63,736 nt of DNA from an uncultured Planctomycetaceae bacterium (GTDB taxonomy: Bacteria > Planctomycetota > Planctomycetia > Gemmatales > Gemmataceae): assembly GCA_903912515.1 (NCBI GenBank), contig CAIWHS010000070.1:1-63736 (forward strand), given 5' to 3'. Below the pieces are notes generated by a model, which saw nothing but the letters and a program-made list of their open reading frames with translations, made no database searches and was not told the origin of the DNA. Within the stretch, counting starts at the first letter, position 1. The number at the start of each line of letters is the position of its first letter. Below, one piece after another: positions 1 to 63,736 of this stretch. The translations under genes and the position numbers were made by a program.

Positions 1-1
1 C

Positions 2-130
2 AAGGTGGAACAGGTGGAAGGAAGCTGGCTGGTAGTAGCATTTGGTGGAAAACGGATTTGGGTGCCAAGGGAAGTGATTTTGGCTGTTGAGGAAGAAATT
101 CCCAATCAAGACAAACCCAAACAGCCCTGA
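2..130 (+). CDS. 3' end of an unidentified CDS (partial, runs off the window start)
   Basis: The frame is open from the window edge to TGA at 128-130 (...FGGKRIWVPREVILAVEEEIPNQDKPKQP*). A TGATG overlap with the next ATG is present. No family recognised. Confidence 0.3.
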   Translation, partial: KVEQVEGSWLVVAFGGKRIWVPREVILAVEEEIPNQDKPKQP

Positions 131-537
131 TGGAACATTCACTTACCTTGGAAAGACTGCGCCTTACCAGGTGGCACGGCATGCTGTGGCTTGCCATGGG
201 TGGTGTCGCGGCGTTAATGGCTAGAGATATCTGCCTGCATTACAACCAGATTGCCGGCACCGACTTGACCGCCCCTCAAATGGCCCGGATCTGTCTTTCT
301 GTTTACCTTGGCCCCCTGACTGGCCCCATCGCCAATCCCGGGGCCAATGATTGGCCACTGGCATGGCGCTGGGCGACTCCCCTTTTGGCCATCCAGGTGT
401 CCAGCCTTGGGCCGTTTCTGATTTCCGGGAAACCCGTCCACCCGGTCCTGGCGGTCATAGCCTGGCTGGTTTTCGCAGGGGCCAGCGGGCTGTGGTTTTT
501 TGGAGCGCTTTTATCGCTGGGCTTGTTTCTGATGTAA
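130..537 (+). CDS. hypothetical integral membrane protein
   Basis: 135-aa ORF with an ATG start and several hydrophobic helices (LWLAMGGVAALMA, VLAVIAWLVFAGASGLWFFGALLSLGLFL). No family recognised. Confidence 0.5.
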   Translation: MEHSLTLERLRLTRWHGMLWLAMGGVAALMARDICLHYNQIAGTDLTAPQMARICLSVYLGPLTGPIANPGANDWPLAWRWATPLLAIQVSSLGPFLISGKPVHPVLAVIAWLVFAGASGLWFFGALLSLGLFLM

Positions 538-596
538 GCCGGACATTGTAACCAGATGAATTTTGTCGACAACCTGTCCGTAATTCCCCTTTGGCA

Positions 597-1472
597 TCAG
601 TTCCCTTGCACCACCTCTCCTCCAGCGCGCGTGACCAGTGCCGCCATCGTTGCTATGGGCAGGCTTTCTGCGAGGAACCGCACCGACCCGTCGCAGTTGA
701 GGAAATTGCAACCCCCGTTGTGGAATGAGTAATACTCAAAGTAGTTGTTACCGTTCATCGACCGTGTGCCCAAAATGTTGCCATTGGCATCTTGGCCATC
801 CAGATTGGCGCTGGGGCTGGAATAGGCCCAACCCACTGGCTCAAAAGTTTGCCCGGTGAGCTTGCCATTCTTGTATTGGTTGCTGCGACCGCAATCCTCA
901 CCGAGCAGCACCGTATTGCTAGTTCCGTCGCTGATATCAGCGATGCGCGTTGGAATCCGTTCAATGAGCGCGCCATCGGGACTGCCTGGCGTGCGCTGCA
1001 GGATGCCGGTTGAAAAAAGGTTTGGATCGACATCCCTCATGGGGATGTAATCACCCGGGCCAAGGGTTACTCCTTTGTAGGCGAGGGTCAAATCGCGGCT
1101 GGAGGGAGTGGCGGGGCAGATGAAGGTTTGGATGCGTTTGGAAACTGCAGCGAGGTTGGCAGGGCCATCCCAATCTTGGGAAAGGTTGATTTGCTTAAAA
1201 AGGCTTTCCTGTTCCATGTAGGGCAACAGGGGCACCGACCAATTGTGCATACCGGGCCCCAGCCACCAAATGGCGGGAAAGTGGTCGGTGGCCGAAAGGT
1301 GATTGTGAAAAGCCAGACCCCAATTTTTCAAATGGTTGGAGCAACTCATGCGCAGGGCTGCTGCCCGCACCTTTTGCACAGCAGGCACCAACAACCCAAC
1401 CAACACCGCAATGATTGCAATAACCACCAAAAGCTCAATTAGAGTGAAACCTTGGCGGCGAGTGCAACGCAT
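597..1472 (-). CDS. DUF1559 protein with prepilin-type N-terminal cleavage/methylation leader
   Basis: The N-terminus MRCTRRQGFTLIELLVVIAIIAVLVGLLVPAVQKVRAAA..MSC.N.LK is the typical planctomycete DUF1559/type II pseudopilin-like leader. The ATG at 1472 is preferred over the upstream GTG at 1499. Confidence 0.85.
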   Translation of the reverse strand: MRCTRRQGFTLIELLVVIAIIAVLVGLLVPAVQKVRAAALRMSCSNHLKNWGLAFHNHLSATDHFPAIWWLGPGMHNWSVPLLPYMEQESLFKQINLSQDWDGPANLAAVSKRIQTFICPATPSSRDLTLAYKGVTLGPGDYIPMRDVDPNLFSTGILQRTPGSPDGALIERIPTRIADISDGTSNTVLLGEDCGRSNQYKNGKLTGQTFEPVGWAYSSPSANLDGQDANGNILGTRSMNGNNYFEYYSFHNGGCNFLNCDGSVRFLAESLPIATMAALVTRAGGEVVQGN

Positions 1473-1558
1473 GCCAGCCCCCTCGAAACAAAAAAACACC
1501 GCATGGAAGATCCATGCGGTGCATTGTATGCCTTGCGGCCAACCCAGCGGTAACGGGA

Positions 1559-3343
1559 TCAGGATTTGATCATGTCGCGAACGGTCATGCCACTTGGAAT
1601 CATGGGTAGAACATGCTCTTGATGGGGCACCATGACATCCAAAACATAGGGCCCCTTGCTCTCGATCATCTCAATCAGGGCGTCATCCAGGTCTGCCTTT
1701 TCGCTGATGCGTCGGGAGTTGCAAGAAAAACCCTTGGCAATGGCGACGAAATCCGGATAGGGTTCGCGATCAAGACCTGCACCCAGGTAGGTGTGGCCTC
1801 GGTTGCCCTTGAAGAACCGGTCTTCCCATTGAACCACCATGCCCAAGTGCTGATTGTTCAAAAGCAGCACCTTAACCGGCAACTTCTCGACAAAGCAGCA
1901 GGCCAATTCTTGGATATTCATCAAGAAACTGCCATCGCCATCGATATCGATACAGGTTTTGAGTGGGTGGGCAGCCTGTGCCCCCATGGCAGAGGGAAGG
2001 CCGAATCCCATGGTTCCCAAGCCACCCGAGGTGACCCAAGTTCGAGGTTTGTTGAAGCCGAAGTACTGGGCGGCAAACATTTGGTGTTGGCCCACACCGG
2101 TACTGACAATGGTTTCGTCGAGAAGCCCGCGGTCGCGAAGGAGTTCGTGAAGGCGCTTGATGGCATGCTGCGGCAGTATGGCATCTTCGCGGTCAGCATA
2201 GCGCATGGGTTCTGCCTCGCGCCAAGTATCAATCTGGCGCATCCATGGGCGTAGCTCTTGCGTGAGCGGAGGGGCCCCCTGAGGGCGGGAGTCAATCATC
2301 CGAACTAGATCTTGAAGGGCTTGTGCCACATCGCCATGAATAGGCAGCACGGCCTTCTTGTTCTTGTTCAATTCGGATGGGTCGATATCGATATGAACGA
2401 TCTTGCCATGCTTGGCAAACTCGCTGAGCTTACCGGTCACCCGGTCATCGAAGCGAACACCAAAGGCGAGAAGCAAATCGGCTTCATTGATGGCGTAGTT
2501 GGAATAGATGGTGCCGTGCATGCCAAGCATGTTGAGGCTGAGGTAATGGTCGTGTGGGAAACCACCCAAGCCCAGCAAGGTCATCGCGACAGGGATTCCA
2601 GCCTTTTCAGCAAAGGCGCGAAGGCTGTCGGAGGCGCCCGATTGCACCACGCCGCCACCAGCATAAATGATCGGCCGGGATGAACCCTTCATCAGCTCCA
2701 ACAATTGTTCCAGCTCTTTGCGGGAGGCACGACGTTCTGGCTTGTAACCAGGCAGGTTCATGGGCGGATCGTAATCGGCCACAATTTGCCTGATTTGCAC
2801 ATCCTTAGGCAGGTCAATGATGATGGGGCCGGGACGACCGGTCACCGCGAGGTGAAAAGCCTCTTTCACAACCCGGGGAATGTCCTCAGTTTTGGTTACC
2901 AGGTAGTGGTGCTTGGTGATGGCACGGCAGACTTCGACAATTGGCGTTTCTTGAAACGCGTCTGTGCCAATAAACGGTGTGCTCACTTGCCCGGTGACGG
3001 CAATGATCGGGACGGAATCCATCTTCGCATCGGCCAGGCAGGTGACAAAGTTGGTTGCCCCCGGGCCGCTTGTGGACATGCAAAGGCCCACTTTGCCGGT
3101 GGTTCGGGCGTAGCCTTGGGCAGCAAAGCCACCGCCCTGCTCGTTGCGGGGGAGAATAGTTCGGATGCGGTCTTCGTATTTGGTGAGGGATTGGTGCAAA
3201 GGCATGCTGGCTCCGCCCGGGTAGGCGAACATATGGTCGACCCCGTGGTTGATCAGGCATTGCACGAAAATATCAGCACCGGATTGGAGAGTGCCGGGTT
3301 GAGGCAAATCGCTGGAATTCGGCTGGATAGCCATTGTTGACAT
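1559..3343 (-). CDS. ilvB: acetolactate synthase (acetohydroxyacid synthase) large subunit, ThDP-dependent
   Basis: 594 aa with full-length resemblance to biosynthetic ALS: [71 protein letters not shown]. No small-subunit gene is adjacent. Confidence 0.93.
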
Positions 3344-3834
3344 TCCTTGGGGAACCGTGGGCGACCCATCAAGAGGCTACCCACACCAAATAAATGGTAG
3401 GGGCCTAAACGCCTGAGAGTAGAGCGGAGACTTCCGTTCCCTTGGAAATCTGTCCGTCGGGTTCATTCACCTCCCATTGTACTGACATCGAATTCATACC
3501 CAAATGCTTTTAGGCCCGACACTCCTGCTAAAAGTTGGCAATTAAAGCCCAACGGTCCTCCTTATCCGGCTGATCCAGTTTTAGCGGTTAGGCAGTTTGC
3601 GTCGGTTTATCTGGCCAATTGAAGGTTATTGGCAAACTTGTGAAGAGTTTCCGGCAACACGGTTGAGAGAATTCAGGCACTATAGGATTGACTGGCCAAC
3701 TATTCCGCCATAAGATTCCAACAGGTTGTGGAAGAATTTGGCAATTAGCGGCCTAGTACTGTCACAACCTCGCAAAGAGGATGCTTTGCGTTTTTCTGAC
3801 CCAGTAACTTTTGGGTGGAAGTGGGGAGGGGTTC

Positions 3835-4614
3835 ATGCTGGTCGAGGAACGACGGCAAAAACTCAGGGATTTGATTTGCACGCATGGTTTTGCGTCATTG
3901 CAAGACTTGGCGCGCAAAATCGATGTTTCCGAATCCACAATTCGCCGTGATCTCGAGCACCTCCACCAAATGGGCTACCTGCGTCGCACCCATGGTGGAG
4001 CGGTCTGGAATCAGGACAGTGCGCCCTTGCCTCCTCTGGAAGAGCGGACGGGGCGCCAGCTGGAAGAAAAGCGCTGGATTGGCGAACTGGCCGCCCAACT
4101 AGTGCAAGACGGCGACACCGTACTGCTGGACGGTGGAACCACCACCTTGGAGGTGGCAAGAAATATTTTGGGGGGCGGCAAGCGTGTGCAGGTGGTGACC
4201 AACAGCTTGCCCATCGCGCAGATGTTCGCCTCCAACCCAACTAGTAGCGACTTGGTTGTTCTGGGTGGCTATGTCTACCCGCGAACAGGAGTAGCGCTTG
4301 GAAGCAGCACCATCAGCATGATGGAAAATCTGCATGCCCATGTAGCGGTGCTGAGTGTGAGTGGAATAACGCAGGAAGGGCTTTTTAACAGCAACCTGCT
4401 TCTTGTTGAGACCGAACGAGCCATGATGCGCCTGGCCGAGCGTGTGGTGGTGGTGGCCGACCACACTAAGTTGGGCCGCAGGGCCCTGACTTGGCTTTGC
4501 AACCTGAACGACATCGACGATTTGGTGGTTGACGACCGGATCACTGATGATTCGCGCAAGTGGCTGGAAGATGCGGGAATCTGTTTGCATGTGGCGCGGC
4601 GGGCCGGGGTGTAG
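3835..4614 (+). CDS. DeoR/GlpR-family transcriptional regulator (probable BMC operon regulator)
   Basis: N-terminal HTH (RRQKLRDLICTHGFASLQDLARKIDVSESTIRRDLEHL) plus a sugar-phosphate-binding DeoR C-terminal domain. GGAGG lies upstream of the ATG at 3835. Stop is TAG at 4612-4614. Confidence 0.85.
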   Translation: MLVEERRQKLRDLICTHGFASLQDLARKIDVSESTIRRDLEHLHQMGYLRRTHGGAVWNQDSAPLPPLEERTGRQLEEKRWIGELAAQLVQDGDTVLLDGGTTTLEVARNILGGGKRVQVVTNSLPIAQMFASNPTSSDLVVLGGYVYPRTGVALGSSTISMMENLHAHVAVLSVSGITQEGLFNSNLLLVETERAMMRLAERVVVVADHTKLGRRALTWLCNLNDIDDLVVDDRITDDSRKWLEDAGICLHVARRAGV

Positions 4615-4654
4615 GCCCTTGGATTTCATTAACGGAATTGTTTTGGAGTGACAG

Positions 4655-5332
4655 ATGGAACGGAACCAAATTGAGCACTTGGTGCGCGAGGCACTGAAGA
4701 ATGTTTTGCGGCCCAGCAATGGTCCTTGCTCCGGTTCAGCATCGACCGCTGTCCCGCCCCAGCCCAGGTTATTGGTCAATGTTTCCGCTCGGCATGCCCA
4801 TGTCACTCAGGAAGACCTTGAGCGACTGTTTGGTCAAGGGCACAAGCTGACCCCTTACAAGATGCTGTATCAAGACGGATTTTTCGCAGCCGAAGAGTCG
4901 GTTACTTTTATCGGTCCCAGGCAGCGGGTGATCAACAATCTGCGCATTTTAGGCCCATGCCGCGATCATAGCCAGGTGGAGCTTTCGTTCACCGACGCGG
5001 TGCAAATGGGGCTGGACATCCCGGTTCGCAAGAGCGGGGACCATCGCGATTCACCCGGAGCCTATCTCATTGGCCCCAAGGGAATGGTGAAGCTTGATCG
5101 CGGGGTTATCCGCCACCAAAGGCATGCGCACATGTGCCAAAAAGAGGCCGATTTTTATGGGGTCAGGGATGGTGATTTCATGAAGCTGCGAGTGGTAAGT
5201 GATTGCCCCGCCATCATGGAAGAAGTGTTGGTGCGTGTGAGTCAGGGCGCGAAGCTCGAGGTTCACATCGACACCGACGAAGGAAACGCGGTGAATCTGG
5301 CGAAAGCGAAAAGCGTGGAGCTGTTCCGCTAA
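4655..5332 (+). CDS. pduL: phosphate propanoyl/acyl-transferase PduL
   Basis: Two PduL repeats with the His motifs VSARHAHV and IRHQRHAHM. An N-terminal amphipathic helix plus Pro/Ser linker resembles an encapsulation peptide. Confidence 0.9.
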   Translation: MERNQIEHLVREALKNVLRPSNGPCSGSASTAVPPQPRLLVNVSARHAHVTQEDLERLFGQGHKLTPYKMLYQDGFFAAEESVTFIGPRQRVINNLRILGPCRDHSQVELSFTDAVQMGLDIPVRKSGDHRDSPGAYLIGPKGMVKLDRGVIRHQRHAHMCQKEADFYGVRDGDFMKLRVVSDCPAIMEEVLVRVSQGAKLEVHIDTDEGNAVNLAKAKSVELFR

Positions 5333-5437
5333 AGCCGGTCGCGGTTTGGTTTCTGGCGCAGGATGCGCTAGATGGATCGGGTTTTCTGGTTTTGGATCGG
5401 CGGAATGTTTCCGGGCGGTCCGGGCAAACGGAGGTGA

Positions 5438-5728
5438 ATGATGTCAGCGAGCTTGGAAGCCTTGGGAATGATCGAAACCCGGGGATTAACGGCGCTGGTT
5501 GAAGCCAGTGACGCGATGTTGAAATCAGCCAATGTCTCCCTCTTGGGGTGGACAAAGATTGGCAGCGGCCTTGTCACCGCAATGGTGTCAGGCGATGTCG
5601 CCGCGGTGAAGGCCGCGGTTGATGCCGGCGCAGCCGCCGCCTCGCGCGTGGGCGAAGTGGTAGGAATCCAGGTGATTCCCCGCCCCCATGGCGACCTCAA
5701 GGACGTCCTGCCCAAGATGGGCAAGTGA
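5438..5728 (+). CDS. BMC-H shell protein (single Pfam00936-type domain, PduA/EutM-like)
   Basis: [27 protein letters not shown]...[23 protein letters not shown]...VIPRPH is the canonical BMC hexamer sequence. Confidence 0.92.
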
Positions 5729-5740
5729 GGTCCAACCACC

Positions 5741-6058
5741 ATGGCAAAACAACCAGAGACTAGGAGTGAACCAATGACTGTGAACAAGTCTGAAGCCTTG
5801 GGAATCGTTGAAACCAAGGGAATGATTTCCGCCATCGCCGCGACCGATGCCATGTGCAAAGCCGCGAATGTGGCTTATGCGGGCCAGGTGCAGATTGGCA
5901 ACGCCTTCATCGCCACATTCGTGCGTGGTGATGTAGGCAGCGTGCGAGCCGCTGTGGACGCGGGTGGCAAGGCCGCCAGCGAACATGGCGAACTGGTTAG
6001 CGCCCATGTGATTCCCAGGCCCGATGCGCAGGTCTTGGAATGTTTCTTGGGTCGCTAA
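5741..6058 (+). CDS. BMC-H shell protein, second paralog with about 20-aa N-terminal extension
   Basis: EALGIVETKGMISAIAATDAMCKAANV...FIATFVRGDVGSVRAAVDAG...HVIPRP. Confidence 0.9.
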   Translation: MAKQPETRSEPMTVNKSEALGIVETKGMISAIAATDAMCKAANVAYAGQVQIGNAFIATFVRGDVGSVRAAVDAGGKAASEHGELVSAHVIPRPDAQVLECFLGR

Positions 6059-6180
6059 GCCCGGTGAACTAATCACCCGATCCGCCAACCGGGTGGGAAA
6101 GACTCCCGCCCGGCCGCGGAACGCGGCTCCGACAACCGAAGGATTCGTCTTTTTTCACGGCACACCGAGAAGATCAAGCC

Positions 6181-7356
6181 ATGAAAATTTTGGTCGCCAA
6201 TCTGGGCAGCACCAGCTTTAAATATCGCCTGTTCAACATGGCGGATGAAAGCCTCCTGGCCCGTGGCGGTTTTGAGCGCATAGGAACCGACAGCACACCT
6301 TGGTTTGTCGAGGTGAATGGCAAGCGGGAAGAAGGCAGCCTGACTGCCCCTGACCATGCTGCAGCGGTTGGCGCTTGCCTGGAACAACTGGCCAAGCATG
6401 GCTGCCTGAAGCAGGCTGCAGACCTTGGTGCAATTGGCTTCAAATCAGTCCATGCCAAGGGCGTGACCGGTGCTCAACTGGTAACCCCCCGAGTTCTTGA
6501 GGCCATGGAGGCTTACAACGAGGTAGCCCCGGCCCACAACCCTCCATATGTTGCGGCGATGCGCCTTCTGGCGAAAGAATTCCCCCGCATTCCCTTGGTT
6601 GCGGCCTTTGAAACAGGCTTTCACCAAACCATTCCGCCGGGCAATTCGCTGTACGCTGTTCCCCTGGAATGGGCGGAAAACCATGGCGTCAGAAAATGGG
6701 GTTTCCATGGTGCCAGTCATCGTTTCATCGCGGGCCGCGCGGCCCAATTACTGAACAAAACCAATGCGAAAATTATTTCCTGTCATTTGGGAGGCTCGAA
6801 CTCGCTGTGCGCCATTGATTCAGGCAAGTCGATAGCCTGCACCCTGGGAATGAGCCCGCAAAGCGGCCTGCCCCACAACAACCGTGTGGGCGATTTCGAT
6901 GTTTTCGCCCTTCCGGTCCTATTGCGGGAAACGGGCAAAACCCTTGAGCAACTGCTTGACCAATTGGCCAATCATTCAGGCTTGGAAGGTTTGTGCGGCC
7001 TGCGCGACATGCGCGACATCGAGAAAGCCGCCAAGGATGGTGACCACCGCGCCCAAACCGCGCTGGATGTGTTCTTCAATTCGATCCAAATGTACATCGG
7101 TGGCTACATCGCCCTGCTGGGCGGCGTGGACGGCATCTTTTTCACCGGCGGCATTGGCGAAAACTCGTCACTGCTGCGGGAAAAAGTAATCGCAGGCTTG
7201 GGATGGATGGGCATTGATCTCGATCCCGCTGCCAACGCCACAGCCAAAGGCGAACAAGCATTGCACAAAGTGGGCAGCCGAGCCCAGGTGTGGATATTGC
7301 CCACCAACGAAGAAATTGTGGTGGCCAGGCAATCACGCGATTTGCTGGCCGGGTGA
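6181..7356 (+). CDS. ackA: acetate (acyl) kinase
   Basis: MKILVANLGSTSFKY..., HNP, FHGASH, CHLGGS.S, FTGGIGENS and NEE..VA are ASKHA acetate kinase motifs along the full length. Confidence 0.92.
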   Translation: MKILVANLGSTSFKYRLFNMADESLLARGGFERIGTDSTPWFVEVNGKREEGSLTAPDHAAAVGACLEQLAKHGCLKQAADLGAIGFKSVHAKGVTGAQLVTPRVLEAMEAYNEVAPAHNPPYVAAMRLLAKEFPRIPLVAAFETGFHQTIPPGNSLYAVPLEWAENHGVRKWGFHGASHRFIAGRAAQLLNKTNAKIISCHLGGSNSLCAIDSGKSIACTLGMSPQSGLPHNNRVGDFDVFALPVLLRETGKTLEQLLDQLANHSGLEGLCGLRDMRDIEKAAKDGDHRAQTALDVFFNSIQMYIGGYIALLGGVDGIFFTGGIGENSSLLREKVIAGLGWMGIDLDPAANATAKGEQALHKVGSRAQVWILPTNEEIVVARQSRDLLAG

Positions 7357-7387
7357 GTTTGTTTTTTTATTCAGGGAGGAGAGAGAC

Positions 7388-7630
7388 ATGAAGCTGCGCA
7401 TCACTTACTGCACATCTTGAGGCTACCGCAACTTCGCCGCCAGTTTGGCGGGCGCCGTGCGGAACACCTACCCTCAGGTGGAAGTGGAACTCAAGACAGG
7501 ATCGGGTGGCATTTTCGATGTGGAAGCCAACGACGACCTGATCTTCTCGAAGGACGACGAGCACCGTTTTCCGGCTAACCGGGAAATTTTGGAAAAGCTC
7601 GATGCCCTGCTGAAAAAACAGTCCGGCTGA
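7388..7630 (+). CDS. SelW/Rdx-family (SelW-like) protein, probable selenoprotein with in-frame UGA (Sec) at 7418-7420
   Basis: GGGAGG Shine-Dalgarno, then ATG at 7388. Translation is MKLRITYCTS-[TGA]-GYRNFAASLAGAVRNTYPQVEVELKTGSGGIFDVEANDDLIFSKDDEHRFPANREILEKLDALLKKQSG. The two ORF-track pieces (tail of 7214-7420 and 7445-7630) are in the same frame. YC..UGY plus GSGG.F.V...d.li.sk....FP matches the Rdx fold signature (human SelW has YCGAUGY). Confidence 0.75.
7435..7454 (+). promoter_or_regulatory. candidate bacterial SECIS hairpin downstream of the UGA
   Basis: CGCCGCC-AGUUU-GGCGG(G)CG forms a 7-bp GC-rich stem with one bulged G and a GU-containing apical loop. The stem starts 15 nt after the UGA, and the loop G is about 25 nt from the U of UGA. 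Confidence 0.5.
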
Positions 7631-7675
7631 GTCGGACGGCTTGTAAACATTTGGCACTGGCAAGGGGTTCGGCCC

Positions 7676-7996
7676 ATGTTCCTAGCGCGTGTGACCGGAA
7701 GCGTTGTCGCGACCCAGAAAGCCCAGTCCATGACCGGGCACAAGCTGCTGGTGGTCGAACCCCTGCGTGTCGATCCGCAGGATCGCACCAAACTGACCGG
7801 CACAGGCCGCAGCTTTGTTGCGGTGGACGCCTTGGGGGCGGGCATCAACCAAATGGTGCTGATCGTTCAGGGATCGAGCGCCCGCCTCATGCCTGCCACC
7901 GAGAAATTGCCCATCGATACGGCCATCATCGGCATCGTTGACACCGTGCAGGTGGGCGACAAGACAGTCTTTGACGCCCGGCTGGAGTCGGCATAA
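7676..7996 (+). CDS. BMC-P vertex protein (EutN/CcmL family), copy 1
   Basis: MFLARVTGSVVATQK...KLLVV.P......FVAVDALGAG....VLIVQGSSAR.......P.D.AIIGIVD is the typical EutN/CcmL pentamer pattern. Confidence 0.9.
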   Translation: MFLARVTGSVVATQKAQSMTGHKLLVVEPLRVDPQDRTKLTGTGRSFVAVDALGAGINQMVLIVQGSSARLMPATEKLPIDTAIIGIVDTVQVGDKTVFDARLESA

Positions 7997-8115
7997 CCGT
8001 CAAAGGCTGACATTGTGAGTTTGGGAAAATCGGGAAAGAGGCATAGACGAAGGTGCCTTTACCCATTCCGTGGGTCATAGTTTGGCAGCTTCCTAAAAAC
8101 GAAGGAAAAGCACTG

Positions 8116-9606
8116 ATGTCTTCCATCAAATCGATACCCTCCGACCAGATTGTCCGCGGCGTGGTGGAGCAAGTTCTCCGCCAAATCCAATCGGGCAAGC
8201 TTCCAGCATCCAATGGATCGATCCAGGCTGCCATCAAGGCTGCACTGCCTGCAGCCTCACAGGACTCCCCTAAGTCAGCGGGTTCGGGTGACGGTGTTTA
8301 CGCCACGGCCGATGAGGCTGTCGCTGGAGCATCCCGTGCCCTGGTTGCTTTTTCAAAGGTAGGCTTACCCGAGCGCAAGAAGGTGATCGACTGCGTGCGA
8401 GCCATCTGCCGCGATCAGGCCGAGAGCTTGGGGCGTGAGGAATTTGAGGAAACCAAAATCGGGCGGCTAGAGCACAAGATCGACAAGCTGCGATTAGTTG
8501 CTGATCGCATTCCAGGTACCGAGTGGCTGAAGACGGATGCTTACAGTGGCCAATTTGGCATAGCTCTTGAGGAGTATGGCCCTTTTGGCGTGATTGGTGC
8601 TATTACCCCCGTCACTCACTCTTTCCCCACACTGGCTTGCAACGCCATCAATATGCTGGCCGGTGGCAACACTGTGGTTTTCAATGCCCATCCATCTGGT
8701 GCCAGGATTGCCGCCAAGGGTGTTCGCCTTCTCAACCGCGCCTTCCAGCAGGCGATCGGAATCACAGATCTTTTGACCATCATTGAAAACCCGACTATTG
8801 AAAGTGCGCAGGCCATTTTTGATCACCGCGATGTGAAGCTGATCTGTGTGACCGGCGGCCCAGCCTTGGCTCGCGCTGCCTTGCGAAGCCCGAAGCGGGC
8901 GGTAGTGGCCGGCCCTGGAAACCCACCCGTTGTGGTGGATTCGACGGCTGATCTTTCCAATGCGGCAGCATGCATCATCGCCGGTGCAGCCTACGACAAC
9001 AACTTGCTGTGCATTGGTGAGAAGGAAGTCTTCGCCACCAACGACATTTTTGATGAGTTGCTTGACTGGATGACCAAGCATGGCGCAGTTCGTCTGGACA
9101 AAGGCCAGGTCGACCGCCTGACGGCTGTGGCCTTCAAGACTGGCGAGAACGGCAAACTACTAGTGAACAAGGATCTTATCGGTCAGGATGCGGCCGTTCT
9201 GGCCCGACATGCCGGCCTTGAAATCCCAGCGGGCACCCAGCTTATTTTCGCCGAAACGGACGAATCGAACCCTTTTGTTTCTCATGAGCAAATGATGCCC
9301 TTCGTGCCCTTTGTGCGCGCCCGCTGCGTGGACCATGCGATTGACATGGCCCATGAACACGAGCACGGCTACGGGCACACTGCTGTCATTCACTCCCGCA
9401 ATTTGGAAACGATCACCTGTATGGGCCGCCGCATGAACACCACCCTTTTCGTGCAAAACGGCGCGAGCGTGGCGGGCTTGGGTGCGGGTGGCGAAGGATA
9501 TGCAAGCTTCAGTATCGCCACCCCTACAGGCGAGGGAGTGACCACCCCGCTGACCTTCTGCCGTAAGCGGCGATCGAGCACTGTGGGCTCAATGCGAGTG
9601 GTTTGA
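8116..9606 (+). CDS. CoA-acylating aldehyde dehydrogenase (PduP/EutE-like)
   Basis: ALDH-superfamily sequence with catalytic Cys context DNNLLCIGEKE and a BMC operon position. The ATG at 8116 follows GAAGGAAAA. An N-terminal amphipathic helix DQIVRGVVEQVLRQI plus a Ser/Ala/Pro linker precedes the catalytic domain. Confidence 0.9.
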   Translation: MSSIKSIPSDQIVRGVVEQVLRQIQSGKLPASNGSIQAAIKAALPAASQDSPKSAGSGDGVYATADEAVAGASRALVAFSKVGLPERKKVIDCVRAICRDQAESLGREEFEETKIGRLEHKIDKLRLVADRIPGTEWLKTDAYSGQFGIALEEYGPFGVIGAITPVTHSFPTLACNAINMLAGGNTVVFNAHPSGARIAAKGVRLLNRAFQQAIGITDLLTIIENPTIESAQAIFDHRDVKLICVTGGPALARAALRSPKRAVVAGPGNPPVVVDSTADLSNAAACIIAGAAYDNNLLCIGEKEVFATNDIFDELLDWMTKHGAVRLDKGQVDRLTAVAFKTGENGKLLVNKDLIGQDAAVLARHAGLEIPAGTQLIFAETDESNPFVSHEQMMPFVPFVRARCVDHAIDMAHEHEHGYGHTAVIHSRNLETITCMGRRMNTTLFVQNGASVAGLGAGGEGYASFSIATPTGEGVTTPLTFCRKRRSSTVGSMRVV

Positions 9607-9637
9607 CAATTAGGCCTGCCGGGGGAGGATTCCAACC

Positions 9638-9895
9638 ATGCAAGTCGGCAAGGTGGTCGGCCGGGCGATCTCGACTGTGAAGCATAAAAGTTTTCAGGGA
9701 GTGAAGCTGCTTCTGGTTCAGGCCCTGGACGGCAAGGGGCAGCCCGATGGCGACCCGGTGCTGACTGTGGACACCTTGGGAGCGGGCCCGGGAATGCGGG
9801 TTTTGATCTCCAGTGACGGCAAGGGAGCCCGTGAAGTAGTGGGCTCGAAGGATTCACCGGTTCGGTGGTTGACAATCGGAGTGCTAGACGAGTGA
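9638..9895 (+). CDS. BMC-P vertex protein (EutN/CcmL family), copy 2
   Basis: MQVGKVVGRAISTVKH..F.G.KLLLVQ.LD........LTVDTLGAGPG..VLISSDG is EutN-like. GGAGG lies upstream. Confidence 0.9.
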   Translation: MQVGKVVGRAISTVKHKSFQGVKLLLVQALDGKGQPDGDPVLTVDTLGAGPGMRVLISSDGKGAREVVGSKDSPVRWLTIGVLDE

Positions 9896-10503
9896 GTGCT
9901 GGCTGTTTTCATCACCGCGGAAGGCTGTTGGCTGCCGGGCATCTCCCCAGGCGGTTGGCGGGTATCGACCGTGTGTTGGTGGACCCCAACGCGCTGATCT
10001 CGCCTTTGGTTTTGGAAATGCTGGCTAGCGCTGGAATTCCTCTGGTGCGTGAAGGCCAAGATGGGGTTGTGGGGAACACCTTGGCCGTTCGTGGCGCAAG
10101 CCCAATTGGCCATGTGCCTGATCCTCCCAAAGGCCACTTGCTTGTAGCGGCAGAAGTGGCCTACGAGGTGGTAGAGCGGGCAACTTCGGAAGCGGCTCGT
10201 GGCGGCAAATGTCCGGGCCGGGCTGAGATAAAAAGTTGGGACAACGGATCTGCGGGTTGGGGCGACTGGCTTTCAGCCGACCAGAGCAGGCGGCTGGTGC
10301 ATTTTGGGCCCAACCCCGAGTTGGTTGCCAGTGTGTGCATGCTGCGATGGGCTATCTCTGCAGCATCGGTCCAATCGGTTGCCCAAGCCAGCAGGGCTTT
10401 GGCAGGTTTCGGCCCCAGGCTTTTGGCGGTGGAAATGCCCGGGCGAACGCTTTTCGAGGCGCGGCACTTGATTGGCCTAATGACAACCCAGGGAGGGGTT
10501 TGA
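9892..10503 (+). CDS. BMC-operon protein of unknown function
   Basis: Open frame between BMC-P2 and BMC-P3. A candidate GTG start at 9892 overlaps the BMC-P2 stop (GTGA). Its TGA is 1 nt before the next ATG (TGAcATG). No domain recognised. Confidence 0.6.
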   Translation: MSAGCFHHRGRLLAAGHLPRRLAGIDRVLVDPNALISPLVLEMLASAGIPLVREGQDGVVGNTLAVRGASPIGHVPDPPKGHLLVAAEVAYEVVERATSEAARGGKCPGRAEIKSWDNGSAGWGDWLSADQSRRLVHFGPNPELVASVCMLRWAISAASVQSVAQASRALAGFGPRLLAVEMPGRTLFEARHLIGLMTTQGGV

Positions 10504-10504
10504 C

Positions 10505-10798
10505 ATGCGGGTGGGAAGTGTGATTGGGAATGTGACACTTAGCCGGGTGGTACCTGAACTGGTAGGCGTTCGCTGGCTGGTGGTTGGCCCGCTTGATCTG
10601 AAGGCTGTGGAAAAATACTAGTTGGATCGCGAAACGGAATCTACGGGCGAGGATTTGATCATTGCAGACGGTGTGGGCGCAGGGATTGGACAAGTAGTCG
10701 GGTTCAGTGAAGGTGGCGAAGCAGCCATGCCTTACATACCCGCCAAGGTGCCAGTTGACGCTTATGCGGGCCTGCTGATTGACAGTTTAGACGGTTGA
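10505..10798 (+). pseudogene. BMC-P vertex protein (EutN/CcmL family), copy 3, interrupted by an in-frame TAG at 10619-10621 (nonsense allele, readthrough or sequence error)
   Basis: Hand translation gives MRVGSVIGNVTLSRVVPELVGVRWLVVGPLDLKAVEKY-[TAG]-LDRETESTGEDLIIADGVGAGIGQVVGFSEGGEAAMPYIPAKVPVDAYAGLLIDSLDG-TGA. Both halves (38 and 58 codons) are EutN-like and in the same frame. Each half falls below the ORF-track length cutoff. Confidence 0.7.
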
Positions 10799-10874
10799 CG
10801 GTCAACCGGGCGGAAGGATCACGGTTTTGTTTTTGTTTTTTGAATGGAACGGACACCAACAAGGAGTGGCAGCA

Positions 10875-11765
10875 ATGGCTGGACATGGCAACAAAAGCGA
10901 GTACGAGTTGAAAGAACTGATCTGCGAGATTGGCCGTCGGGTGTACGCCAAGGGCTTCGCTGCCGCCAACGATGGCAACATCACCATCAGGCTCAACGAG
11001 CGCGAGTTCCTTTGCACCCCCACCATGGTTTCCAAGGGTTACATGAAGCCCGAGGACATCTGCAAGGTTGACAGCAAAGGCGTGCAGCTTGCCGGCAAGC
11101 GCAAGCGAACCAGCGAGGTTCTGTTGCACCTTTCTATCTACAACCAACGACCCGACATCAACGCTGTGGTCCACTGCCATCCCCCGCATGCGACTGCCTT
11201 TGCGGTGGCACACGAACCCATTCCCAAATGTGTCCTCCCTGAGGTGGAAGTGTTTTTGGGTGAGGTGCCCATTGCGGTTTACGAGACACCGGGTGCCCAA
11301 GCGTTTGCGGATACCGTTGCACCGTATGCCAAGGATTCCAATACCATTCTCCTAGCCAACCACGGCACGATCACCTTCGGGCCCGACTTGGAGAACGCGT
11401 ATTTCAATACCGAGATCATCGATTCGTATTGCCGCATCCTGATCCTTTCCCGCCAACTGGGCCGGGTGAACTATTTCTCCGAGCAGCAAACTCGCGAACT
11501 GCTAGCCCTGAAGAAAAAGCTGGGCTACGACGATGTTCGGTTCCGTTACCCGGAATCGCCCATGTGCGGCGAATCGAGCTTCGACGAGAAATTCTCGAAG
11601 TTCCAGCCCAGGCAGTACGCTTTCCGCAACGATACCGCGACCGGTATCGGGCCCGATGATGTTGTGGGCCACGGCGTGGCCCCCTCCCACACCGAGGATG
11701 CGGCATTTGACACTTTGGTGCGTACTATCACCGACCAAGTGATGCGAAACCTGCAGTCGGCCTAA
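10875..11765 (+). CDS. class II aldolase (L-fuculose-/L-rhamnulose-1-phosphate aldolase family) with C-terminal extension
   Basis: AANDGNITIR, the metal-binding VVHCHPPHATAF and LLANHG match class II aldolase/adducin-domain proteins. AAGGAG precedes the ATG at 10875. An extension of roughly 90 aa ends in the amphipathic helix FDTLVRTITDQVMRNL. Confidence 0.9.
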   Translation: MAGHGNKSEYELKELICEIGRRVYAKGFAAANDGNITIRLNEREFLCTPTMVSKGYMKPEDICKVDSKGVQLAGKRKRTSEVLLHLSIYNQRPDINAVVHCHPPHATAFAVAHEPIPKCVLPEVEVFLGEVPIAVYETPGAQAFADTVAPYAKDSNTILLANHGTITFGPDLENAYFNTEIIDSYCRILILSRQLGRVNYFSEQQTRELLALKKKLGYDDVRFRYPESPMCGESSFDEKFSKFQPRQYAFRNDTATGIGPDDVVGHGVAPSHTEDAAFDTLVRTITDQVMRNLQSA

Positions 11766-11924
11766 TTGGTGAAGGTTTTTCCGGGATTCGGGATAAGCCA
11801 ATCAACCACAGAGTGTAGGTATTCCGATAAATGGGATAAGTGGCAATATTAAGACAGGGCCATCCTATTTCAAGATTGGCAACACTCTGACCAATCGACC
11901 GACGGGATTCAACGCAGGAGCCCC

Positions 11925-12239
11925 ATGTTCAATTACAAAAAAGACAAGGCGGGCTTTTACGCCACCATCGTTTTGGCCACTCTGGCGACGGCGATAGTGG
12001 CAGCCTCCTTGGTTTTGTTTTTCATGGGAATTTCCCAAGGGCAATGGGATTATTACAACCTGCCTATTCGCTTCATTTTGGGATTTGGCTGGTTATTGCT
12101 GGTGGCGACTGTTCTCACCCGGGTCGGCATCTTCCGCATGCAGATGCTGAAGAAGCGTCAAGCTAACGGGCTAAAGAACCAGCATGGCGAACTGGAAGAT
12201 ACCAGCCCTCATGGCCAGTCCGCTGCCCCCCATCAGTGA
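11925..12239 (+). CDS. hypothetical small membrane protein
   Basis: 104-aa ORF with two clear TM helices (FYATIVLATLATAIVAASLVLFF, FILGFGWLLLVATVLT). No family recognised. Confidence 0.5.
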   Translation: MFNYKKDKAGFYATIVLATLATAIVAASLVLFFMGISQGQWDYYNLPIRFILGFGWLLLVATVLTRVGIFRMQMLKKRQANGLKNQHGELEDTSPHGQSAAPHQ

Positions 12240-12302
12240 AGCTGAAGGACTTTGGTATTACGGTTTGACATGGTTTTGCAAAGCAACAAGGAACAGACCA
12301 TC

Positions 12303-13349
12303 ATGAAGGTAAGCGTGGTTGGTGGCGGTGGCTTGGTTGGCAGCATGGCAGCGTTTGCCCTGCATTTGGGCAAAGTGGCAACCGACATTGCCATTGTGGA
12401 TGCCAACGAGCAAGTTGGCCAAGGCGTGGCCCTGGACATTCTGCAAGGCACCAGCTTGGTTGCGGACCAGCGGGTTATTTCAGGCCCCATCCAAGAGCAC
12501 ATCCCGTCGAGTGATGTGGTGGTGGTCACCGCCGGTTTGCGTCGCAAACCGGATGAATCCAGGCTTGATCTAATCAACCGCAATACCGACCTCTTTCTTG
12601 ATCTTCTGGGCAAAATTCGTCAAGCAGGCTGGAAGCCCGGAGCCACCTTGGTGGTGGTTAGCAACCCGGTGGACATTCTCACCCACCTGGCTGTTGAGCG
12701 CTCGGGTCTTGACTGGCGCCATGTGATCGGCCTTGGAACCCAGCTCGACACCGCCCGTCTTAACAGCCACTTGGCCCGCACTTTGAAGGTGCCGGCAACC
12801 CAGGTGAAGGCGGTTCTTCTGGGCGAGCATGGCGACTCCATGGTTCCCATTTGGTCGAGCGCCACTGTGGCAGGCATGCCCCTTGAAAAATGGCCAGGCT
12901 ACACCGCGCAGATAGAACGGGAAATCTTTGAGGAAACCAAAACTGCCGGCGCAACCATGATCAAGCTGAAGGGTGGTTCAGGCTTTGCGGTGGGAGTTTC
13001 CATTCGCGAAGTGGTTGAATCGATCTTGCTAGACTCCCGCAAGGTGCTTCCAGTCAGCACCATGCAGCAGGGCCTCTATGGTTTGCGGGATGTTTGCCTG
13101 AGCGTGCCAACCGTGGTTGGGGCCCAAGGCGTGATGGCGCAGATTGAAATCGCTCTTGCTCCGCGTGAGCAGGTTGCCCTGCACAACTCAGCCCGCGTGT
13201 TGCGTGAGACGCTGGATGCTGTCAAAAACCGTCTGGCCTCGGGTGGCTCGCCTGCTGCTGCTTCTGCGGCAGCGGCGCCTCAAGCCGCTGCCGCTCCTTA
13301 CTCAACAGGGCCCCGGGCAATACCCCGGGCAGCCTGGCAGTCCCGCTGA
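12303..13349 (+). CDS. NAD-dependent L-lactate/malate dehydrogenase family protein
   Basis: MKVSVVGGGGLVGS Rossmann motif, TAGLRRKPDESRLDL, VVSNPVD, LGEHGDSMVPIWS. The C-terminus carries an Ala/Pro-rich tail. Substrate is ambiguous (see findings). Confidence 0.88.
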   Translation: MKVSVVGGGGLVGSMAAFALHLGKVATDIAIVDANEQVGQGVALDILQGTSLVADQRVISGPIQEHIPSSDVVVVTAGLRRKPDESRLDLINRNTDLFLDLLGKIRQAGWKPGATLVVVSNPVDILTHLAVERSGLDWRHVIGLGTQLDTARLNSHLARTLKVPATQVKAVLLGEHGDSMVPIWSSATVAGMPLEKWPGYTAQIEREIFEETKTAGATMIKLKGGSGFAVGVSIREVVESILLDSRKVLPVSTMQQGLYGLRDVCLSVPTVVGAQGVMAQIEIALAPREQVALHNSARVLRETLDAVKNRLASGGSPAAASAAAAPQAAAAPYSTGPRAIPRAAWQSR

Positions 13350-13393
13350 CCCGTCTGATTTTCATACCTTAAAAGCATCAAGGAGGATGTGAC

Positions 13394-13660
13394 ATGGACG
13401 AAGTTGAAGCGATTGCAAAGACTGTGAACCTTCCAGCCGATTTCGAGATCCGGCTCCCTGGCGGTTTGTCGATTTGCCGCCTGGCTGAAAACCAGTTTCA
13501 TGTGGAATACGAGGTAGAACAGGACGGCGACACCGAACTTCGGGAAAAGTCTTTCAAAACCGCCGAGGCGGCGGCCAAATTCTTTATTGAACGACGCCAC
13601 GCCCAAAAGCTGGGTGGCGACTACGCTGAAATGGAAGACGAAGAGAGCGACGACGAATAA
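13394..13660 (+). CDS. hypothetical acidic protein
   Basis: 88-aa ORF preceded by AAGGAGG, with an acidic C-terminal tail (EMEDEESDDE). No family recognised. Confidence 0.5.
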   Translation: MDEVEAIAKTVNLPADFEIRLPGGLSICRLAENQFHVEYEVEQDGDTELREKSFKTAEAAAKFFIERRHAQKLGGDYAEMEDEESDDE

Positions 13661-13734
13661 CGACCCGAAAACCCTCCGTTCCACAGTAGCGGCGCGTAAG
13701 AACCCCATAAGCCAACCAGGAATCGGCAATCACC

Positions 13735-15036
13735 ATGAACAGAATGAAATCGCTGGACGAGAAACTGAAACGCATCCATGCGAACCCAACCACCTGCGGT
13801 GATTTCATCCTTGCAGATGCCAAGGATGCCGACATGGCATTGGCTATTGGTGCCACAGGACGCACGACCGAGAAATGGCCCGATGGCTCGCCCAGGTTTC
13901 GCACCTTGGCCGAGTACCGCCAGATTATCGGGCAGATAGTCGAGCAGGGCCTGGTTGACATCATGTTGATGTCGGCCAGCACCTCAGAAGATTTGACCAT
14001 TCAGAAACGTATCTTCGACAATAGCGCTGTTACTCCGGCCTGCCGGGCAAACGACACCACCGACATTCATGTTTTTCGCGGCGGAAAGTCGCCTGGCCAC
14101 CCCTCCCTACCCTTCCGCACCGCCACCATAGACCACATCCAGTGTGGCAAGCTGCATTGCTCCCCTAGTGAGCGACAACTCGGAGCCAACCTGGGCCTTT
14201 ACAGCATCACTTACACCAACGACCCGGTGCGTGACCGCGAAGCCCTGCTAGCGTATAACGCCTTCCGATTGGAGGCCGAAGAAAAAGGCTTCCGCCATTT
14301 TTTGGAAGTGTTCGACCCCAATGTTGAAGCCATGGTGGCCCCCGAACATTTAGGCGGATTCATCAATGATGCCATCGTTCGCACTCTGGGCGGCGTGACC
14401 CGTTCAGGACGGCCCGACTTTTTAAAGATTGTCTACCACGGCCCCCGGGCCATGGAAGAACTGGTTGCATACGATCCTCACTTGGTAGTTGGCATTTTGG
14501 GTGGCTCAGCAGGCACAACTTACGATGCGTTCAAGCTGCTGGCAGAGGCTAAAAAGTACGGTGGCCGCGTGGCGCTATTCGGCCGCAAAATAAACCAAGC
14601 CGAAAACCAACTCGCATTTATCCATTTTCTGCGTTTGATCGCGGATGGCGAGATTGGGCCCGAAGAGGCAGTCAAGGCATACCATGGCGTTCTTCAGGCT
14701 CTGGGAGTCACCCCTAACCGCAGCCTGGCAGACGACATGGTGCTGCAGACCGGCGTGATGAGTTATGGTGGCACCAAGACCACCTCCTTGCCGCCCGCAC
14801 AGGCTAAGCCAGGGGTAACCTCTAGCCCCGCGGTTGCACCTTATTCCAAACCGGTTACGTCAACACCCGTGGCTATTGCCGCCAAATCTGTCAGCGCCAA
14901 CAACCCGGTGAAGCCCGCCCAACCTTTGCCTTCCAAGGTTGCTGTGCCAGCCAGCTCCCAGCCCGATTTCTCAAAAATGACCTCGGCCGAAAAGGTCGCA
15001 TGGCAACGGGCGCGCTGGAACCGAATTCTGGGGTAA
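13735..15036 (+). CDS. hypothetical protein, possibly an aldolase-like TIM-barrel fold, with Pro/Ala/Ser-rich C-terminal tail
   Basis: 433-aa ORF. Alternating strand/helix-like pattern (FILADAKDADMA, IMLMSAST, FLEVFDPN, LKIVYHG, GILGGSAG, ALFGRKIN) is reminiscent of DeoC/LacD-like barrels. The fold call is a guess only. Confidence 0.5.
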   Translation: MNRMKSLDEKLKRIHANPTTCGDFILADAKDADMALAIGATGRTTEKWPDGSPRFRTLAEYRQIIGQIVEQGLVDIMLMSASTSEDLTIQKRIFDNSAVTPACRANDTTDIHVFRGGKSPGHPSLPFRTATIDHIQCGKLHCSPSERQLGANLGLYSITYTNDPVRDREALLAYNAFRLEAEEKGFRHFLEVFDPNVEAMVAPEHLGGFINDAIVRTLGGVTRSGRPDFLKIVYHGPRAMEELVAYDPHLVVGILGGSAGTTYDAFKLLAEAKKYGGRVALFGRKINQAENQLAFIHFLRLIADGEIGPEEAVKAYHGVLQALGVTPNRSLADDMVLQTGVMSYGGTKTTSLPPAQAKPGVTSSPAVAPYSKPVTSTPVAIAAKSVSANNPVKPAQPLPSKVAVPASSQPDFSKMTSAEKVAWQRARWNRILG

Positions 15037-15054
15037 AATCTAGCTCCAAGGGAT

Positions 15055-15813
15055 CTATTGCCCTACACGGCCGCAATTTAGTCGATCAGCAAGCAGCACC
15101 TCTTCGGGGGTGCCTTCGGCGGCCACCACACCGCCTTCCAACCACAGCACATGGTGCGCATATTTGCGGATCAGATCGAGGTCGTGCGACACCAAAATCA
15201 CCGTTGTGCCACGCTCCTCGTTGATCTCGGCAATGCGCTCGTGATAAAGGGCTTTGTCTACAAAATCGATCCCGCTTGCCGGCTCATCCAGCATCAATAA
15301 TTCTGGTTTAGGCTCCAGAGCGAGAGCCAGTAACACTCTTTGCAATTCCCCGCCTGAAAGCCGTTCAACCTGCTTGTCGAGGGCGTTCGAATTGAGGTGG
15401 ACATAAGTCAAAAGCTGGGCAACCTCGGCATCGGGCAACCCGACTCCAGGCCAAAACCAGGGTTTTTGGCTAAGTGCCAACCCAAACAGGTCGCGGACCG
15501 TGAGTGGCAGGTTAGCCTCCACCTTCAGTCGCTGCGGCACATAGCCTATCTGGCTGGGCGTGGGGTGCGAATGATCATGGCCACAGGTAAATACCAGCTC
15601 ACCCTTGAAAGGAACTTCCCTTAACAGCACCTTGAGCAGCGTGCTTTTACCAGCCCCGTTTGTGCCCATGACTGCCGTGATGCGGCCGGAGGGAATCCCA
15701 CCCGTTACCCCTTTCAGGATGGCCTGCCCAGAAAGCGTCACCCGAATATCCTTCAGGCGAAGCAGTGGTCTGGCTTTTTCAGCCATGGGCAAAGTGCCGA
15801 CTGGCGGGCTCAC
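15055..15813 (-). CDS. metal (Zn/Mn-type) ABC transporter ATP-binding protein
   Basis: Walker A GTNGAGKST, signature LSGGELQR, Walker B LLMLDEP and H-loop VSHD. The GTG start overlaps the upstream SBP stop (GTGA). Confidence 0.88.
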   Translation of the reverse strand: MSPPVGTLPMAEKARPLLRLKDIRVTLSGQAILKGVTGGIPSGRITAVMGTNGAGKSTLLKVLLREVPFKGELVFTCGHDHSHPTPSQIGYVPQRLKVEANLPLTVRDLFGLALSQKPWFWPGVGLPDAEVAQLLTYVHLNSNALDKQVERLSGGELQRVLLALALEPKPELLMLDEPASGIDFVDKALYHERIAEINEERGTTVILVSHDLDLIRKYAHHVLWLEGGVVAAEGTPEEVLLADRLNCGRVGQ

Positions 15814-16787
15814 GGCAAGATCTCCACCAGCGCCTTCAGGTTTTCGGCCATCTTCTTTTCAAACCAGCCGGCGGAAAGCTCGCCAGCATCGGCTGTTTCC
15901 AGAGGATCAACCTCCACCATTTTCGCGTCTATCCCTTTCCGCTTCAGTTCTTCCAAAATCAGTTTACTGGCTGTTGTGGTTGGGTATTGCGGTTCTACTG
16001 CCAAAACCTGGATTTTTTCATCCACACATTTTTGAATCAATTTCGCCAATCGCTTGGCATCGGGCTCGGCCCCTGGATTGATCTGAATGGTATCCACAAT
16101 CTGCAGGGCCATCGTGTCGGCCAAATATGCTAGCGACGGGTGAAAACTGATCAGGCGGTTTTCTTTTTTGGAAGCCAGTTGGTCGCGCCCCTGTTTTTTA
16201 AGGGCATCCATTCGCTCGCCAAAAATTTTGGCATTTGCGTGGTATTTGTCGCGGTTGGCAGGGTCTTGCTCACCCAGATAGCGGGCAATATCCACTGCCA
16301 TAGCCTTGCATTGCTTGGTCCCTAACCAAACATGGGGATCGTGCTCCCCATGATGATGATGGTGATCATGCCCGGGGGCTGAGTGGTCGTGCTCTTCTTC
16401 CGGACTTAAAAGACACAGATTTTGTGGCACCAGTAGCTTGCCCAAGGCAACGTGCTGCACCTTTTTTTTGGAATCGGTTGCGAGCATCTTGCCAACGAAA
16501 TGGTCATCCAGCCCAAGACCCACGCTGAAAAACAGATCTGCATTGCGCAATAAAATGGCATCGCGGGCGTTGTAGTTGTAGTGGTGTGGCCCTGTGGTGG
16601 TGCATAGGCACTGAACGGCGGCACCACCCCCCGCCACCTGCTTAACCATGCTAAAAAGCGGCGGGAAAGTGACCAGCACCTTTGGGCTGCCCTGCACACC
16701 TTTCCAAGGGTCTTCCATGCTGGAGCAACCGCAAACCAGCGCCACCAACTGGCCGAGCACTACAAGCTTGAACCGATTGACCCACAT
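15810..16787 (-). CDS. metal ABC transporter substrate-binding protein (ZnuA/TroA-like) with His-rich loop
   Basis: Cluster A-I SBP pattern (HHYNYN, DPHVWL, FHPSLAYL). His-rich insert EEEHDHSAPGHDHHHHHGEHDPH is typical of ZnuA. Signal/lipobox-like LVALVCGCS follows the ATG at 16787. Confidence 0.85.
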   Translation of the reverse strand: MWVNRFKLVVLGQLVALVCGCSSMEDPWKGVQGSPKVLVTFPPLFSMVKQVAGGGAAVQCLCTTTGPHHYNYNARDAILLRNADLFFSVGLGLDDHFVGKMLATDSKKKVQHVALGKLLVPQNLCLLSPEEEHDHSAPGHDHHHHHGEHDPHVWLGTKQCKAMAVDIARYLGEQDPANRDKYHANAKIFGERMDALKKQGRDQLASKKENRLISFHPSLAYLADTMALQIVDTIQINPGAEPDAKRLAKLIQKCVDEKIQVLAVEPQYPTTTASKLILEELKRKGIDAKMVEVDPLETADAGELSAGWFEKKMAENLKALVEILP

Positions 16788-17009
16788 GGCAATTACCCCC
16801 ACTCCGTTTTCATCCAGTAAAACCTTGTTATAATAACACGGTAATTCCGGGGAAACAGTCTGGCAAATGAAAATTGCTATCAACCAAGGCAAGCCAGCAC
16901 TTTCACCCAACCGCCCATGCCATAAACTAAATCATGTGGGATTTGGCTGGATGCAGCATGACGCGTCCTCCGCAATCGAATTTGATACACCGCCTTTTGG
17001 AAGAATTCC

Positions 17010-18029
17010 ATGCCCGCCGCCATCCGCCGCCAACGCTTGCCTAACACGGTGGAAAACCTCAATCCCGAGGTGGTGATACTTTCTGATGGATTTGGCGGTG
17101 AAGCGGTGATTTGGCCTGCGCTAGGGTTCAACTGCATCGGCTGGACCTGTGATTGGCAGGGGCGCCAACTGAATTTGGTCCATCAAGACCCGGCTCTTTT
17201 CACCCACCCTTCGCCCACTCGTTCGGGTAATCCGGTTTTGTTTCCTTTTCCCAACCGGATTCGCCACGGCAAATACGATTGGGCCGGACACACCTACAGC
17301 TTGCCTATCAACCATGGCGACACCTCCATCCATGGATTTGCCTGCCGGGTTCCATGGCGGGTGGTTTCCGAAGGGGTTGCTGAGGGCGAAGCTTGGGTAA
17401 CCGGGGAATACCACGGTTTTGTGGACAATCCCTCCACTAGCGAGCAGTGGCCGGCTGACCATATCCTCAGGTTGACCTGCCGTTTGAACCGAGGCAGGCT
17501 TGGGTTTGAGGCCGAGATTCTCAACCCCGATCCCATCACATTGCCTTGGGGTTTGGGTTACCACCCTTATTTCCGTTCCAACTGGCATGCCGATTTCGCG
17601 AACAGCCCATTGGAAATCCGCGTTCAAGCCACAAGTTCTTGGGAACTGGAAAACTGCCTTCCCACGGGAAAAGTAAGGCCAGTTGATAAAAGCAAAGATC
17701 TATCCCAATGGCATAGCCTGGCAGACCTGAATTTGGACGATGTGCTTACAGGCTTGGCGAACCAACCTAACAACAATGGCCTGCTGGTTGAATGCGGCGC
17801 ATTGCGCTACCCGGGCGGACCGACCCTGCGCGTTTTGGCCGACCCGGTTTTTCGCCATGTTGTTGTCTTCACTCCAGCTGACCGGGCGAGTGTTTGCATT
17901 GAGCCTTATACTTGCGTGACAGATGCAATCAATCTCGAAGCTTGTGGAAAGTGTGAAATGCCAAGCGGCTTGATTGAATCACCCCCTGGCGGTCATTTCC
18001 GCGCAGAGATGGCTTGGGAGATATCCTGA
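17010..18029 (+). CDS. aldose 1-epimerase (galactose mutarotase-like) family protein
   Basis: GFNCIGW, PVLFPFPNRI..G.Y.W.G..Y.L..N, IHGF and GYHPYF are characteristic of the aldose epimerase superfamily. Confidence 0.8.
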   Translation: MPAAIRRQRLPNTVENLNPEVVILSDGFGGEAVIWPALGFNCIGWTCDWQGRQLNLVHQDPALFTHPSPTRSGNPVLFPFPNRIRHGKYDWAGHTYSLPINHGDTSIHGFACRVPWRVVSEGVAEGEAWVTGEYHGFVDNPSTSEQWPADHILRLTCRLNRGRLGFEAEILNPDPITLPWGLGYHPYFRSNWHADFANSPLEIRVQATSSWELENCLPTGKVRPVDKSKDLSQWHSLADLNLDDVLTGLANQPNNNGLLVECGALRYPGGPTLRVLADPVFRHVVVFTPADRASVCIEPYTCVTDAINLEACGKCEMPSGLIESPPGGHFRAEMAWEIS

Positions 18030-18033
18030 ACTT

Positions 18034-19338
18034 ATGAAGACTCCATTCCCGCTTTCCCGCCGTCAGATTCCCGACATGCTGAAGGCGTCGATCCGCGGCC
18101 CGCTCGTGATACTCATGGGTTCACCGGCCGAAATTGGCAACCTACTCGAGCAGCTCAAGCTGCCCGACGCACTATGCCTTCAGCTAGACCTGCACCAGGC
18201 CCGAGCGGTGCAGGCCGAACTGGCAGAGCGCGGCATTACCGCCCGAGTGGAAGTTGTCAAAGACTTTTGGGACATCCAACATGGCCAAGCCACAGTCCTC
18301 GTGATGGCGCAAATGCGGGGTGAGCGCGAACTGAAGATCGACACGATCGATCAGGCTTTCCACTCACTTTCCACTGGTGGCCGCATTCTGGTTTGGTGCC
18401 CCACCATCGACGACTCACTTCACCCGGAACTTTTAAAACGGTTTTTTGGCAAGACCCATGCCCACATCTGCAGCAACAGCCTGATTCTTTGGGCAGTACG
18501 GCAAGATGGCGATAACCGCCCCCGCCGTCGCCACGAGTTGAATTTTCATGCCCGTTTGGGTGGACATTCGTCGCAGAATTTCATTAGCCGGCCTGGAGTT
18601 TTCTCCTATGGCAAAATGGATGACGGATCACGGGCATTGGCTGAAATTGCCCGCATCGAACCGGGTGACCGGGTGCTTGACCTTGGCTGCGGCCATGGAA
18701 CCTTGGGCGTTTTTGCCGGGCTGACCACCGGGCCCAAAGGTGAAATCACCTTCGCTGACAGTAACGCTCGGGCACTGGACCTTGCGGCCTTGAATGCCAC
18801 CAATTGTGGCGTGACGCATTTCAAAACCCAGTTGGCATGCGAGTCTGCAGACCTGATCCCATTGGGCGAAAATTCTTTCGATGTGATCTTGGCGAACCCG
18901 CCCTACTTTGCAGGGGGCAGCATCGCCTTGAAGTTTGTCGATTTGGCTGCTCGCATGTTGAAGCCGGGAGGAAGGTTTTATTTGGTGACTCGTCAGCCAG
19001 ACGAACTGGCCGAGGCAATGAGCCCGCATTTCCCCAGCTTTGACGCGATCCTCAACCGCGGCTACACGGTGCTTTTGGTTGACGAGCAAATGTCACTGCG
19101 TCCCATCCCCGAGGAACTGCATGTTCCCGATGAAAACGCGGTTGAAGAACCGGCTGAGCTTCCCGTGGATTCTTTAGAACCCGAGGCCCGGATCCAAACC
19201 AAGCATCCGCGTGGCACCGGTTTTCGCCGGCGAGGCGTAGGTGGTGGTGGAGGCGCACCGCGGGGCGGGTTTGGCAAGCCACGCACCAGCCGCCGCGACA
19301 ACACCGGTCGCGACTTTCGTAACTCAAGGGAAGATTAA
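18034..19338 (+). CDS. class I SAM-dependent methyltransferase (RsmC/RlmG-like, NPPY motif) with RGG-rich C-terminal tail
   Basis: Motif I VLDLGCGHGTLG and motif IV ILANPPYF. It has a two-lobed architecture. The C-terminus is GFRRRGVGGGGGAPRGGFGKPRTSRRD. Confidence 0.8.
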   Translation: MKTPFPLSRRQIPDMLKASIRGPLVILMGSPAEIGNLLEQLKLPDALCLQLDLHQARAVQAELAERGITARVEVVKDFWDIQHGQATVLVMAQMRGERELKIDTIDQAFHSLSTGGRILVWCPTIDDSLHPELLKRFFGKTHAHICSNSLILWAVRQDGDNRPRRRHELNFHARLGGHSSQNFISRPGVFSYGKMDDGSRALAEIARIEPGDRVLDLGCGHGTLGVFAGLTTGPKGEITFADSNARALDLAALNATNCGVTHFKTQLACESADLIPLGENSFDVILANPPYFAGGSIALKFVDLAARMLKPGGRFYLVTRQPDELAEAMSPHFPSFDAILNRGYTVLLVDEQMSLRPIPEELHVPDENAVEEPAELPVDSLEPEARIQTKHPRGTGFRRRGVGGGGGAPRGGFGKPRTSRRDNTGRDFRNSRED

Positions 19339-19377
19339 TAATTACAAAGACGGTTTCGTTTCTCAGGAGAAAGCAGC

Positions 19378-20241
19378 ATGAACAGGCGACAATTCAATCT
19401 GACAGCCATGGCAACAGTGGCGGGCATGTCCGCAGGCACCGCTTTGGCCAAACGAGCCAAGCCGGCACTGAAAAAAGCACTGAAGTACGGCATGATCGGC
19501 GGTGGTGGCTCGGTGGAAGACCGTTTCCGCCGGGCTTTGGCTTGCGGTTTTCAGGGTGTCGAACTGGACAGTCCCATGGAAATCGATCGCGCAGAGGTGG
19601 TCAAGGCGCGTAGTGCAACCGAGATGGTGATTCACGGTGTTGTCGATTCCATCCATTGGAAGGATACTCTATCCAGCCCCAACGAGGCTGTGCGAGCCAA
19701 GGGGCTGCAAGGTCTGCTCACCGCCATCGAAGATTGCAAAACCTATGGAGGCACCACGGCCCTTTTGGTTCCAGGCGTTGTGAACAAAGACACAACTTTC
19801 GACCAATGCTGGGAGCGTTCAACGGCCGAGGTTAAAAAGGCTATCCCCGCCGCCGAGAAGGCCGGGGTGAAAATCGCCATCGAGACAGTGTGGAACAACT
19901 TCATCACCACGCCCGACCAACTGGTGAAGTATGTGGACCAGTTCGACAGCCCCTGGGTAGGTGCCTACTTCGACATCAGCAACATGATCAAATACGGTGT
20001 GCCCCCTGCTGATTGGATCCGAAAACTGGGTAAACGCATGCTGAAGTTCGACTTCAAGGGCTATTCCAACGAGAAAAAGTGGGTAGGCATTAGTGAAGGC
20101 GACGAGAATTGGCCTGAAGTGCTGAAAGCCCTCGACGAGGTGGGCTACAGTGGTTGGGCGACTGCAGAGGTGGGTGGGGGCGACGAAAAAGTACTGAAGG
20201 ACATTGCGGCCCGCATGGATAAAGTGCTGGGTTTGGCTTAA
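19378..20241 (+). CDS. sugar phosphate isomerase/epimerase (xylose isomerase-like TIM barrel) with Tat signal
   Basis: MNRRQFNLTAMATVAGMSAGTALA is a twin-arginine signal. KIAIETVWN and YFDI.N are typical of AP endonuclease 2/xylose isomerase-like barrels. Confidence 0.8.
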   Translation: MNRRQFNLTAMATVAGMSAGTALAKRAKPALKKALKYGMIGGGGSVEDRFRRALACGFQGVELDSPMEIDRAEVVKARSATEMVIHGVVDSIHWKDTLSSPNEAVRAKGLQGLLTAIEDCKTYGGTTALLVPGVVNKDTTFDQCWERSTAEVKKAIPAAEKAGVKIAIETVWNNFITTPDQLVKYVDQFDSPWVGAYFDISNMIKYGVPPADWIRKLGKRMLKFDFKGYSNEKKWVGISEGDENWPEVLKALDEVGYSGWATAEVGGGDEKVLKDIAARMDKVLGLA

Positions 20242-20249
20242 ACCGCTTT

Positions 20250-20281
20250 AAAAAAAGGGCTCGGGTGGAAAAACCGGGCCC
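20250..20281 (-). terminator. intrinsic terminator for the 20304-20750 gene (minus strand)
   Basis: The minus-strand transcript reads GGGCCCGG-loop-CCGAGCCC (8-bp stem including one G-U pair) followed by UUUUUUU, about 22 nt after the stop codon. Confidence 0.5.
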
Positions 20282-20303
20282 TTCCCTCGCATGCAGGCCA
20301 AAA

Positions 20304-20750
20304 TCATTTTGCCAACAAGCTGGTATGCTCGGCAATCAACCGCCAGCGGCCATCCTCTTTTTGCCAGACATCGGTGTAGCGTTGCACTTCATCGATTGGC
20401 AATCCCTTGCGCTTGCCACGCACTTTTACCAAACCTGTTTCCACCACCACATTCCCTGCCAACCGGCGCACCACATCATGCGACTCGACTGATTCGTAGT
20501 GGGTGTCGGGTTTGGCCAACATTTCAAGCACAGCGGCTCGTTCCATCACCCGCCCAGTGGCGGTGGTGAACACCACCGCCTTGGCGAGGATGCTTTCCAG
20601 CGCCGGCAGATCTCGCTGGGTGATGGCTATATCGTAGGCTTGCGAAACCGCTGCCACTTCTGCCAACACAAGTTTGGCCCCGTCTGCCGGGGTGATTTGG
20701 CCAAATGCCAATAGCAGCAACAGGACCATCGCTTGGGTTTTCCTTTTCAA
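20304..20750 (-). CDS. secreted SnoaL-like/DUF4440 (NTF2-fold) protein
   Basis: Signal peptide MKRKTQAMVLLLLLAFGQITPADGA. The C-terminal ...YTDVWQKEDGRWRLIAEH is a typical DUF4440 ending. The TTG start overlaps the upstream stop. Confidence 0.65.
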   Translation of the reverse strand: MKRKTQAMVLLLLLAFGQITPADGAKLVLAEVAAVSQAYDIAITQRDLPALESILAKAVVFTTATGRVMERAAVLEMLAKPDTHYESVESHDVVRRLAGNVVVETGLVKVRGKRKGLPIDEVQRYTDVWQKEDGRWRLIAEHTSLLAK

Positions 20751-20968
20751 GCTTGGGGAGTGGGAGCCAGATCACTGCCCTGAAAAACGCCCTTATGGGC
20801 ACCATCACAGAACGGCTTGTTTTTGGACAAACCGCAGCGGCAAAGTGCCACCACTTCCTTGCCTGCAGGAATGGGAAAGGGATTGCCCAGATGATCAACC
20901 ACCTTCACGGTACCGGGCACAACTAGGGGACCATTTTCACGACACCGAAGAGTGATAGGTTCGGACAT
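20747..20968 (-). CDS. CDGSH-type iron-sulfur domain protein
   Basis: CRCGLSKNKPFCDGAHKG is the CDGSH [2Fe-2S] signature. The ATG at 20968 is preceded by AGGAAG. Confidence 0.85.
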   Translation of the reverse strand: MSEPITLRCRENGPLVVPGTVKVVDHLGNPFPIPAGKEVVALCRCGLSKNKPFCDGAHKGVFQGSDLAPTPQA

Positions 20969-21049
20969 ATTCTGCTTCCTCCAAAAAACTACAATCAAAA
21001 CGAACCGACCCCGCAATGGCGGGGCCGGCCGCTTCAATCTTTCCTTATT

Positions 21050-21763
21050 CTATCGATTGCCGTTAGCGGGCAAATCGACATAGAAATCGTCTCGGGTCGG
21101 GTGTGATGTGAATTTCCACGAAATGCGTTTGCCTAGATACTCCATGAACACCTGGCGAAATTCGGCTGGAGATTTTTCGGTGGTGGTCAACTGCATCGCG
21201 TTTTCGCGCGGATAGCTGCAGGAGAACGGGCGGGGAGGTGGTGATTCCTCAGGGTGCTTCACATCCACCAAGGAGATTGTCATGTCTGCGTTACCGCGGT
21301 AGAGGGTTCCGCCTGAACCTGGCTCATACAGACCAAGCTTGTTGATTTCCATGTAAATAACCCAGTCAGCCTTGAAGTATTCACCAATGCTGGCCAACTC
21401 GGACTCATGCCAGTCGGGATGACTGATCTTATAATCTTCAACCTTGCGGGCGGGAACTATTGTCACCTTCTCTTTGTTCAATTCAAAAAGCTGGCGCATG
21501 CTGCGCTCGAGGAAATGGGTCAACTCGCGGTCTGAGTTGATAAATTCCGGGCGGAGGTCAAGGCGATGGTAGGTGAGAATCACCACCTTGCGCTCTTCCT
21601 TCTTATTTTTGGAGGCGACCTTCTGGATTTCGGCCTCGTGCTTGGGATCTTCCATGGCAAAGAGGAAATAGGGCACCTGTAGCACATTGCACCCTGCGCC
21701 GGCCAAGGCCAGACCGATCACAGCGCCAGCCAGCAGCCGAAACCGATTGAAGACCTTACTCAT
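21050..21763 (-). CDS. hypothetical lipoprotein
   Basis: The ATG at 21763 gives MSKVFNRFRLLAGAVIGLALAGAGC (lipobox LAGAGC). ATGA overlap with the upstream DUF2752 gene. No family recognised. Confidence 0.6.
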   Translation of the reverse strand: MSKVFNRFRLLAGAVIGLALAGAGCNVLQVPYFLFAMEDPKHEAEIQKVASKNKKEERKVVILTYHRLDLRPEFINSDRELTHFLERSMRQLFELNKEKVTIVPARKVEDYKISHPDWHESELASIGEYFKADWVIYMEINKLGLYEPGSGGTLYRGNADMTISLVDVKHPEESPPPRPFSCSYPRENAMQLTTTEKSPAEFRQVFMEYLGKRISWKFTSHPTRDDFYVDLPANGNR

Positions 21764-22188
21764 GGCATACCCCCCATTCGCGCCCACAAAATGGCGCCAG
21801 AAACCAACAACCAGCGTCCCAGGGCAGAAACCAGTGCGATAAACAAACCGGTTAACAGGCCTGTTTCCAAACTGGTGAACCACCATAACTTTCCACCCAG
21901 CCCCGCCAACAAGCACCAAGGAATGGCAACCAGCCCCATGAGGGCAAGTAACAATCCAGCACCATTGGCCCGCCAGCTTCCCACCACATCTCCATGCATA
22001 AGCAAAGAAAAGCTGGTGGTCATGCCGCAAGAAGGGCAAGGAAATCCGCTAATGACCAAGAAGTTGCATGGGGGCAAGCCCAACTGGGTGTGAGTTCCTT
22101 GGGTAAAGGGCTCGCCTGTGGCTGGATCGTAGGGGCTAAGGTGCAAGGCAATGGCCAAAACCACCACCGTCCCTGTGGCAAAAACCAA
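21760..22188 (-). CDS. DUF2752-like membrane protein
   Basis: CPSCGMTTS motif followed by hydrophobic helices, as in the DUF2752 family. The start (TTG at 22188) is uncertain. Confidence 0.65.
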   Translation of the reverse strand: MVFATGTVVVLAIALHLSPYDPATGEPFTQGTHTQLGLPPCNFLVISGFPCPSCGMTTSFSLLMHGDVVGSWRANGAGLLLALMGLVAIPWCLLAGLGGKLWWFTSLETGLLTGLFIALVSALGRWLLVSGAILWARMGGMP

Positions 22189-22287
22189 AGCAGCAATCCG
22201 CTCCCAAGCCTTTGCCGGGTATAGCTTTATGCCAAAAAAAGGATTCCATTCGGCACGGATTGTTTGACCACTTAGAGGCCATTCTCT

Positions 22288-22992
22288 TTATGCAGCCTTG
22301 CGCTTTTCATGGTCGGAGGACTTTGAACTTTGGGAATTCGCCAAAATTTCCTCTGCCCGCTTGTTGACATCATCCAGCGCCTGCTGAACTTGTTGAATTG
22401 CGCGCTCCATCATCCCCCTGCCAGCTTCTTTGGAAAACACCAAGGGTTTACCGGTAACCAGCACAGCGCGGCTGAAGGGTTTGGGTAGGGCAAACCTGTC
22501 CCACGATTTGAACCGCCAGCAGTTGGAGTAGGCCACCCCAAAGGCAACCACCGGCAGGTTAGATTTCAAAGCCAGATAACCAACCCCGGCTTGGACCTCG
22601 CGCCTGGGGCCTCTGGGCCCATCAGGAGTGATGGCCAAATGGCAAGTTTCGCCTTGCCGCAACATTTCCTTGACCGCTTCGGCACCGCCCCGTGTGGAAG
22701 AACCCGCCACTGTGGCAAAACCCAATGTTCGAATGGCACGGGCCATCATCTGCCCGTCGGCATGCTTACTGGTTAGTACCTGAATATCCTTGCGGGCGTA
22801 CTGACTGGCTGGCACCAAAATATGTTCGTGCCAGAAACAATAAAGAAAATGCCCTTGGAAACCAGGTTCGTTAGGGTCGTAGCGGCCTTCTTGAGGGTGG
22901 TATTCGAAGCGAATTGTCCGCATCCAGGTCCGCACCAACATGGCAATGCACCAGCCGGCAACCGCCATCAGAAATGGGCTGCGGATTTTCAT
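22288..22992 (-). CDS. lysophospholipid acyltransferase-like DUF374 protein
   Basis: FWHEHIL, LTSKHADGQMMA, GSSTRGGAEA and ITPDGPRGPR are the DUF374/LPLAT pattern. Alternative starts are at 23016 and 23037. Confidence 0.75.
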   Translation of the reverse strand: MKIRSPFLMAVAGWCIAMLVRTWMRTIRFEYHPQEGRYDPNEPGFQGHFLYCFWHEHILVPASQYARKDIQVLTSKHADGQMMARAIRTLGFATVAGSSTRGGAEAVKEMLRQGETCHLAITPDGPRGPRREVQAGVGYLALKSNLPVVAFGVAYSNCWRFKSWDRFALPKPFSRAVLVTGKPLVFSKEAGRGMMERAIQQVQQALDDVNKRAEEILANSQSSKSSDHEKRKAA

Positions 22993-23024
22993 GGCCAAAC
23001 CTCTGGGAATGGCCATGAAACTGC

Positions 23025-23885
23025 TCAACGGGGCCAAATCCCGCTGAAAACCTCCGTGGCCGGCCCCGTCATATACACCGTATGGCCCTCACCGGGCCAC
23101 TCCAGTTCCAATTCTCCGCCTAGCAGCTTGCCTGTGCATTTCCGGTCAAGCCTGTTGGTCAAAATTCCAGCAACGGCCACAGCGCAGGCTCCGGTGCCAC
23201 AGGCCAAGGTCTCCCCTGAACCGCGCTCCCAAACACGCATCACAAACCTATTCCTGGAAACGACTTCCACAAACTCTATGTTTGCCCGCTTGGGAAAAGC
23301 CGGGCAAGTTTCCAAAAACTTTCCAACTTCATGCACCATCGAATCGGTGATTTTTTCAACAAATGCCACAGCGTGGGGATTTCCCATGCTCACACAGGTA
23401 AGCTTCACAGACCCCCACGGAGTTTCCACAGGCACTTCCAAGGGTGGTTGCCCAGACAAAATTGTGGGAATGAGCGCGGCCTGCAAAATGGGTTGCCCCA
23501 TTTCAACCCGCACCCGCGCCACCTTGCCATCTTCCAATTCCAAATCCACCGGCAACAATCCTCGACCGGTTTCCAGCACCAGGCGGGTTTTGGGCGCCAT
23601 GCCATGGTCATAAACCAGCTTGGCCACACAGCGCAGGCCGTTGCCGCACATTTCCGATTCGCTACCGTCTGAGTTGAACATGCGCATCCGGGCGTCGGCC
23701 CCTTGCGCTTGGGCGGCAGCACTGGGCGGGCAAACCAGAATCAGTCCATCTCCGCCAATTCCAAAATGACGGTCACTCACCGCAACCGCCAAAGCCGCGG
23801 GATCTGCCGGAAGCGGGTTACGGAAGCAATCGACATACACATAGTCGTTGCCCAAACCGTGCATTTTTATGAACGGAATCACCAT
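23025..23885 (-). CDS. dapF: diaminopimelate epimerase
   Basis: [15 protein letters not shown], catalytic Cys motifs MCGNGLRC and ACGTGA, and appropriate length. Confidence 0.93.
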
Positions 23886-23929
23886 AAAATCCTTCTTTTA
23901 TGCGGAGCCCAAAAATCTCGAGAAGCCGA

Positions 23930-25504
23930 TCACTCCCACTCGATGGTGGCGGGCGGCTTGCTGGAGATGTCATAGACCACACGGTTCACCCCACGCACCT
24001 CGTTGACAATGCGTGTGGATATTTTGCGTAGCAGTTCATGCGGTAAAGGAGCCCAGTCGGCGGTCATGAAATCGTCGGTGGTTACTGCCCGCAGGGCGAT
24101 GGTTTCATCGTAGGTTCTGCCATCACCCATCACGCCTACGCTGCGCACAGGTAATAAAACCGCAAATGCTTGCGATGTTTTCTCGTACCAGCCGCTGGTG
24201 TGGAGTTCAGCCTGATAAATGGTGTCGGACTTACGCAGCACTGCCAGCCTATCCGAAGTGACTTCACCCAGGCAACGCACTGCCAAGCCCGGCCCGGGAA
24301 ACGGATGCCGCCAGACCAGCTCACGTGGCAGGCCAAGGGCCTCTCCCAGTTTGCGGACCTCGTCTTTGAACAAGTCACGCAACGGTTCAATCAGCTCAAA
24401 ACCCAGTTTCTCGGGCAAGCCACCCACATTGTGATGGGTTTTGATGACTGCCGCCGGTCCATCCGGTGATCCACCGGACTCAATCACATCAGGATAAAGG
24501 GTACCTTGGGCAAGAAATTTCGCCCCCTGAAGCCCCTTCGCCTCCTGCGTGAAAACATCGATGAACAACCCGCCGATCTTTTTGCGTTTGGCTTGCGGAT
24601 CGGTGACGCCTGATAATGCGTCGAGAAAAAGCTTGGTGGCATCCGCCACGCGCAATTTGGTGCCGAAATGGCTCTCAAAAACTTCCGCCACACTGGCTGC
24701 CTCATCCGCTCGCAGCAGGCCGTTATCCACCAGAATGCAAACAGCCTGAGGGCCAATCGACCGAGCAAGCAAAGCTGCCAAAACCGATGAATCCACCCCG
24801 CCGGACAAGCCGCAAATCACCCGATTTTTTCCAACCCGTTTGCGAATCTCATGAATCTGGTGCTCCAGAAAATCGTCCATGGTCCACAGGCCGTGGCAAC
24901 CACAAACGCCCTTTAAAAACTGGCTTAGAATCGCGCCACCACGGTCAGTGTGCACCACCTCTGGATGAAACTGAAGGCCATAAAATGGCTTGGCGGAATG
25001 CTTCACCGCCGCCATCGGGCAAGTGGGGGTGCTAGCCAAGATCTGCCATTGGCCCCCCTGCCCCGGCTCCACTTGGTCTCCATGGCTCATCCATACCGAG
25101 GTTGTTTTTTCGCCCACAGAATCGAGCAGGCCACCACCTTCAACCACTTCAACACTTGCACGGCCAAATTCACGATGGTCGGCCCGTTTTACATTCAGGC
25201 CAAGGGTTTGGCAAAGGGCTTGCATGCCGTAGCAAATGCCCAGAATCGGTATGCCTAGCTCAAGAATGGCGGGGTCGAACTTGGGTGCTCCCTTGTCGTA
25301 CACGCTGGAAGGGCCGCCGCTGAAAATGATTCCCTTGGGCTGAAGCTCCTTGATACGGGCTGCGGTCAGGTCGTGGCGAACCAGGCGGCAGAACACCCTA
25401 TGCTCGCGTACCCTGCGGGCTATGAGCTGTGCATATTGTGACCCGAAATCAAGGATTAGGATCTGTTCAGATTGGGCTTGTTGGGCCGTGTCCAACTGGG
25501 CCAT
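23930..25504 (-). CDS. guaA: GMP synthase (glutamine-hydrolysing)
   Basis: GATase domain ([15 protein letters not shown]), ATP-PPase SGGVDSS, and the C-terminal dimerisation end ...[11 protein letters not shown]. Confidence 0.95.
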
Positions 25505-25644
25505 GGCTGCCTGGGCTTTCCTTAGCGGTCTCCAATCATGGGATTGGAGGACCGTCCAATCAAAAGAAATATACTAGCATTGCTGACCGCTCTGTCCATC
25601 GTCAGCCAATCTTTTGATACCCGTTGCCAAGAAATGGTCAAAAA

Positions 25645-26481
25645 TCAGTTTTTCCCCAATTCTTCCGCCCTTCGGGCCGCAGCAAGCACCGCATCGATCA
25701 ATCCGCCCCGAACGCCGGCCTTTTCCAGAGCGTGAAGCCCTGCAATGGTGGTGCCACCCGGGCTGGCCACTTCGTCCTTCAGTTGAGCCGGGTGCTTGCC
25801 GGTTTCTAACACCATTTTGGCAGTGCCTAATACGGTTTGGGCGGCCAAAGTTTGGGCCACATCGCGTGGCAAACCGGCCCGAACTCCCCCATCTGCCAGG
25901 GCCTCAATCATCAGGCAAACAAAAGCAGGCCCACTGCCGCTTAGCCCGGTCACCGCGTCTAGCAGGCTTTCTTTCAACTCAAACACTATGCCCACCGAAC
26001 CAAAAAGTCTGGAAACCACCTGGGAATCTTCAGTGCTCGCCTGTTTGCCGCAGGAGAAAGCCGAGGCACTGGCCCCAACTTGACAAGGGGTGTTGGGCAT
26101 GACCCGAATCACCCGTTGGTGGCCAAGGGCGGCACAGAGGGTCGGAAGTGTAGCCCCGGCCACGATGGAAATGATTAGCTTTTCGGCCCCCAAATCACCC
26201 TTCAAATCGGCAATCACCGCATGGAGTTGCTGGGGCTTCACTGCCAAAACCACCACTTTGCTGGCCTTCAGCATGGCGCGATTATCGTCGGTTGCCCAAT
26301 AGCCAGTTGCCTGGTGAAAACTTTCACAGGCTGCGGCAAACGGATCCGAGGCTTGGCAGTGGCCCAATTTTAAAAGGCCTGCGTGCTTCCAGCCCACAGC
26401 CAAGGCGGTGGCCATTCTGCCGGCACCCAAAAAACCCAAATCCAAAACAGGAACAGGCTGAATTTGTTGGCTGTTTGGCAT
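25645..26481 (-). CDS. proC: pyrroline-5-carboxylate reductase
   Basis: GFLGAGRMATALA Rossmann motif, VVLAVKPQ, SGSGPAF and SPGGTTIAGL are ProC signatures. Confidence 0.9.
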   Translation of the reverse strand: MPNSQQIQPVPVLDLGFLGAGRMATALAVGWKHAGLLKLGHCQASDPFAAACESFHQATGYWATDDNRAMLKASKVVVLAVKPQQLHAVIADLKGDLGAEKLIISIVAGATLPTLCAALGHQRVIRVMPNTPCQVGASASAFSCGKQASTEDSQVVSRLFGSVGIVFELKESLLDAVTGLSGSGPAFVCLMIEALADGGVRAGLPRDVAQTLAAQTVLGTAKMVLETGKHPAQLKDEVASPGGTTIAGLHALEKAGVRGGLIDAVLAAARRAEELGKN

Positions 26482-26643
26482 GAATTGGCTCTCCACTGAC
26501 CCGCAGACAAAGAAACTTCAAGCCGAAAGCCCGCAAAAGCTTGCGTCCTAACGGCTGGAGCGTAAAACCTCTGTTGGGGGAATCTTAACGCATCCTGCGA
26601 TCTAAGGGGGATGATCTGCCCCCCCCCTCCCGGAGACCTGACC

Positions 26644-28092
26644 ATGGCACAAGCCGTCTCACTTACCCCACCCGTTTCAGCCAAAAAAGGCTGGGGAACT
26701 CTCGGCCTGCTCTCGAGATATCAGTGGTTTGTTTTCCTAATGGCGAGCTTAGCATGGACTGCCGACTGTATGGACCAGCAGCTTTTCACCGCCGCCCGGG
26801 TTCAAGCTATTCAAGCTGTTCTCACCAACCAGCACGGCGCGGAATTTGTCAAATCATCTGAAGGTGCCGCACTTGCCAAATCATGGGCTGCGGGAGCCAC
26901 AGCAGCATTTTTGGTTGGATGGGCTGTGGGGGGCTTTATTTTTGGAGTGATGGGCGACCGTTCCGGCCGCGTGAAAACCCTCATCACCACGGTGCTGCTG
27001 TATTCGGTTTTCACCGGCTTAAGCGCTTTTTCCACATCGGTCTACGATTTCACCCTGTACCGTTTCCTCACCGGTTTGGGCGTGGGAGGGGTTTTTGGTG
27101 TTGCGGTCGCCCTGCTGGCAGAGGAAATGCCTGATCAGGCGCGTCCCTACACCCTAGGACTTCTTCAGGCCCTTTCGGCAGTTGGCAATGTGACTGCCGC
27201 CCTCATCACTATGCTGTTCGGCTATTTGGTAAGTCAGGGCACCTTTGTCGGAGCCAAATGGCAACCATGGCAAATCATGTTTCTGGTGGGTGTGGCACCA
27301 GCCGCTTTGGTTTTGTTAATGCGCGGCCGCCTGCATGAGCCGGCCAAATGGGTGGAAAGGGTCAAGGCTGGAAAGGCACAGGGAATCAAGGCGGGGTCTT
27401 TTGGAGAATTGCTCACCGACAAGCGATGGGCAAAAAATGCTTGGCTTGGTTTGTTGCTAGCTTTTGCGGGGGTAGTGGGATTATGGGGCATTGGCTTTTT
27501 CAGCGTAGATTTGAATCAAAGCATTTTCAGGAAGGTAGTGGGTGAGCATGCCCAACAATTGGGCCTCGATGAGGCCACCAAGGCCTATTTCATTCCCGGC
27601 ATGACAATGGTCTGGTCAGGCGTTGGTTTGTTCACCCTGCAAATCGGCGCCTTTTGGGGCATGATCAGTTTCAGTTGGCTCGCTCAGGCCATCGGCCGCA
27701 AACCGGCCTTTTTCATCTCATTCCTGGGGGCGCTCGCTAGCACAGTTGCGGTGTTTGGATTTGTCAGTGAGGTTTGGCACCTCTTCACGCTGGTACCGTT
27801 AATGGGCTTTTTTCAATTGTCGCTTTTTGGCGGCTATGCCATTTATTTCCCTGAGCTCTTCCCCACCCATTTGCGCAGCACGGGAACCAGCTTCTGCTAT
27901 AACTTCGGCAGGCTTATCGCAGCCACCGGCCCGCTGCTATTGGGCTATCTGACTGCCAATGTTTTCACCAAGGAAAATGGCTATCAAGAGGGAATGCGCC
28001 AGGCAGGCATGGTGATGTCGAGCGTGTTCCTGTTGGGTGTGCTGGTTTTGCCTTGGCTGCCGGAAACCAAGGGAAAGCCCCTGCCGGAATAG
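26644..28092 (+). CDS. MFS transporter
   Basis: About 12 predicted hydrophobic helices and the MFS loop motif GVMGDRSGRVKT. An alternative ATG lies at 26611. Stop is TAG. Confidence 0.85.
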   Translation: MAQAVSLTPPVSAKKGWGTLGLLSRYQWFVFLMASLAWTADCMDQQLFTAARVQAIQAVLTNQHGAEFVKSSEGAALAKSWAAGATAAFLVGWAVGGFIFGVMGDRSGRVKTLITTVLLYSVFTGLSAFSTSVYDFTLYRFLTGLGVGGVFGVAVALLAEEMPDQARPYTLGLLQALSAVGNVTAALITMLFGYLVSQGTFVGAKWQPWQIMFLVGVAPAALVLLMRGRLHEPAKWVERVKAGKAQGIKAGSFGELLTDKRWAKNAWLGLLLAFAGVVGLWGIGFFSVDLNQSIFRKVVGEHAQQLGLDEATKAYFIPGMTMVWSGVGLFTLQIGAFWGMISFSWLAQAIGRKPAFFISFLGALASTVAVFGFVSEVWHLFTLVPLMGFFQLSLFGGYAIYFPELFPTHLRSTGTSFCYNFGRLIAATGPLLLGYLTANVFTKENGYQEGMRQAGMVMSSVFLLGVLVLPWLPETKGKPLPE

Positions 28093-28149
28093 GCCCCCAA
28101 CTGCTAAAAATAGCTCATTATTCCCAGAACCAACCCAAGGCGATTCAAC

Positions 28150-28416
28150 ATGGCGACCAGCACTCCTACCCAACCCCAGTGGCTATCTTGCCGTGGTGGC
28201 AAGTTAGTCCCCAGCTCGAATGGCCAAAGCTGGCTTGTCGATTTGGGTGCGGAACCTGCATATGCCTTGGTGGCCATTCCCGCCGAAGGCAAACACACCG
28301 TGAAGGTGCTGGAAACCATCAACGGCAAACAATTCACCACCGGCAAGGTTTACCCCACCATCCAGGCTGCCCTGGAAGCTGGGGCCGAAGCCCTGCGCGA
28401 AAAAATGGGCTGGTAG
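28150..28416 (+). CDS. hypothetical protein
   Basis: 88-aa ORF with an ATG start and TAG stop. No family recognised. Confidence 0.45.
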   Translation: MATSTPTQPQWLSCRGGKLVPSSNGQSWLVDLGAEPAYALVAIPAEGKHTVKVLETINGKQFTTGKVYPTIQAALEAGAEALREKMGW

Positions 28417-28464
28417 TTTAAGCCGCGATAAACCTTAAAAAGTGTTACGATTGGTTAAAAGCCC

Positions 28465-29151
28465 TCAACCAATTTCCACCCAATCGCCCACCTGCAAAAC
28501 ATGCGGGGTAGCCTTGGTACCCAATCGAACCTTTTCAGCCCAAGAATTGGCATCCTGCTTGATCAGGTCGAAAGTGTTGTAGTGAATAGGCAGCACCATT
28601 TTAGGTTCGAGCATTTTTAGGGCGCGAATGGTATCGTCGGGGCCCATGGTGAAATTGTCGCCAATGGGCAGGCAGGCCAAGTCTATGCCTTCCTCGCCAA
28701 TTAGCCGCATGTCGCCAAACAGGCCAGTATCGCCCGCATCATAAATGCGCGAGCCATCATTCAGGAAAAGTTGGATACCGCAGGCGATGCCGCCATTCGA
28801 GCCATCCGGCAAAACACTGCCATGCAGGGCATGGGTCAACTTCACCACCCCAAACGGAAAGCCAAAGGCTCCCCCTGGCTGCATCCCGTGGGTGTTCACC
28901 CCCTGCTTTCCCAACCAATCCGCGATCTCGTAATTGGCAATGACCGTGGCACCTGTTCGCTTGGCGATTTCAGCCGAATCACCCACATGGTCAAAGTGAC
29001 CGTGGGTGATGAGGATAAAATCCGGGTGCAGGCTCTCAGCTTTTTCAACCGCCACCGGATTGCCGCTAAGGAAAGGATCGATCAGCAGCTTTCTGCCGTC
29101 TGTCTCAATCCATAAGACCGAGTGGCCAAGCCAACGAACACGGGTAGCCAT
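28465..29151 (-). CDS. metal-dependent hydrolase, UPF0173 (MBL-fold) family
   Basis: VRWLGHSVLWIETDGRKLLIDPFLSGNP...ITHGHFDHVGD is typical of UPF0173 metallo-beta-lactamase-fold proteins. Confidence 0.85.
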   Translation of the reverse strand: MATRVRWLGHSVLWIETDGRKLLIDPFLSGNPVAVEKAESLHPDFILITHGHFDHVGDSAEIAKRTGATVIANYEIADWLGKQGVNTHGMQPGGAFGFPFGVVKLTHALHGSVLPDGSNGGIACGIQLFLNDGSRIYDAGDTGLFGDMRLIGEEGIDLACLPIGDNFTMGPDDTIRALKMLEPKMVLPIHYNTFDLIKQDANSWAEKVRLGTKATPHVLQVGDWVEIG

Positions 29152-29232
29152 GTTTTTGTCTCCTCAAGTCACGCAAACGGGTATGTTGCAAATGTAGGGT
29201 TTGGCACTAGCCAGTCCACCAAACAGGAGCCT

Positions 29233-30441
29233 ATGTTGCCTCGAAGTTCGCTAACCGCCCTGGTTTTCTTCCTGGGACTTCTGGCAATAACCGTGGCGGC
29301 GGTCAGGCCTCCCCTGTTGCGCATGGTGGCATTGTATTTGGTTGAAAAACAATTTGGCGTAACAATCGCGGTATCAAGCGCTGTTCCCCATGGCCTGCTG
29401 GAAGGCATCCATCTGCACCAGTTGCAGGTGCGAAGTGCCGAAACCCTAAAAAATCAGGCACCACTTTTCACAGCAGAAAAACTGCGGGTAGAAAGTGGCA
29501 TATTGGGCACTTTCCTCCAACCATCCAGGCCTGATCTGGTTTCTTGTGACAGCATGCAGCTTCGACTGGATTTCGATTCCCAAGGCAAACTGCTGACAAA
29601 ACTCCCAAAAGTCAAAGCGGCCGGCGGTATGGGCCCCCGCATCAACATCCGCGACTGGCAACTTGTTTTGGCCCAAAGGGACCGCCCTGATTTAGTTTTG
29701 GGCGGTTTACTGTGCGACTTGACCCCGGCAGGCAACGGTTACATTTTTCGCGCCAACCTCGAAGATGTACGCTACGGCATTTGGTCCGTCACCGGCACCA
29801 TGGAAAGCCAGCCACCTCGCTTGCAACTGAGCCTTAGCTCTGCCAAGGCCTTCATGAATCCTAAACTGCTCCGTGATCTTCCATTTGTGCCAAGTTCGGT
29901 TTGGAGCCAGGTCACTTTGGAAGGATTTGGCCAAGTTCGCCTAGATCTTGATATCCAACCCCAGGCTACCCGGCACCATTTATGGCTTAAGGCGTCAGAA
30001 TTAGACGTCAATGTCCCAATAGCAGGCATTCAGGCTAAAAAAGTTTCAGGCTATGCCGAGGTAGCCGGGCGCCTTATCGATTTGCGCCATGTAAAAGGTG
30101 AGTGCTGGGGTGGCCAACTCGTAGTTCCCCAAAGCCGACTCGATTTTGATAAACCCTTCCCAGTCATGACTTTCCACATCGGTGGTGACGATTTGAGGCT
30201 TGCCGATTTGCTCAGGCAGCAATGGGCCCAAGGTCGCCCCGGTTTGGCCAAATTGGCGCTCTTTGCCAAGGGTACCGCCAAAGGCTTTCTCGAAATGGCG
30301 ATCACATTAACCAAACCGCTGCCCATGGTGGAGGTGAGTGGTGCCGGGGAAGCAGGCTTAAGGGGCGGAATTCAAATCCATTGGCGAGTCAGAACGGAAG
30401 GAGGACGGATACATTTTGAGCCCGCCTTGGGCCCGAAATAA
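29233..30441 (+). CDS. hypothetical membrane-anchored protein
   Basis: AGGAG, then ATG at 29233. N-terminal TM segment LTALVFFLGLLAITVAAV followed by a large soluble domain. No family recognised. Confidence 0.55.
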   Translation: MLPRSSLTALVFFLGLLAITVAAVRPPLLRMVALYLVEKQFGVTIAVSSAVPHGLLEGIHLHQLQVRSAETLKNQAPLFTAEKLRVESGILGTFLQPSRPDLVSCDSMQLRLDFDSQGKLLTKLPKVKAAGGMGPRINIRDWQLVLAQRDRPDLVLGGLLCDLTPAGNGYIFRANLEDVRYGIWSVTGTMESQPPRLQLSLSSAKAFMNPKLLRDLPFVPSSVWSQVTLEGFGQVRLDLDIQPQATRHHLWLKASELDVNVPIAGIQAKKVSGYAEVAGRLIDLRHVKGECWGGQLVVPQSRLDFDKPFPVMTFHIGGDDLRLADLLRQQWAQGRPGLAKLALFAKGTAKGFLEMAITLTKPLPMVEVSGAGEAGLRGGIQIHWRVRTEGGRIHFEPALGPK

Positions 30442-30566
30442 CTACCGAACTAGTGCCTTTTCTAACCGCTCGGCGATAGCCATCCTCATGCAACCGCTCG
30501 CCATAAAGTCAAGACATTTTTGACCTTCCGCAATGCCTTGCAAATAACAACCATTTTATGAGCGAC

Positions 30567-30595
30567 TTGACAATCTGAAAAAATCGCCTTAGTCT
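30567..30595 (+). promoter_or_regulatory. candidate sigma70-type promoter for the HU/IHF-like gene
   Basis: TTGACA, a 17-nt spacer, then TAGTCT, about 50 nt upstream of the ATG at 30644. Pattern match only. Confidence 0.3.
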
Positions 30596-30643
30596 GCTTC
30601 GGGGAGAGGGATTCCTTTCCGACCCTCCCAGGAGGTACGGATC

Positions 30644-31000
30644 ATGACCAAGAAGGAAATTGTCAAGCAAATTGCAGACCGCCTCGGTCAACCCCAACTC
30701 AAGACTAAGGAAATTGTCCAGCTTACCTTCGATGCCATCATTGACACGCTTCTCGAGACCAAGCGTATTGAGTTGCGTAATTTTGGGGTTTTCGAGGTAA
30801 AAGAAAGGCGAGCCCGCCGCGCCCGGAACCCTAGAACCGGTCAACAAGTTGATGTTCCCCCCAAATTGGTAGTCACATTTAAACCCGGTAAGGAAATGGA
30901 AGAACGAGTCCAGCGTATAGCCAATCAAAAATTGGCCCAGCAGCAGGCGCCCCAAGTTAGCCATCAGCCCCAAATTACCAAGCAGGCGTCTATTGGGTAA
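30644..31000 (+). CDS. HU/IHF-family DNA-binding protein with Gln-rich C-terminal tail
   Basis: [11 protein letters not shown]...[31 protein letters not shown]...V.FKPGKE is the canonical HU/IHF fold sequence. Confidence 0.88.
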
Positions 31001-31150
31001 TGGGCTAAATGCCTCTCTTACCGGAATTTTCGGAAAACACGGATTCTCCCACTCAAGTCATTCCTTCGCTTTGGCCGATAGATTCTGCAGAGTGGGTGTG
31101 CTGTTCATACAGTCACACCCGAATTGACCGGCTTGCGCGGAGTGTGGACC

Positions 31151-31366
31151 ATGGCGCGAATCCTTCTTGGCCTTACTGGCTTTCTGGCCCTCAGCAGCAC
31201 AGGCTGCCTTATCAATGCCTACCCCTCCGATCCCGGCGAGCGGGTGAAGGCTCTTTTGAACCAGTCGGAAGACCTCCGTCAGGTTAAGGAAGAGTGGAAA
31301 CGCATTTGGTTCCTCGATCATCCGTCGCATCTGACGCCTGATCGTATTGACGGCGGTATTCAGTAA
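31151..31366 (+). CDS. small hypothetical lipoprotein
   Basis: MARILLGLTGFLALSSTGC is a lipobox signal. 71 aa. No family recognised. Confidence 0.5.
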   Translation: MARILLGLTGFLALSSTGCLINAYPSDPGERVKALLNQSEDLRQVKEEWKRIWFLDHPSHLTPDRIDGGIQ

Positions 31367-31426
31367 CTCGCCCGGCCCAATAATCTGCTCCCCCCCGGCA
31401 CCGAAGCTTTTCGGTCGCAAGCAGAA

Positions 31427-34400
31427 TTACTGGGCAACCTGCCCCAACCTCAAGCCTTGCGGCCCGAAAAGCCGCAGGGCTATTTGTTTTTTTGAATTGT
31501 TTTCATTGGGTAAGACCAAATTCATTTGCAGAATTTGGGTCCCCTTTTTTAATTTCAGAACCTTGGCTTGGCCTTCCGCAAATTGGGCCCCCAACAGGCG
31601 CACTTCAACATCCCCTGCTTGTTGTGCTTCCAACTCAAATCGCAAGGCTACAGGCCCGTTTACAGGCACTTCCAACAGCCCTTCGGGCCCACTGGCAACC
31701 CCAAGCCACGTGCCAGAAACGGATTGAATTTCCGCCTTTAGAACCAATCCACTCATAGTCTTTTCAACCGCAAGCGTTGAAGACAAAAACGCAAGAAGGT
31801 CCACCAACTCATGGTGGGTCAACCCAATGCCCCCAACCGTTGGCATCAACGAGGACGGGTCAGGAAAGGGAGCCGAATATTGATCTTTTCCCAATAGATG
31901 GACCCGACCGTTTGCGTCTTGAATCGCAGGTAGCTCTTTGGAACCAGCTCCTGTGCGCAACAAAATTCCCCGAATTTCCTGCCCATCAATGCCTCGCACC
32001 CGAACAGTCTGATGGCCACCAGCCAATTTCGCATTCGGCCGGACCAATGACTCCAATAAATGATCCACAGGCAATTTTGAAATCAAAGGGGGGCCAACGG
32101 TTCCGCCTGCCCCCTGAACTAAATGGCAACCAACGCAGTTCGCTTTTTTCCGATCGAGGGCCACAAAAAGGCCACGACGGGCGTCTCCCAGATTCGCCAC
32201 AGTGAGGGCCAGATTTTTTCTGGCATCATTGTCTGCTAGCCATGTTTCTGCCAATGTCTGGTCAGATTCGGCACCCGCCCCAGCTTCCGCAAGCGAATCC
32301 ACCCAAACGGACCAATCCAGTGATGGAAATTTGCTGTTTTTGCCACCTGCAAATCCGGTATTCACCTGCTGGCGAACTTCAATATCTTTGGCCAGTAATC
32401 TTGCCGCAGCCCGCGCTGGGCCAGTCTGAACCTTTGCGGTTCTTAAAACCCTTTGCGCTGCTTCGCGCCCGCCATTCTGGTCAAATTCTGCCAAGGCTTC
32501 CAAGGCAACCTGGGTGGTTGTCGCATCCTGCCCGGGGATTGCTCCCGGCTCCAAAACTGGCACCGCCAGTTTTAAAACCACCGGGCCCTGCTTCCAAGCG
32601 CGCATCAACCTGATTCCAGCAAGCCTTTCTGCCGAGCTAAGGTCCTCACGCTCCAGCTCTGTGGCGACTTCTCCTCCCCAGGCAGGAACAGAAAGCCGGG
32701 CAAGTTGCTGAAGGGCCAAAGAGCAGGCCTCTCCTTTTTGCTCCCTTACCATCAATCTCCACCAATCGACTGGCGAATACTCGATATGGAGATCGCCCGA
32801 CAATTTCAGGCCCGCTTCCAAAACCTCGGGGGGCTGATCTGCATGATCTTCAAGCCAATTGAGGGTCGCTTTTATTCCAGTTTCCAGATCCCGAACCGGC
32901 TTGCCACCATTCCACCCAAGCCAAGCCCGCTGGCCTTCCAGATATAAAGCTTGATGGTCAGGCCCCAAATGCGGGTGCTCAAGCCATAATTCGCAGCGAC
33001 CTGCTTTGTCCGCTTCCCAAGGAAACCCAATCCGCGCCCTGAGCGCCCTCACCGCTTCAGCCCGCACCCCGGTTTGCGCCGCCGCCAACATTCTTTCGGC
33101 ACCGGGTGCACCCAACGAACCCAAGCCGTATAGGAAACAGCTTTGAACCTGGGGGTCGGTTTCATCCCTTTGAAAAAGGCCAGCAGCCAACAGCTCTGCG
33201 GCTCCCGGCACCTGATGGGCCCCTGTAGCCAAGGCTGCCTCAGAACTGACCAAGCCATCCCCATCCTGCAAACAACCAAGCAGGGCCTCTGCCAAATCGA
33301 CCGGCAGTTTTGACAAACTGTAGCAATACCTCGCGGCTGCGGCCTTCAATTGCGAGTTGTCAGTTACCAGCAGATTGGCTAGCTTTTTCTCTGCTAAAGG
33401 GCTGCTAGCCAAACCATTCCAAGCTGCAAGGCGCAACTCACCCTGAACCGAGGTATCCAGTGCCAACTCGGCCAACTTTGCCGACCACTCGCCTCCTAGG
33501 TTTGCAAGCTCCCTGGCTTTAGCTACCCTGCCAGCACCCTGGGGAACCTGCATCAAGGCATCACGCGCACTCAGGTTGTTCTGCAAAGGCCCAGCCAAGG
33601 CCTCGCGGCTAGCCAGCCATTCGGGGTTTTGCAAAAGTAAAAGTTTTCCTTGGCCTGGCGGCTCGAGCGGCAACACGCCTTCCGCAACAAAGTCCCTGCT
33701 CGGCTCCAACATCCAAACGCCTGCCCCGCCTGCATCTTCAGCCAAACCGACCGGGCGTAATTCATTGCCCGGGGCAACCAACAATTCTCTTTTGCCGGTG
33801 ATTTGTCTGGTCACACCTCCCTGTCGAGGCGCCACCAAACCAGTCAACCGCCCGGTTGCTCCAACCAGCAGCACGCCGCGCCAATTTTTTCCAAGGGAAT
33901 TCCCCAAGGCAAGTCCGCAGGTCGCTTCCAAACCCGAGATGCCGGCCAAAGGCAAAATTGCCCCTAAACCTGCCGATAACATTCTGCCCGATGCACCAGG
34001 ATCATCACTTCCCCTGAATCCCAAATCATTACCGCCACGAACAATCCGCACCAAGGCTTTCCCATTCCAAGAATCCACAGCGAAAATTTCACCGTCGCCT
34101 GCGGGGGATAGCCATTTCCCGGGGGCGGCCATTCCCCAAGCATACAGTTCGCGTCTCGTATTAGGCCCATTACCAAGCCCTATTATCCCCCAGGTTTTGC
34201 CCGGCACAACAAGCCGGGTTTTCCCGCCATCGCACTGCCATACACCTGGCGCCACCATGGCAAACGCATTGCCTTGTTCGTCCAAGGCCGGAACCGGCAC
34301 AACCTCTTTGTCTCCCTCAACAATCAAGTTAGGTTGCTTTTCCGGTTCTTGGGCTGAAATACGCCACAGCGAACCGCTTGCTCCCACCAGCAAATCATGG

Positions 34401-34804
34401 CCAAGTGCGGCCAAAGTCTTTGCACCCTTAGGGGCCGCAAACAGGCCGGTTTGTCTCCAACCGTTCTCAGTCAACCGGATCAAAACCAAGAATGGAGAAA
34501 GACCTTTCCGGTCTATCCCAGGCAAACCTGGAACCGGTTGGTCCAACAACACCCAAACCTCGCCACTTCTGCCCGATGCCACAGCCAACGGGCGGCCCGA
34601 TGGCAAGGCCAACGATGCTCCAACAACGATCCCTGTGGCAGCCTTTGCCCCAGGGGGCAGCATTGCGCCCGACAAGTCGGCCAGTTTGCTATCGGGAACC
34701 ACTTGCAAGTCGTCAACGGATCTAAAAGAAGTGAATTGGGGCAAATCGGCTCGCTGCCCCAAAAGCAACGCCGACCATAGGGCGAAGGCCGAAAACCCGG
34801 GCAT
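31427..34804 (-). CDS. very large secreted protein with a c-type heme-binding CxxCH motif and helical-repeat (HEAT-like) regions
   Basis: The ATG at 34804 gives the signal-like MPGFSAFALWSALLLG. CVGCH followed by GTVGPPL is a cytochrome c-type motif near the C-terminal quarter. Long Ala/Leu-rich helical-repeat stretches are present. Confidence 0.75.
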   Translation of the reverse strand: MPGFSAFALWSALLLGQRADLPQFTSFRSVDDLQVVPDSKLADLSGAMLPPGAKAATGIVVGASLALPSGRPLAVASGRSGEVWVLLDQPVPGLPGIDRKGLSPFLVLIRLTENGWRQTGLFAAPKGAKTLAALGHDLLVGASGSLWRISAQEPEKQPNLIVEGDKEVVPVPALDEQGNAFAMVAPGVWQCDGGKTRLVVPGKTWGIIGLGNGPNTRRELYAWGMAAPGKWLSPAGDGEIFAVDSWNGKALVRIVRGGNDLGFRGSDDPGASGRMLSAGLGAILPLAGISGLEATCGLALGNSLGKNWRGVLLVGATGRLTGLVAPRQGGVTRQITGKRELLVAPGNELRPVGLAEDAGGAGVWMLEPSRDFVAEGVLPLEPPGQGKLLLLQNPEWLASREALAGPLQNNLSARDALMQVPQGAGRVAKARELANLGGEWSAKLAELALDTSVQGELRLAAWNGLASSPLAEKKLANLLVTDNSQLKAAAARYCYSLSKLPVDLAEALLGCLQDGDGLVSSEAALATGAHQVPGAAELLAAGLFQRDETDPQVQSCFLYGLGSLGAPGAERMLAAAQTGVRAEAVRALRARIGFPWEADKAGRCELWLEHPHLGPDHQALYLEGQRAWLGWNGGKPVRDLETGIKATLNWLEDHADQPPEVLEAGLKLSGDLHIEYSPVDWWRLMVREQKGEACSLALQQLARLSVPAWGGEVATELEREDLSSAERLAGIRLMRAWKQGPVVLKLAVPVLEPGAIPGQDATTTQVALEALAEFDQNGGREAAQRVLRTAKVQTGPARAAARLLAKDIEVRQQVNTGFAGGKNSKFPSLDWSVWVDSLAEAGAGAESDQTLAETWLADNDARKNLALTVANLGDARRGLFVALDRKKANCVGCHLVQGAGGTVGPPLISKLPVDHLLESLVRPNAKLAGGHQTVRVRGIDGQEIRGILLRTGAGSKELPAIQDANGRVHLLGKDQYSAPFPDPSSLMPTVGGIGLTHHELVDLLAFLSSTLAVEKTMSGLVLKAEIQSVSGTWLGVASGPEGLLEVPVNGPVALRFELEAQQAGDVEVRLLGAQFAEGQAKVLKLKKGTQILQMNLVLPNENNSKKQIALRLFGPQGLRLGQVAQ

Positions 34805-34836
34805 GCTCAATTTTCCCCTCGGGCACCGCTGCCCGT

Positions 34837-35703
34837 TTAGAAACCACCGGCCGGCGTCACCCGCAGTTTCATCTTTTTTCCAGCCCTGCTGATTTCCAGA
34901 GGCACCGGGATTCCCGGCTTCAAATAGGAACTGGCCAAGATAAGGTCGGTTGTGCTGTCTGTCCAACGGTCATTCAGGCTGATCAAACGGTCACCCACAA
35001 CAACTCCTGCCTTTGCAGCGGGGCTACCTTCCTTGACCGCATCCACCAAAAGGCCAGAACCATCATTTCCATTCTCTCCGGGCACCAATCCCAAAAGTGC
35101 TCCTGAAGGAACCACCTTGAATCCGTCTTTGGAATTGCCTTCGGCTCCAAATAGCCCCTTGACCATTTCCTTCATCACATCGGGTGGCTGAAAGGTTCCA
35201 GGCTCGAGGGTGAGTGTTTGGTCGCGATAGTCAACCGTCATTTTATACCGGGCGAAAAATGGAAATCCGACAATCCCCTCAATGGGCCCCAAGTGCTTTG
35301 AAATCAGCGAGACAGTTGGATGGTCCATGACAGCAGCCTGAACATCTGCCGCGATCCCTTGGCCCACTTCCAACTTCTTGATTTTCACATCACCCTTGGA
35401 ACCGTAAGGGGCGAAAAAAATCGGCGCCTTCCCCTTCAGTAACTCAGCCTCTTTTGCCACTTTGTTGTTCAACAAGTTGATGGGTGCGCCAGTATCAAAA
35501 ATAAGGGTGTAGGGTCCCTTGTCATTGATCTTTGCCTCAACCGTCATGTGCCCGGTTTTCAACAGCTTGAAGGGAACGATTGCCGCCTTCAGAGGGTCCT
35601 TTAAAGGCTGGTCTTCCGCCTTGCCAAAAGGCCCAAAAGCAATCAGGCATGCTGATAAAACGAATAAAATCAGCAAGCGAATTTGAGGTGCTCGACTTTT
35701 CAT
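34837..35703 (-). CDS. secreted retropepsin-like aspartic protease with C-terminal PDZ domain
   Basis: Signal peptide, then TLIFDTGAP (the D-T-G aspartic protease signature), then a PDZ-like LLVDAVKEGSPAAKAGVVVGDRLISLN. Confidence 0.8.
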   Translation of the reverse strand: MKSRAPQIRLLILFVLSACLIAFGPFGKAEDQPLKDPLKAAIVPFKLLKTGHMTVEAKINDKGPYTLIFDTGAPINLLNNKVAKEAELLKGKAPIFFAPYGSKGDVKIKKLEVGQGIAADVQAAVMDHPTVSLISKHLGPIEGIVGFPFFARYKMTVDYRDQTLTLEPGTFQPPDVMKEMVKGLFGAEGNSKDGFKVVPSGALLGLVPGENGNDGSGLLVDAVKEGSPAAKAGVVVGDRLISLNDRWTDSTTDLILASSYLKPGIPVPLEISRAGKKMKLRVTPAGGF

Positions 35704-36629
35704 ATTCCGCCCTCCAGCAGAAGGACCATTTCCTGACCCGCTCCAGCCCTATCCACCTTCAGCCGCAATTCCTGCCCTTTTTTAGTCTTGGAAATCGCGG
35801 CAAAAAAGGATGCGGCATCCGTGGTCGGCTCGCCATCGACTGCCATCAAATGGTCACCGGCCTTCAGACCCGCTTTCTCCGCGGGACTTCCTGGCAACAC
35901 CGCTTCCACTGTGACCAATTTTTCCGCGGAGGGCTGTGCAAGCAATACCCCCGCATAGCCACGGGAAACCAGGTTTGGATTTGCTTTCCGGCCTAAAACG
36001 CCCCCAAGTCCTTTCATCAGCCCGCCGATTATTTCCAAGCCACCCTGACCCGAGCTATCCGATTTGTCCACAATGCCAAAAGGGCTTTTGGGCTCCCAAT
36101 CGAGCCGGCGCCAAACCATCCGGTCCCCTGCCAAATCGATGGTGATTCGATACTGAGCGAGAATGTTGTAACCCATCAGGCCATGGATTTCCGCACCCGC
36201 CAAGCCCATGCCATTCATCCCTTCCAGCTGAAACGGAGTATCAATCCTGACCTTGGCCTTGGGAATTTGAAGCCCACCTTCCAACTCAAAGGTATCGCAA
36301 ACGCCCCAGCCATCTTTTTGCTGGGCCACACCAGCCCGCTCCGCCACCTTCTCCGTGAAAAACAGGGCTGGGGCACCGGTATCCAGCACAAAATTGAAAG
36401 GCCCTTTGCCGTTGATTCGCGCCCTAACCATCAGGTGCTTGGATATGGTCAAACGAAATGGAACCTCAACAGGCTGGCCCACCCCCTTGCCAGCCTGTTG
36501 GTCTAAGGCCAAAACCGGGCTTTGTTGGACCACCCCACCCAACACTAAAATCAAAGCCAAAAAGCCAATGAGCGCAGGGACGCCACTTCTGGATAGCATG
36601 GACACAATCTCCATAATCCTGCCAACCAT
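35700..36629 (-). CDS. secreted retropepsin-like aspartic protease with C-terminal PDZ domain (paralog)
   Basis: FNFVLDTGAP plus PDZ-like VEAVLPGSPAEKAGLKAGDHLMAVDG. ATGA overlap with the downstream paralog. Confidence 0.8.
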   Translation of the reverse strand: MVGRIMEIVSMLSRSGVPALIGFLALILVLGGVVQQSPVLALDQQAGKGVGQPVEVPFRLTISKHLMVRARINGKGPFNFVLDTGAPALFFTEKVAERAGVAQQKDGWGVCDTFELEGGLQIPKAKVRIDTPFQLEGMNGMGLAGAEIHGLMGYNILAQYRITIDLAGDRMVWRRLDWEPKSPFGIVDKSDSSGQGGLEIIGGLMKGLGGVLGRKANPNLVSRGYAGVLLAQPSAEKLVTVEAVLPGSPAEKAGLKAGDHLMAVDGEPTTDAASFFAAISKTKKGQELRLKVDRAGAGQEMVLLLEGGI

Positions 36630-36693
36630 CGATTATTCACTCACTCTTTAAACTAACACGACACCCAGTCAACCGCCATTATCCTGTGGCAAA

Positions 36694-38844
36694 TCAGCCT
36701 TCGTGGTCTGGCAATTCATAAACCGATCGGGCCTGCCCCGCTTCCTGATGGTGGCCAAACAGTTGCTCAAAGTAGCCATCCGCCGCCAAGGTAGCACTAT
36801 CACCAACCAAGAGTAAAAGCCGCCGGGGGCGGGTAATTGCCACATGAGTCCGCCTTTTTTCTTTCAAAAAGCCGATCTCGCCCGAGGCATTGCTCCGAAC
36901 CAAAGAAAGCAAAATCACATCCTTCTCGCGCCCCTGAAACCCGTCGACTGAATCAATCTCAACCCTTTCATCCTCCAACAATTGCCGTAACAGCCGTGCC
37001 TGCCCCGCATAGGGAGTGATCAACCCCAACTCCGAAGGATCCAAGCCCGCCTCTAGCAACTTACGCGCCTCTGCCACGACCCGTTTGGCCTCCCCAGGGT
37101 TCAGCCGCGAGGCACCATCTTCTTCCTCCTCGTCTTCCCAACCACTGCCAGCGGTATCGATTAGGCGCACTGCAGTGGCTTGCCAAACTTCCGAAGCATC
37201 TACCCTCCAAGGAGGAACTGGACGCAAAACCACTGCATCTGCATCAGCCAATTTGCCGGCGTAAGATTCCAGGTTGGGAAAAAGACTGATTGCCGGGTCC
37301 ATGCGATATTGCACGCCCAGCAGCGCTTGATGATCCGGCCCCAACTGCCCCATGAGGCGCTCCAGCAAGCTGACAGCCAAACCGCCCTCAGCGGCCTCAT
37401 CAGATAGAACTGTCGGCGGCAACTGTTTGGGATCCCCCGCCAGAACCACCCTGTCCCCCAGAGTTATGGCCACCCATGCCGCCGGTTCGGTAGCCTGTGC
37501 CGCCTCGTCCAGTACCACCAGATCAAACCGGCGATCCTCCACAATCTCAGGTTCAAGCCCAGTGGCTGTCGCGGCCACAATGGGGCAATCTCTCAATATG
37601 GCCCGCAATGCCTGCCTCTCCAAAGCCCTGGCATCCTGAAGCAGTTTGCGCGATTCTTCCCGTGACTGTTGTTTTTCACCGGGCTCGGGCTTCGCCTTGG
37701 TCCATCTCTCCGCCTTGTCCCGAAGGCTTCGTGCCTCACGGGCCAACTTTTTGCTTTCGCGCCAATCGGGGTGTTTTTCCAGCCGGTATTCCAGGGTGGC
37801 CGGTAACAACTCTTCCATCACCCGCGCCGGATGGCCCAGACGAACTACCTCAAGCCCACACCGAAAAAGCCCCAAAGCCAAATGATCCACCGCCAAATTG
37901 CTGGGGGCTGCCACCAACACCTGCTGGCCCTTTTTCACTGCCTGGCGTACCAGTTCCACCAAGGTGGTGGTTTTCCCCGTTCCGGGTGGCCCATGGATCA
38001 AAAACAGGTCAGGTGCCACCAAGGCCCGAGACACAGCCTCTTTTTGGCTAGCATTCAAGCCAGAATGAAACCATTCCAAATCGTTTGGATTACCCGCACC
38101 CACCCGAGGAGGTTCTTTGCCCAGTAAAATATCCACCAACTTCCCCATCCGCCCATCACGCGCTCCGGACGCCCGCACCAAGGCCGCTTCCATCCGCTCA
38201 CGGGTCACCGCATCCGGCCTGGCAATCAATCTCCAAGTTCCCTCTGTTTCTTCCGGTGGGGAATCAATTAGCACCGTCACAGAGCGGCTGTCGCGCCTTA
38301 CCGCAACACAAGGAACCCCACGCGCACCCCGCCCATCATGCGGTGGCGGGTCAGGCACCAGGAGCATGGGCTTGCCTGCATCTATCCTTGGGCCCCCATA
38401 GGGCAAGGGAGCCTGTTTTGGCTTTGCTAAAATCCAGCGCCACCGCCCTGCAATTCCTGGTTCTTCACCCTGAACAACCAACCCAGTCAAAGCCTTCTTG
38501 CCCTTATTCTGGGCCCCCTCCTGGGCCAGCCTCTCCTCCTCGGCCCTTGCCTCCAAACGCAAAAGGGCCCGCCAGCGCTCAAGCCATTGCTGCCTATCCC
38601 CCTCTGGGGGGCGCTCCACCTGGCAGGAGAGCCGCACACCCTCCATCAATGCGCCTTCCAGCTTGCCAGCTATGCGCCCTGCTTGCCCGGGAGCCACCGC
38701 CACACGGGCCACGCCATGCCCGATTTGGAAGGCACCAAAAGCTGAACCCTCCTGCCCGGTAACCTGGCAAAGCCAAGCCAACAGACGGGAGGGAGTGACC
38801 CCGCCCGGAAGCGGGGAAAGCATCAATTGAACCTTGATATCCAC
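36694..38844 (-). CDS. superfamily 1B helicase, Upf1/DNA2/IGHMBP2-like (AAA_11/AAA_12)
   Basis: Walker A GPPGTGKTTT, motif II VVLDEAAQ, GDPKQLPP, QYRM, VDGFQGREKDVILLSLVRSN and RRTHVAITRPRR. An unassigned N-terminal region of about 270 aa is present. The start is GTG at 38844 or ATG at 38823. Confidence 0.88.
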   Translation of the reverse strand: MDIKVQLMLSPLPGGVTPSRLLAWLCQVTGQEGSAFGAFQIGHGVARVAVAPGQAGRIAGKLEGALMEGVRLSCQVERPPEGDRQQWLERWRALLRLEARAEEERLAQEGAQNKGKKALTGLVVQGEEPGIAGRWRWILAKPKQAPLPYGGPRIDAGKPMLLVPDPPPHDGRGARGVPCVAVRRDSRSVTVLIDSPPEETEGTWRLIARPDAVTRERMEAALVRASGARDGRMGKLVDILLGKEPPRVGAGNPNDLEWFHSGLNASQKEAVSRALVAPDLFLIHGPPGTGKTTTLVELVRQAVKKGQQVLVAAPSNLAVDHLALGLFRCGLEVVRLGHPARVMEELLPATLEYRLEKHPDWRESKKLAREARSLRDKAERWTKAKPEPGEKQQSREESRKLLQDARALERQALRAILRDCPIVAATATGLEPEIVEDRRFDLVVLDEAAQATEPAAWVAITLGDRVVLAGDPKQLPPTVLSDEAAEGGLAVSLLERLMGQLGPDHQALLGVQYRMDPAISLFPNLESYAGKLADADAVVLRPVPPWRVDASEVWQATAVRLIDTAGSGWEDEEEEDGASRLNPGEAKRVVAEARKLLEAGLDPSELGLITPYAGQARLLRQLLEDERVEIDSVDGFQGREKDVILLSLVRSNASGEIGFLKEKRRTHVAITRPRRLLLLVGDSATLAADGYFEQLFGHHQEAGQARSVYELPDHEG

Positions 38845-38872
38845 CAGTAAAAACCGCCCCCGAAATTAAACT

Positions 38873-39298
38873 CTAGCGAATAGCTGAGTAGGGTGTGGCA
38901 CCCCACCATTGCACATCAACCTTTTTTACAATCGGGCCATCTTTCTCGCTGTCGGCCCTGACCTTCATCCAGTCAGCATCCTTCCGGAAGGTGTCCCACG
39001 ATTTGTCAGCCGCTTCACGACTGGCATGCTCCACCAAATAGACCAAAACAGTATCCCCACCCTCGGAAGCGGGAACAGGCTTCCAAAAACCAACCAACTT
39101 CATTCCATGCTTCTCAAGCAGCTTGATGGTATGGTCCTTGAAACGCTTCTCCAAAGCTGGCATGCGGTCGGGATGGGTGTGGTAAACGCGCAGCTCAAAT
39201 GCCTTCCCCATCGCCTTTGCCTCCGTTTTTTCCTTGGTGCCTTCCTGGCCGCTAGCCAAAAACAGCGCACCCAAAACAATTGCCCCAAACATGGTCAT
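38873..39298 (-). CDS. NIPSNAP-family protein with signal peptide
   Basis: FELRVYHTHPDRMPALEKRFKDHTIKLLEKHGMKLVGFW is the NIPSNAP pattern. It is preceded by a hydrophobic leader. Confidence 0.8.
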   Translation of the reverse strand: MTMFGAIVLGALFLASGQEGTKEKTEAKAMGKAFELRVYHTHPDRMPALEKRFKDHTIKLLEKHGMKLVGFWKPVPASEGGDTVLVYLVEHASREAADKSWDTFRKDADWMKVRADSEKDGPIVKKVDVQWWGATPYSAIR

Positions 39299-39325
39299 GG
39301 CTCAGTCTCCCAAATTGAAAAATCA

Positions 39326-40585
39326 TCAATCCTTACGGGCTCCAATGCAAAACAGGTTCTGCTCGCCCCTCACCCACAACCTTCCACCACCAACCGCTGG
39401 CGAGGCGATCACAGGTTCACCCAAATCCACCTTGCTCAATACTTTCGGTTTACCAGAACTGGCATCCGGCTCGATAACAAAAAGGCGCCCTTTTTCATCC
39501 ACCGCCACCATTCGCCCGTCCACCAAAACCGGCGAGGCACTCACCCCATCGGTGAGCCGCTCGTTGTAGATCATTTTTCCGGTTGCCAATTCACAACAAA
39601 GGACCATGCCTTTGTCATTCACCCCAAACAATTTGCCACCTGCGGCAAGCAACATTGGAACATAGGGGAAGGTTTTTTTCTCCTCCCAAACCAGCGTGGG
39701 TTTCCCATCGGCCAGTTTCAAAACCTGCATATGCCGGTCACCTTTGCCGTCTCCGCTACAGAGCACCAACATGTCACCAACCAGCAGGGGCGAGGCAACC
39801 GTTCGCAAAGGGGCGGCATCAAACTTCCAATCATGGTTCCAAAGCACCTTGCCGGTGGCCAGGTCGTATCCCGTGGCCCCAGCAGTGCTGCCCACCACAA
39901 GTTCCTCCTTGGCACCAACCGACCGAATGAATGGTGTCGAGTAGCAAGAACGAAACGCCTTCCGCTCAGCCTCCCAGGCAATCTTTCCGCTGGACGCATC
40001 AAATGCCAAAAGCTTGGCTGATCCATCCTGATCAAAATTCACATACACCCGACCCCGGTGAATCACAGGCGAATGGCCAAACCCATGCTGACTGCTGAAA
40101 GAACCAAGCCCCACACGCCACTGCAGCTTGCCTGCATGATCATAAGAAGCCAAATTCACATCTTTGCCATCCCAAGTCAGACAGGCAATGCGTTCCGCAT
40201 CCACCGCAGGAGTGGCAGATGCCAAAGAGCTCTTGGCATGCGTTTTTGCGAAAATCCCTTTTTCGGTGGCCCGCCAAATTTCCTTGCCATTGTCAGCATT
40301 CAGGCACACCAGGTGGCGCGATGCCCCATCAGCCGATGATTCCTGCACATAAATCCGGTCGTTCCATAAAACTGGTGAACCGTTGCCATTTCCGCCCAGC
40401 TTCACTTTGTAAACCAAGTGACTCTTTAAATCTATTTTCGTGGGTAGTTTTTGGCCGGTGGCCACACCGTCACCAGCCGCCCCCCTGAAACGCGACCAAG
40501 TGTCGCCTTGAATGGAAAGGCAAGCCGAGCCCGCCAAAAGGCACCCATACAGAATTTTTGGCAAATTCAGAAACTTCATGGCCAC
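39326..40585 (-). CDS. PQQ-like beta-propeller repeat protein (BamB-like fold), secreted
   Basis: Signal peptide plus repeated G.V.A.D..TGK..W blades (ADNGKEIW, ASSGKIAW, LATGKVLW, LATGKMIY). Confidence 0.8.
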   Translation of the reverse strand: MAMKFLNLPKILYGCLLAGSACLSIQGDTWSRFRGAAGDGVATGQKLPTKIDLKSHLVYKVKLGGNGNGSPVLWNDRIYVQESSADGASRHLVCLNADNGKEIWRATEKGIFAKTHAKSSLASATPAVDAERIACLTWDGKDVNLASYDHAGKLQWRVGLGSFSSQHGFGHSPVIHRGRVYVNFDQDGSAKLLAFDASSGKIAWEAERKAFRSCYSTPFIRSVGAKEELVVGSTAGATGYDLATGKVLWNHDWKFDAAPLRTVASPLLVGDMLVLCSGDGKGDRHMQVLKLADGKPTLVWEEKKTFPYVPMLLAAGGKLFGVNDKGMVLCCELATGKMIYNERLTDGVSASPVLVDGRMVAVDEKGRLFVIEPDASSGKPKVLSKVDLGEPVIASPAVGGGRLWVRGEQNLFCIGARKD

Positions 40586-40683
40586 GCCCCCTGATCTGGA
40601 AAAGATGGATTCAAATTACCAGAAATCTGGGCCCAATTCAGCAAACTCAACTATGGTCGTAATGGGTCGCCCGGCCTTCCCCT

Positions 40684-41142
40684 TCAGAAGGCGCCCTTAT
40701 TCTTTGTGGCGTTTTTTTTCCGCTCATCGCCCAACCATGGCCACCTCGGCGGCCCCAGTACCCAAGTAAGCAAAACAAGTAAGCCAAACCCCACGTAATA
40801 GGGCAGCATCTCTTCAATGGTCATGCTGCCAATGAACTGCAAAAATGTCACATTATGGGCAAATCTGGCCAAACAGGGCTCTTTTCCCAACTCATGCAAA
40901 TCAGCTCCGTCCGCCCACCGCAATTCGCGCTCCCATGTGGTCAGCGGACACTCCACCCCAATCGCGGTTTCTCCAACCACAAACCCAATAAACAATAAGT
41001 GGCCCAATCTTAGCCAAAAATTGCGGGCCCAGCCCTGTCCAAGCAACAGGCCCACCACAATCACCGGAACGGCCAATACCGCCACCGCCACAATTAAAAA
41101 GTGGAAGACTGTCAGCAAATTGGCCCAGTCGGTCGCTCCCAT
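40684..41142 (-). CDS. DUF2784-like membrane protein
   Basis: Hydrophobic helices and the ECPLTTWERELR motif, remembered from the DUF2784 family. The ATG at 41142 is preferred over the TTG at 41160. Confidence 0.6.
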   Translation of the reverse strand: MGATDWANLLTVFHFLIVAVAVLAVPVIVVGLLLGQGWARNFWLRLGHLLFIGFVVGETAIGVECPLTTWERELRWADGADLHELGKEPCLARFAHNVTFLQFIGSMTIEEMLPYYVGFGLLVLLTWVLGPPRWPWLGDERKKNATKNKGAF

Positions 41143-41176
41143 CGCCTCGCACCTCTCCAAACGGGAACAGGTCGGG

Positions 41177-41680
41177 TTAAAACAGCACAGGTTTGCCTTG
41201 CTTGCGGCGAATCACAGAAAACTGCCCACCATGCATCAGGTCATGGTTGGCAACCAGTTGAATCAGATTGCCTAATTTGGGCGCCTTGGCCGCAAGTCGG
41301 CCTTCCGTCGGCGTGTCCAGTTGGCTTTCATTCAACTTCGCCAGCGCCGCTATGGTTGCCGCGCGGGTTTCGCGAAAAGCCTGCTCGTAGCCTGCTTTAG
41401 TTGCCCAGCCGGTGCTTTCCGTGCTGGTTGCCCCATCCTTGCCATGGCGAGCCTCAAACCCCGCCGGCAGTGGTGGATAATTCACCCCAGGAAGCTGGCT
41501 ACCTAAAATAAATCGCTCGGCAATAACAAGATGGCCCACTTGCCAGGCCGCATGATTGGCCCCATCTACCGGCCTATCCAGCAAATCTGCGTCACTGAAC
41601 CCATCCAGAAAACCCAATGTAACCATCTCCGAACCGCGAAGAGAATCGCTCAACAGTTCAATTGCATTCATGGCTGCCAC
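41177..41680 (-). CDS. DinB-family protein
   Basis: HAAWQVGHLV...ANHDLMHGGQ is the His triad spacing typical of the DinB/YfiT-like four-helix bundle. Confidence 0.8.
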   Translation of the reverse strand: MAAMNAIELLSDSLRGSEMVTLGFLDGFSDADLLDRPVDGANHAAWQVGHLVIAERFILGSQLPGVNYPPLPAGFEARHGKDGATSTESTGWATKAGYEQAFRETRAATIAALAKLNESQLDTPTEGRLAAKAPKLGNLIQLVANHDLMHGGQFSVIRRKQGKPVLF

Positions 41681-41694
41681 TCCTTGTTGTCTGA

Positions 41695-42513
41695 TTAATT
41701 TTTGCCTTTTAGCGCGCGGGGGGCGGGCTGGGTTGGGTCAACCCCTTCAATGGCCCAGTCCCATTGCTGCATAGTACCGATTTGATCATGCCGGGTCAGG
41801 TTAAATTGCAAGGGTGTCACGGTGATCAGCCTTTCCGCCAATGCGGTCACATCGGTGTCCGGATTGGGGGTCGGGCAGTTGAAATCAGGCCCAATCCAAA
41901 AATACACCCGACCACGCGGGTCCACCCGTTTGTCGTACCACTCTACATAACTTGCAGTGTTTTGTGGCAACACAGTCACCCCCCTCGGGGCTCCTTGGGA
42001 CAGGTCGGGAATATTGACATTGAAAAGCGATCCCTCCTCGGGGTTGCCGGCCAAGATCCGCTCCACCATTTGGCGTGCGAAGGATGCGCCTTGCAAGAAA
42101 TCAGGGCGGCCAACCGGCGGCATTTCCAGCGAGCAGGCAATGCTCGTCTTTCTGAAAAAAGCCCCTTCCACCGCGGCACCCACCGTGCCCGAATACAGCA
42201 CATTGATCCCCGCATTGCTACCAGCATTTAGACCGCTCACCACCAGATCAGGCGACCAAGGCAGCAGCATTCGCAGGGCCAACTTCACACAGTCTGCCGG
42301 ACGCCCCTCCACCGCCCAGCCCAGCATCTCACCTTTTTCGTCAGCCACCTCGGTGGCCACAATGGGGCTGAATATGGTCACTGAATGCCCAGCGGCACTC
42401 TGTTCGGTTGCCGGAGCAACCGCCAGCACCTCACCCAGCTTGCGCATTTCTGCCATGAGTGCCCGAAAGCCTGGTGCATAAATCCCATCATCATTCGTCA
42501 TCAAAATTCGCAT
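41695..42513 (-). CDS. surE: 5'/3'-nucleotidase SurE
   Basis: MRILMTNDDGIYAPG, VAPATEQSAAGHS, SGLNAGSN and YSGTVGAA are SurE signatures. Confidence 0.9.
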   Translation of the reverse strand: MRILMTNDDGIYAPGFRALMAEMRKLGEVLAVAPATEQSAAGHSVTIFSPIVATEVADEKGEMLGWAVEGRPADCVKLALRMLLPWSPDLVVSGLNAGSNAGINVLYSGTVGAAVEGAFFRKTSIACSLEMPPVGRPDFLQGASFARQMVERILAGNPEEGSLFNVNIPDLSQGAPRGVTVLPQNTASYVEWYDKRVDPRGRVYFWIGPDFNCPTPNPDTDVTALAERLITVTPLQFNLTRHDQIGTMQQWDWAIEGVDPTQPAPRALKGKN

Positions 42514-42556
42514 GTCTTTCCCCATTCAAATACTGGCTATTTTCAAACACATCAAT

Positions 42557-44059
42557 TCAGCCATCCGTTCCCCGTTGCGTACCTTCTGGCAATTCTTTTT
42601 CTTCTAACAAAGTATTTTCTCCCTTGGATTTGCGGGCCTTCAACGGCCTTTTGGGCTTGTCGGCCGAAAACCGTTTGTGCCGCAAAAGGTGATGGTAGTG
42701 TTGTGCGAATCGGTGGGCCTCATCACGCACCGCCTGCAGCAAACGAAGGGATTCGCTGTGCCGACTAAGCCGCAACGACTCCGACTCTCCAGGAAGAAAG
42801 ACCTCCTCTTCCTGCTTGGCAAGCGACAGCAAGGTAGGAGGTTGCAACTTCAGCGATTCAAATGCCTGAAGCGCTGCGTTCAATTGCCCTTTGCCCCCGT
42901 CAATCAGCAATATATCGGGCCACGGCCGTTCCTCGGGAGAATGGCTGAACCGTCTAAGTATCACCTCGCGGATACTGGCATAATCATCAATCCCCCGAAC
43001 TGTCTTGATCCGAAAGCGCATGTATCCGTTCTTGAAGGGTAACCCATCCAAAAAACAAACCAGCGACGCCACCGTGTCGCTACCCCCCAAATGCGCAATA
43101 TCCACCCCCTCTATCACCCGCGGACGATCCTTCATCGCCAAAATTTTACGCAGACCCGTCAACCCCTTCTTCGGATCAACCGAAAAAACCTCAGGCTGCA
43201 CATCCCTATCCACAGACCCCCGCCGACCCAGCGATTGAAGCGCCTGGATGTCGTCTCGCAAACGGGCGGCCCGCTCAAATTCAAGCGCCTTCGAGGCTTC
43301 TTCCATCCGAACACCCATTTCCCGCAGCAACCGCTTCTTGCGCCCTTCCAGAACCAGCCTCAAAGACCGAATCTGAGCCCGGTAATCCTCACGGCTTACC
43401 CGAAGGTTGCACGGTGCTGTGCACTGGCGAATGGAATGAAGAATGCACGGCCTAAACCACCGCCACTTTGGATCGACTGAACGGATATTGAGCTTGCAGG
43501 TTCTAAACTGAAAAATCCGTTGCAGCACCTGAATTGCCATCCGCAAGCTGGCCGCAGAAGTGAACGGCCCATAAAGTCGCACACCACGCCTTCGGGGGTT
43601 GCGTGTGAATTCTACGCGCGGAAATTCCTCACGAACGCGGATCTGCAGATAAGGAAATGACTTGCTGTCTTTCAGCTCCACATTGAACCGGGGCTGAATA
43701 TCCTTGATCAGACGCGCCTCCAAAAGCAGCGCATCCACCTCCGTCTCGGCCAAAATATGATCAATGTCTGTGATCAGGGGCACCATGTCGGCGGTACGCG
43801 AATCTTCCGCAGCCGCTTTGGTGAAATAATGCCCCGCCCGGCTGCGAAGATTCTTCGCCTTGCCAACATAAATCACCCGACCCTGGGCGTCTTTCATCAG
43901 GTACACGCCCGGCGAGTGCGGGAAACTCCGCACCTTCTCCGCCGGACTTACGACTTTGGCAGGGGACTGCTCGGCTGATTGCTCACCCGTCTCCCGCTGA
44001 TCGCCTGGCTCTTCCTCGCCGCCTACCACCCCGAACTCCCTCCGGGGCACCTCGGGCAA
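42557..44059 (-). CDS. uvrC: excinuclease ABC subunit C (short form without recognisable C-terminal HhH domain)
   Basis: GIY-YIG (SPGVYLMKDAQGRVIYVGKAKNLRSR), UVR motif (EFERAARLRDDIQAL) and RNase H-like endonuclease region (IEGVDIAHLGG). It ends in a Lys/Arg-rich tail. Confidence 0.85.
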   Translation of the reverse strand: MPEVPRREFGVVGGEEEPGDQRETGEQSAEQSPAKVVSPAEKVRSFPHSPGVYLMKDAQGRVIYVGKAKNLRSRAGHYFTKAAAEDSRTADMVPLITDIDHILAETEVDALLLEARLIKDIQPRFNVELKDSKSFPYLQIRVREEFPRVEFTRNPRRRGVRLYGPFTSAASLRMAIQVLQRIFQFRTCKLNIRSVDPKWRWFRPCILHSIRQCTAPCNLRVSREDYRAQIRSLRLVLEGRKKRLLREMGVRMEEASKALEFERAARLRDDIQALQSLGRRGSVDRDVQPEVFSVDPKKGLTGLRKILAMKDRPRVIEGVDIAHLGGSDTVASLVCFLDGLPFKNGYMRFRIKTVRGIDDYASIREVILRRFSHSPEERPWPDILLIDGGKGQLNAALQAFESLKLQPPTLLSLAKQEEEVFLPGESESLRLSRHSESLRLLQAVRDEAHRFAQHYHHLLRHKRFSADKPKRPLKARKSKGENTLLEEKELPEGTQRGTDG

Positions 44060-44068
44060 TTGCCCGGG

Positions 44069-45352
44069 CTAGGCCCCTCTCCTGATGATATCCTTGCCCA
44101 CCCAGGGCCGGAGTGCATGAGGCACCGCAATCGAACCATCCGCCTGCTGGTGGTTTTCCACCAAGGCCACAAGGGCCCTCGCGCAGGAGACTGCGGTGCC
44201 ATTGAGCGTGTGCACAAACCGGGTACCTTTTTGCCCTGCCGATTTGTAACGAATGTTCAGCCTTCTGGCCTGAAAGTCTGTGCAATTGCTGGTGCTGGTC
44301 ACCTCACCATATCCACCCCGGCCCGGCATCCAGGCCTCAAGGTCATATTTGCGGTAGGCCGGGCCTCCCAAATCACCGGTGCAGGTGTCTATCACCCGGT
44401 AAGGCAAACCCAAATCCTGAAACACCTCTTCCTCGATACCCAAAATTTCCAAGTGCAGCGCCTCGCTCTGCTCAGGCGTGCAAAAACTGAACATCTCAAC
44501 CTTGGTGAATTGGTGCACACGGTACAAGCCCCGGGTGTCCCTCCCAGGCGCCCCTGCCTCCGTGCGGAAACAATGCGACAAGCCCACATATTTAAGGGGC
44601 AAACGCGCCGCATCCAGAATTTGGTCGCGGTGCATGCCACCCAATGTGATTTCCGCAGTGGCCACCAGGCACAGGTCCGATTGCTCAATCGTATAAACCT
44701 GACGGGTCTCGGGGTTGGGATCCCGCGGCATGAAGCCGATCCCCTCCAAAACCTCCACTTTCGCCAAATCAGGAGTGATGATCGGGGTGTAACCGCGGGC
44801 CACCAGCTTGGCCATTGCGAAATGCACCAAGGCCAACTCTAAAAGCACCGCCTCATTCTTCAAAAAATAAAACTTGGAGCCCGTGACCGATGACCCCGCC
44901 TCAAAGTCCACCAAATCAAGACTTTCCATCAAGGAGACATGATCCTTGGGGGCAAAATCAAATGCGGGAATTGTCCCCCATTGGCGAATGTCTTTGTTGC
45001 TGTCAGGGTCACCGCCAATGGGAGCTTCCGGGTGGGTGAGGTTGGGAAGTTGGCAAAGCGCCTCCCTCACCTTCACCTCCGCGTCGCGGAGTTTGGCCTC
45101 CAACCCTTGAGCTTCCTCACGCAGGGCCTTGCCTTCGCTGATCAGGGCCTGACGCCCCGTCTGGTCTTTCTCCTTGGCGATCAGCTTCGAGACCTCGTTC
45201 TGCCGCTCCTGCACCGTTTGGGTGCGCTGGGCCAAGGCCCGGCGGTGATCATCGGCCTCTACAGCCACGGCAGGATCCGCCTTCACCAGACGGTTCACGC
45301 AATTGGCCCGCACAGCCTCGAGATTTTCACGCACATATTGAATATCTAACAT
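44069..45352 (-). CDS. serS: seryl-tRNA synthetase
   Basis: N-terminal coiled coil (MLDIQYVRENLEAV...) and class II core motifs (CFRTEAG, YRVHQF.KVE, GEVTSTSNCTDFQARR, NGTA). Confidence 0.95.
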   Translation of the reverse strand: MLDIQYVRENLEAVRANCVNRLVKADPAVAVEADDHRRALAQRTQTVQERQNEVSKLIAKEKDQTGRQALISEGKALREEAQGLEAKLRDAEVKVREALCQLPNLTHPEAPIGGDPDSNKDIRQWGTIPAFDFAPKDHVSLMESLDLVDFEAGSSVTGSKFYFLKNEAVLLELALVHFAMAKLVARGYTPIITPDLAKVEVLEGIGFMPRDPNPETRQVYTIEQSDLCLVATAEITLGGMHRDQILDAARLPLKYVGLSHCFRTEAGAPGRDTRGLYRVHQFTKVEMFSFCTPEQSEALHLEILGIEEEVFQDLGLPYRVIDTCTGDLGGPAYRKYDLEAWMPGRGGYGEVTSTSNCTDFQARRLNIRYKSAGQKGTRFVHTLNGTAVSCARALVALVENHQQADGSIAVPHALRPWVGKDIIRRGA

Positions 45353-45386
45353 GCTATTTAATCTTGCTCGGTTTTAGGCCAATGGC

Positions 45387-46565
45387 TCAGGGACGCTGAT
45401 CGATGGGGGTATAAGGGCAGTCATTTGTGCCCGTGAATATTTGCTCCGGGCGGAAAATGCGGTTGTTCTTCAGTTGCTCCAGCCAATGCGACAACCAGCC
45501 AGACACCCGAGCCACCGCAAAAATAGGCGTGAAAAGGTCGCGCGGAATTCCCAAAGCCTCGTACACGATACCCGAAAAGAAATCGACATTCGGATAAATG
45601 CCCTTGGGCCCCAAGATCTTCACCGCCGCCGCTTCCAATTGCAGCGTCAGGTCATAGCGCACTGGCCTGCCACTCTCGGCAAACACATGCTCGGCCAACT
45701 CTTGAAGCACCGTCGCCCGGGGGTCCTTCACCTTGTAAACCCGGTGCCCCATTCCCATGATTTTTTTCTTGGTGGCCACAGCGTGCTCCAGCCAACCAGT
45801 GGCTTTGGACGGCTCGCCAATTTCGTCGAGCATGTCCAAAACTTCTTCGTTGGCCCCGCCGTGCAGCGGGCCACTCAAGGTCCCTACCGCCGCCGCCACC
45901 ACCGAATAGGGGTCGGCCAAGGTCGAGCCTGTCACCCGCGCCGAAAAGGTGCTGGCGTTCATCTGGTGCTCCGCGTGCAGCACAAAGCACGCATCCAGCA
46001 CCCGGGCAACCGCCGTCGAAGGCTCCCTGCCAAATAGCATCCAATAGAAATTGGCCGCATGGCTCAGGTCTTCACGCGGCGCAATCGCGTCATCACCATG
46101 CCTAAGTCGATGAAAAGTCGCAACAAGTGTGGGCAGCTTGGCGATCAAGCGCACCACTGATTCCCAATTCGTTTTTGAGTTGGATACATCGCGGGCAGGA
46201 TAGAACATGCCCAGCCCAGCAACTGATGCCTGCAACGCAGCCATCGGATGCCCCGACTCAGGCATGCATTTGATCATGTCGCAAAGCTTGTATTTCAGCT
46301 TGCGGTGTTCTTTGAGCTGGCTGTCAAAAATAGCCAACTCTTTTTGGGTTGGCAGTTCACCCTTCAACAGCAACCAGGAAGTTTCTTCAAAGGTACTTTC
46401 CCGAGCCAGCGCCTCCACTGCGATGCCGCGGTACTCCAAACGCGCCCTTTGCCCATCAATAAAACTGATTGACGACTCGGCCACCGGCACATCTGCCAGG
46501 CCCGGACGGTATTCCGGCTCGCTCATCACCACCCCCGCCGCATTTGTTTTGTAAGTCTTTTGCAA
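45387..46565 (-). CDS. citrate synthase (or 2-methylcitrate synthase)
   Basis: GPLHGGANE, MGMGHRVYK..DPR and FAVARVSGW are citrate synthase active-site motifs. 392 aa. Confidence 0.92.
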   Translation of the reverse strand: MQKTYKTNAAGVVMSEPEYRPGLADVPVAESSISFIDGQRARLEYRGIAVEALARESTFEETSWLLLKGELPTQKELAIFDSQLKEHRKLKYKLCDMIKCMPESGHPMAALQASVAGLGMFYPARDVSNSKTNWESVVRLIAKLPTLVATFHRLRHGDDAIAPREDLSHAANFYWMLFGREPSTAVARVLDACFVLHAEHQMNASTFSARVTGSTLADPYSVVAAAVGTLSGPLHGGANEEVLDMLDEIGEPSKATGWLEHAVATKKKIMGMGHRVYKVKDPRATVLQELAEHVFAESGRPVRYDLTLQLEAAAVKILGPKGIYPNVDFFSGIVYEALGIPRDLFTPIFAVARVSGWLSHWLEQLKNNRIFRPEQIFTGTNDCPYTPIDQRP

Positions 46566-46673
46566 ATCTCAGGTTGTGTCAGCCCAAAATTGAGCCTTCA
46601 GCCTGCCCGGCCTGCTATATGTCGATTGTAGGAACCCCTGCCCTGACCGGTGAGGGGTCATTTGTTTTCCTGG

Positions 46674-47120
46674 TCATTCCTCGGTGTAAAAAAGCCCCAC
46701 CAAACCCTCCGAGCAATCCGATTCACCAGGTTTTTCTGCCAAAATCGCCCTCTGGCCCAATGTTTTGGCAAAAACCAACGCATCAGACAACTCTAAGGGC
46801 CAAACCAACAACATCGGCTCCATCCAACCTACCTCAAGCTCAACACCCACCGCCGCCAGATGCTGAAGCCCCTCCGCCGCCACCCTATCCCTCAGTTTCC
46901 TATAAAGCAAAGCATTACTTTCTGTATCCAAAGGCATACTTCCTGGGTTACAGGATGTCAGCAATGCCCAAGGCTTGCCAGCAACCAGTTTGAAAAAACC
47001 CTCCGGACATGGTTCGTCCACCCGCAATACCATCACTCTGTCGCTTTCGACCAATCCCTCCAAAAGCCAGTAACTGGTTTTGCGGTAGGCCCTTTCCAAT
47101 TCCTGCCAATCTTTGCTCAT
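46674..47120 (-). CDS. hypothetical protein, DUF3293-like
   Basis: WALLTSCNPGS....ESN..L...L and W.EP.LLV resemble the DUF3293 pattern. The ATGA start overlaps the kinase stop. Confidence 0.5.
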   Translation of the reverse strand: MSKDWQELERAYRKTSYWLLEGLVESDRVMVLRVDEPCPEGFFKLVAGKPWALLTSCNPGSMPLDTESNALLYRKLRDRVAAEGLQHLAAVGVELEVGWMEPMLLVWPLELSDALVFAKTLGQRAILAEKPGESDCSEGLVGLFYTEE

Positions 47121-50100
47121 GGCTGGCTCGCCGGCGCAAATTGCTTGTCTAGAGCCTTGAACCCGTCCATGTCACGCACTGGGTCAAACCCCTCGTCGGC
47201 CTTGAACTGTTTCCAAATCGTAGCCTTCCGGCCGGCTGGAATTTTTGCCATCGCCCCTTCAATCATGGTGGCCATGCCCTCCACCGTTTTTTTGGCTGCC
47301 TCCGATTGGGGCCCCTGCATCTTGCGCTGCTGGCCTGCGACTTGCGCCAGAATGGTCGATGCGTTCAACAAGTTCATCGGCTGATCCTTCGAAAGCAATT
47401 GCACCTGCTTCAGGTCAGCCAATGCCCCAGCCTCCTCCCCTTTTTGCGCCAGCAGATACCCCCGACCAACATGCAGGTCCACCAGGTCATCCGGGGAGGG
47501 ATTTTCTTTCAGCCCCAAATCAAAATCTGATAAAGCCGCATTGCGCCACTGGTTCATCAGGTTCCACCCGCGCATCCGCCGAATGGAAGGGGTTGTCGGG
47601 TCCAATGTCATGGCCTGTGTTTGGCTGGCCAGCGCACCAATGTTATCCCCCTGCCGGGCCTGAATAGTTCCCAATCGCTCCCAAGCCACAGCCAAGGCTT
47701 GCCGGTCATCCGGCTTTCGCATTGTCTGCAGCTCCAAATATCTCCGTAAATCTGCTGCGGCCTCTCCCAGCAGCTTGCTGGCATTCGGATCAGTCTTGGG
47801 CAATCTGGCACCTTGCGAAAAACGGGCCAGCCCCTTCGCTAAAAAAGCAGCAGCATTTTCCGGATTTCTCAAAAAAGCCGCCTCAGCCATATTGATACCG
47901 TCTTCCACCTTGCCAGCTCGCAAAAACTGGTTGGCTCCGTTTAGCAAGTAATCGCTCACTTTTTTCGGATCCGGCTCGCGCTGTCCCGCCTGATCCCATG
48001 CCTTGGCCGCCTCGAACCTTGCCTGATTGTCTTTTGAGGTATCGGCTCCACGGTCCAAAATCTGGGCATAGGCCGCCCAAGTGTTTGCCTTGGCGTTGGG
48101 ATAGGCCGTCACTGCTTTTTTCAAAAGCGCGCCAGCCTCTTTTTCCTGCCCAAGCTCACTCAAAATCCCTGCCAAATTGGCTAGCCCCAACTCCGTTTCC
48201 TGGGTGGAAAGGGCCTTTTCCAGATCCGTTTTTGCCTGCTCAAAAAGCGCTTTAGCCTCCGCCAATCGCTTGGCATCCCTCAATTTAACTGCCTGACGAA
48301 ATCGGGAATCAGCCCGATTGACCATAAACACTTGCGTGGCCCCCGCCCCGGCTTCGGCCCGTTGAAAATGCCGGTTAGCCTGCTCAAAATCACCCTCCCT
48401 GGCCTCACAAACACCCAGCATCACATCGGTGAAAACAAAATCTGGCTGAAGTGATCGCGCCACCAGGTACCCCGAATGGGCCGAACCCGTTTCACCCTGC
48501 TCCAAGCTGATGGTTGCCAAAAAATATTGCGACCAAAAATGCCTCGGATCCAAGGCAACAGCCTCGCGAAAAGCGTCAGCAGCCAGGCTATATTGCCTCG
48601 CCTTGAAATGCTCGTCACCAATTAAAAACCACTCAAGAGGCGTGGTCGCCTTGCCGCTTTTTGCCAAATCCATTGCGTTCTGGCTAGCATCCGGATCTGA
48701 ATTTTTCAAATACTGCCCCATTTTCAAATGGAAAAGCTTGTCGATGGGTAATAACCCTTTCGCCTTTTCCAAATGGGCCTTGGCACCCGCCAAGTCTTTC
48801 TCATCAAATGCAGTATCCGCCAAAATCACAAACAACTCACCCAAACGGGAACGGATGTTACCCCGCTCCTCCTCCCGAAAATACTTGTCAAAAACCGGCT
48901 CGGGTTTCTCAAGAGCCGCATCCAGATTCACCAAGGCAAACGCGTTGGCTACATTGTCCCGAATAGTCTTTCGCAATTTGCCAATTTCCACGCCCACCTG
49001 GTTCACATGCGAAAACAATGCTGCGTCATGCGCCTTGTTGAAATCAGCCACCAGCTTGTCGGTCGCCAAATGCTGATTGGCTTCCACCAGCATTTCATCC
49101 AATTCCTTGGTCAAATCCGCCAAGTCTTCCTTGGCTGCATCATGGCCAGAACTGGCCGAGGCCAGTGTGGCTAGTCCACCTTCCAAGCTGTTCTTGGCTT
49201 CGTCAAATCGTCGCTCAGCAATGGCCCCCCTGGCTACCTGCAAGGCACCCCTGCCGCTTTCACGCGCCGATTCAACCTGCCGCTGCAAAGCCAAGCGGTT
49301 GCTTTCCGCTATGCCAAATGCCGCATTCAGCGCGATGCTGCCTCCAAGCAACACCAGCAAAAAGGCTGCGCCAACCCCAGCTAACGCCGCCAGGGATTTG
49401 TTTCGCTTGGCCCATTTCACCACCTTTTGCAACCGGGTTATAGGCCGGGCCATGATCGGGTCACCACGCCCAAACGCCGCCAGATCTTCCGCCATTTCGA
49501 CGGCTGTCAGATATCGCTTTTCCGGCGCCTTTTCCAGTGCTTTCAGCGCGATGGTCTGCAAGTCAATCGGCACCGTCGGGTTCAAATCAATGGGCGAGAC
49601 CGGCTCCTTCTTGCGCACATGCTCCAAAGTTTCCAAAAGGGTGCGCCCCTTGAAAGGCGGTCGCCCCGTCAGGAATTCATACAAAATGGCTCCCAATGAG
49701 TAGATGTCCGCCGCCGCGGTCAATTCCTTGGCCTTGCCCTCTGCCTGCTCCGGAGGCATGTAGCTGGGCGTTCCCATAATCGACCCTGTCCGGGTGTGCC
49801 CATCATCCGCATCAAGCTCCTTGGCCAAGCCAAAGTCGGTTACCTTGGGAAGGTCTTCCTTGGTGAGCAACACATTCGCCGGCTTCAAGTCGCGGTGAAT
49901 AATCTTCAGCGAGTGGGCATGGCCCATGGCCCGGCAAATTTGCTCCATCACCCGGGCAGTGAACTGCGGTTCCTGCGGCTCCCCTTTCAACCGGCTATCC
50001 AGCGGGCCACCTTCCACAAACTCCAGCGCCATATAGGGCAAGCCTTGGAACTCTCCCACATCAAACACGCCCACAATGTTGGGGTGCTGGGCTGCAGCCA

Positions 50101-51031
50101 CCGACCGCGCCTCAAGCCTGAACCTTTCCAGCTCCGATTCGCTAGCTTGGCTGTTCAACACCATTTTCAGGGCAACCATGCGGTTCAGCCCCAACTGCCT
50201 GGCACGGTACACCACACCCATGCCACCCCGCCCCAACTCACCCAAAATTTCATAGCCCGGCACTTGGGGCATCCTGCCTTTGCCAGAAGCAGGCGAAGTG
50301 GGAACCGTTGCCCCAAGCGTTCCCTTCAAGCCAACCTGAGTAGCCGAAACTTGGCTTTTCCCAGCCACTGTTTTTGACCCCGCACCAATAGCACCGGTCT
50401 TTAAAAGCTGGCTCTGCCCTGGTGCTACTGTCGCCCCCGAGTCATCCCCGGCCCCTGGCGGAGGCATCGTCGCACCGGAATCATCCACAACACCACCCGG
50501 GGCCATCGTCGCACCGGAATCGTCCACAACACCACCCGGAGGCATCGTCGCGCCTGAATCATCTATCCCGCCCGGTGGAGGCATCGTCGCACCGGAATCG
50601 TCCACAACACCACCCGGAGGCATCGTTGCCCCTGAGTCATCTGCTGGTTCACCCGGAGGTAAGGTTGCCCCCGCATCCCAACCCGCTCCCCTAGCTTGGG
50701 GCGTGTCAGCCAAGGTCGATCCATCATCCAACCCCGCGGCAAAGGCACCACCTTTCAGGGCTCCAAGTGCTCCGCCGCTAGGCAAGGCATCCGGGGCCAA
50801 GGTGCGGTCGTCCGCTGAATTCGGCTGGGGTTTAGCCGCAAAATCATCCGGGGCCAAGGTGGCGTCCATCCGGTTATTCACTGTGACTTTATTTGCCTCG
50901 GGCACTGGGTTACCGGGGGCCAAGGTGGCATCCGAGGCCCCGCCACCATCCACCCCCACCAAGCTGTCAGGCGCCAGTGTCGATTCAGAATCGGTGGCAA
51001 TGTTTTTGGCAGGCGGATTGGGGCGGGTCAT
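47117..51031 (-). CDS. Ser/Thr protein kinase with disordered repeat N-terminus, one TM segment and a long TPR-rich C-terminal region
   Basis: Hanks kinase motifs GRGGMGVVY, VALK, HRDLKPANVLL, DFGLA and GTPSYMPPE. TM segment LAALAGVGAAFLLVLLGGSIAL. Many TPR-like repeats follow it. Confidence 0.9.
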   Translation of the reverse strand: MTRPNPPAKNIATDSESTLAPDSLVGVDGGGASDATLAPGNPVPEANKVTVNNRMDATLAPDDFAAKPQPNSADDRTLAPDALPSGGALGALKGGAFAAGLDDGSTLADTPQARGAGWDAGATLPPGEPADDSGATMPPGGVVDDSGATMPPPGGIDDSGATMPPGGVVDDSGATMAPGGVVDDSGATMPPPGAGDDSGATVAPGQSQLLKTGAIGAGSKTVAGKSQVSATQVGLKGTLGATVPTSPASGKGRMPQVPGYEILGELGRGGMGVVYRARQLGLNRMVALKMVLNSQASESELERFRLEARSVAAAQHPNIVGVFDVGEFQGLPYMALEFVEGGPLDSRLKGEPQEPQFTARVMEQICRAMGHAHSLKIIHRDLKPANVLLTKEDLPKVTDFGLAKELDADDGHTRTGSIMGTPSYMPPEQAEGKAKELTAAADIYSLGAILYEFLTGRPPFKGRTLLETLEHVRKKEPVSPIDLNPTVPIDLQTIALKALEKAPEKRYLTAVEMAEDLAAFGRGDPIMARPITRLQKVVKWAKRNKSLAALAGVGAAFLLVLLGGSIALNAAFGIAESNRLALQRQVESARESGRGALQVARGAIAERRFDEAKNSLEGGLATLASASSGHDAAKEDLADLTKELDEMLVEANQHLATDKLVADFNKAHDAALFSHVNQVGVEIGKLRKTIRDNVANAFALVNLDAALEKPEPVFDKYFREEERGNIRSRLGELFVILADTAFDEKDLAGAKAHLEKAKGLLPIDKLFHLKMGQYLKNSDPDASQNAMDLAKSGKATTPLEWFLIGDEHFKARQYSLAADAFREAVALDPRHFWSQYFLATISLEQGETGSAHSGYLVARSLQPDFVFTDVMLGVCEAREGDFEQANRHFQRAEAGAGATQVFMVNRADSRFRQAVKLRDAKRLAEAKALFEQAKTDLEKALSTQETELGLANLAGILSELGQEKEAGALLKKAVTAYPNAKANTWAAYAQILDRGADTSKDNQARFEAAKAWDQAGQREPDPKKVSDYLLNGANQFLRAGKVEDGINMAEAAFLRNPENAAAFLAKGLARFSQGARLPKTDPNASKLLGEAAADLRRYLELQTMRKPDDRQALAVAWERLGTIQARQGDNIGALASQTQAMTLDPTTPSIRRMRGWNLMNQWRNAALSDFDLGLKENPSPDDLVDLHVGRGYLLAQKGEEAGALADLKQVQLLSKDQPMNLLNASTILAQVAGQQRKMQGPQSEAAKKTVEGMATMIEGAMAKIPAGRKATIWKQFKADEGFDPVRDMDGFKALDKQFAPASQP
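50417..50641 (-). repeat. intragenic tandem repeat, 39-bp unit in about 5.5 copies, encoding (DDSGATMPPGGVV)n
   Basis: The plus strand shows a near-identical repeated ggcatcgtcgcaccggaatcgtccacaacaccacccgga. It encodes kinase residues about 131-205. Confidence 0.85.
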
Positions 51032-51150
51032 AAAATGAATCCTGAAAAAGCCAACTGGCAGACATGCTCCAAATGCATACCTGCCAGTTTAACGGTTCTT
51101 TTTCAGAATGTTCAAAACCAATCTGCCGGGCCAGCAAAAGGCCAGCACCA

Positions 51151-51591
51151 TTAACGAATGCGAGTCCCCGGATGGGCGTGGAGTTGATGCGCCTCAACCT
51201 GGTCAGGCGTCAGATGCCAACCGCAATCATCACAGGTTAGGGTTTTTTCGTAGCAAGTTGGACACAGTAAGGGCCCACCCAAAAAGAATTGGTCAAAGCG
51301 CCGCTGGTCATCCCCCCCCAAATGGGTCGGGTCGTTGGGCAGAGAGGTCATCTCCTTGCAAGCACTGCACCGCGCATGGCGCGCTTGGTTCAAAACAGGA
51401 GTAAAATGATCATGAAAACCGCGAGAAACCACACCCTTACCCAAACAGAGCGGGCAAGACATGCCCAGTTGCGAGGCAATGGCCTTGCGAATGAAATCGC
51501 TTTTGTTCGGCAATTTGTCGAGCAAATCAGCCAATTCCTTCTCCACCTTAAAAGCCACGATTGCTGTTTTCGGGGCTTTGGGTGTGGTCAT
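51151..51591 (-). CDS. ribbon-helix-helix (CopG/Arc-like) protein fused to a Cys-rich double zinc-ribbon domain
   Basis: The N-terminus AIVAFKVEKELADLLDKLPNKSDFIRKAIASQL is RHH-like. It is followed by four CxxC pairs (CPLC, CSAC, CPTC, CDDC) and a His-rich end. Confidence 0.6.
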   Translation of the reverse strand: MTTPKAPKTAIVAFKVEKELADLLDKLPNKSDFIRKAIASQLGMSCPLCLGKGVVSRGFHDHFTPVLNQARHARCSACKEMTSLPNDPTHLGGDDQRRFDQFFLGGPLLCPTCYEKTLTCDDCGWHLTPDQVEAHQLHAHPGTRIR

Positions 51592-51744
51592 GAAATGATT
51601 CCTCGTGTTTACCGGGTTGGGTAATTGCCCCGGATCTAAAAGGCCACAGGCACCCTTCCCCTAAACTGTCTCAACCTTCTATAAAATACCTGACAATTTC
51701 ATAATCGTCCATCTTTCCGCCAATCAAACAGTCAAGGCATTCTC

Positions 51745-53145
51745 ATGAACCCCCATTCCACCCGACTCGGACAGGTTCGAGGGTGGAATCTTTTCTGCCT
51801 GCCCATCGTGACACTTTTGGCCCTCTTGGTTGGCCCCGAAACCCTTTTTGCCCTCGAATCGGGCGCCAGCGCTGGCAAACAGCCCGTGTGGGCCGCAATT
51901 CCATTTGCTTTACTCTTGCTGGGAATCGGCGTTTTCCCGCTGGCTATCCCCCATCTGTGGCATCGCGACAGCCTCAAATTCTGGTTTGCCCTGGCCTTGT
52001 CGCTGCCGGTTGCCCTCACAACTCCCTGGCAGGGAACTTCTCATGCCCTTTTTGAATACTTGGCCTTCATGGCCCTTATCGGCTCGTTGTTTGTCGTGGC
52101 CGGAAACATCCATCTGGAAGGCACCTGGCGCGGAACTCCCCTAGCAAACACCGCCCTTCTGGGCTTGGGAGCCGTGCTGGCAAATCTTTTGGGAACAACG
52201 GGTGCCAGCATGTTGCTAATCAGGGTGCTTTTAGGCACCAACCGCGGTAGAAGGCACCTTGTCCATTTGGTTCTTTTTTTCATTTTCATTGTCAGCAATA
52301 CCGCCGGCCTCCTCACCCCCTTGGGTGACCCGCCACTTTTTCTCGGCTTTCTTCACGGCGTACCCTTCATCTGGACTTTAGGCCTGGCGCCCCAGTGGCT
52401 ATTGGTCAACGCTTTATTGCTCGCTCTCTTTTGGGCACTCGACTGCTTTATTTTCGCTGAAAAACCCGGTCCACTAGCCCCCACCCACCGCTCGCAATTT
52501 CGCCCAACCTTATTTGTTCAAGGCAGTCACAACCTTCTATTCCTGCTCGGAATCGTAGGAGCAGTGTTACTGAAAGGGTCGATGGGCGAAGGGCTTGTTG
52601 CCACCCTTCTCTCCGCCGGCCTGATGGTCCTGATGGCTTGGTTTTCCTTGCGAACCACCAGCAAAATTTTAAGGCAACTGAACGGCTTTTCCTGGGCCCC
52701 GGTTTTGGAAGTGGCAATTCTTTTCGCTGGCCTGTTTGTCACTATGGGCCCCGCGATTGCCCTGCTGGAGGAAAACAGCCAGCATTTGGGAATCAACAAA
52801 CCCTGGCAGTTCTTCTGGCTCACGGGTGCCCTGTCCAGCTTTTTGGACAACGCCCCCACCTACGTGGCTTTTGCCAGCTTGGCTATGGGCAGCTCCGGAT
52901 TGACAAATGCAGGGGATTTTGGCGAATTGACAACCTACCAAGGCGGGGCGCTACTTAAAGCTATCAGTTGTGGGGCCGTTTTTCTGGGAGCTATGACCTA
53001 CATCGGCAATGGCCCCAATTTCATGGTCAAAAGCATTGCCGAGGCCTCCGGCGTCCGCATGCCGGGCTTTTTTGGCTACATGCTTTGGTCCTGCGGGCTC
53101 CTTTTGCCTATCTTGGCAGTGTGTTGCTGGGTATTTTTCATTTAA
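51745..53145 (+). CDS. ArsB/NhaD-superfamily ion transporter permease (annotated in relatives as sodium:proton antiporter)
   Basis: 466 aa and highly hydrophobic with more than 10 helices. Motifs GDPPLFLGF and SSFLDNAPTY are typical of the ArsB/NhaD/citrate-transporter superfamily. Confidence 0.7.
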   Translation: MNPHSTRLGQVRGWNLFCLPIVTLLALLVGPETLFALESGASAGKQPVWAAIPFALLLLGIGVFPLAIPHLWHRDSLKFWFALALSLPVALTTPWQGTSHALFEYLAFMALIGSLFVVAGNIHLEGTWRGTPLANTALLGLGAVLANLLGTTGASMLLIRVLLGTNRGRRHLVHLVLFFIFIVSNTAGLLTPLGDPPLFLGFLHGVPFIWTLGLAPQWLLVNALLLALFWALDCFIFAEKPGPLAPTHRSQFRPTLFVQGSHNLLFLLGIVGAVLLKGSMGEGLVATLLSAGLMVLMAWFSLRTTSKILRQLNGFSWAPVLEVAILFAGLFVTMGPAIALLEENSQHLGINKPWQFFWLTGALSSFLDNAPTYVAFASLAMGSSGLTNAGDFGELTTYQGGALLKAISCGAVFLGAMTYIGNGPNFMVKSIAEASGVRMPGFFGYMLWSCGLLLPILAVCCWVFFI

Positions 53146-53234
53146 TATTTCCCGCCCACTCAGGTTCAATCCTCGCGCCTTTTCCCTTGCCCATTGGCCA
53201 ACTTGGGGTAATATTTAACTATCCAGTTTTGGAT

Positions 53235-53308
53235 GGTGGATGTAGCTCAGTTGGTAGAGCACCGGATTGTGGTTCCGGCTGTCGCGGGTTCAAATCCCGT
53301 CATTCACC
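53235..53308 (+). tRNA. tRNA-His (anticodon GTG) with genome-encoded G-1; no encoded CCA
   Basis: Hand-folded cloverleaf. G-1, acceptor GTGGATG/CATTCAC (one G-T pair), D arm GCTC-AGTTGGTA-GAGC, anticodon arm CCGGA-TTGTGGT-TCCGG, variable loop CTGTC, T arm GCGGG-TTCAAAT-CCCGT, discriminator C73 opposite G-1. Confidence 0.9.
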
Positions 53309-53475
53309 CTAAGTGCTCACGCAATCGCCTGCTATCAAAGCCCTTATGCCGGGCCAAACATTCTGTTTTCCATCCTGCACCTCTTTTTCCAGTTGCCTTT
53401 CGGCCACGCTTTTAGCGTGCTTTGATTAGCCGTATAATGTGATAAATTCTTACCCAATTTTTGGAAACTTACACC

Positions 53476-54639
53476 ATGCTCTACGCCAGAAGTCATTTGC
53501 TTTTTGCGTTGCTGGCATCCCTTGGCTGCAACTTGGTTTCACCCCACCAAGCTTGGGCACAAGACTCCGGCCCTCCCCTATCCCCCGACCTCGAGCGCAG
53601 GGTAGACGCTATGGCCGCCAAGGCGGCTGGCTGGCTCAAAACCCGCCAGGAAGCTAATGGCGGTTGGTCTACCGAACTCAGCCCAGGCATCACAGGCATC
53701 GTCTCCACCGGATTGCTAAAAGGGGCCAAGCTTCCCGCAACCGATCCCATGGTGGCCAAATCCCTGATATACATTGAAGGCCTGATCAACCCCGAGGCTG
53801 GCCACATTGCCGGCAAGAATCCGCGCGTGGGTCTGCAAAACTATGTCACCTGCGTCAATCTGATGGCCCTGTCCGCAGCCGGCCGCGATGCCCACAAAAA
53901 AGTGATCGCCGATGCTTCCTCCTTCCTGCGCAAACTGCAGTGGGATGACGAAGAAGGCAAAAACCGCAACGACGATTTCTTCGGCGGTGCCGGATACGAC
54001 TCCAAATCCCGCCCAGACATGTCCAACACCCAATATTTTCTCGACGCCCTCAAAGAGGCCGGCATTCCCCCATCAGATCCCGCCTATCAACGCGCCATGG
54101 TGTTTGTCAGCCGTTGCCAAAACCTGAAGAGTGAACATAACGACCGCCCTTGGGCCGACAAAATAAACGATGGCAGTTTCATTTACTCCGCGGCGGCCGG
54201 TGGCTCCACCAAAAGCTTCGATTCTCCCCAACAAAATGGCGCGCTGCCAGGCTATGGCAGCATGACCTATGCAGGGGTGAAAAGCCTCATCTATTGTGGC
54301 GTAAAAAAAGAAGACCCCCGCATTCAGGGTGCCTTGAAATGGCTCCGTGACAATTACACCCTCGACAAAAACCCAGGCATGCCCGCAGGGCGCGAGGAAT
54401 GGGGCTATTTCTACTACCTGCACACTGCCAGCAAGGCTCTCCAGCTCTTGGGCGATGATTCCTTCACCGATGCCAAATCGCAAAAACACGACTGGCGCCG
54501 CGAAATCATCGAGCGGCTCGAAAAACGCCAATCCTCTGATGGTTCCTGGGCCAACCCGAAAGACCGCTGGATGGAGGGCAATCCAACTCTGGTGACTGGC
54601 TATGCTCTCATGGCCTTGGCCAACATCCGCTCCAAATAA
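53476..54639 (+). CDS. secreted prenyltransferase/squalene-oxidase-repeat (terpenoid cyclase-like alpha/alpha toroid) protein
   Basis: Signal peptide MLYARSHLLFALLASLG...AWA. Repeated Q..dGGW / dGSW motifs (RQEANGGWS, QSSDGSWAN) are typical of this repeat family. Confidence 0.7.
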   Translation: MLYARSHLLFALLASLGCNLVSPHQAWAQDSGPPLSPDLERRVDAMAAKAAGWLKTRQEANGGWSTELSPGITGIVSTGLLKGAKLPATDPMVAKSLIYIEGLINPEAGHIAGKNPRVGLQNYVTCVNLMALSAAGRDAHKKVIADASSFLRKLQWDDEEGKNRNDDFFGGAGYDSKSRPDMSNTQYFLDALKEAGIPPSDPAYQRAMVFVSRCQNLKSEHNDRPWADKINDGSFIYSAAAGGSTKSFDSPQQNGALPGYGSMTYAGVKSLIYCGVKKEDPRIQGALKWLRDNYTLDKNPGMPAGREEWGYFYYLHTASKALQLLGDDSFTDAKSQKHDWRREIIERLEKRQSSDGSWANPKDRWMEGNPTLVTGYALMALANIRSK

Positions 54640-54715
54640 ATCTATCAAGGCTTGCCAAAAAACTAAAAAAGATGGCAAAATCCAACAATAGACCTCACCA
54701 TCAGGTGGCCAGGTA

Positions 54716-55113
54716 TTGATGGGCCCGCCCGCTGATACTGGCCTACAGCATTCCCCTTCCAACTTTTCGATTAGCTGGCCCCTGCGGCTTGCCATTTGCC
54801 TGGTGCTGGCTACCGGGTCGGGCAAAGCCCTGTTTCCCCCCCCCTTGGCCTTCGGGTTTGGCCAACAGCCAAGCCCCGCACCATTTTTGATGAGCTTAAC
54901 GAAAAACCTGGTGGAGAGTTTATCTCCCAAAACCCCGGCTATTTGGGCCTAAACTCTTGCGCCCCCTGCCATGCCAAAAGGGTGGACGATTTTCATGGCA
55001 CACGCCAATTCATTTGTAGCCCAGCGCGGGCTGGAATTGACCAAAAAACACCTCAAGGCCGAAGCCTGGTGCGCCAGTTCCAATCCAGGCTCAAATCGTG
55101 GGAAAACCAGTAG
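54716..55113 (+). pseudogene. possible decayed N-terminal fragment of a membrane-anchored CxxCH (cytochrome c-type) protein
   Basis: Frame 2 encodes a TM-like LRLAICLVLATGSG up to a C9 homopolymer (54836-54844). Frame 1 continues ...GYLGLNSCAPCHAKRVDDF. A third frame then reads AHANSF. No single intact ORF exists, and the region abuts the convergent RRM gene. Confidence 0.3.
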
Positions 55114-55184
55114 TTGCAGACCCCATGGGCTCCACTGGTTTTTAGGGCGAATTTTAATTCAGTTCAATTGGCTAAAAAAACTTC

Positions 55185-55679
55185 TCAGGGCCCGCCTCGC
55201 CTAGGCGGCCCACCCCTGCCAAAGCCACCCGGCCCACGAGGGCCACCAAAACCTCCGCGAGGGCCGCCATATCCCCCACCGGGGCCTCCAAAACCTCCCC
55301 GGGGGCCACCAGGCCCTCCACGAGCAGGACCGCCAGGCCCTCTAAAACCAAATCCACCTCGGGGGCCATCCATTCTTCGATCCGGGGGACCGCCCATGGG
55401 CCCTCTCGGTTCGCTAGCCCCCTGTGGGCGTTCAGGTTCCCTCAAATGCTCGACATGCAGAATTTGGCCCATGAGGGGCTTGCGGTCCAGCGCCGACATT
55501 GCAGCTTGGGCACCCTCATCTGTTTCCATGTCTACAAACGCAAAACAGCGCGATTGCCGCGTGTCTCGATCCAGCACCACCCAGGCGTTGCAGACTACTC
55601 CATGAACGCCAAAAAGCTCCATAAGCTCAGCGTCGCCCACTTGGGCAGGCAGGTTTCCTACCCTCAGCCTTTTGGCCAT
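55185..55679 (-). CDS. RNA-binding protein (RRM domain) with RGG/Gly-Pro-rich C-terminal tail
   Basis: RNP2 LRVGNL and RNP1 RCFAFVDM. The tail is GGPRGGFGFRGPGGPARGGPGGPRGGFGGPGGGYGGPRGGFGG. Confidence 0.88.
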   Translation of the reverse strand: MAKRLRVGNLPAQVGDAELMELFGVHGVVCNAWVVLDRDTRQSRCFAFVDMETDEGAQAAMSALDRKPLMGQILHVEHLREPERPQGASEPRGPMGGPPDRRMDGPRGGFGFRGPGGPARGGPGGPRGGFGGPGGGYGGPRGGFGGPRGPGGFGRGGPPRRGGP

Positions 55680-55716
55680 CTGTTTCGGTCCATCACACTG
55701 CAATTGATATTATTCC

Positions 55717-55971
55717 CTATCCGCCCTCTTGGCCTTCTTCTTCAGCCTTGCGCAAAGGCCCGCGGTAAGTGATGCGGCCTTTTGAAAGGTCGTAGGGCGA
55801 AATCGCCACGGTCACCACATCGCCAGGCAGGATCTTGATAAAGTTCTTGCGGATTTTTCCGGCAATATGCGCGAGCAAATCGTGGCCGTTATCCAGCTTC
55901 ACTCGGAACTGGGTGTTTGGCAGGGCACTGGTCACCTTGCCTTGCATTAGAATCGATTCTTCCTTCGCCAT
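55717..55971 (-). CDS. infA: translation initiation factor IF-1 with short acidic C-terminal extension
   Basis: [70 protein letters not shown] is canonical IF-1 (S1 fold). Confidence 0.93.
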
Positions 55972-56124
55972 GCACCAAATCTCCAATCCAAAAAAGTCTT
56001 GGCAAACCAAGCACTAACTAGCGGAATGTAATGATATCATCCTAACAGCCCGAACCCCATTCCTGCCACCCTGAAAACAGGCAAACCGGCTTTTGCCACC
56101 AGCCAACCAGCTTTTCAGTTCGTT

Positions 56125-57411
56125 TTAGCGGGCTCGCTTCCTGTGCGTTTCAGCCAAATTTTGGTCCCCAATCCCCTGGTAGTACTCAGCCAAGGCACCA
56201 TGAATGGCAGCATTGTTGGGCGCAATCTCCAGCGCCCCATGAAGCCAGCGAAGCCCCTCGTCCCCCTGATTGTTCCTCAGGCAAATCCTGCCAGCTTCCA
56301 GTCGGGGGGCAGGATCTTTGGGGCTTTCCACCACCTGTTTAAGCAGCGCATCCAGCCGAACCATATCGGCCTCCACCTGTTTGAATTTTTCCAGATGAAA
56401 CTTCGCCTCCTCACCTTTTCCCGCCCGCTCCAAACACAATCCAAGCTGGTAATGCACCTCATGGTCGTTGGGCGCCAATTCCACCGCACGCCTCAACAAT
56501 CTCTCAGCTTCCACCCTACGGTCTTGACTTTGGGCAAATCGGGCTGCTTCCAAAAGGGCCTCGCTCACATCAGGAAATTTCTCCGTCAACTCCGCCACCA
56601 GCAACCCCGCCTCCTCGGTCTGGCCCATTTGGGTCCGGCATTTGGTCAAACCAAGAAGGGCCCGTAAGTCGTCAGGATTCTCCGCCCGCAATTCCCCATA
56701 CAGGTTTGCCGATTCTTCGAACTGCTGTGCCCGGTAAAGCAGTCCCGCCAGCAAGGTTTTTGCCTTGGTGTTGTTGGGAAAATCGGCCAACAATTCCCGA
56801 CACAGGGCCGCCGCCTTATCCCGTTTGCCCAGCACATCATCCATTTGCGCCCGGATTAGTCGCCCAACCGGATTGACCGGAAAGTTCTTCAAGAGATGGT
56901 GAATCCAAAACCCAGCTTGATCGAAATGGTAAATTTCCACTGCCCCCACTGTCAGCGCTTCCAAAATTTGCTCCGCAGCAGGGTGGCCACTGTCGGCTTT
57001 GGCCATCAGCTCATACACATTCGTCTCAATGTCTCCAGCCTGGACTTCTTGCAAAGAGCCCTGCAGCCTTCCTTCCGGAGTCGACCCCGCCAGGGCCCGG
57101 TACCGACGCAGGCACTCCCGTGCATCATCCGGTCGGCCGCCTCTTCTCGCCGCCTGTGCCGCCATGATTAAGGCTTGGCCATCCTGGGGCCTGTAATATT
57201 CAACAATTTCGAGTTGCTGAAATGCCGTCTCAAAATCGTAGCGGGCCAAGGCCTCCTCGGCCCGCGAAAAGGCCAAACGGGCCAAGCCCCATTGGGCTCC
57301 ATGCCACGAACAAAAACAAATCAACAGCACCAAAAATACTGTTAACAGCCCGCGCAAGCGCGTCTGAAAACAAATGCGAGCAACCTGTCCCAATCTGTCT
57401 TTTGCAGTCAT
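56125..57411 (-). CDS. membrane-anchored TPR repeat protein (paralog group)
   Basis: N-terminal TM segment LLTVFLVLLICFC, then multiple TPR units (A..Y.LG.C....G..EEA...). Confidence 0.8.
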   Translation of the reverse strand: MTAKDRLGQVARICFQTRLRGLLTVFLVLLICFCSWHGAQWGLARLAFSRAEEALARYDFETAFQQLEIVEYYRPQDGQALIMAAQAARRGGRPDDARECLRRYRALAGSTPEGRLQGSLQEVQAGDIETNVYELMAKADSGHPAAEQILEALTVGAVEIYHFDQAGFWIHHLLKNFPVNPVGRLIRAQMDDVLGKRDKAAALCRELLADFPNNTKAKTLLAGLLYRAQQFEESANLYGELRAENPDDLRALLGLTKCRTQMGQTEEAGLLVAELTEKFPDVSEALLEAARFAQSQDRRVEAERLLRRAVELAPNDHEVHYQLGLCLERAGKGEEAKFHLEKFKQVEADMVRLDALLKQVVESPKDPAPRLEAGRICLRNNQGDEGLRWLHGALEIAPNNAAIHGALAEYYQGIGDQNLAETHRKRAR

Positions 57412-57412
57412 T

Positions 57413-58711
57413 TCAACGCTTTTCCGCCAGAGCTTCCTGAACTTCAGCCTTTTCCAACTCCCCTGACTCTCGATAATAACCAGCCAGTGCCTGATGCACC
57501 GGACGATGATCCCCTTTCCTGCGCAGCGCGTCTTCCAACAGGTTCCGCCCCTGCTCCTTGCGCCCTACCCGCAAGGCGATTATGCCAGCCTCATAACACG
57601 GCCCAGAGTCTGCCAGTTGTGGCCCGATCATTCTCAATAACTCATTCAGCCGCTTCAAATCTTTTTGCAAATCAGTCAGCTTTTGGTCCAGTTGGCCGGC
57701 CTCCTCATTCTTCCCTTGCGCCCGGAGGGACTGCACCAGTTGGTGCAGGTTCTCCCCGTCCCCTGGTTCCGCCTGAAATGCCCCGCGCAACCAGGTCTCG
57801 GCCTGCTTCGGCTCACCCACCTCCATGGACGCCCGCCCCCTGAGAGCCAATGCCAAATTCGATTGGGGGTACATGGCCAAAGCCCGGTCCAACTGGGCTA
57901 TTGCTTCCATCACTTTGCCCTCCTCCATCAGGCACTGCCCCAGGCCAAGCAAGCCTTCCTCATCCTCTGGATAACGCTGTAAAACCCATTCATAATGGGG
58001 CCTTGCTGTTTCAGGGCTGCGTTTCCTTAGCTGCATGCGGGCGAAAGCGATGCGCACTTCCCGATTCTCAGGGGCCAACTCCAGCGCCTTGGTATAAAAA
58101 TCAACCGCCAGCTCCACCTGCACCATCCGTTCGCAAACCCAACCACCCCAAAACCAGGCCATGGGGGCCTTGGGGTCCACATTGCGCCACATCGAGCAGG
58201 CTTGGCGGGCATCGGCCCATCTTTCGGTGAGCATATAACCTCTGGCTAAGGCCTCCAGTACCAAGGTCACATCCGGGTGGTCCGGCCCCACCATGGCGCG
58301 TAATCGCAAATCAGCCCCGCCAATCAAGCCTTGCTGCACCAATAGCAGGTCACGCTCCAGCCGCACCGACTGAAGGCTCCCTCCCATATCCTCATACCGC
58401 GTCAACAACTGCTTGGCTTCTTGCATTTTGCCTGCGCGCCGGGCGGTGCGGGCTGCCAGAAAAAGCCCCTCCAAATCCTGGGGCTTCAGGGCTAAATACC
58501 ACCCCAAAAATCCCAAACCCTCCAAGAATTCACCGCGCTCAATCGCACCTCCAGCTTTTTTCCATAGCGAATCAGCCCGATAAACGCGCCAAAGCCACCA
58601 ACCTCCCGCCGCCACCGCCAACACCAAAAGTGCCAGAAAAAACGCCAACAAGCGTCGGAAATTCCGACGCTTGTTGGCGTTAGCTGAATCAGGGAAAGGG
58701 CTCTCAGCCAT
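57413..58711 (-). CDS. membrane-anchored TPR repeat protein (paralog group)
   Basis: N-terminal TM segment LLAFFLALLVLAVAAGGWWLW, then TPR units. Its stop is 1 nt from the next TPR gene start. Confidence 0.8.
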   Translation of the reverse strand: MAESPFPDSANANKRRNFRRLLAFFLALLVLAVAAGGWWLWRVYRADSLWKKAGGAIERGEFLEGLGFLGWYLALKPQDLEGLFLAARTARRAGKMQEAKQLLTRYEDMGGSLQSVRLERDLLLVQQGLIGGADLRLRAMVGPDHPDVTLVLEALARGYMLTERWADARQACSMWRNVDPKAPMAWFWGGWVCERMVQVELAVDFYTKALELAPENREVRIAFARMQLRKRSPETARPHYEWVLQRYPEDEEGLLGLGQCLMEEGKVMEAIAQLDRALAMYPQSNLALALRGRASMEVGEPKQAETWLRGAFQAEPGDGENLHQLVQSLRAQGKNEEAGQLDQKLTDLQKDLKRLNELLRMIGPQLADSGPCYEAGIIALRVGRKEQGRNLLEDALRRKGDHRPVHQALAGYYRESGELEKAEVQEALAEKR

Positions 58712-58762
58712 GGTTCAAGCCTTAAAGTCCGTTCCCCTAAAAAATCAGGGAAAAACCCGAAA

Positions 58763-59332
58763 TCACTTTAAATCAATATCCCAAGAATGGCTCTGATTCT
58801 TGATGACCGTGTATTTCAAACCCGAGGTATCAGGGTTGGAAAATTTGTCAGGGATAGGCACTACCGTTTTGGGAACGACCGCTCCACCAACAGATGCCAT
58901 GGTTGGGGTGTTGGGATCATTTGCCTTGCCATCTTTGTCCGCTTCGTTTTCCTTAGGCTCCTCTTTGGGTGCCTTGTTGGGGTCACGGGGGCCCGATGGC
59001 ATCTTGGGTCCGGCCCCCTTGCCGGTCAGCCGACTCTAGGTGGTAGGGTCCTGCGGCAACTTTGGTACCGATACAGTCACCTGACACTCACCAAGGGGGG
59101 CATCCAGCAGGTTGTATTTTCCACTTGGGTCAATACTGGCCGAAGCCGATATGCCTTCCTTGTTTTGAAACATCACCGAGCCGACCGTCAGGTTCTTGCC
59201 AGCAATCGTCACCTTGCCGGATACAGCGCCCCGACTTTTGTAATCCACGCCTCCACAACCAACCACCACCGCCAAAAAGCCTGCGAATGCAGGTGCTATC
59301 CAAACCGGCTTAGCTACCATTTTCCATTCCAT
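58763..59332 (-). pseudogene. DUF1559-associated lipoprotein (carboxypeptidase-regulatory-like beta-sandwich type) interrupted by an in-frame TAG at 59036-59038
   Basis: ORFs 59036-59332 and 58763-59002 are in the same frame. The joined reading is ...FLAVVVGCGG..VSGKVTIAGKNL..GKYNLLDAPLGECQVTVSVPKLPQDPTT-[TAG]-SRLTGKGAGPKMPSGPRDP...IPDKFSNPDTSGLKYTVIKNQSHSWDIDLK. The N-terminus has a lipobox, and the C-terminus is the usual end of this family. Confidence 0.65.
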
Positions 59333-59390
59333 TCCACTACTCCTGGGAAATCAAAGAGGTATTCGATCTAAATTAAATCAAAACCCAAAT

Positions 59391-59424
59391 AAAAAAGGGG
59401 CGATCCATTTCGGTCGCCCCTTTT
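59391..59424 (-). terminator. intrinsic terminator after the DUF1559 gene (hairpin flanked by A-run and T-run, potentially bidirectional)
   Basis: AAAAAA-GGGGCGATC-loop-GGTCGCCCC-TTTT. On the minus strand the hairpin is followed by UUUUUU, 22 nt after the 59446 stop. Confidence 0.6.
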
Positions 59425-59445
59425 ACCAATTAAAAGTTCGGCGAA

Positions 59446-60345
59446 TCAATTATCTAGGCTTTGGGTCTCACCACCATTGGGGGTGAGCGACGCTGCCCAG
59501 TTAACAACATTCACACTCGAACCAACATTGCGAACACTGCCATCCATCATCAGGGCATTGATGCCACCGGTATGAATTTGTTGGGGCAGATACACATTGC
59601 AAGAAGAATTCTTGGGCATGACCTGGAATTTCGAGTTCACACCACGGGCATTCCAGTCGTTGAACATGGCGTGCCAATCCGGGGTCACCGTCTCATGCGC
59701 CCACAAGGTACCTTGGTCCTTGCAACGGGCATAGGCTTCGGTAACACCCAAGGTGTTCGAAGAACCATCAGGATAGGTCACCCGAGCCTGGTAAGAACTT
59801 TGACCCGAATCCCATGCCGACATCCAGCCACCATCGTTGGGATTATGGAAGGCATCGTGATTCGCCACATAGTTGGCAATCGTCCATCCATCTGTCCAAG
59901 TTTCAGCAGGCGAATTGGACGAATCAGATGGGCACAGATAGGTCTTGATAGATTTAGAAGCGTAAGACAAGGGCCCATTTGAATCAACTGAAGGGTTACG
60001 CGGACTAGGAAAAGCAGACAACTTATATATATTGTCTTGCTCAATATAGGGTAGGATATAGACCCACAGTGTACCTTTTTCAGCCTGCTCACCGGTGGCG
60101 GTGGTTCCAGGCTTCGCTTGATAACGACTCATGGGTGGAAATTTGCCATGCGTCGAATGGTAATTGTGCAACCCAAGCCCAATTTGCTTGATGTTGTTTG
60201 AGCAACTCATCCGGTTGGCCGCCTCGCGCACTTTCTGCACAGCGGGAACCAACAAACCAACCAACACGGCAATAATCGCAATCACCACCAGCAACTCAAT
60301 CAGCGTAAAACCTAAAACGCGCAAGCGCTTTTTAATGAAGACCAT
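59446..60345 (-). CDS. DUF1559 protein with prepilin-type N-terminal cleavage/methylation leader
   Basis: LGFTLIELLVVIAIIAVLVGLLVPAVQKVREAANRMSCSNNIKQIGLGLHNY. It is a paralog of the 597-1472 gene. Confidence 0.88.
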   Translation of the reverse strand: MVFIKKRLRVLGFTLIELLVVIAIIAVLVGLLVPAVQKVREAANRMSCSNNIKQIGLGLHNYHSTHGKFPPMSRYQAKPGTTATGEQAEKGTLWVYILPYIEQDNIYKLSAFPSPRNPSVDSNGPLSYASKSIKTYLCPSDSSNSPAETWTDGWTIANYVANHDAFHNPNDGGWMSAWDSGQSSYQARVTYPDGSSNTLGVTEAYARCKDQGTLWAHETVTPDWHAMFNDWNARGVNSKFQVMPKNSSCNVYLPQQIHTGGINALMMDGSVRNVGSSVNVVNWAASLTPNGGETQSLDN

Positions 60346-60520
60346 GGAGCACCTCGCAGAAGAAGAGGAAAAATCACTGCGTCAGTGTCTTAAAGAGATA
60401 ACTTCCCAATAATGACACATATTCCTTCTATGTCTGCTAAAAAACCAAGTCAAGGAAAATTTCCTTAAAACATCACATTTGCCCTAAAAATTTCCGCTTC
60501 GAGATTAAAGATGATAATCC

Positions 60521-61759
60521 CTAATTTTTGGCCCTGCTTGCCTCCGCAATTAGGGCTCTTTGGGCAGTTTCACAGTTAGGATCTAGCTTCAGTGCCAGCT
60601 GAAGCCAGCGCACCCCTTCCTCTCTTTCGCCGTGGCGCAAAAAAAGGAGACCACCCTCCGCTCTCAACGCCGCATTGTTAGGGTCGGTTTTCACTCCGTT
60701 CCTGATCTCTGCCAACCGCGCCAGGTCACTCTCCAGTTGTTTCACCCGCTTATCAAATTTCCCGGCCTCCTCTTCCCGGCCTAGCTGCAACAAACACCTA
60801 TACATCGAATATTGCACCCTTCGGTCAAAGGGTCTGGCCTGCGCCGCTTTGCGCAAAAATGGCTCTGCCTGCCCTGCTTTCCCCTGCTCCAAATCCAGCT
60901 CACCCCGCTCCCACAGGGTTTCACCGTGGTTGGGAAACTCCACGAGCAGTCCATCAAGAATTTGCCGAGCCTTGTCCGGCTCCCCAAGGCGCCGCTGACA
61001 GCGGGCAAGCCCCAACCGCACTGGGGGCACCTCGGGCATCCGGTCTGCCAGCCAAACAAAATGGGTCAAAGCTTCCTGCGGGGTACCCACAATCAGCAGC
61101 GTCTCAGCCAGCTTCAATCTGGCACGCTCACTGTCCGGATGAGCCGCTACCGCCTGCCTGTAATTTTCAGCCGCATCCGCAAAACTTAAATACCTTTCCC
61201 ACACAAAACCTCTGCCCAATAGTGCGTGCAAGTCATCCGGTTTCTGGGCCAAGTAACGGGTGAATCCATCGAGCGCGGCACTAAGCTGGTAGGTATCCAA
61301 ATCTCGCTGAACCAACACTTCCAAAATCACTAGCGCCAGCGCATCGTCACCCTTCGACCTTTCCCGCAATTCAGGCACCGGCCGATCATCACCCTGCGCC
61401 ACAGCCAGTAGCTTTTCCTCCACAGCAATCCATTCTGCATCCCCATGGTTGGCAGCACATTGCCCTAAATAGTCCTGCGCTTGGCGAAAGTCGCGCGCCT
61501 GCCGAGCCGCTCGAACTGCCAGCAATCGCGCCCTACCATCCCCCGGCCGCTCCACGAGATATTTGTCCAACCTTTCCAATGCCCGTCCATATTCCCTTTT
61601 CGCCAGCAACGCTTCCCCTTGAACCAGCAACCCTTTCACCCGCCTACGCTCATCCATCCACCAATACCCAACCACTACGCCAATAACGACAATGAAAACC
61701 AAGACACCCAAAGGCACTCGGTACCGTTTAAACAAGATTTTTAATTCCAGGCCCATCAT
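60521..61759 (-). CDS. membrane-anchored TPR repeat protein (paralog group)
   Basis: N-terminal TM segment LGVLVFIVVIGVVVGYWW, then TPR units. The architecture matches 56125-57411 and 57413-58711. Confidence 0.8.
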   Translation of the reverse strand: MMGLELKILFKRYRVPLGVLVFIVVIGVVVGYWWMDERRRVKGLLVQGEALLAKREYGRALERLDKYLVERPGDGRARLLAVRAARQARDFRQAQDYLGQCAANHGDAEWIAVEEKLLAVAQGDDRPVPELRERSKGDDALALVILEVLVQRDLDTYQLSAALDGFTRYLAQKPDDLHALLGRGFVWERYLSFADAAENYRQAVAAHPDSERARLKLAETLLIVGTPQEALTHFVWLADRMPEVPPVRLGLARCQRRLGEPDKARQILDGLLVEFPNHGETLWERGELDLEQGKAGQAEPFLRKAAQARPFDRRVQYSMYRCLLQLGREEEAGKFDKRVKQLESDLARLAEIRNGVKTDPNNAALRAEGGLLFLRHGEREEGVRWLQLALKLDPNCETAQRALIAEASRAKN

Positions 61760-61773
61760 CAGTCACCTCAACC

Positions 61774-63609
61774 TCACCTGCCCTGAGCCTGATCCACCGC
61801 AACCGCCGGGAAACCTTCCAGGATGCGGTAATACCGGTCTACCAGCAAATTTTCGAACGATTGCTCAAGGCCGCTAGCCCAGGTCACCAGCAAAGTTCCG
61901 GCTGTTTCTTGCCCTAAACCAAAAACCATCCGCCTATCTCCCGAAGAGGCATAAGATCCGCCTCCTTTGGCAAAGCGGGTTTGCCGCTTTCCAGCAGACT
62001 CCCAAACGCTTTTGGCACCTACAATACAACTATTGTCTTTCGCCACCAGATGCACACCCAGCCAGTGGCGGTCTTTGCCACCCACCCCCCTTAAAACCGT
62101 GACCGGTTCATTCAAGGGGTTCAACACCAAATCCATGCGCCCATCGTTGTCCAGATCAGCAAAACCAACCCCTCGGCCCAAATGGTCGTCTTCCCCATAG
62201 GCACCGATTTGGTCGCCCGCATCTCTGAATTTTTGGCCGTTTTGGTTCATCAACAAAACCGGCCGCTGCAACCTTTTGGCGCTGTTGCCCGCCGGGTGAC
62301 GCACCGCATGCCCATTGGTTACAAAAAGGTCTTCCCAACCATCCAGGTCGGCATCCAAAAAACCGGTGCCCCACCCAACATATTTTTGCCCGAGTGCCCC
62401 TATCCCAGCCGCAGTGGAAAAGGGCGTGAAAAGAAGCCGCCCCTGCACCGAATCATTCCGATAAAGCATGGGCAGTTCGTTCTCGTAGTTCGTCACCCAA
62501 AAAGCCGCCTTGCCTGTCCGTTGCGGATCCCCGGCGTCAACTCCCATGCTTCCATTCGCGTTGCCGCGGTCATCCCGCGCAAGGCCGCTCACCAACCCGC
62601 GTTCCTCCAGCCTGATCTTGCCCGGAACCGATTGGTTCAAATAGAAAAAATTGTCGGTTGTGTCGTTGGCCACATAGATGTCGGCCTTCCTGTTCCCATC
62701 CACATCCACCATCACCACCCCCAGCCCCTTGCTCTGCCCCGGCCCTCCGCCTTTTAAGCCGCACTCCCGGCTCACATCCTCAAAGCCACCTCGGGTGTTG
62801 TTCCTAAACACCTTGTGCGCTAGCCCCTCAAAATTTTTAGGTGGGCACACATCCGGTGTTTTACCGTCGTAATAGCAAAGAGGGTGCTTGCGCCACGACC
62901 AATCCACATACTGGCACACATACAAATCTGGAAAACCATCCCCGTCCAAATCGCCAAATGCCACGCTGGTTGCCCACTCAAACCCCTGCCCCAATCCAGC
63001 CTGGATTGTCACCTCCTCAAACCTGCGCCCCTCGCCCGGCGCCATTGGGTTAACGGCAACATTTTTCAACAGCGCAACCGCTCCCCACCCCGTCACCAAA
63101 ATGTCCGGCCACCCATCCCGGTCATAATCACCCACAGCCACACCATGGTTATAAAACCACGGTTTTTCACGCCCCAGTTGCCCCACACCAGTTTTGGCCG
63201 TCACATCCAAAAAGACACAATTTCCGGTGTTCTTGTACAGGGCGCAAGGCAAACCCTGAATCGTTTTCTTATCTGGCCCGCCAAATTCGCCTCCACCCGC
63301 CAAAAAAACATCCATCAGGCCATCCCGGTCAAAATCGATCACCCCAACGCCACCCCCCAGCGATTCTAAAATCGAAAAGTGGTTGGCTGTTGTTTCGCCA
63401 TTTCTGTAAGTGAACGCGATTCGAGATTGCCCTGTCACATCTTCAAAAAGCGGCTGCTTCCACTCCAGGGGTTTGACCACCTCCTGAATGGCTAATTTTC
63501 CCTCACCGGTTTTTGCCGCATTTTTTCCAGCAGGCTGGCTTGATCCACCACAGCCAATCATTGCGCTAACCAAAAAAATTAAATTCAGAGGGTAAATAAC
63601 TCTAAGCAT
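61774..63609 (-). CDS. CRTAC1-family lipoprotein (FG-GAP/VCBS repeats plus ASPIC/UnbV C-terminal domain)
   Basis: Lipobox LVSAMIGCGG. Repeated DxDxDGxxD FG-GAP motifs (DFDRDGLMDV, DYDRDGWPDI, DLDGDGFPDL, DVDGNRKADI, DADLDGWEDL, DLDNDGRMDL). The C-terminal GGSYASSGD is typical of UnbV/ASPIC. Confidence 0.85.
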   Translation of the reverse strand: MLRVIYPLNLIFLVSAMIGCGGSSQPAGKNAAKTGEGKLAIQEVVKPLEWKQPLFEDVTGQSRIAFTYRNGETTANHFSILESLGGGVGVIDFDRDGLMDVFLAGGGEFGGPDKKTIQGLPCALYKNTGNCVFLDVTAKTGVGQLGREKPWFYNHGVAVGDYDRDGWPDILVTGWGAVALLKNVAVNPMAPGEGRRFEEVTIQAGLGQGFEWATSVAFGDLDGDGFPDLYVCQYVDWSWRKHPLCYYDGKTPDVCPPKNFEGLAHKVFRNNTRGGFEDVSRECGLKGGGPGQSKGLGVVMVDVDGNRKADIYVANDTTDNFFYLNQSVPGKIRLEERGLVSGLARDDRGNANGSMGVDAGDPQRTGKAAFWVTNYENELPMLYRNDSVQGRLLFTPFSTAAGIGALGQKYVGWGTGFLDADLDGWEDLFVTNGHAVRHPAGNSAKRLQRPVLLMNQNGQKFRDAGDQIGAYGEDDHLGRGVGFADLDNDGRMDLVLNPLNEPVTVLRGVGGKDRHWLGVHLVAKDNSCIVGAKSVWESAGKRQTRFAKGGGSYASSGDRRMVFGLGQETAGTLLVTWASGLEQSFENLLVDRYYRILEGFPAVAVDQAQGR

Positions 63610-63651
63610 TTCCCCTCCAAACTACGGATGAGCGTTAAAGAGTAGCTGCAA

Positions 63652-63735
63652 TTATTTAGGCTGGTTCCCACCAGGCCCTCCAAGCCCCCTGACCGACTCC
63701 CGCCATTGTTGCGCCCAATCCGGCTTACCCAACGC
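63652..63735 (-). CDS. 3' end of another probable TPR-type CDS (partial, runs off the window end)
   Basis: The minus frame is open from the window edge: ALGKPDWAQQWRESVRGLGGPGGNQPK-TAA. Placement upstream of the CRTAC1 gene mirrors the TPR/CRTAC1 arrangement. Confidence 0.3.
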   Translation of the reverse strand, partial: ALGKPDWAQQWRESVRGLGGPGGNQPK

Positions 63736-63736
63736 C

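Follow-up and report, generated by a model that had tools for sequence, protein, structure and literature searches.

Bacterial SelW-like selenoproteins were described by Zhang, Fomenko and Gladyshev in 2005, who found them to be more abundant in the Sargasso Sea data than any other selenoprotein family (PMC1088965). Most members of the family contain selenocysteine (Sec) and only few Cys homologues are known, which suggests that Sec is the ancestral state (PMC1794560). The SelW gene dealt with in the following is itself a member of this long-known family, for which curated NCBI models are in place. Human SelW reads YCGAUGY. The second system of relevance is the PVM-type bacterial microcompartment (BMC), whose locus was reportedly first presented by Erbilgin et al. 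in 2014; its operon setting is the route from fucose or rhamnose via lactaldehyde to lactyl-CoA in an aerobic microcompartment. Other metabolosome operons include the maintenance or reactivation factors PduGH, PduS/PduO and EutA, which act on B12 enzymes and cofactors and preserve the activity of an encapsulated enzyme or cofactor. To our knowledge, a thiol/selenol oxidoreductase has not been described as a metabolosome maintenance factor.

In the window, that is, the whole analysed stretch of 63,736 nucleotides, a PVM-type locus carries a small gene at positions 7388-7630 that is interrupted by a TGA codon. With a probability of roughly 85% for the claim as a whole, this is a true selenoprotein gene that belongs to the SelW/SelT/SelH (Rdx) family, is decoded with Sec and is a member of the microcompartment operon.

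The SelW-like gene and its operon

The gene and the elements belonging to its reading frame are as follows.

7374-7381, plus strand: Shine-Dalgarno sequence GGGAGGAG, with GGGAGG at 7374-7379, lying 8 nt (counted from GGAGG) upstream of ATG 7388
7388-7630, plus strand: SelW-like (Rdx family) selenoprotein gene, 80 amino acids plus stop, MKLRITYCTSUGYRNF...KKQSG, with matches to PF10262, TIGR02174 and Rdx structures
7409-7420, plus strand: codons of the CxxU redox motif, Cys8-Thr9-Ser10-Sec11 = TGC ACA TCT TGA
7418-7420, plus strand: in-frame UGA, putatively read as selenocysteine; TGA is conserved in homologous loci, Cys is found in some homologues

On direct reading of the window, the 80-amino acid frame of the plus strand starts with ATG 7388 and the codons for MKLRITYCTS, followed by the in-frame TGA at 7418-7420, 69 further codons, and the TGA stop at 7628-7630. 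The preliminary description had pointed to this start codon, to the GGGAGG preceding it and to the interrupted frame, all of which are present in the window, and it had also stated correctly that the ORF track offers nothing else here: the mechanical ORF list contains for the SelW region a 61-amino acid TTG ORF at 7445-7630 alone. On near-identical metagenome contigs, the publicly available gene calls start from GTG 7457 and yield an Rdx-domain product of 57 amino acids, and the database entries for homologues are mostly truncations of 53-57 amino acids or "W" read-throughs of the same TGA produced under genetic code 4. An AGGAG-type Shine-Dalgarno sequence stands ahead of the same ATG in orthologues (L010, L012, L013, L015) as well as in distant homologues (L007, L008); among the eight sequences inspected, seven have such a sequence before the upstream ATG and one, L009, does not.

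For profile searches of the product, the TGA codon (U) was read as C. The joined translation had been expected to match the Rdx family across the TGA, and it does so with scores above the cut-offs of both family models. Pfam Rdx (PF10262) gives 73.2 bits versus a cut-off of 22.6 (E 2e-20), with residues 3-72 lying on profile positions 2-73 of 74, and the NCBIfam model TIGR02174 (CXXU_selWTH) gives 67.4 bits versus 34.2. Since the Rdx score of the part following the TGA is 49.3 bits and rises to 73.2 bits on addition of the ten upstream residues, these residues carry real signal. The Campylobacter equivalog NF041051 (SelTWH_Campy) scores 78.6 bits, below its cut-off of 88, and the product is not assigned to it. 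Human MIEN1/C17orf37 (2LJK) is the best match of solved structure, with E 2e-12 for the single sequence and 1.6e-16 for the profile; the single sequence further matches 3DEX, 2FA8, 2OKA and 2OJL, and the subfamily profile matches eight solved Rdx-fold structures with E-values from 1.6e-16 to 1.6e-6, adding 2OBK, 2P0G and mouse selenoprotein W (2NPB). The proposed CxxU redox motif at the TGA is found where the family has it: C8-T-S-U11 follows immediately on the N-terminal strand and aligns with the CxxC of 2LJK and 3DEX as well as the CxxU or CxxC that homologues have there. As judged from these alignments, the product would adopt a thioredoxin-like alpha/beta fold.

The surrounding genes, all of them on the same strand, are listed below.

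3811-15036, plus strand: PVM-type BMC locus, with gene content in the usual order and profile matches
3811-4614, plus strand: DeoR regulator, PVM locus member
4655-5332, plus strand: PTAC, PVM locus member
5438-5728 and 5741-6058, plus strand: two BMC-H genes, PVM locus members
6181-7356, plus strand: acetate kinase (ack), PF00871, E 1e-102, with a 31-nt spacer to SelW
7676-7996, plus strand: first BMC-P (EutN/CcmL) shell gene, PF03319, E 1e-28, 45 nt after SelW
8116-9606, plus strand: CoA-acylating aldehyde dehydrogenase (AldDH), PVM locus member
9638-9895, plus strand: second BMC-P, PVM locus member
9892-10503, plus strand: hyp203, PVM locus member
10505-10798, plus strand: third BMC-P, PVM locus member
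10875-11765, plus strand: class II aldolase, PVM locus member
11925-12239, plus strand: hyp104, PVM locus member
12252-13349, plus strand: LDH-like dehydrogenase, PVM locus member
13735-15036, plus strand: hyp433, PVM locus member

The locus agrees with the description of PVM-type BMC loci (PMC4207490). It is flanked by genes for DUF1559/N-methyl proteins, and the best matches of its AldDH are found in Gemmataceae-type metagenome-assembled genomes, by which the window is assigned to the Planctomycetota. SelW has the same orientation as ack and the BMC-P gene. No terminator-like site was found on the plus strand between ack, SelW and BMC-P, and of the four promoter-like sites with consensus character in the scanned locus, none is less than 3 kb away from SelW. 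From this arrangement, SelW is probably co-transcribed with the BMC operon.

Distribution among PVM loci and possible role

For the survey of PVM loci, one genome per species was used, and the best 80 planctomycete loci were collected with an AldDH alignment, verrucomicrobial loci being excluded; AldDH was chosen after hyp203 as a PVM marker had given only 10 detectable homologues. One locus of the sample, L017, is cut at its contig edge. According to tblastn and six-frame HMM searches, an Rdx gene is present in three of these best 80 species-level loci (L013, L015, L017). The ack/BMC-P junction is intact in 71 of the best 80 loci, 65 of which have a gap of less than 200 nt there. SelW is, thus, not a regular component of planctomycete PVM loci and, with three of 80 species-level loci carrying it, the microcompartment does not need it in general. 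On a neighbour-joining tree of AldDH, which is a rough distance tree, the SelW-bearing loci form three groups in the Gemmatales-like half, and there are none in the Isosphaeraceae- or Planctomycetaceae-type halves. From this patchy distribution it follows that SelW is a lineage-restricted accessory with repeated gain and/or loss.

A metagenome scan with the SelW subclade alignment, whose four sequences biased the sample towards those with MK[LV][RD]ITYC and GSGG[IV]FD, gave 47 loci. In 21 of them the gene lies between ack and BMC-P and invariably reads ITYCTS-U-GY; the other 26 have different motifs, mostly CVxU-NY, and no BMC genes nearby. The preliminary description had suggested looking for a homologue at the same position in other planctomycete BMC loci, and 25 such embedded loci were identified, all with TGA.

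These data bear on the best-surviving alternative, which accepts the gene as a real selenoprotein gene but regards it as a passenger at a permissive operon junction, engaged in general cellular redox work unrelated to the microcompartment. This has to be reckoned with seriously, even if the odds are somewhat against it. It would account for the presence of SelW in only three of the best 80 PVM loci and for its scatter over the AldDH tree, and it is favored by the occurrence of close homologues (approximately 50% identity) in unrelated contexts, such as beside ThuA, LysR and others. In addition, the ack/BMC-P junction of three other lineages (L029, L056, L066) is occupied by small unrelated genes; it evidently tolerates insertions, and an argument from position only is weakened. 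As to encapsulation, the Rdx domain takes up residues 3-72 of 80, and a linker followed by an encapsulation peptide would not fit in beside it; the last helix (EILEKLDALLKK), which is amphipathic, exceeds that of homologues from outside BMC loci by a few residues, yet it is part of the fold. Also, no Cys that would track the presence of SelW beyond phylogeny was found in AldDH, Ack, PTAC, aldolase or BMC-P. Against the passenger stands the order ack-SelW-BMC-P, which is kept in 25 of 25 BMC-embedded loci even though SelW has diverged to about 50% and AldDH to about 64-70% identity. Moreover, the embedded copies constitute a distinct subclade with a motif of their own, ITYCTS-U-GYR.F, and flanking terminator-like sites and nearby promoter-like sites are lacking. 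Finally, SelW co-occurs with a second locus-specific gene of the same operon, approximately 6 kb away.

13394-13660, plus strand: hyp88, 88 amino acids, acidic-tailed, found in SelW-bearing PVM loci only, among the loci tested

This gene is present in every SelW-bearing PVM locus covering the region, in all SelW-bearing groups, with 41-85% identity. Searches of 39 SelW-lacking loci at E 1e-4 did not detect it, and neither did searches at E 1e-2 of those 17 relatives without SelW that are closest; in most of these relatives the distance between the LDH-like gene and hyp433 is below 170 nt. No Pfam or NCBIfam match was obtained for hyp88, and a single-sequence AlphaFold model (pLDDT 79, alpha-beta4-alpha) had no significant match in the PDB.

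Returning to SelW as a functional part of the operon, its product would be an 80-residue thioredoxin-fold protein in which Cys8/Sec11 would cycle through a selenenylsulfide, and it would act as a thiol/selenol oxidoreductase. The thiol kept reduced may be the catalytic Cys of AldDH, or else CoA or a CoA-protein disulfide may be the target, and SelW would perhaps do this jointly with the hyp88 protein. As proposed in the preliminary description, redox maintenance would be a plausible role of SelW in relation to the microcompartment. That SelW is an accessory of the aerobic, aldehyde-oxidising microcompartment which may keep a thiol reduced, perhaps with hyp88, is given a chance just short of even. 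The microcompartment in question operates in oxic cells and relies on a catalytic Cys, that of AldDH, as well as on the thiol chemistry of CoA. The more specific proposal, in which SelW, possibly with hyp88, would serve an aerobic metabolosome as its own redox-repair module, dependent on selenium and maintaining either the AldDH catalytic Cys or the pool of CoA in the reduced state inside or at the microcompartment, appears unlikely, and encapsulation of SelW in the microcompartment is more doubtful still. Should the redox-repair module prove true, a bacterial microcompartment would for the first time have a selenoprotein, and likewise a thiol-redox component, assigned to it, and a concrete physiological substrate would be available for the first time for a member of the SelW family, whose function is enigmatic.

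Decoding of the UGA codon

Throughout the homologous loci, 25 of them BMC-embedded and 29 more distant and outside BMC loci, TGA is found at the aligned codon (54/54); most of these loci were found by peptide patterns taken from either side of the TGA but not from the TGA itself. Within 18 distinct sequences of the BMC clade, ITYCTS-TGA-GY is invariant at the amino acid level. Codons 5-10 (I-T-Y-C-T-S) vary synonymously in these sequences (ATC/ATT, ACT/ACC/ACG, TAC/TAT, TGC/TGT, four Thr codons, TCT/TCC), and variation in this manner only is the mark of a translated sequence before the "stop". Conservation across the TGA in orthologous loci had been named as a test of the gene; the peptide is kept on both sides, as is the TGA itself. 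True Cys forms occur further out in the family (P0039 with CGAC, P0076 with CAPC, P0080 with CVTC, as well as P0030 and P0075), and the PDB homologues have Cys at the position of Sec11. Trp at the motif, as suggested by "W" entries (P0007, P0022, P0026 and others), was considered as a variant and rejected, the TGA having been translated under code 4. The DNA of L008, which is the source of P0007, has TGA, and translation with table 11 does not give P0007; the "W" entries are therefore code-4 gene calls and not Trp variants.

Downstream of the UGA, the following RNA elements are present or possible.

7435-7454, plus strand: bacterial SECIS hairpin, with 5' arm 7435-7441, loop AGUUU 7442-7446 and 3' arm 7447-7454, the latter with one bulged G
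7426-7463, plus strand: possible lower helix extending the SECIS, with CCGCA 7426-7430 pairing with UGCGG 7458-7462

The consensus model of the bacterial SECIS (bSECIS) comprises an apical loop of 3-9 nt, a stem of 4-16 bp, a G in the first two loop positions, a distance of 16-37 nt from the UGA and a minimum free energy of at most -7.5 kcal/mol, the loop mostly following N1-G-[G|U]-N-N2 (PMC13188914). The hairpin at 7435-7454 agrees with this published model in every respect. It folds as ((((((((...)))).)))) with -10.6 kcal/mol, the distance from UGA to loop is 21 nt, the stem has 7-8 bp with one bulge, and the 5-nt loop, with its invariant G at 7443, fits the loop pattern. For the comparison with homologues, 40 distinct sequences were aligned without gaps from the UGA onward. 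The conserved hairpin is formed by columns 18-24 with 30-36, enclosing a 5-nt loop at columns 25-29; 84.6% of the cells are paired, changes on both sides are seen in six of the seven pairs, and 37 cells are doubly changed. The covariation of 0.301 compares with 0.116 ± 0.016 for shuffled alignments and was reached by none of 500 shuffles, while slid controls with the partner moved by 1-3 columns gave at most 0.144. RNAalifold independently gives the same stem. As the central pair, 15 sequences have G-C, 14 have A-U, three have U-G and two have U-A. The loop G26 is invariant although its codon encodes Ser, Gly or Arg, and the loop codons AGT TTG are without any synonymous variation in the 18 BMC-clade sequences, despite the six-fold degeneracy of both Ser and Leu. 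Since the fold energy of the single sequence is unexceptional (z = -1.3), it is this comparison of homologues, and not thermodynamics, that makes the case for the hairpin. The lower helix is predicted in the window and in close relatives only. Rfam has no family for the SECIS element; its gathering search gave tRNA-His only, and a permissive search of 7350-7700 gave one chance miRNA match only. The GC-rich SECIS-like hairpin that had been recognized from the letters alone is, thus, present, conforms to the bacterial model and covaries. Following established Sec decoding, SelB·GTP·Sec-tRNA(Sec) would bind this hairpin while the ribosome sits at the UGA, and would insert selenocysteine.

Genes for selA, selB and selD were not found among the 44 Pfam-scanned ORFs of the 63.7-kb window, a set from which 12 smaller predicted ORFs were left out; the sole related find was a seryl-tRNA synthetase (44069-45352, minus strand), which is a universal gene. 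Neither the window nor 32 homologous loci contain a tRNA-Sec, and sel genes were absent from the fetched loci as well.

That the UGA would be read not as Sec but, through near-cognate or reassigned decoding, as one of the standard amino acids Trp, Cys or Gly is highly improbable. The several database entries with W at this position could be quoted in its favor, as could the putative character of the Sec machinery in the source organism, but these entries are the code-4 gene calls discussed above, and TGA serves as the ordinary stop of the same gene (7628-7630) and of other genes in the window. Besides, homologues with CxxC have their second Cys at this position, and behind it a hairpin of SECIS type is conserved whose loop G is invariant. 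The least probable option is that TGA 7418 would be a true stop and the product a short downstream ORF of 57-61 amino acids or a decaying pseudogene, for although gene callers do give a 57-amino acid Rdx-domain protein from GTG 7457 and no Sec machinery is seen within the window, the short product would lose strand 1 and the entire redox motif, an SD-like sequence is not evident by eye before the internal start, the ten upstream codons vary synonymously and are under purifying selection, and a pseudogene or non-coding leader is incompatible with a TGA and a downstream hairpin that persist in all 54 loci, the hairpin showing compensatory changes.

Comparison with known systems

Its decoding as a selenoprotein being the preferred reading, the gene at 7388-7630 shares with the bacterial SelW-like family the length of approximately 75-80 amino acids, the CxxU after the first strand and the presumed redox role, as well as the succession of a UGA and a bacterial SECIS with a G in its small apical loop. 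It differs from the family in that the subclade with ITYCTS-U-GYR.F sits in a microcompartment operon, whereas the other homologues examined do not, and in that the basic C-terminus of the subclade is slightly longer. With mammalian SelW (2NPB) and MIEN1/C17orf37 (2LJK) it has in common the Rdx fold family and the position of the motif. In contrast to mammalian SelW, where the eukaryotic SECIS is located in the 3'-UTR, the element lies here inside the coding sequence, with the loop 21 nt after the UGA, and the eukaryotic genes are without operon or microcompartment context.

Like the PVM loci compiled by Axen et al. in 2014 (PMC4207490) and by Sutter et al. in 2021 (PMC8217296), the locus contains DeoR, PTAC, two BMC-H, ack and three BMC-P, together with a CoA-acylating AldDH, a class II aldolase and an LDH-like dehydrogenase, in the usual order. 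It departs from most PVM loci by two extra genes, namely the selenoprotein gene between ack and the first BMC-P and the 88-amino acid gene after the LDH-like gene. In the portions of text and supplements of these two catalogues that were available, selenoprotein or Rdx genes are not mentioned, and literature linking selenoproteins or Rdx proteins to microcompartments was not found. Because of the lack of a linking paper and the silence of the two catalogues in these portions, the PVM operon variant with SelW and hyp88 appears to be undescribed. The supposition that the gene does not belong to the described PVM model is likewise borne out by its absence from 77 of the best 80 planctomycete PVM loci. 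Due to its UGA codon, SelW is invisible to standard annotation, so that locus catalogues built on called proteins will miss it; public protein sets hold it only in the form of truncated products, and homologues additionally as W mistranslations under code 4.

Summarizing, one PVM clade carries two extra conserved genes, and a subclade of the SelW/Rdx family that is fixed in a defined catabolic operon provides a concrete, testable setting for the function of this family. A further question arising from it is how enzymes that depend on thiols stay reduced in the microcompartments of oxic cells. The nearest functional parallel would be PduGH, PduS/PduO and EutA, which have no homology to SelW but are encoded, as SelW probably is, by accessory genes outside the core set that share their transcripts with shell and core enzymes; by analogy, SelW may work in a similar way.

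Genes near the 3′ end of the PVM locus

Two genes assigned to no known family are located near the 3′ end of the PVM-type microcompartment locus:
13394-13660, + strand, hyp88, encoding an 88-amino acid protein
13735-15036, + strand, hyp433

The gene hyp88 is found in all PVM loci that carry the selenoprotein gene SelW and whose sequence spans its region, and it was detected in none of the SelW-lacking PVM loci tested, neither in 39 loci at an E-value of 1e-4 nor in the 17 closest SelW-lacking relatives at 1e-2. In its product, the N-terminal helix (MDEVEAIAKTV) is amphipathic and the tail is acidic; no family was matched in Pfam and NCBIfam, nor did the AF2 model give a significant match in the PDB. 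Most Gemmatales-type PVM loci end with the conserved hyp433, which has no match in Pfam and displays a weak, sub-threshold likeness to the class I aldolase/ADH synthase family (NCBIfam E-value of 3e-4, far under the cut-off).

Reading of individual genes and public records

An in-frame TAG is present at positions 10619-10621, within the third BMC-P shell gene (10505-10798), where five near-identical contigs (L001-L004 and L093) have AAG (Lys39). The gene is therefore broken in the window; the TAG may be a nonsense variant, reflect polymorphism within the population, or stem from an error in the sequence. The ORF of the CoA-acylating aldehyde dehydrogenase is open upstream as far as a GTG at 8053 (8053-8115); in all related contigs this enzyme starts at ATG 8116 (496 amino acids).

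Tryptophan is given at the selenocysteine position in the public SelW-like entries P0007, P0022, P0026, P0038, P0069, P0070, P0072, and P0079. Since, at least for P0007 (DNA: locus L008, 117-344), this residue is a TGA translated with genetic code 4, such "CxxW" variants are misleading.

Typical planctomycete PVM loci are contained in several MAG records labelled "Candidatus Kuenenia" or "Alcaligenaceae" (L013, L075, L078, L085, L086, and L032). L015 and L017 are labelled Singulisphaera, yet their aldehyde dehydrogenase clusters with the clade of the window. The taxonomic labels of these records look unreliable.

The junction between ack and BMC-P

In the window, a U-rich tract, UGUUUUUUU, 3′ of the ack stop and a GA-rich Shine-Dalgarno region, AGAGAGACA, directly 5′ of the SelW start are predicted, from this one sequence only, to pair with each other (7360-7388), by which the SelW ribosome-binding site could be masked. 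Small ORFs other than SelW, of 128-165 amino acids, occupy this junction in three SelW-lacking PVM loci:
L029, 8771-9252
L056, 7619-8084
L066, 8515-9099

Insertions seem to be tolerated at this position. Compared by eye, the encoded proteins seem to resemble a DinB-like protein and four-helix-bundle proteins of the "23S rRNA intervening sequence" type.
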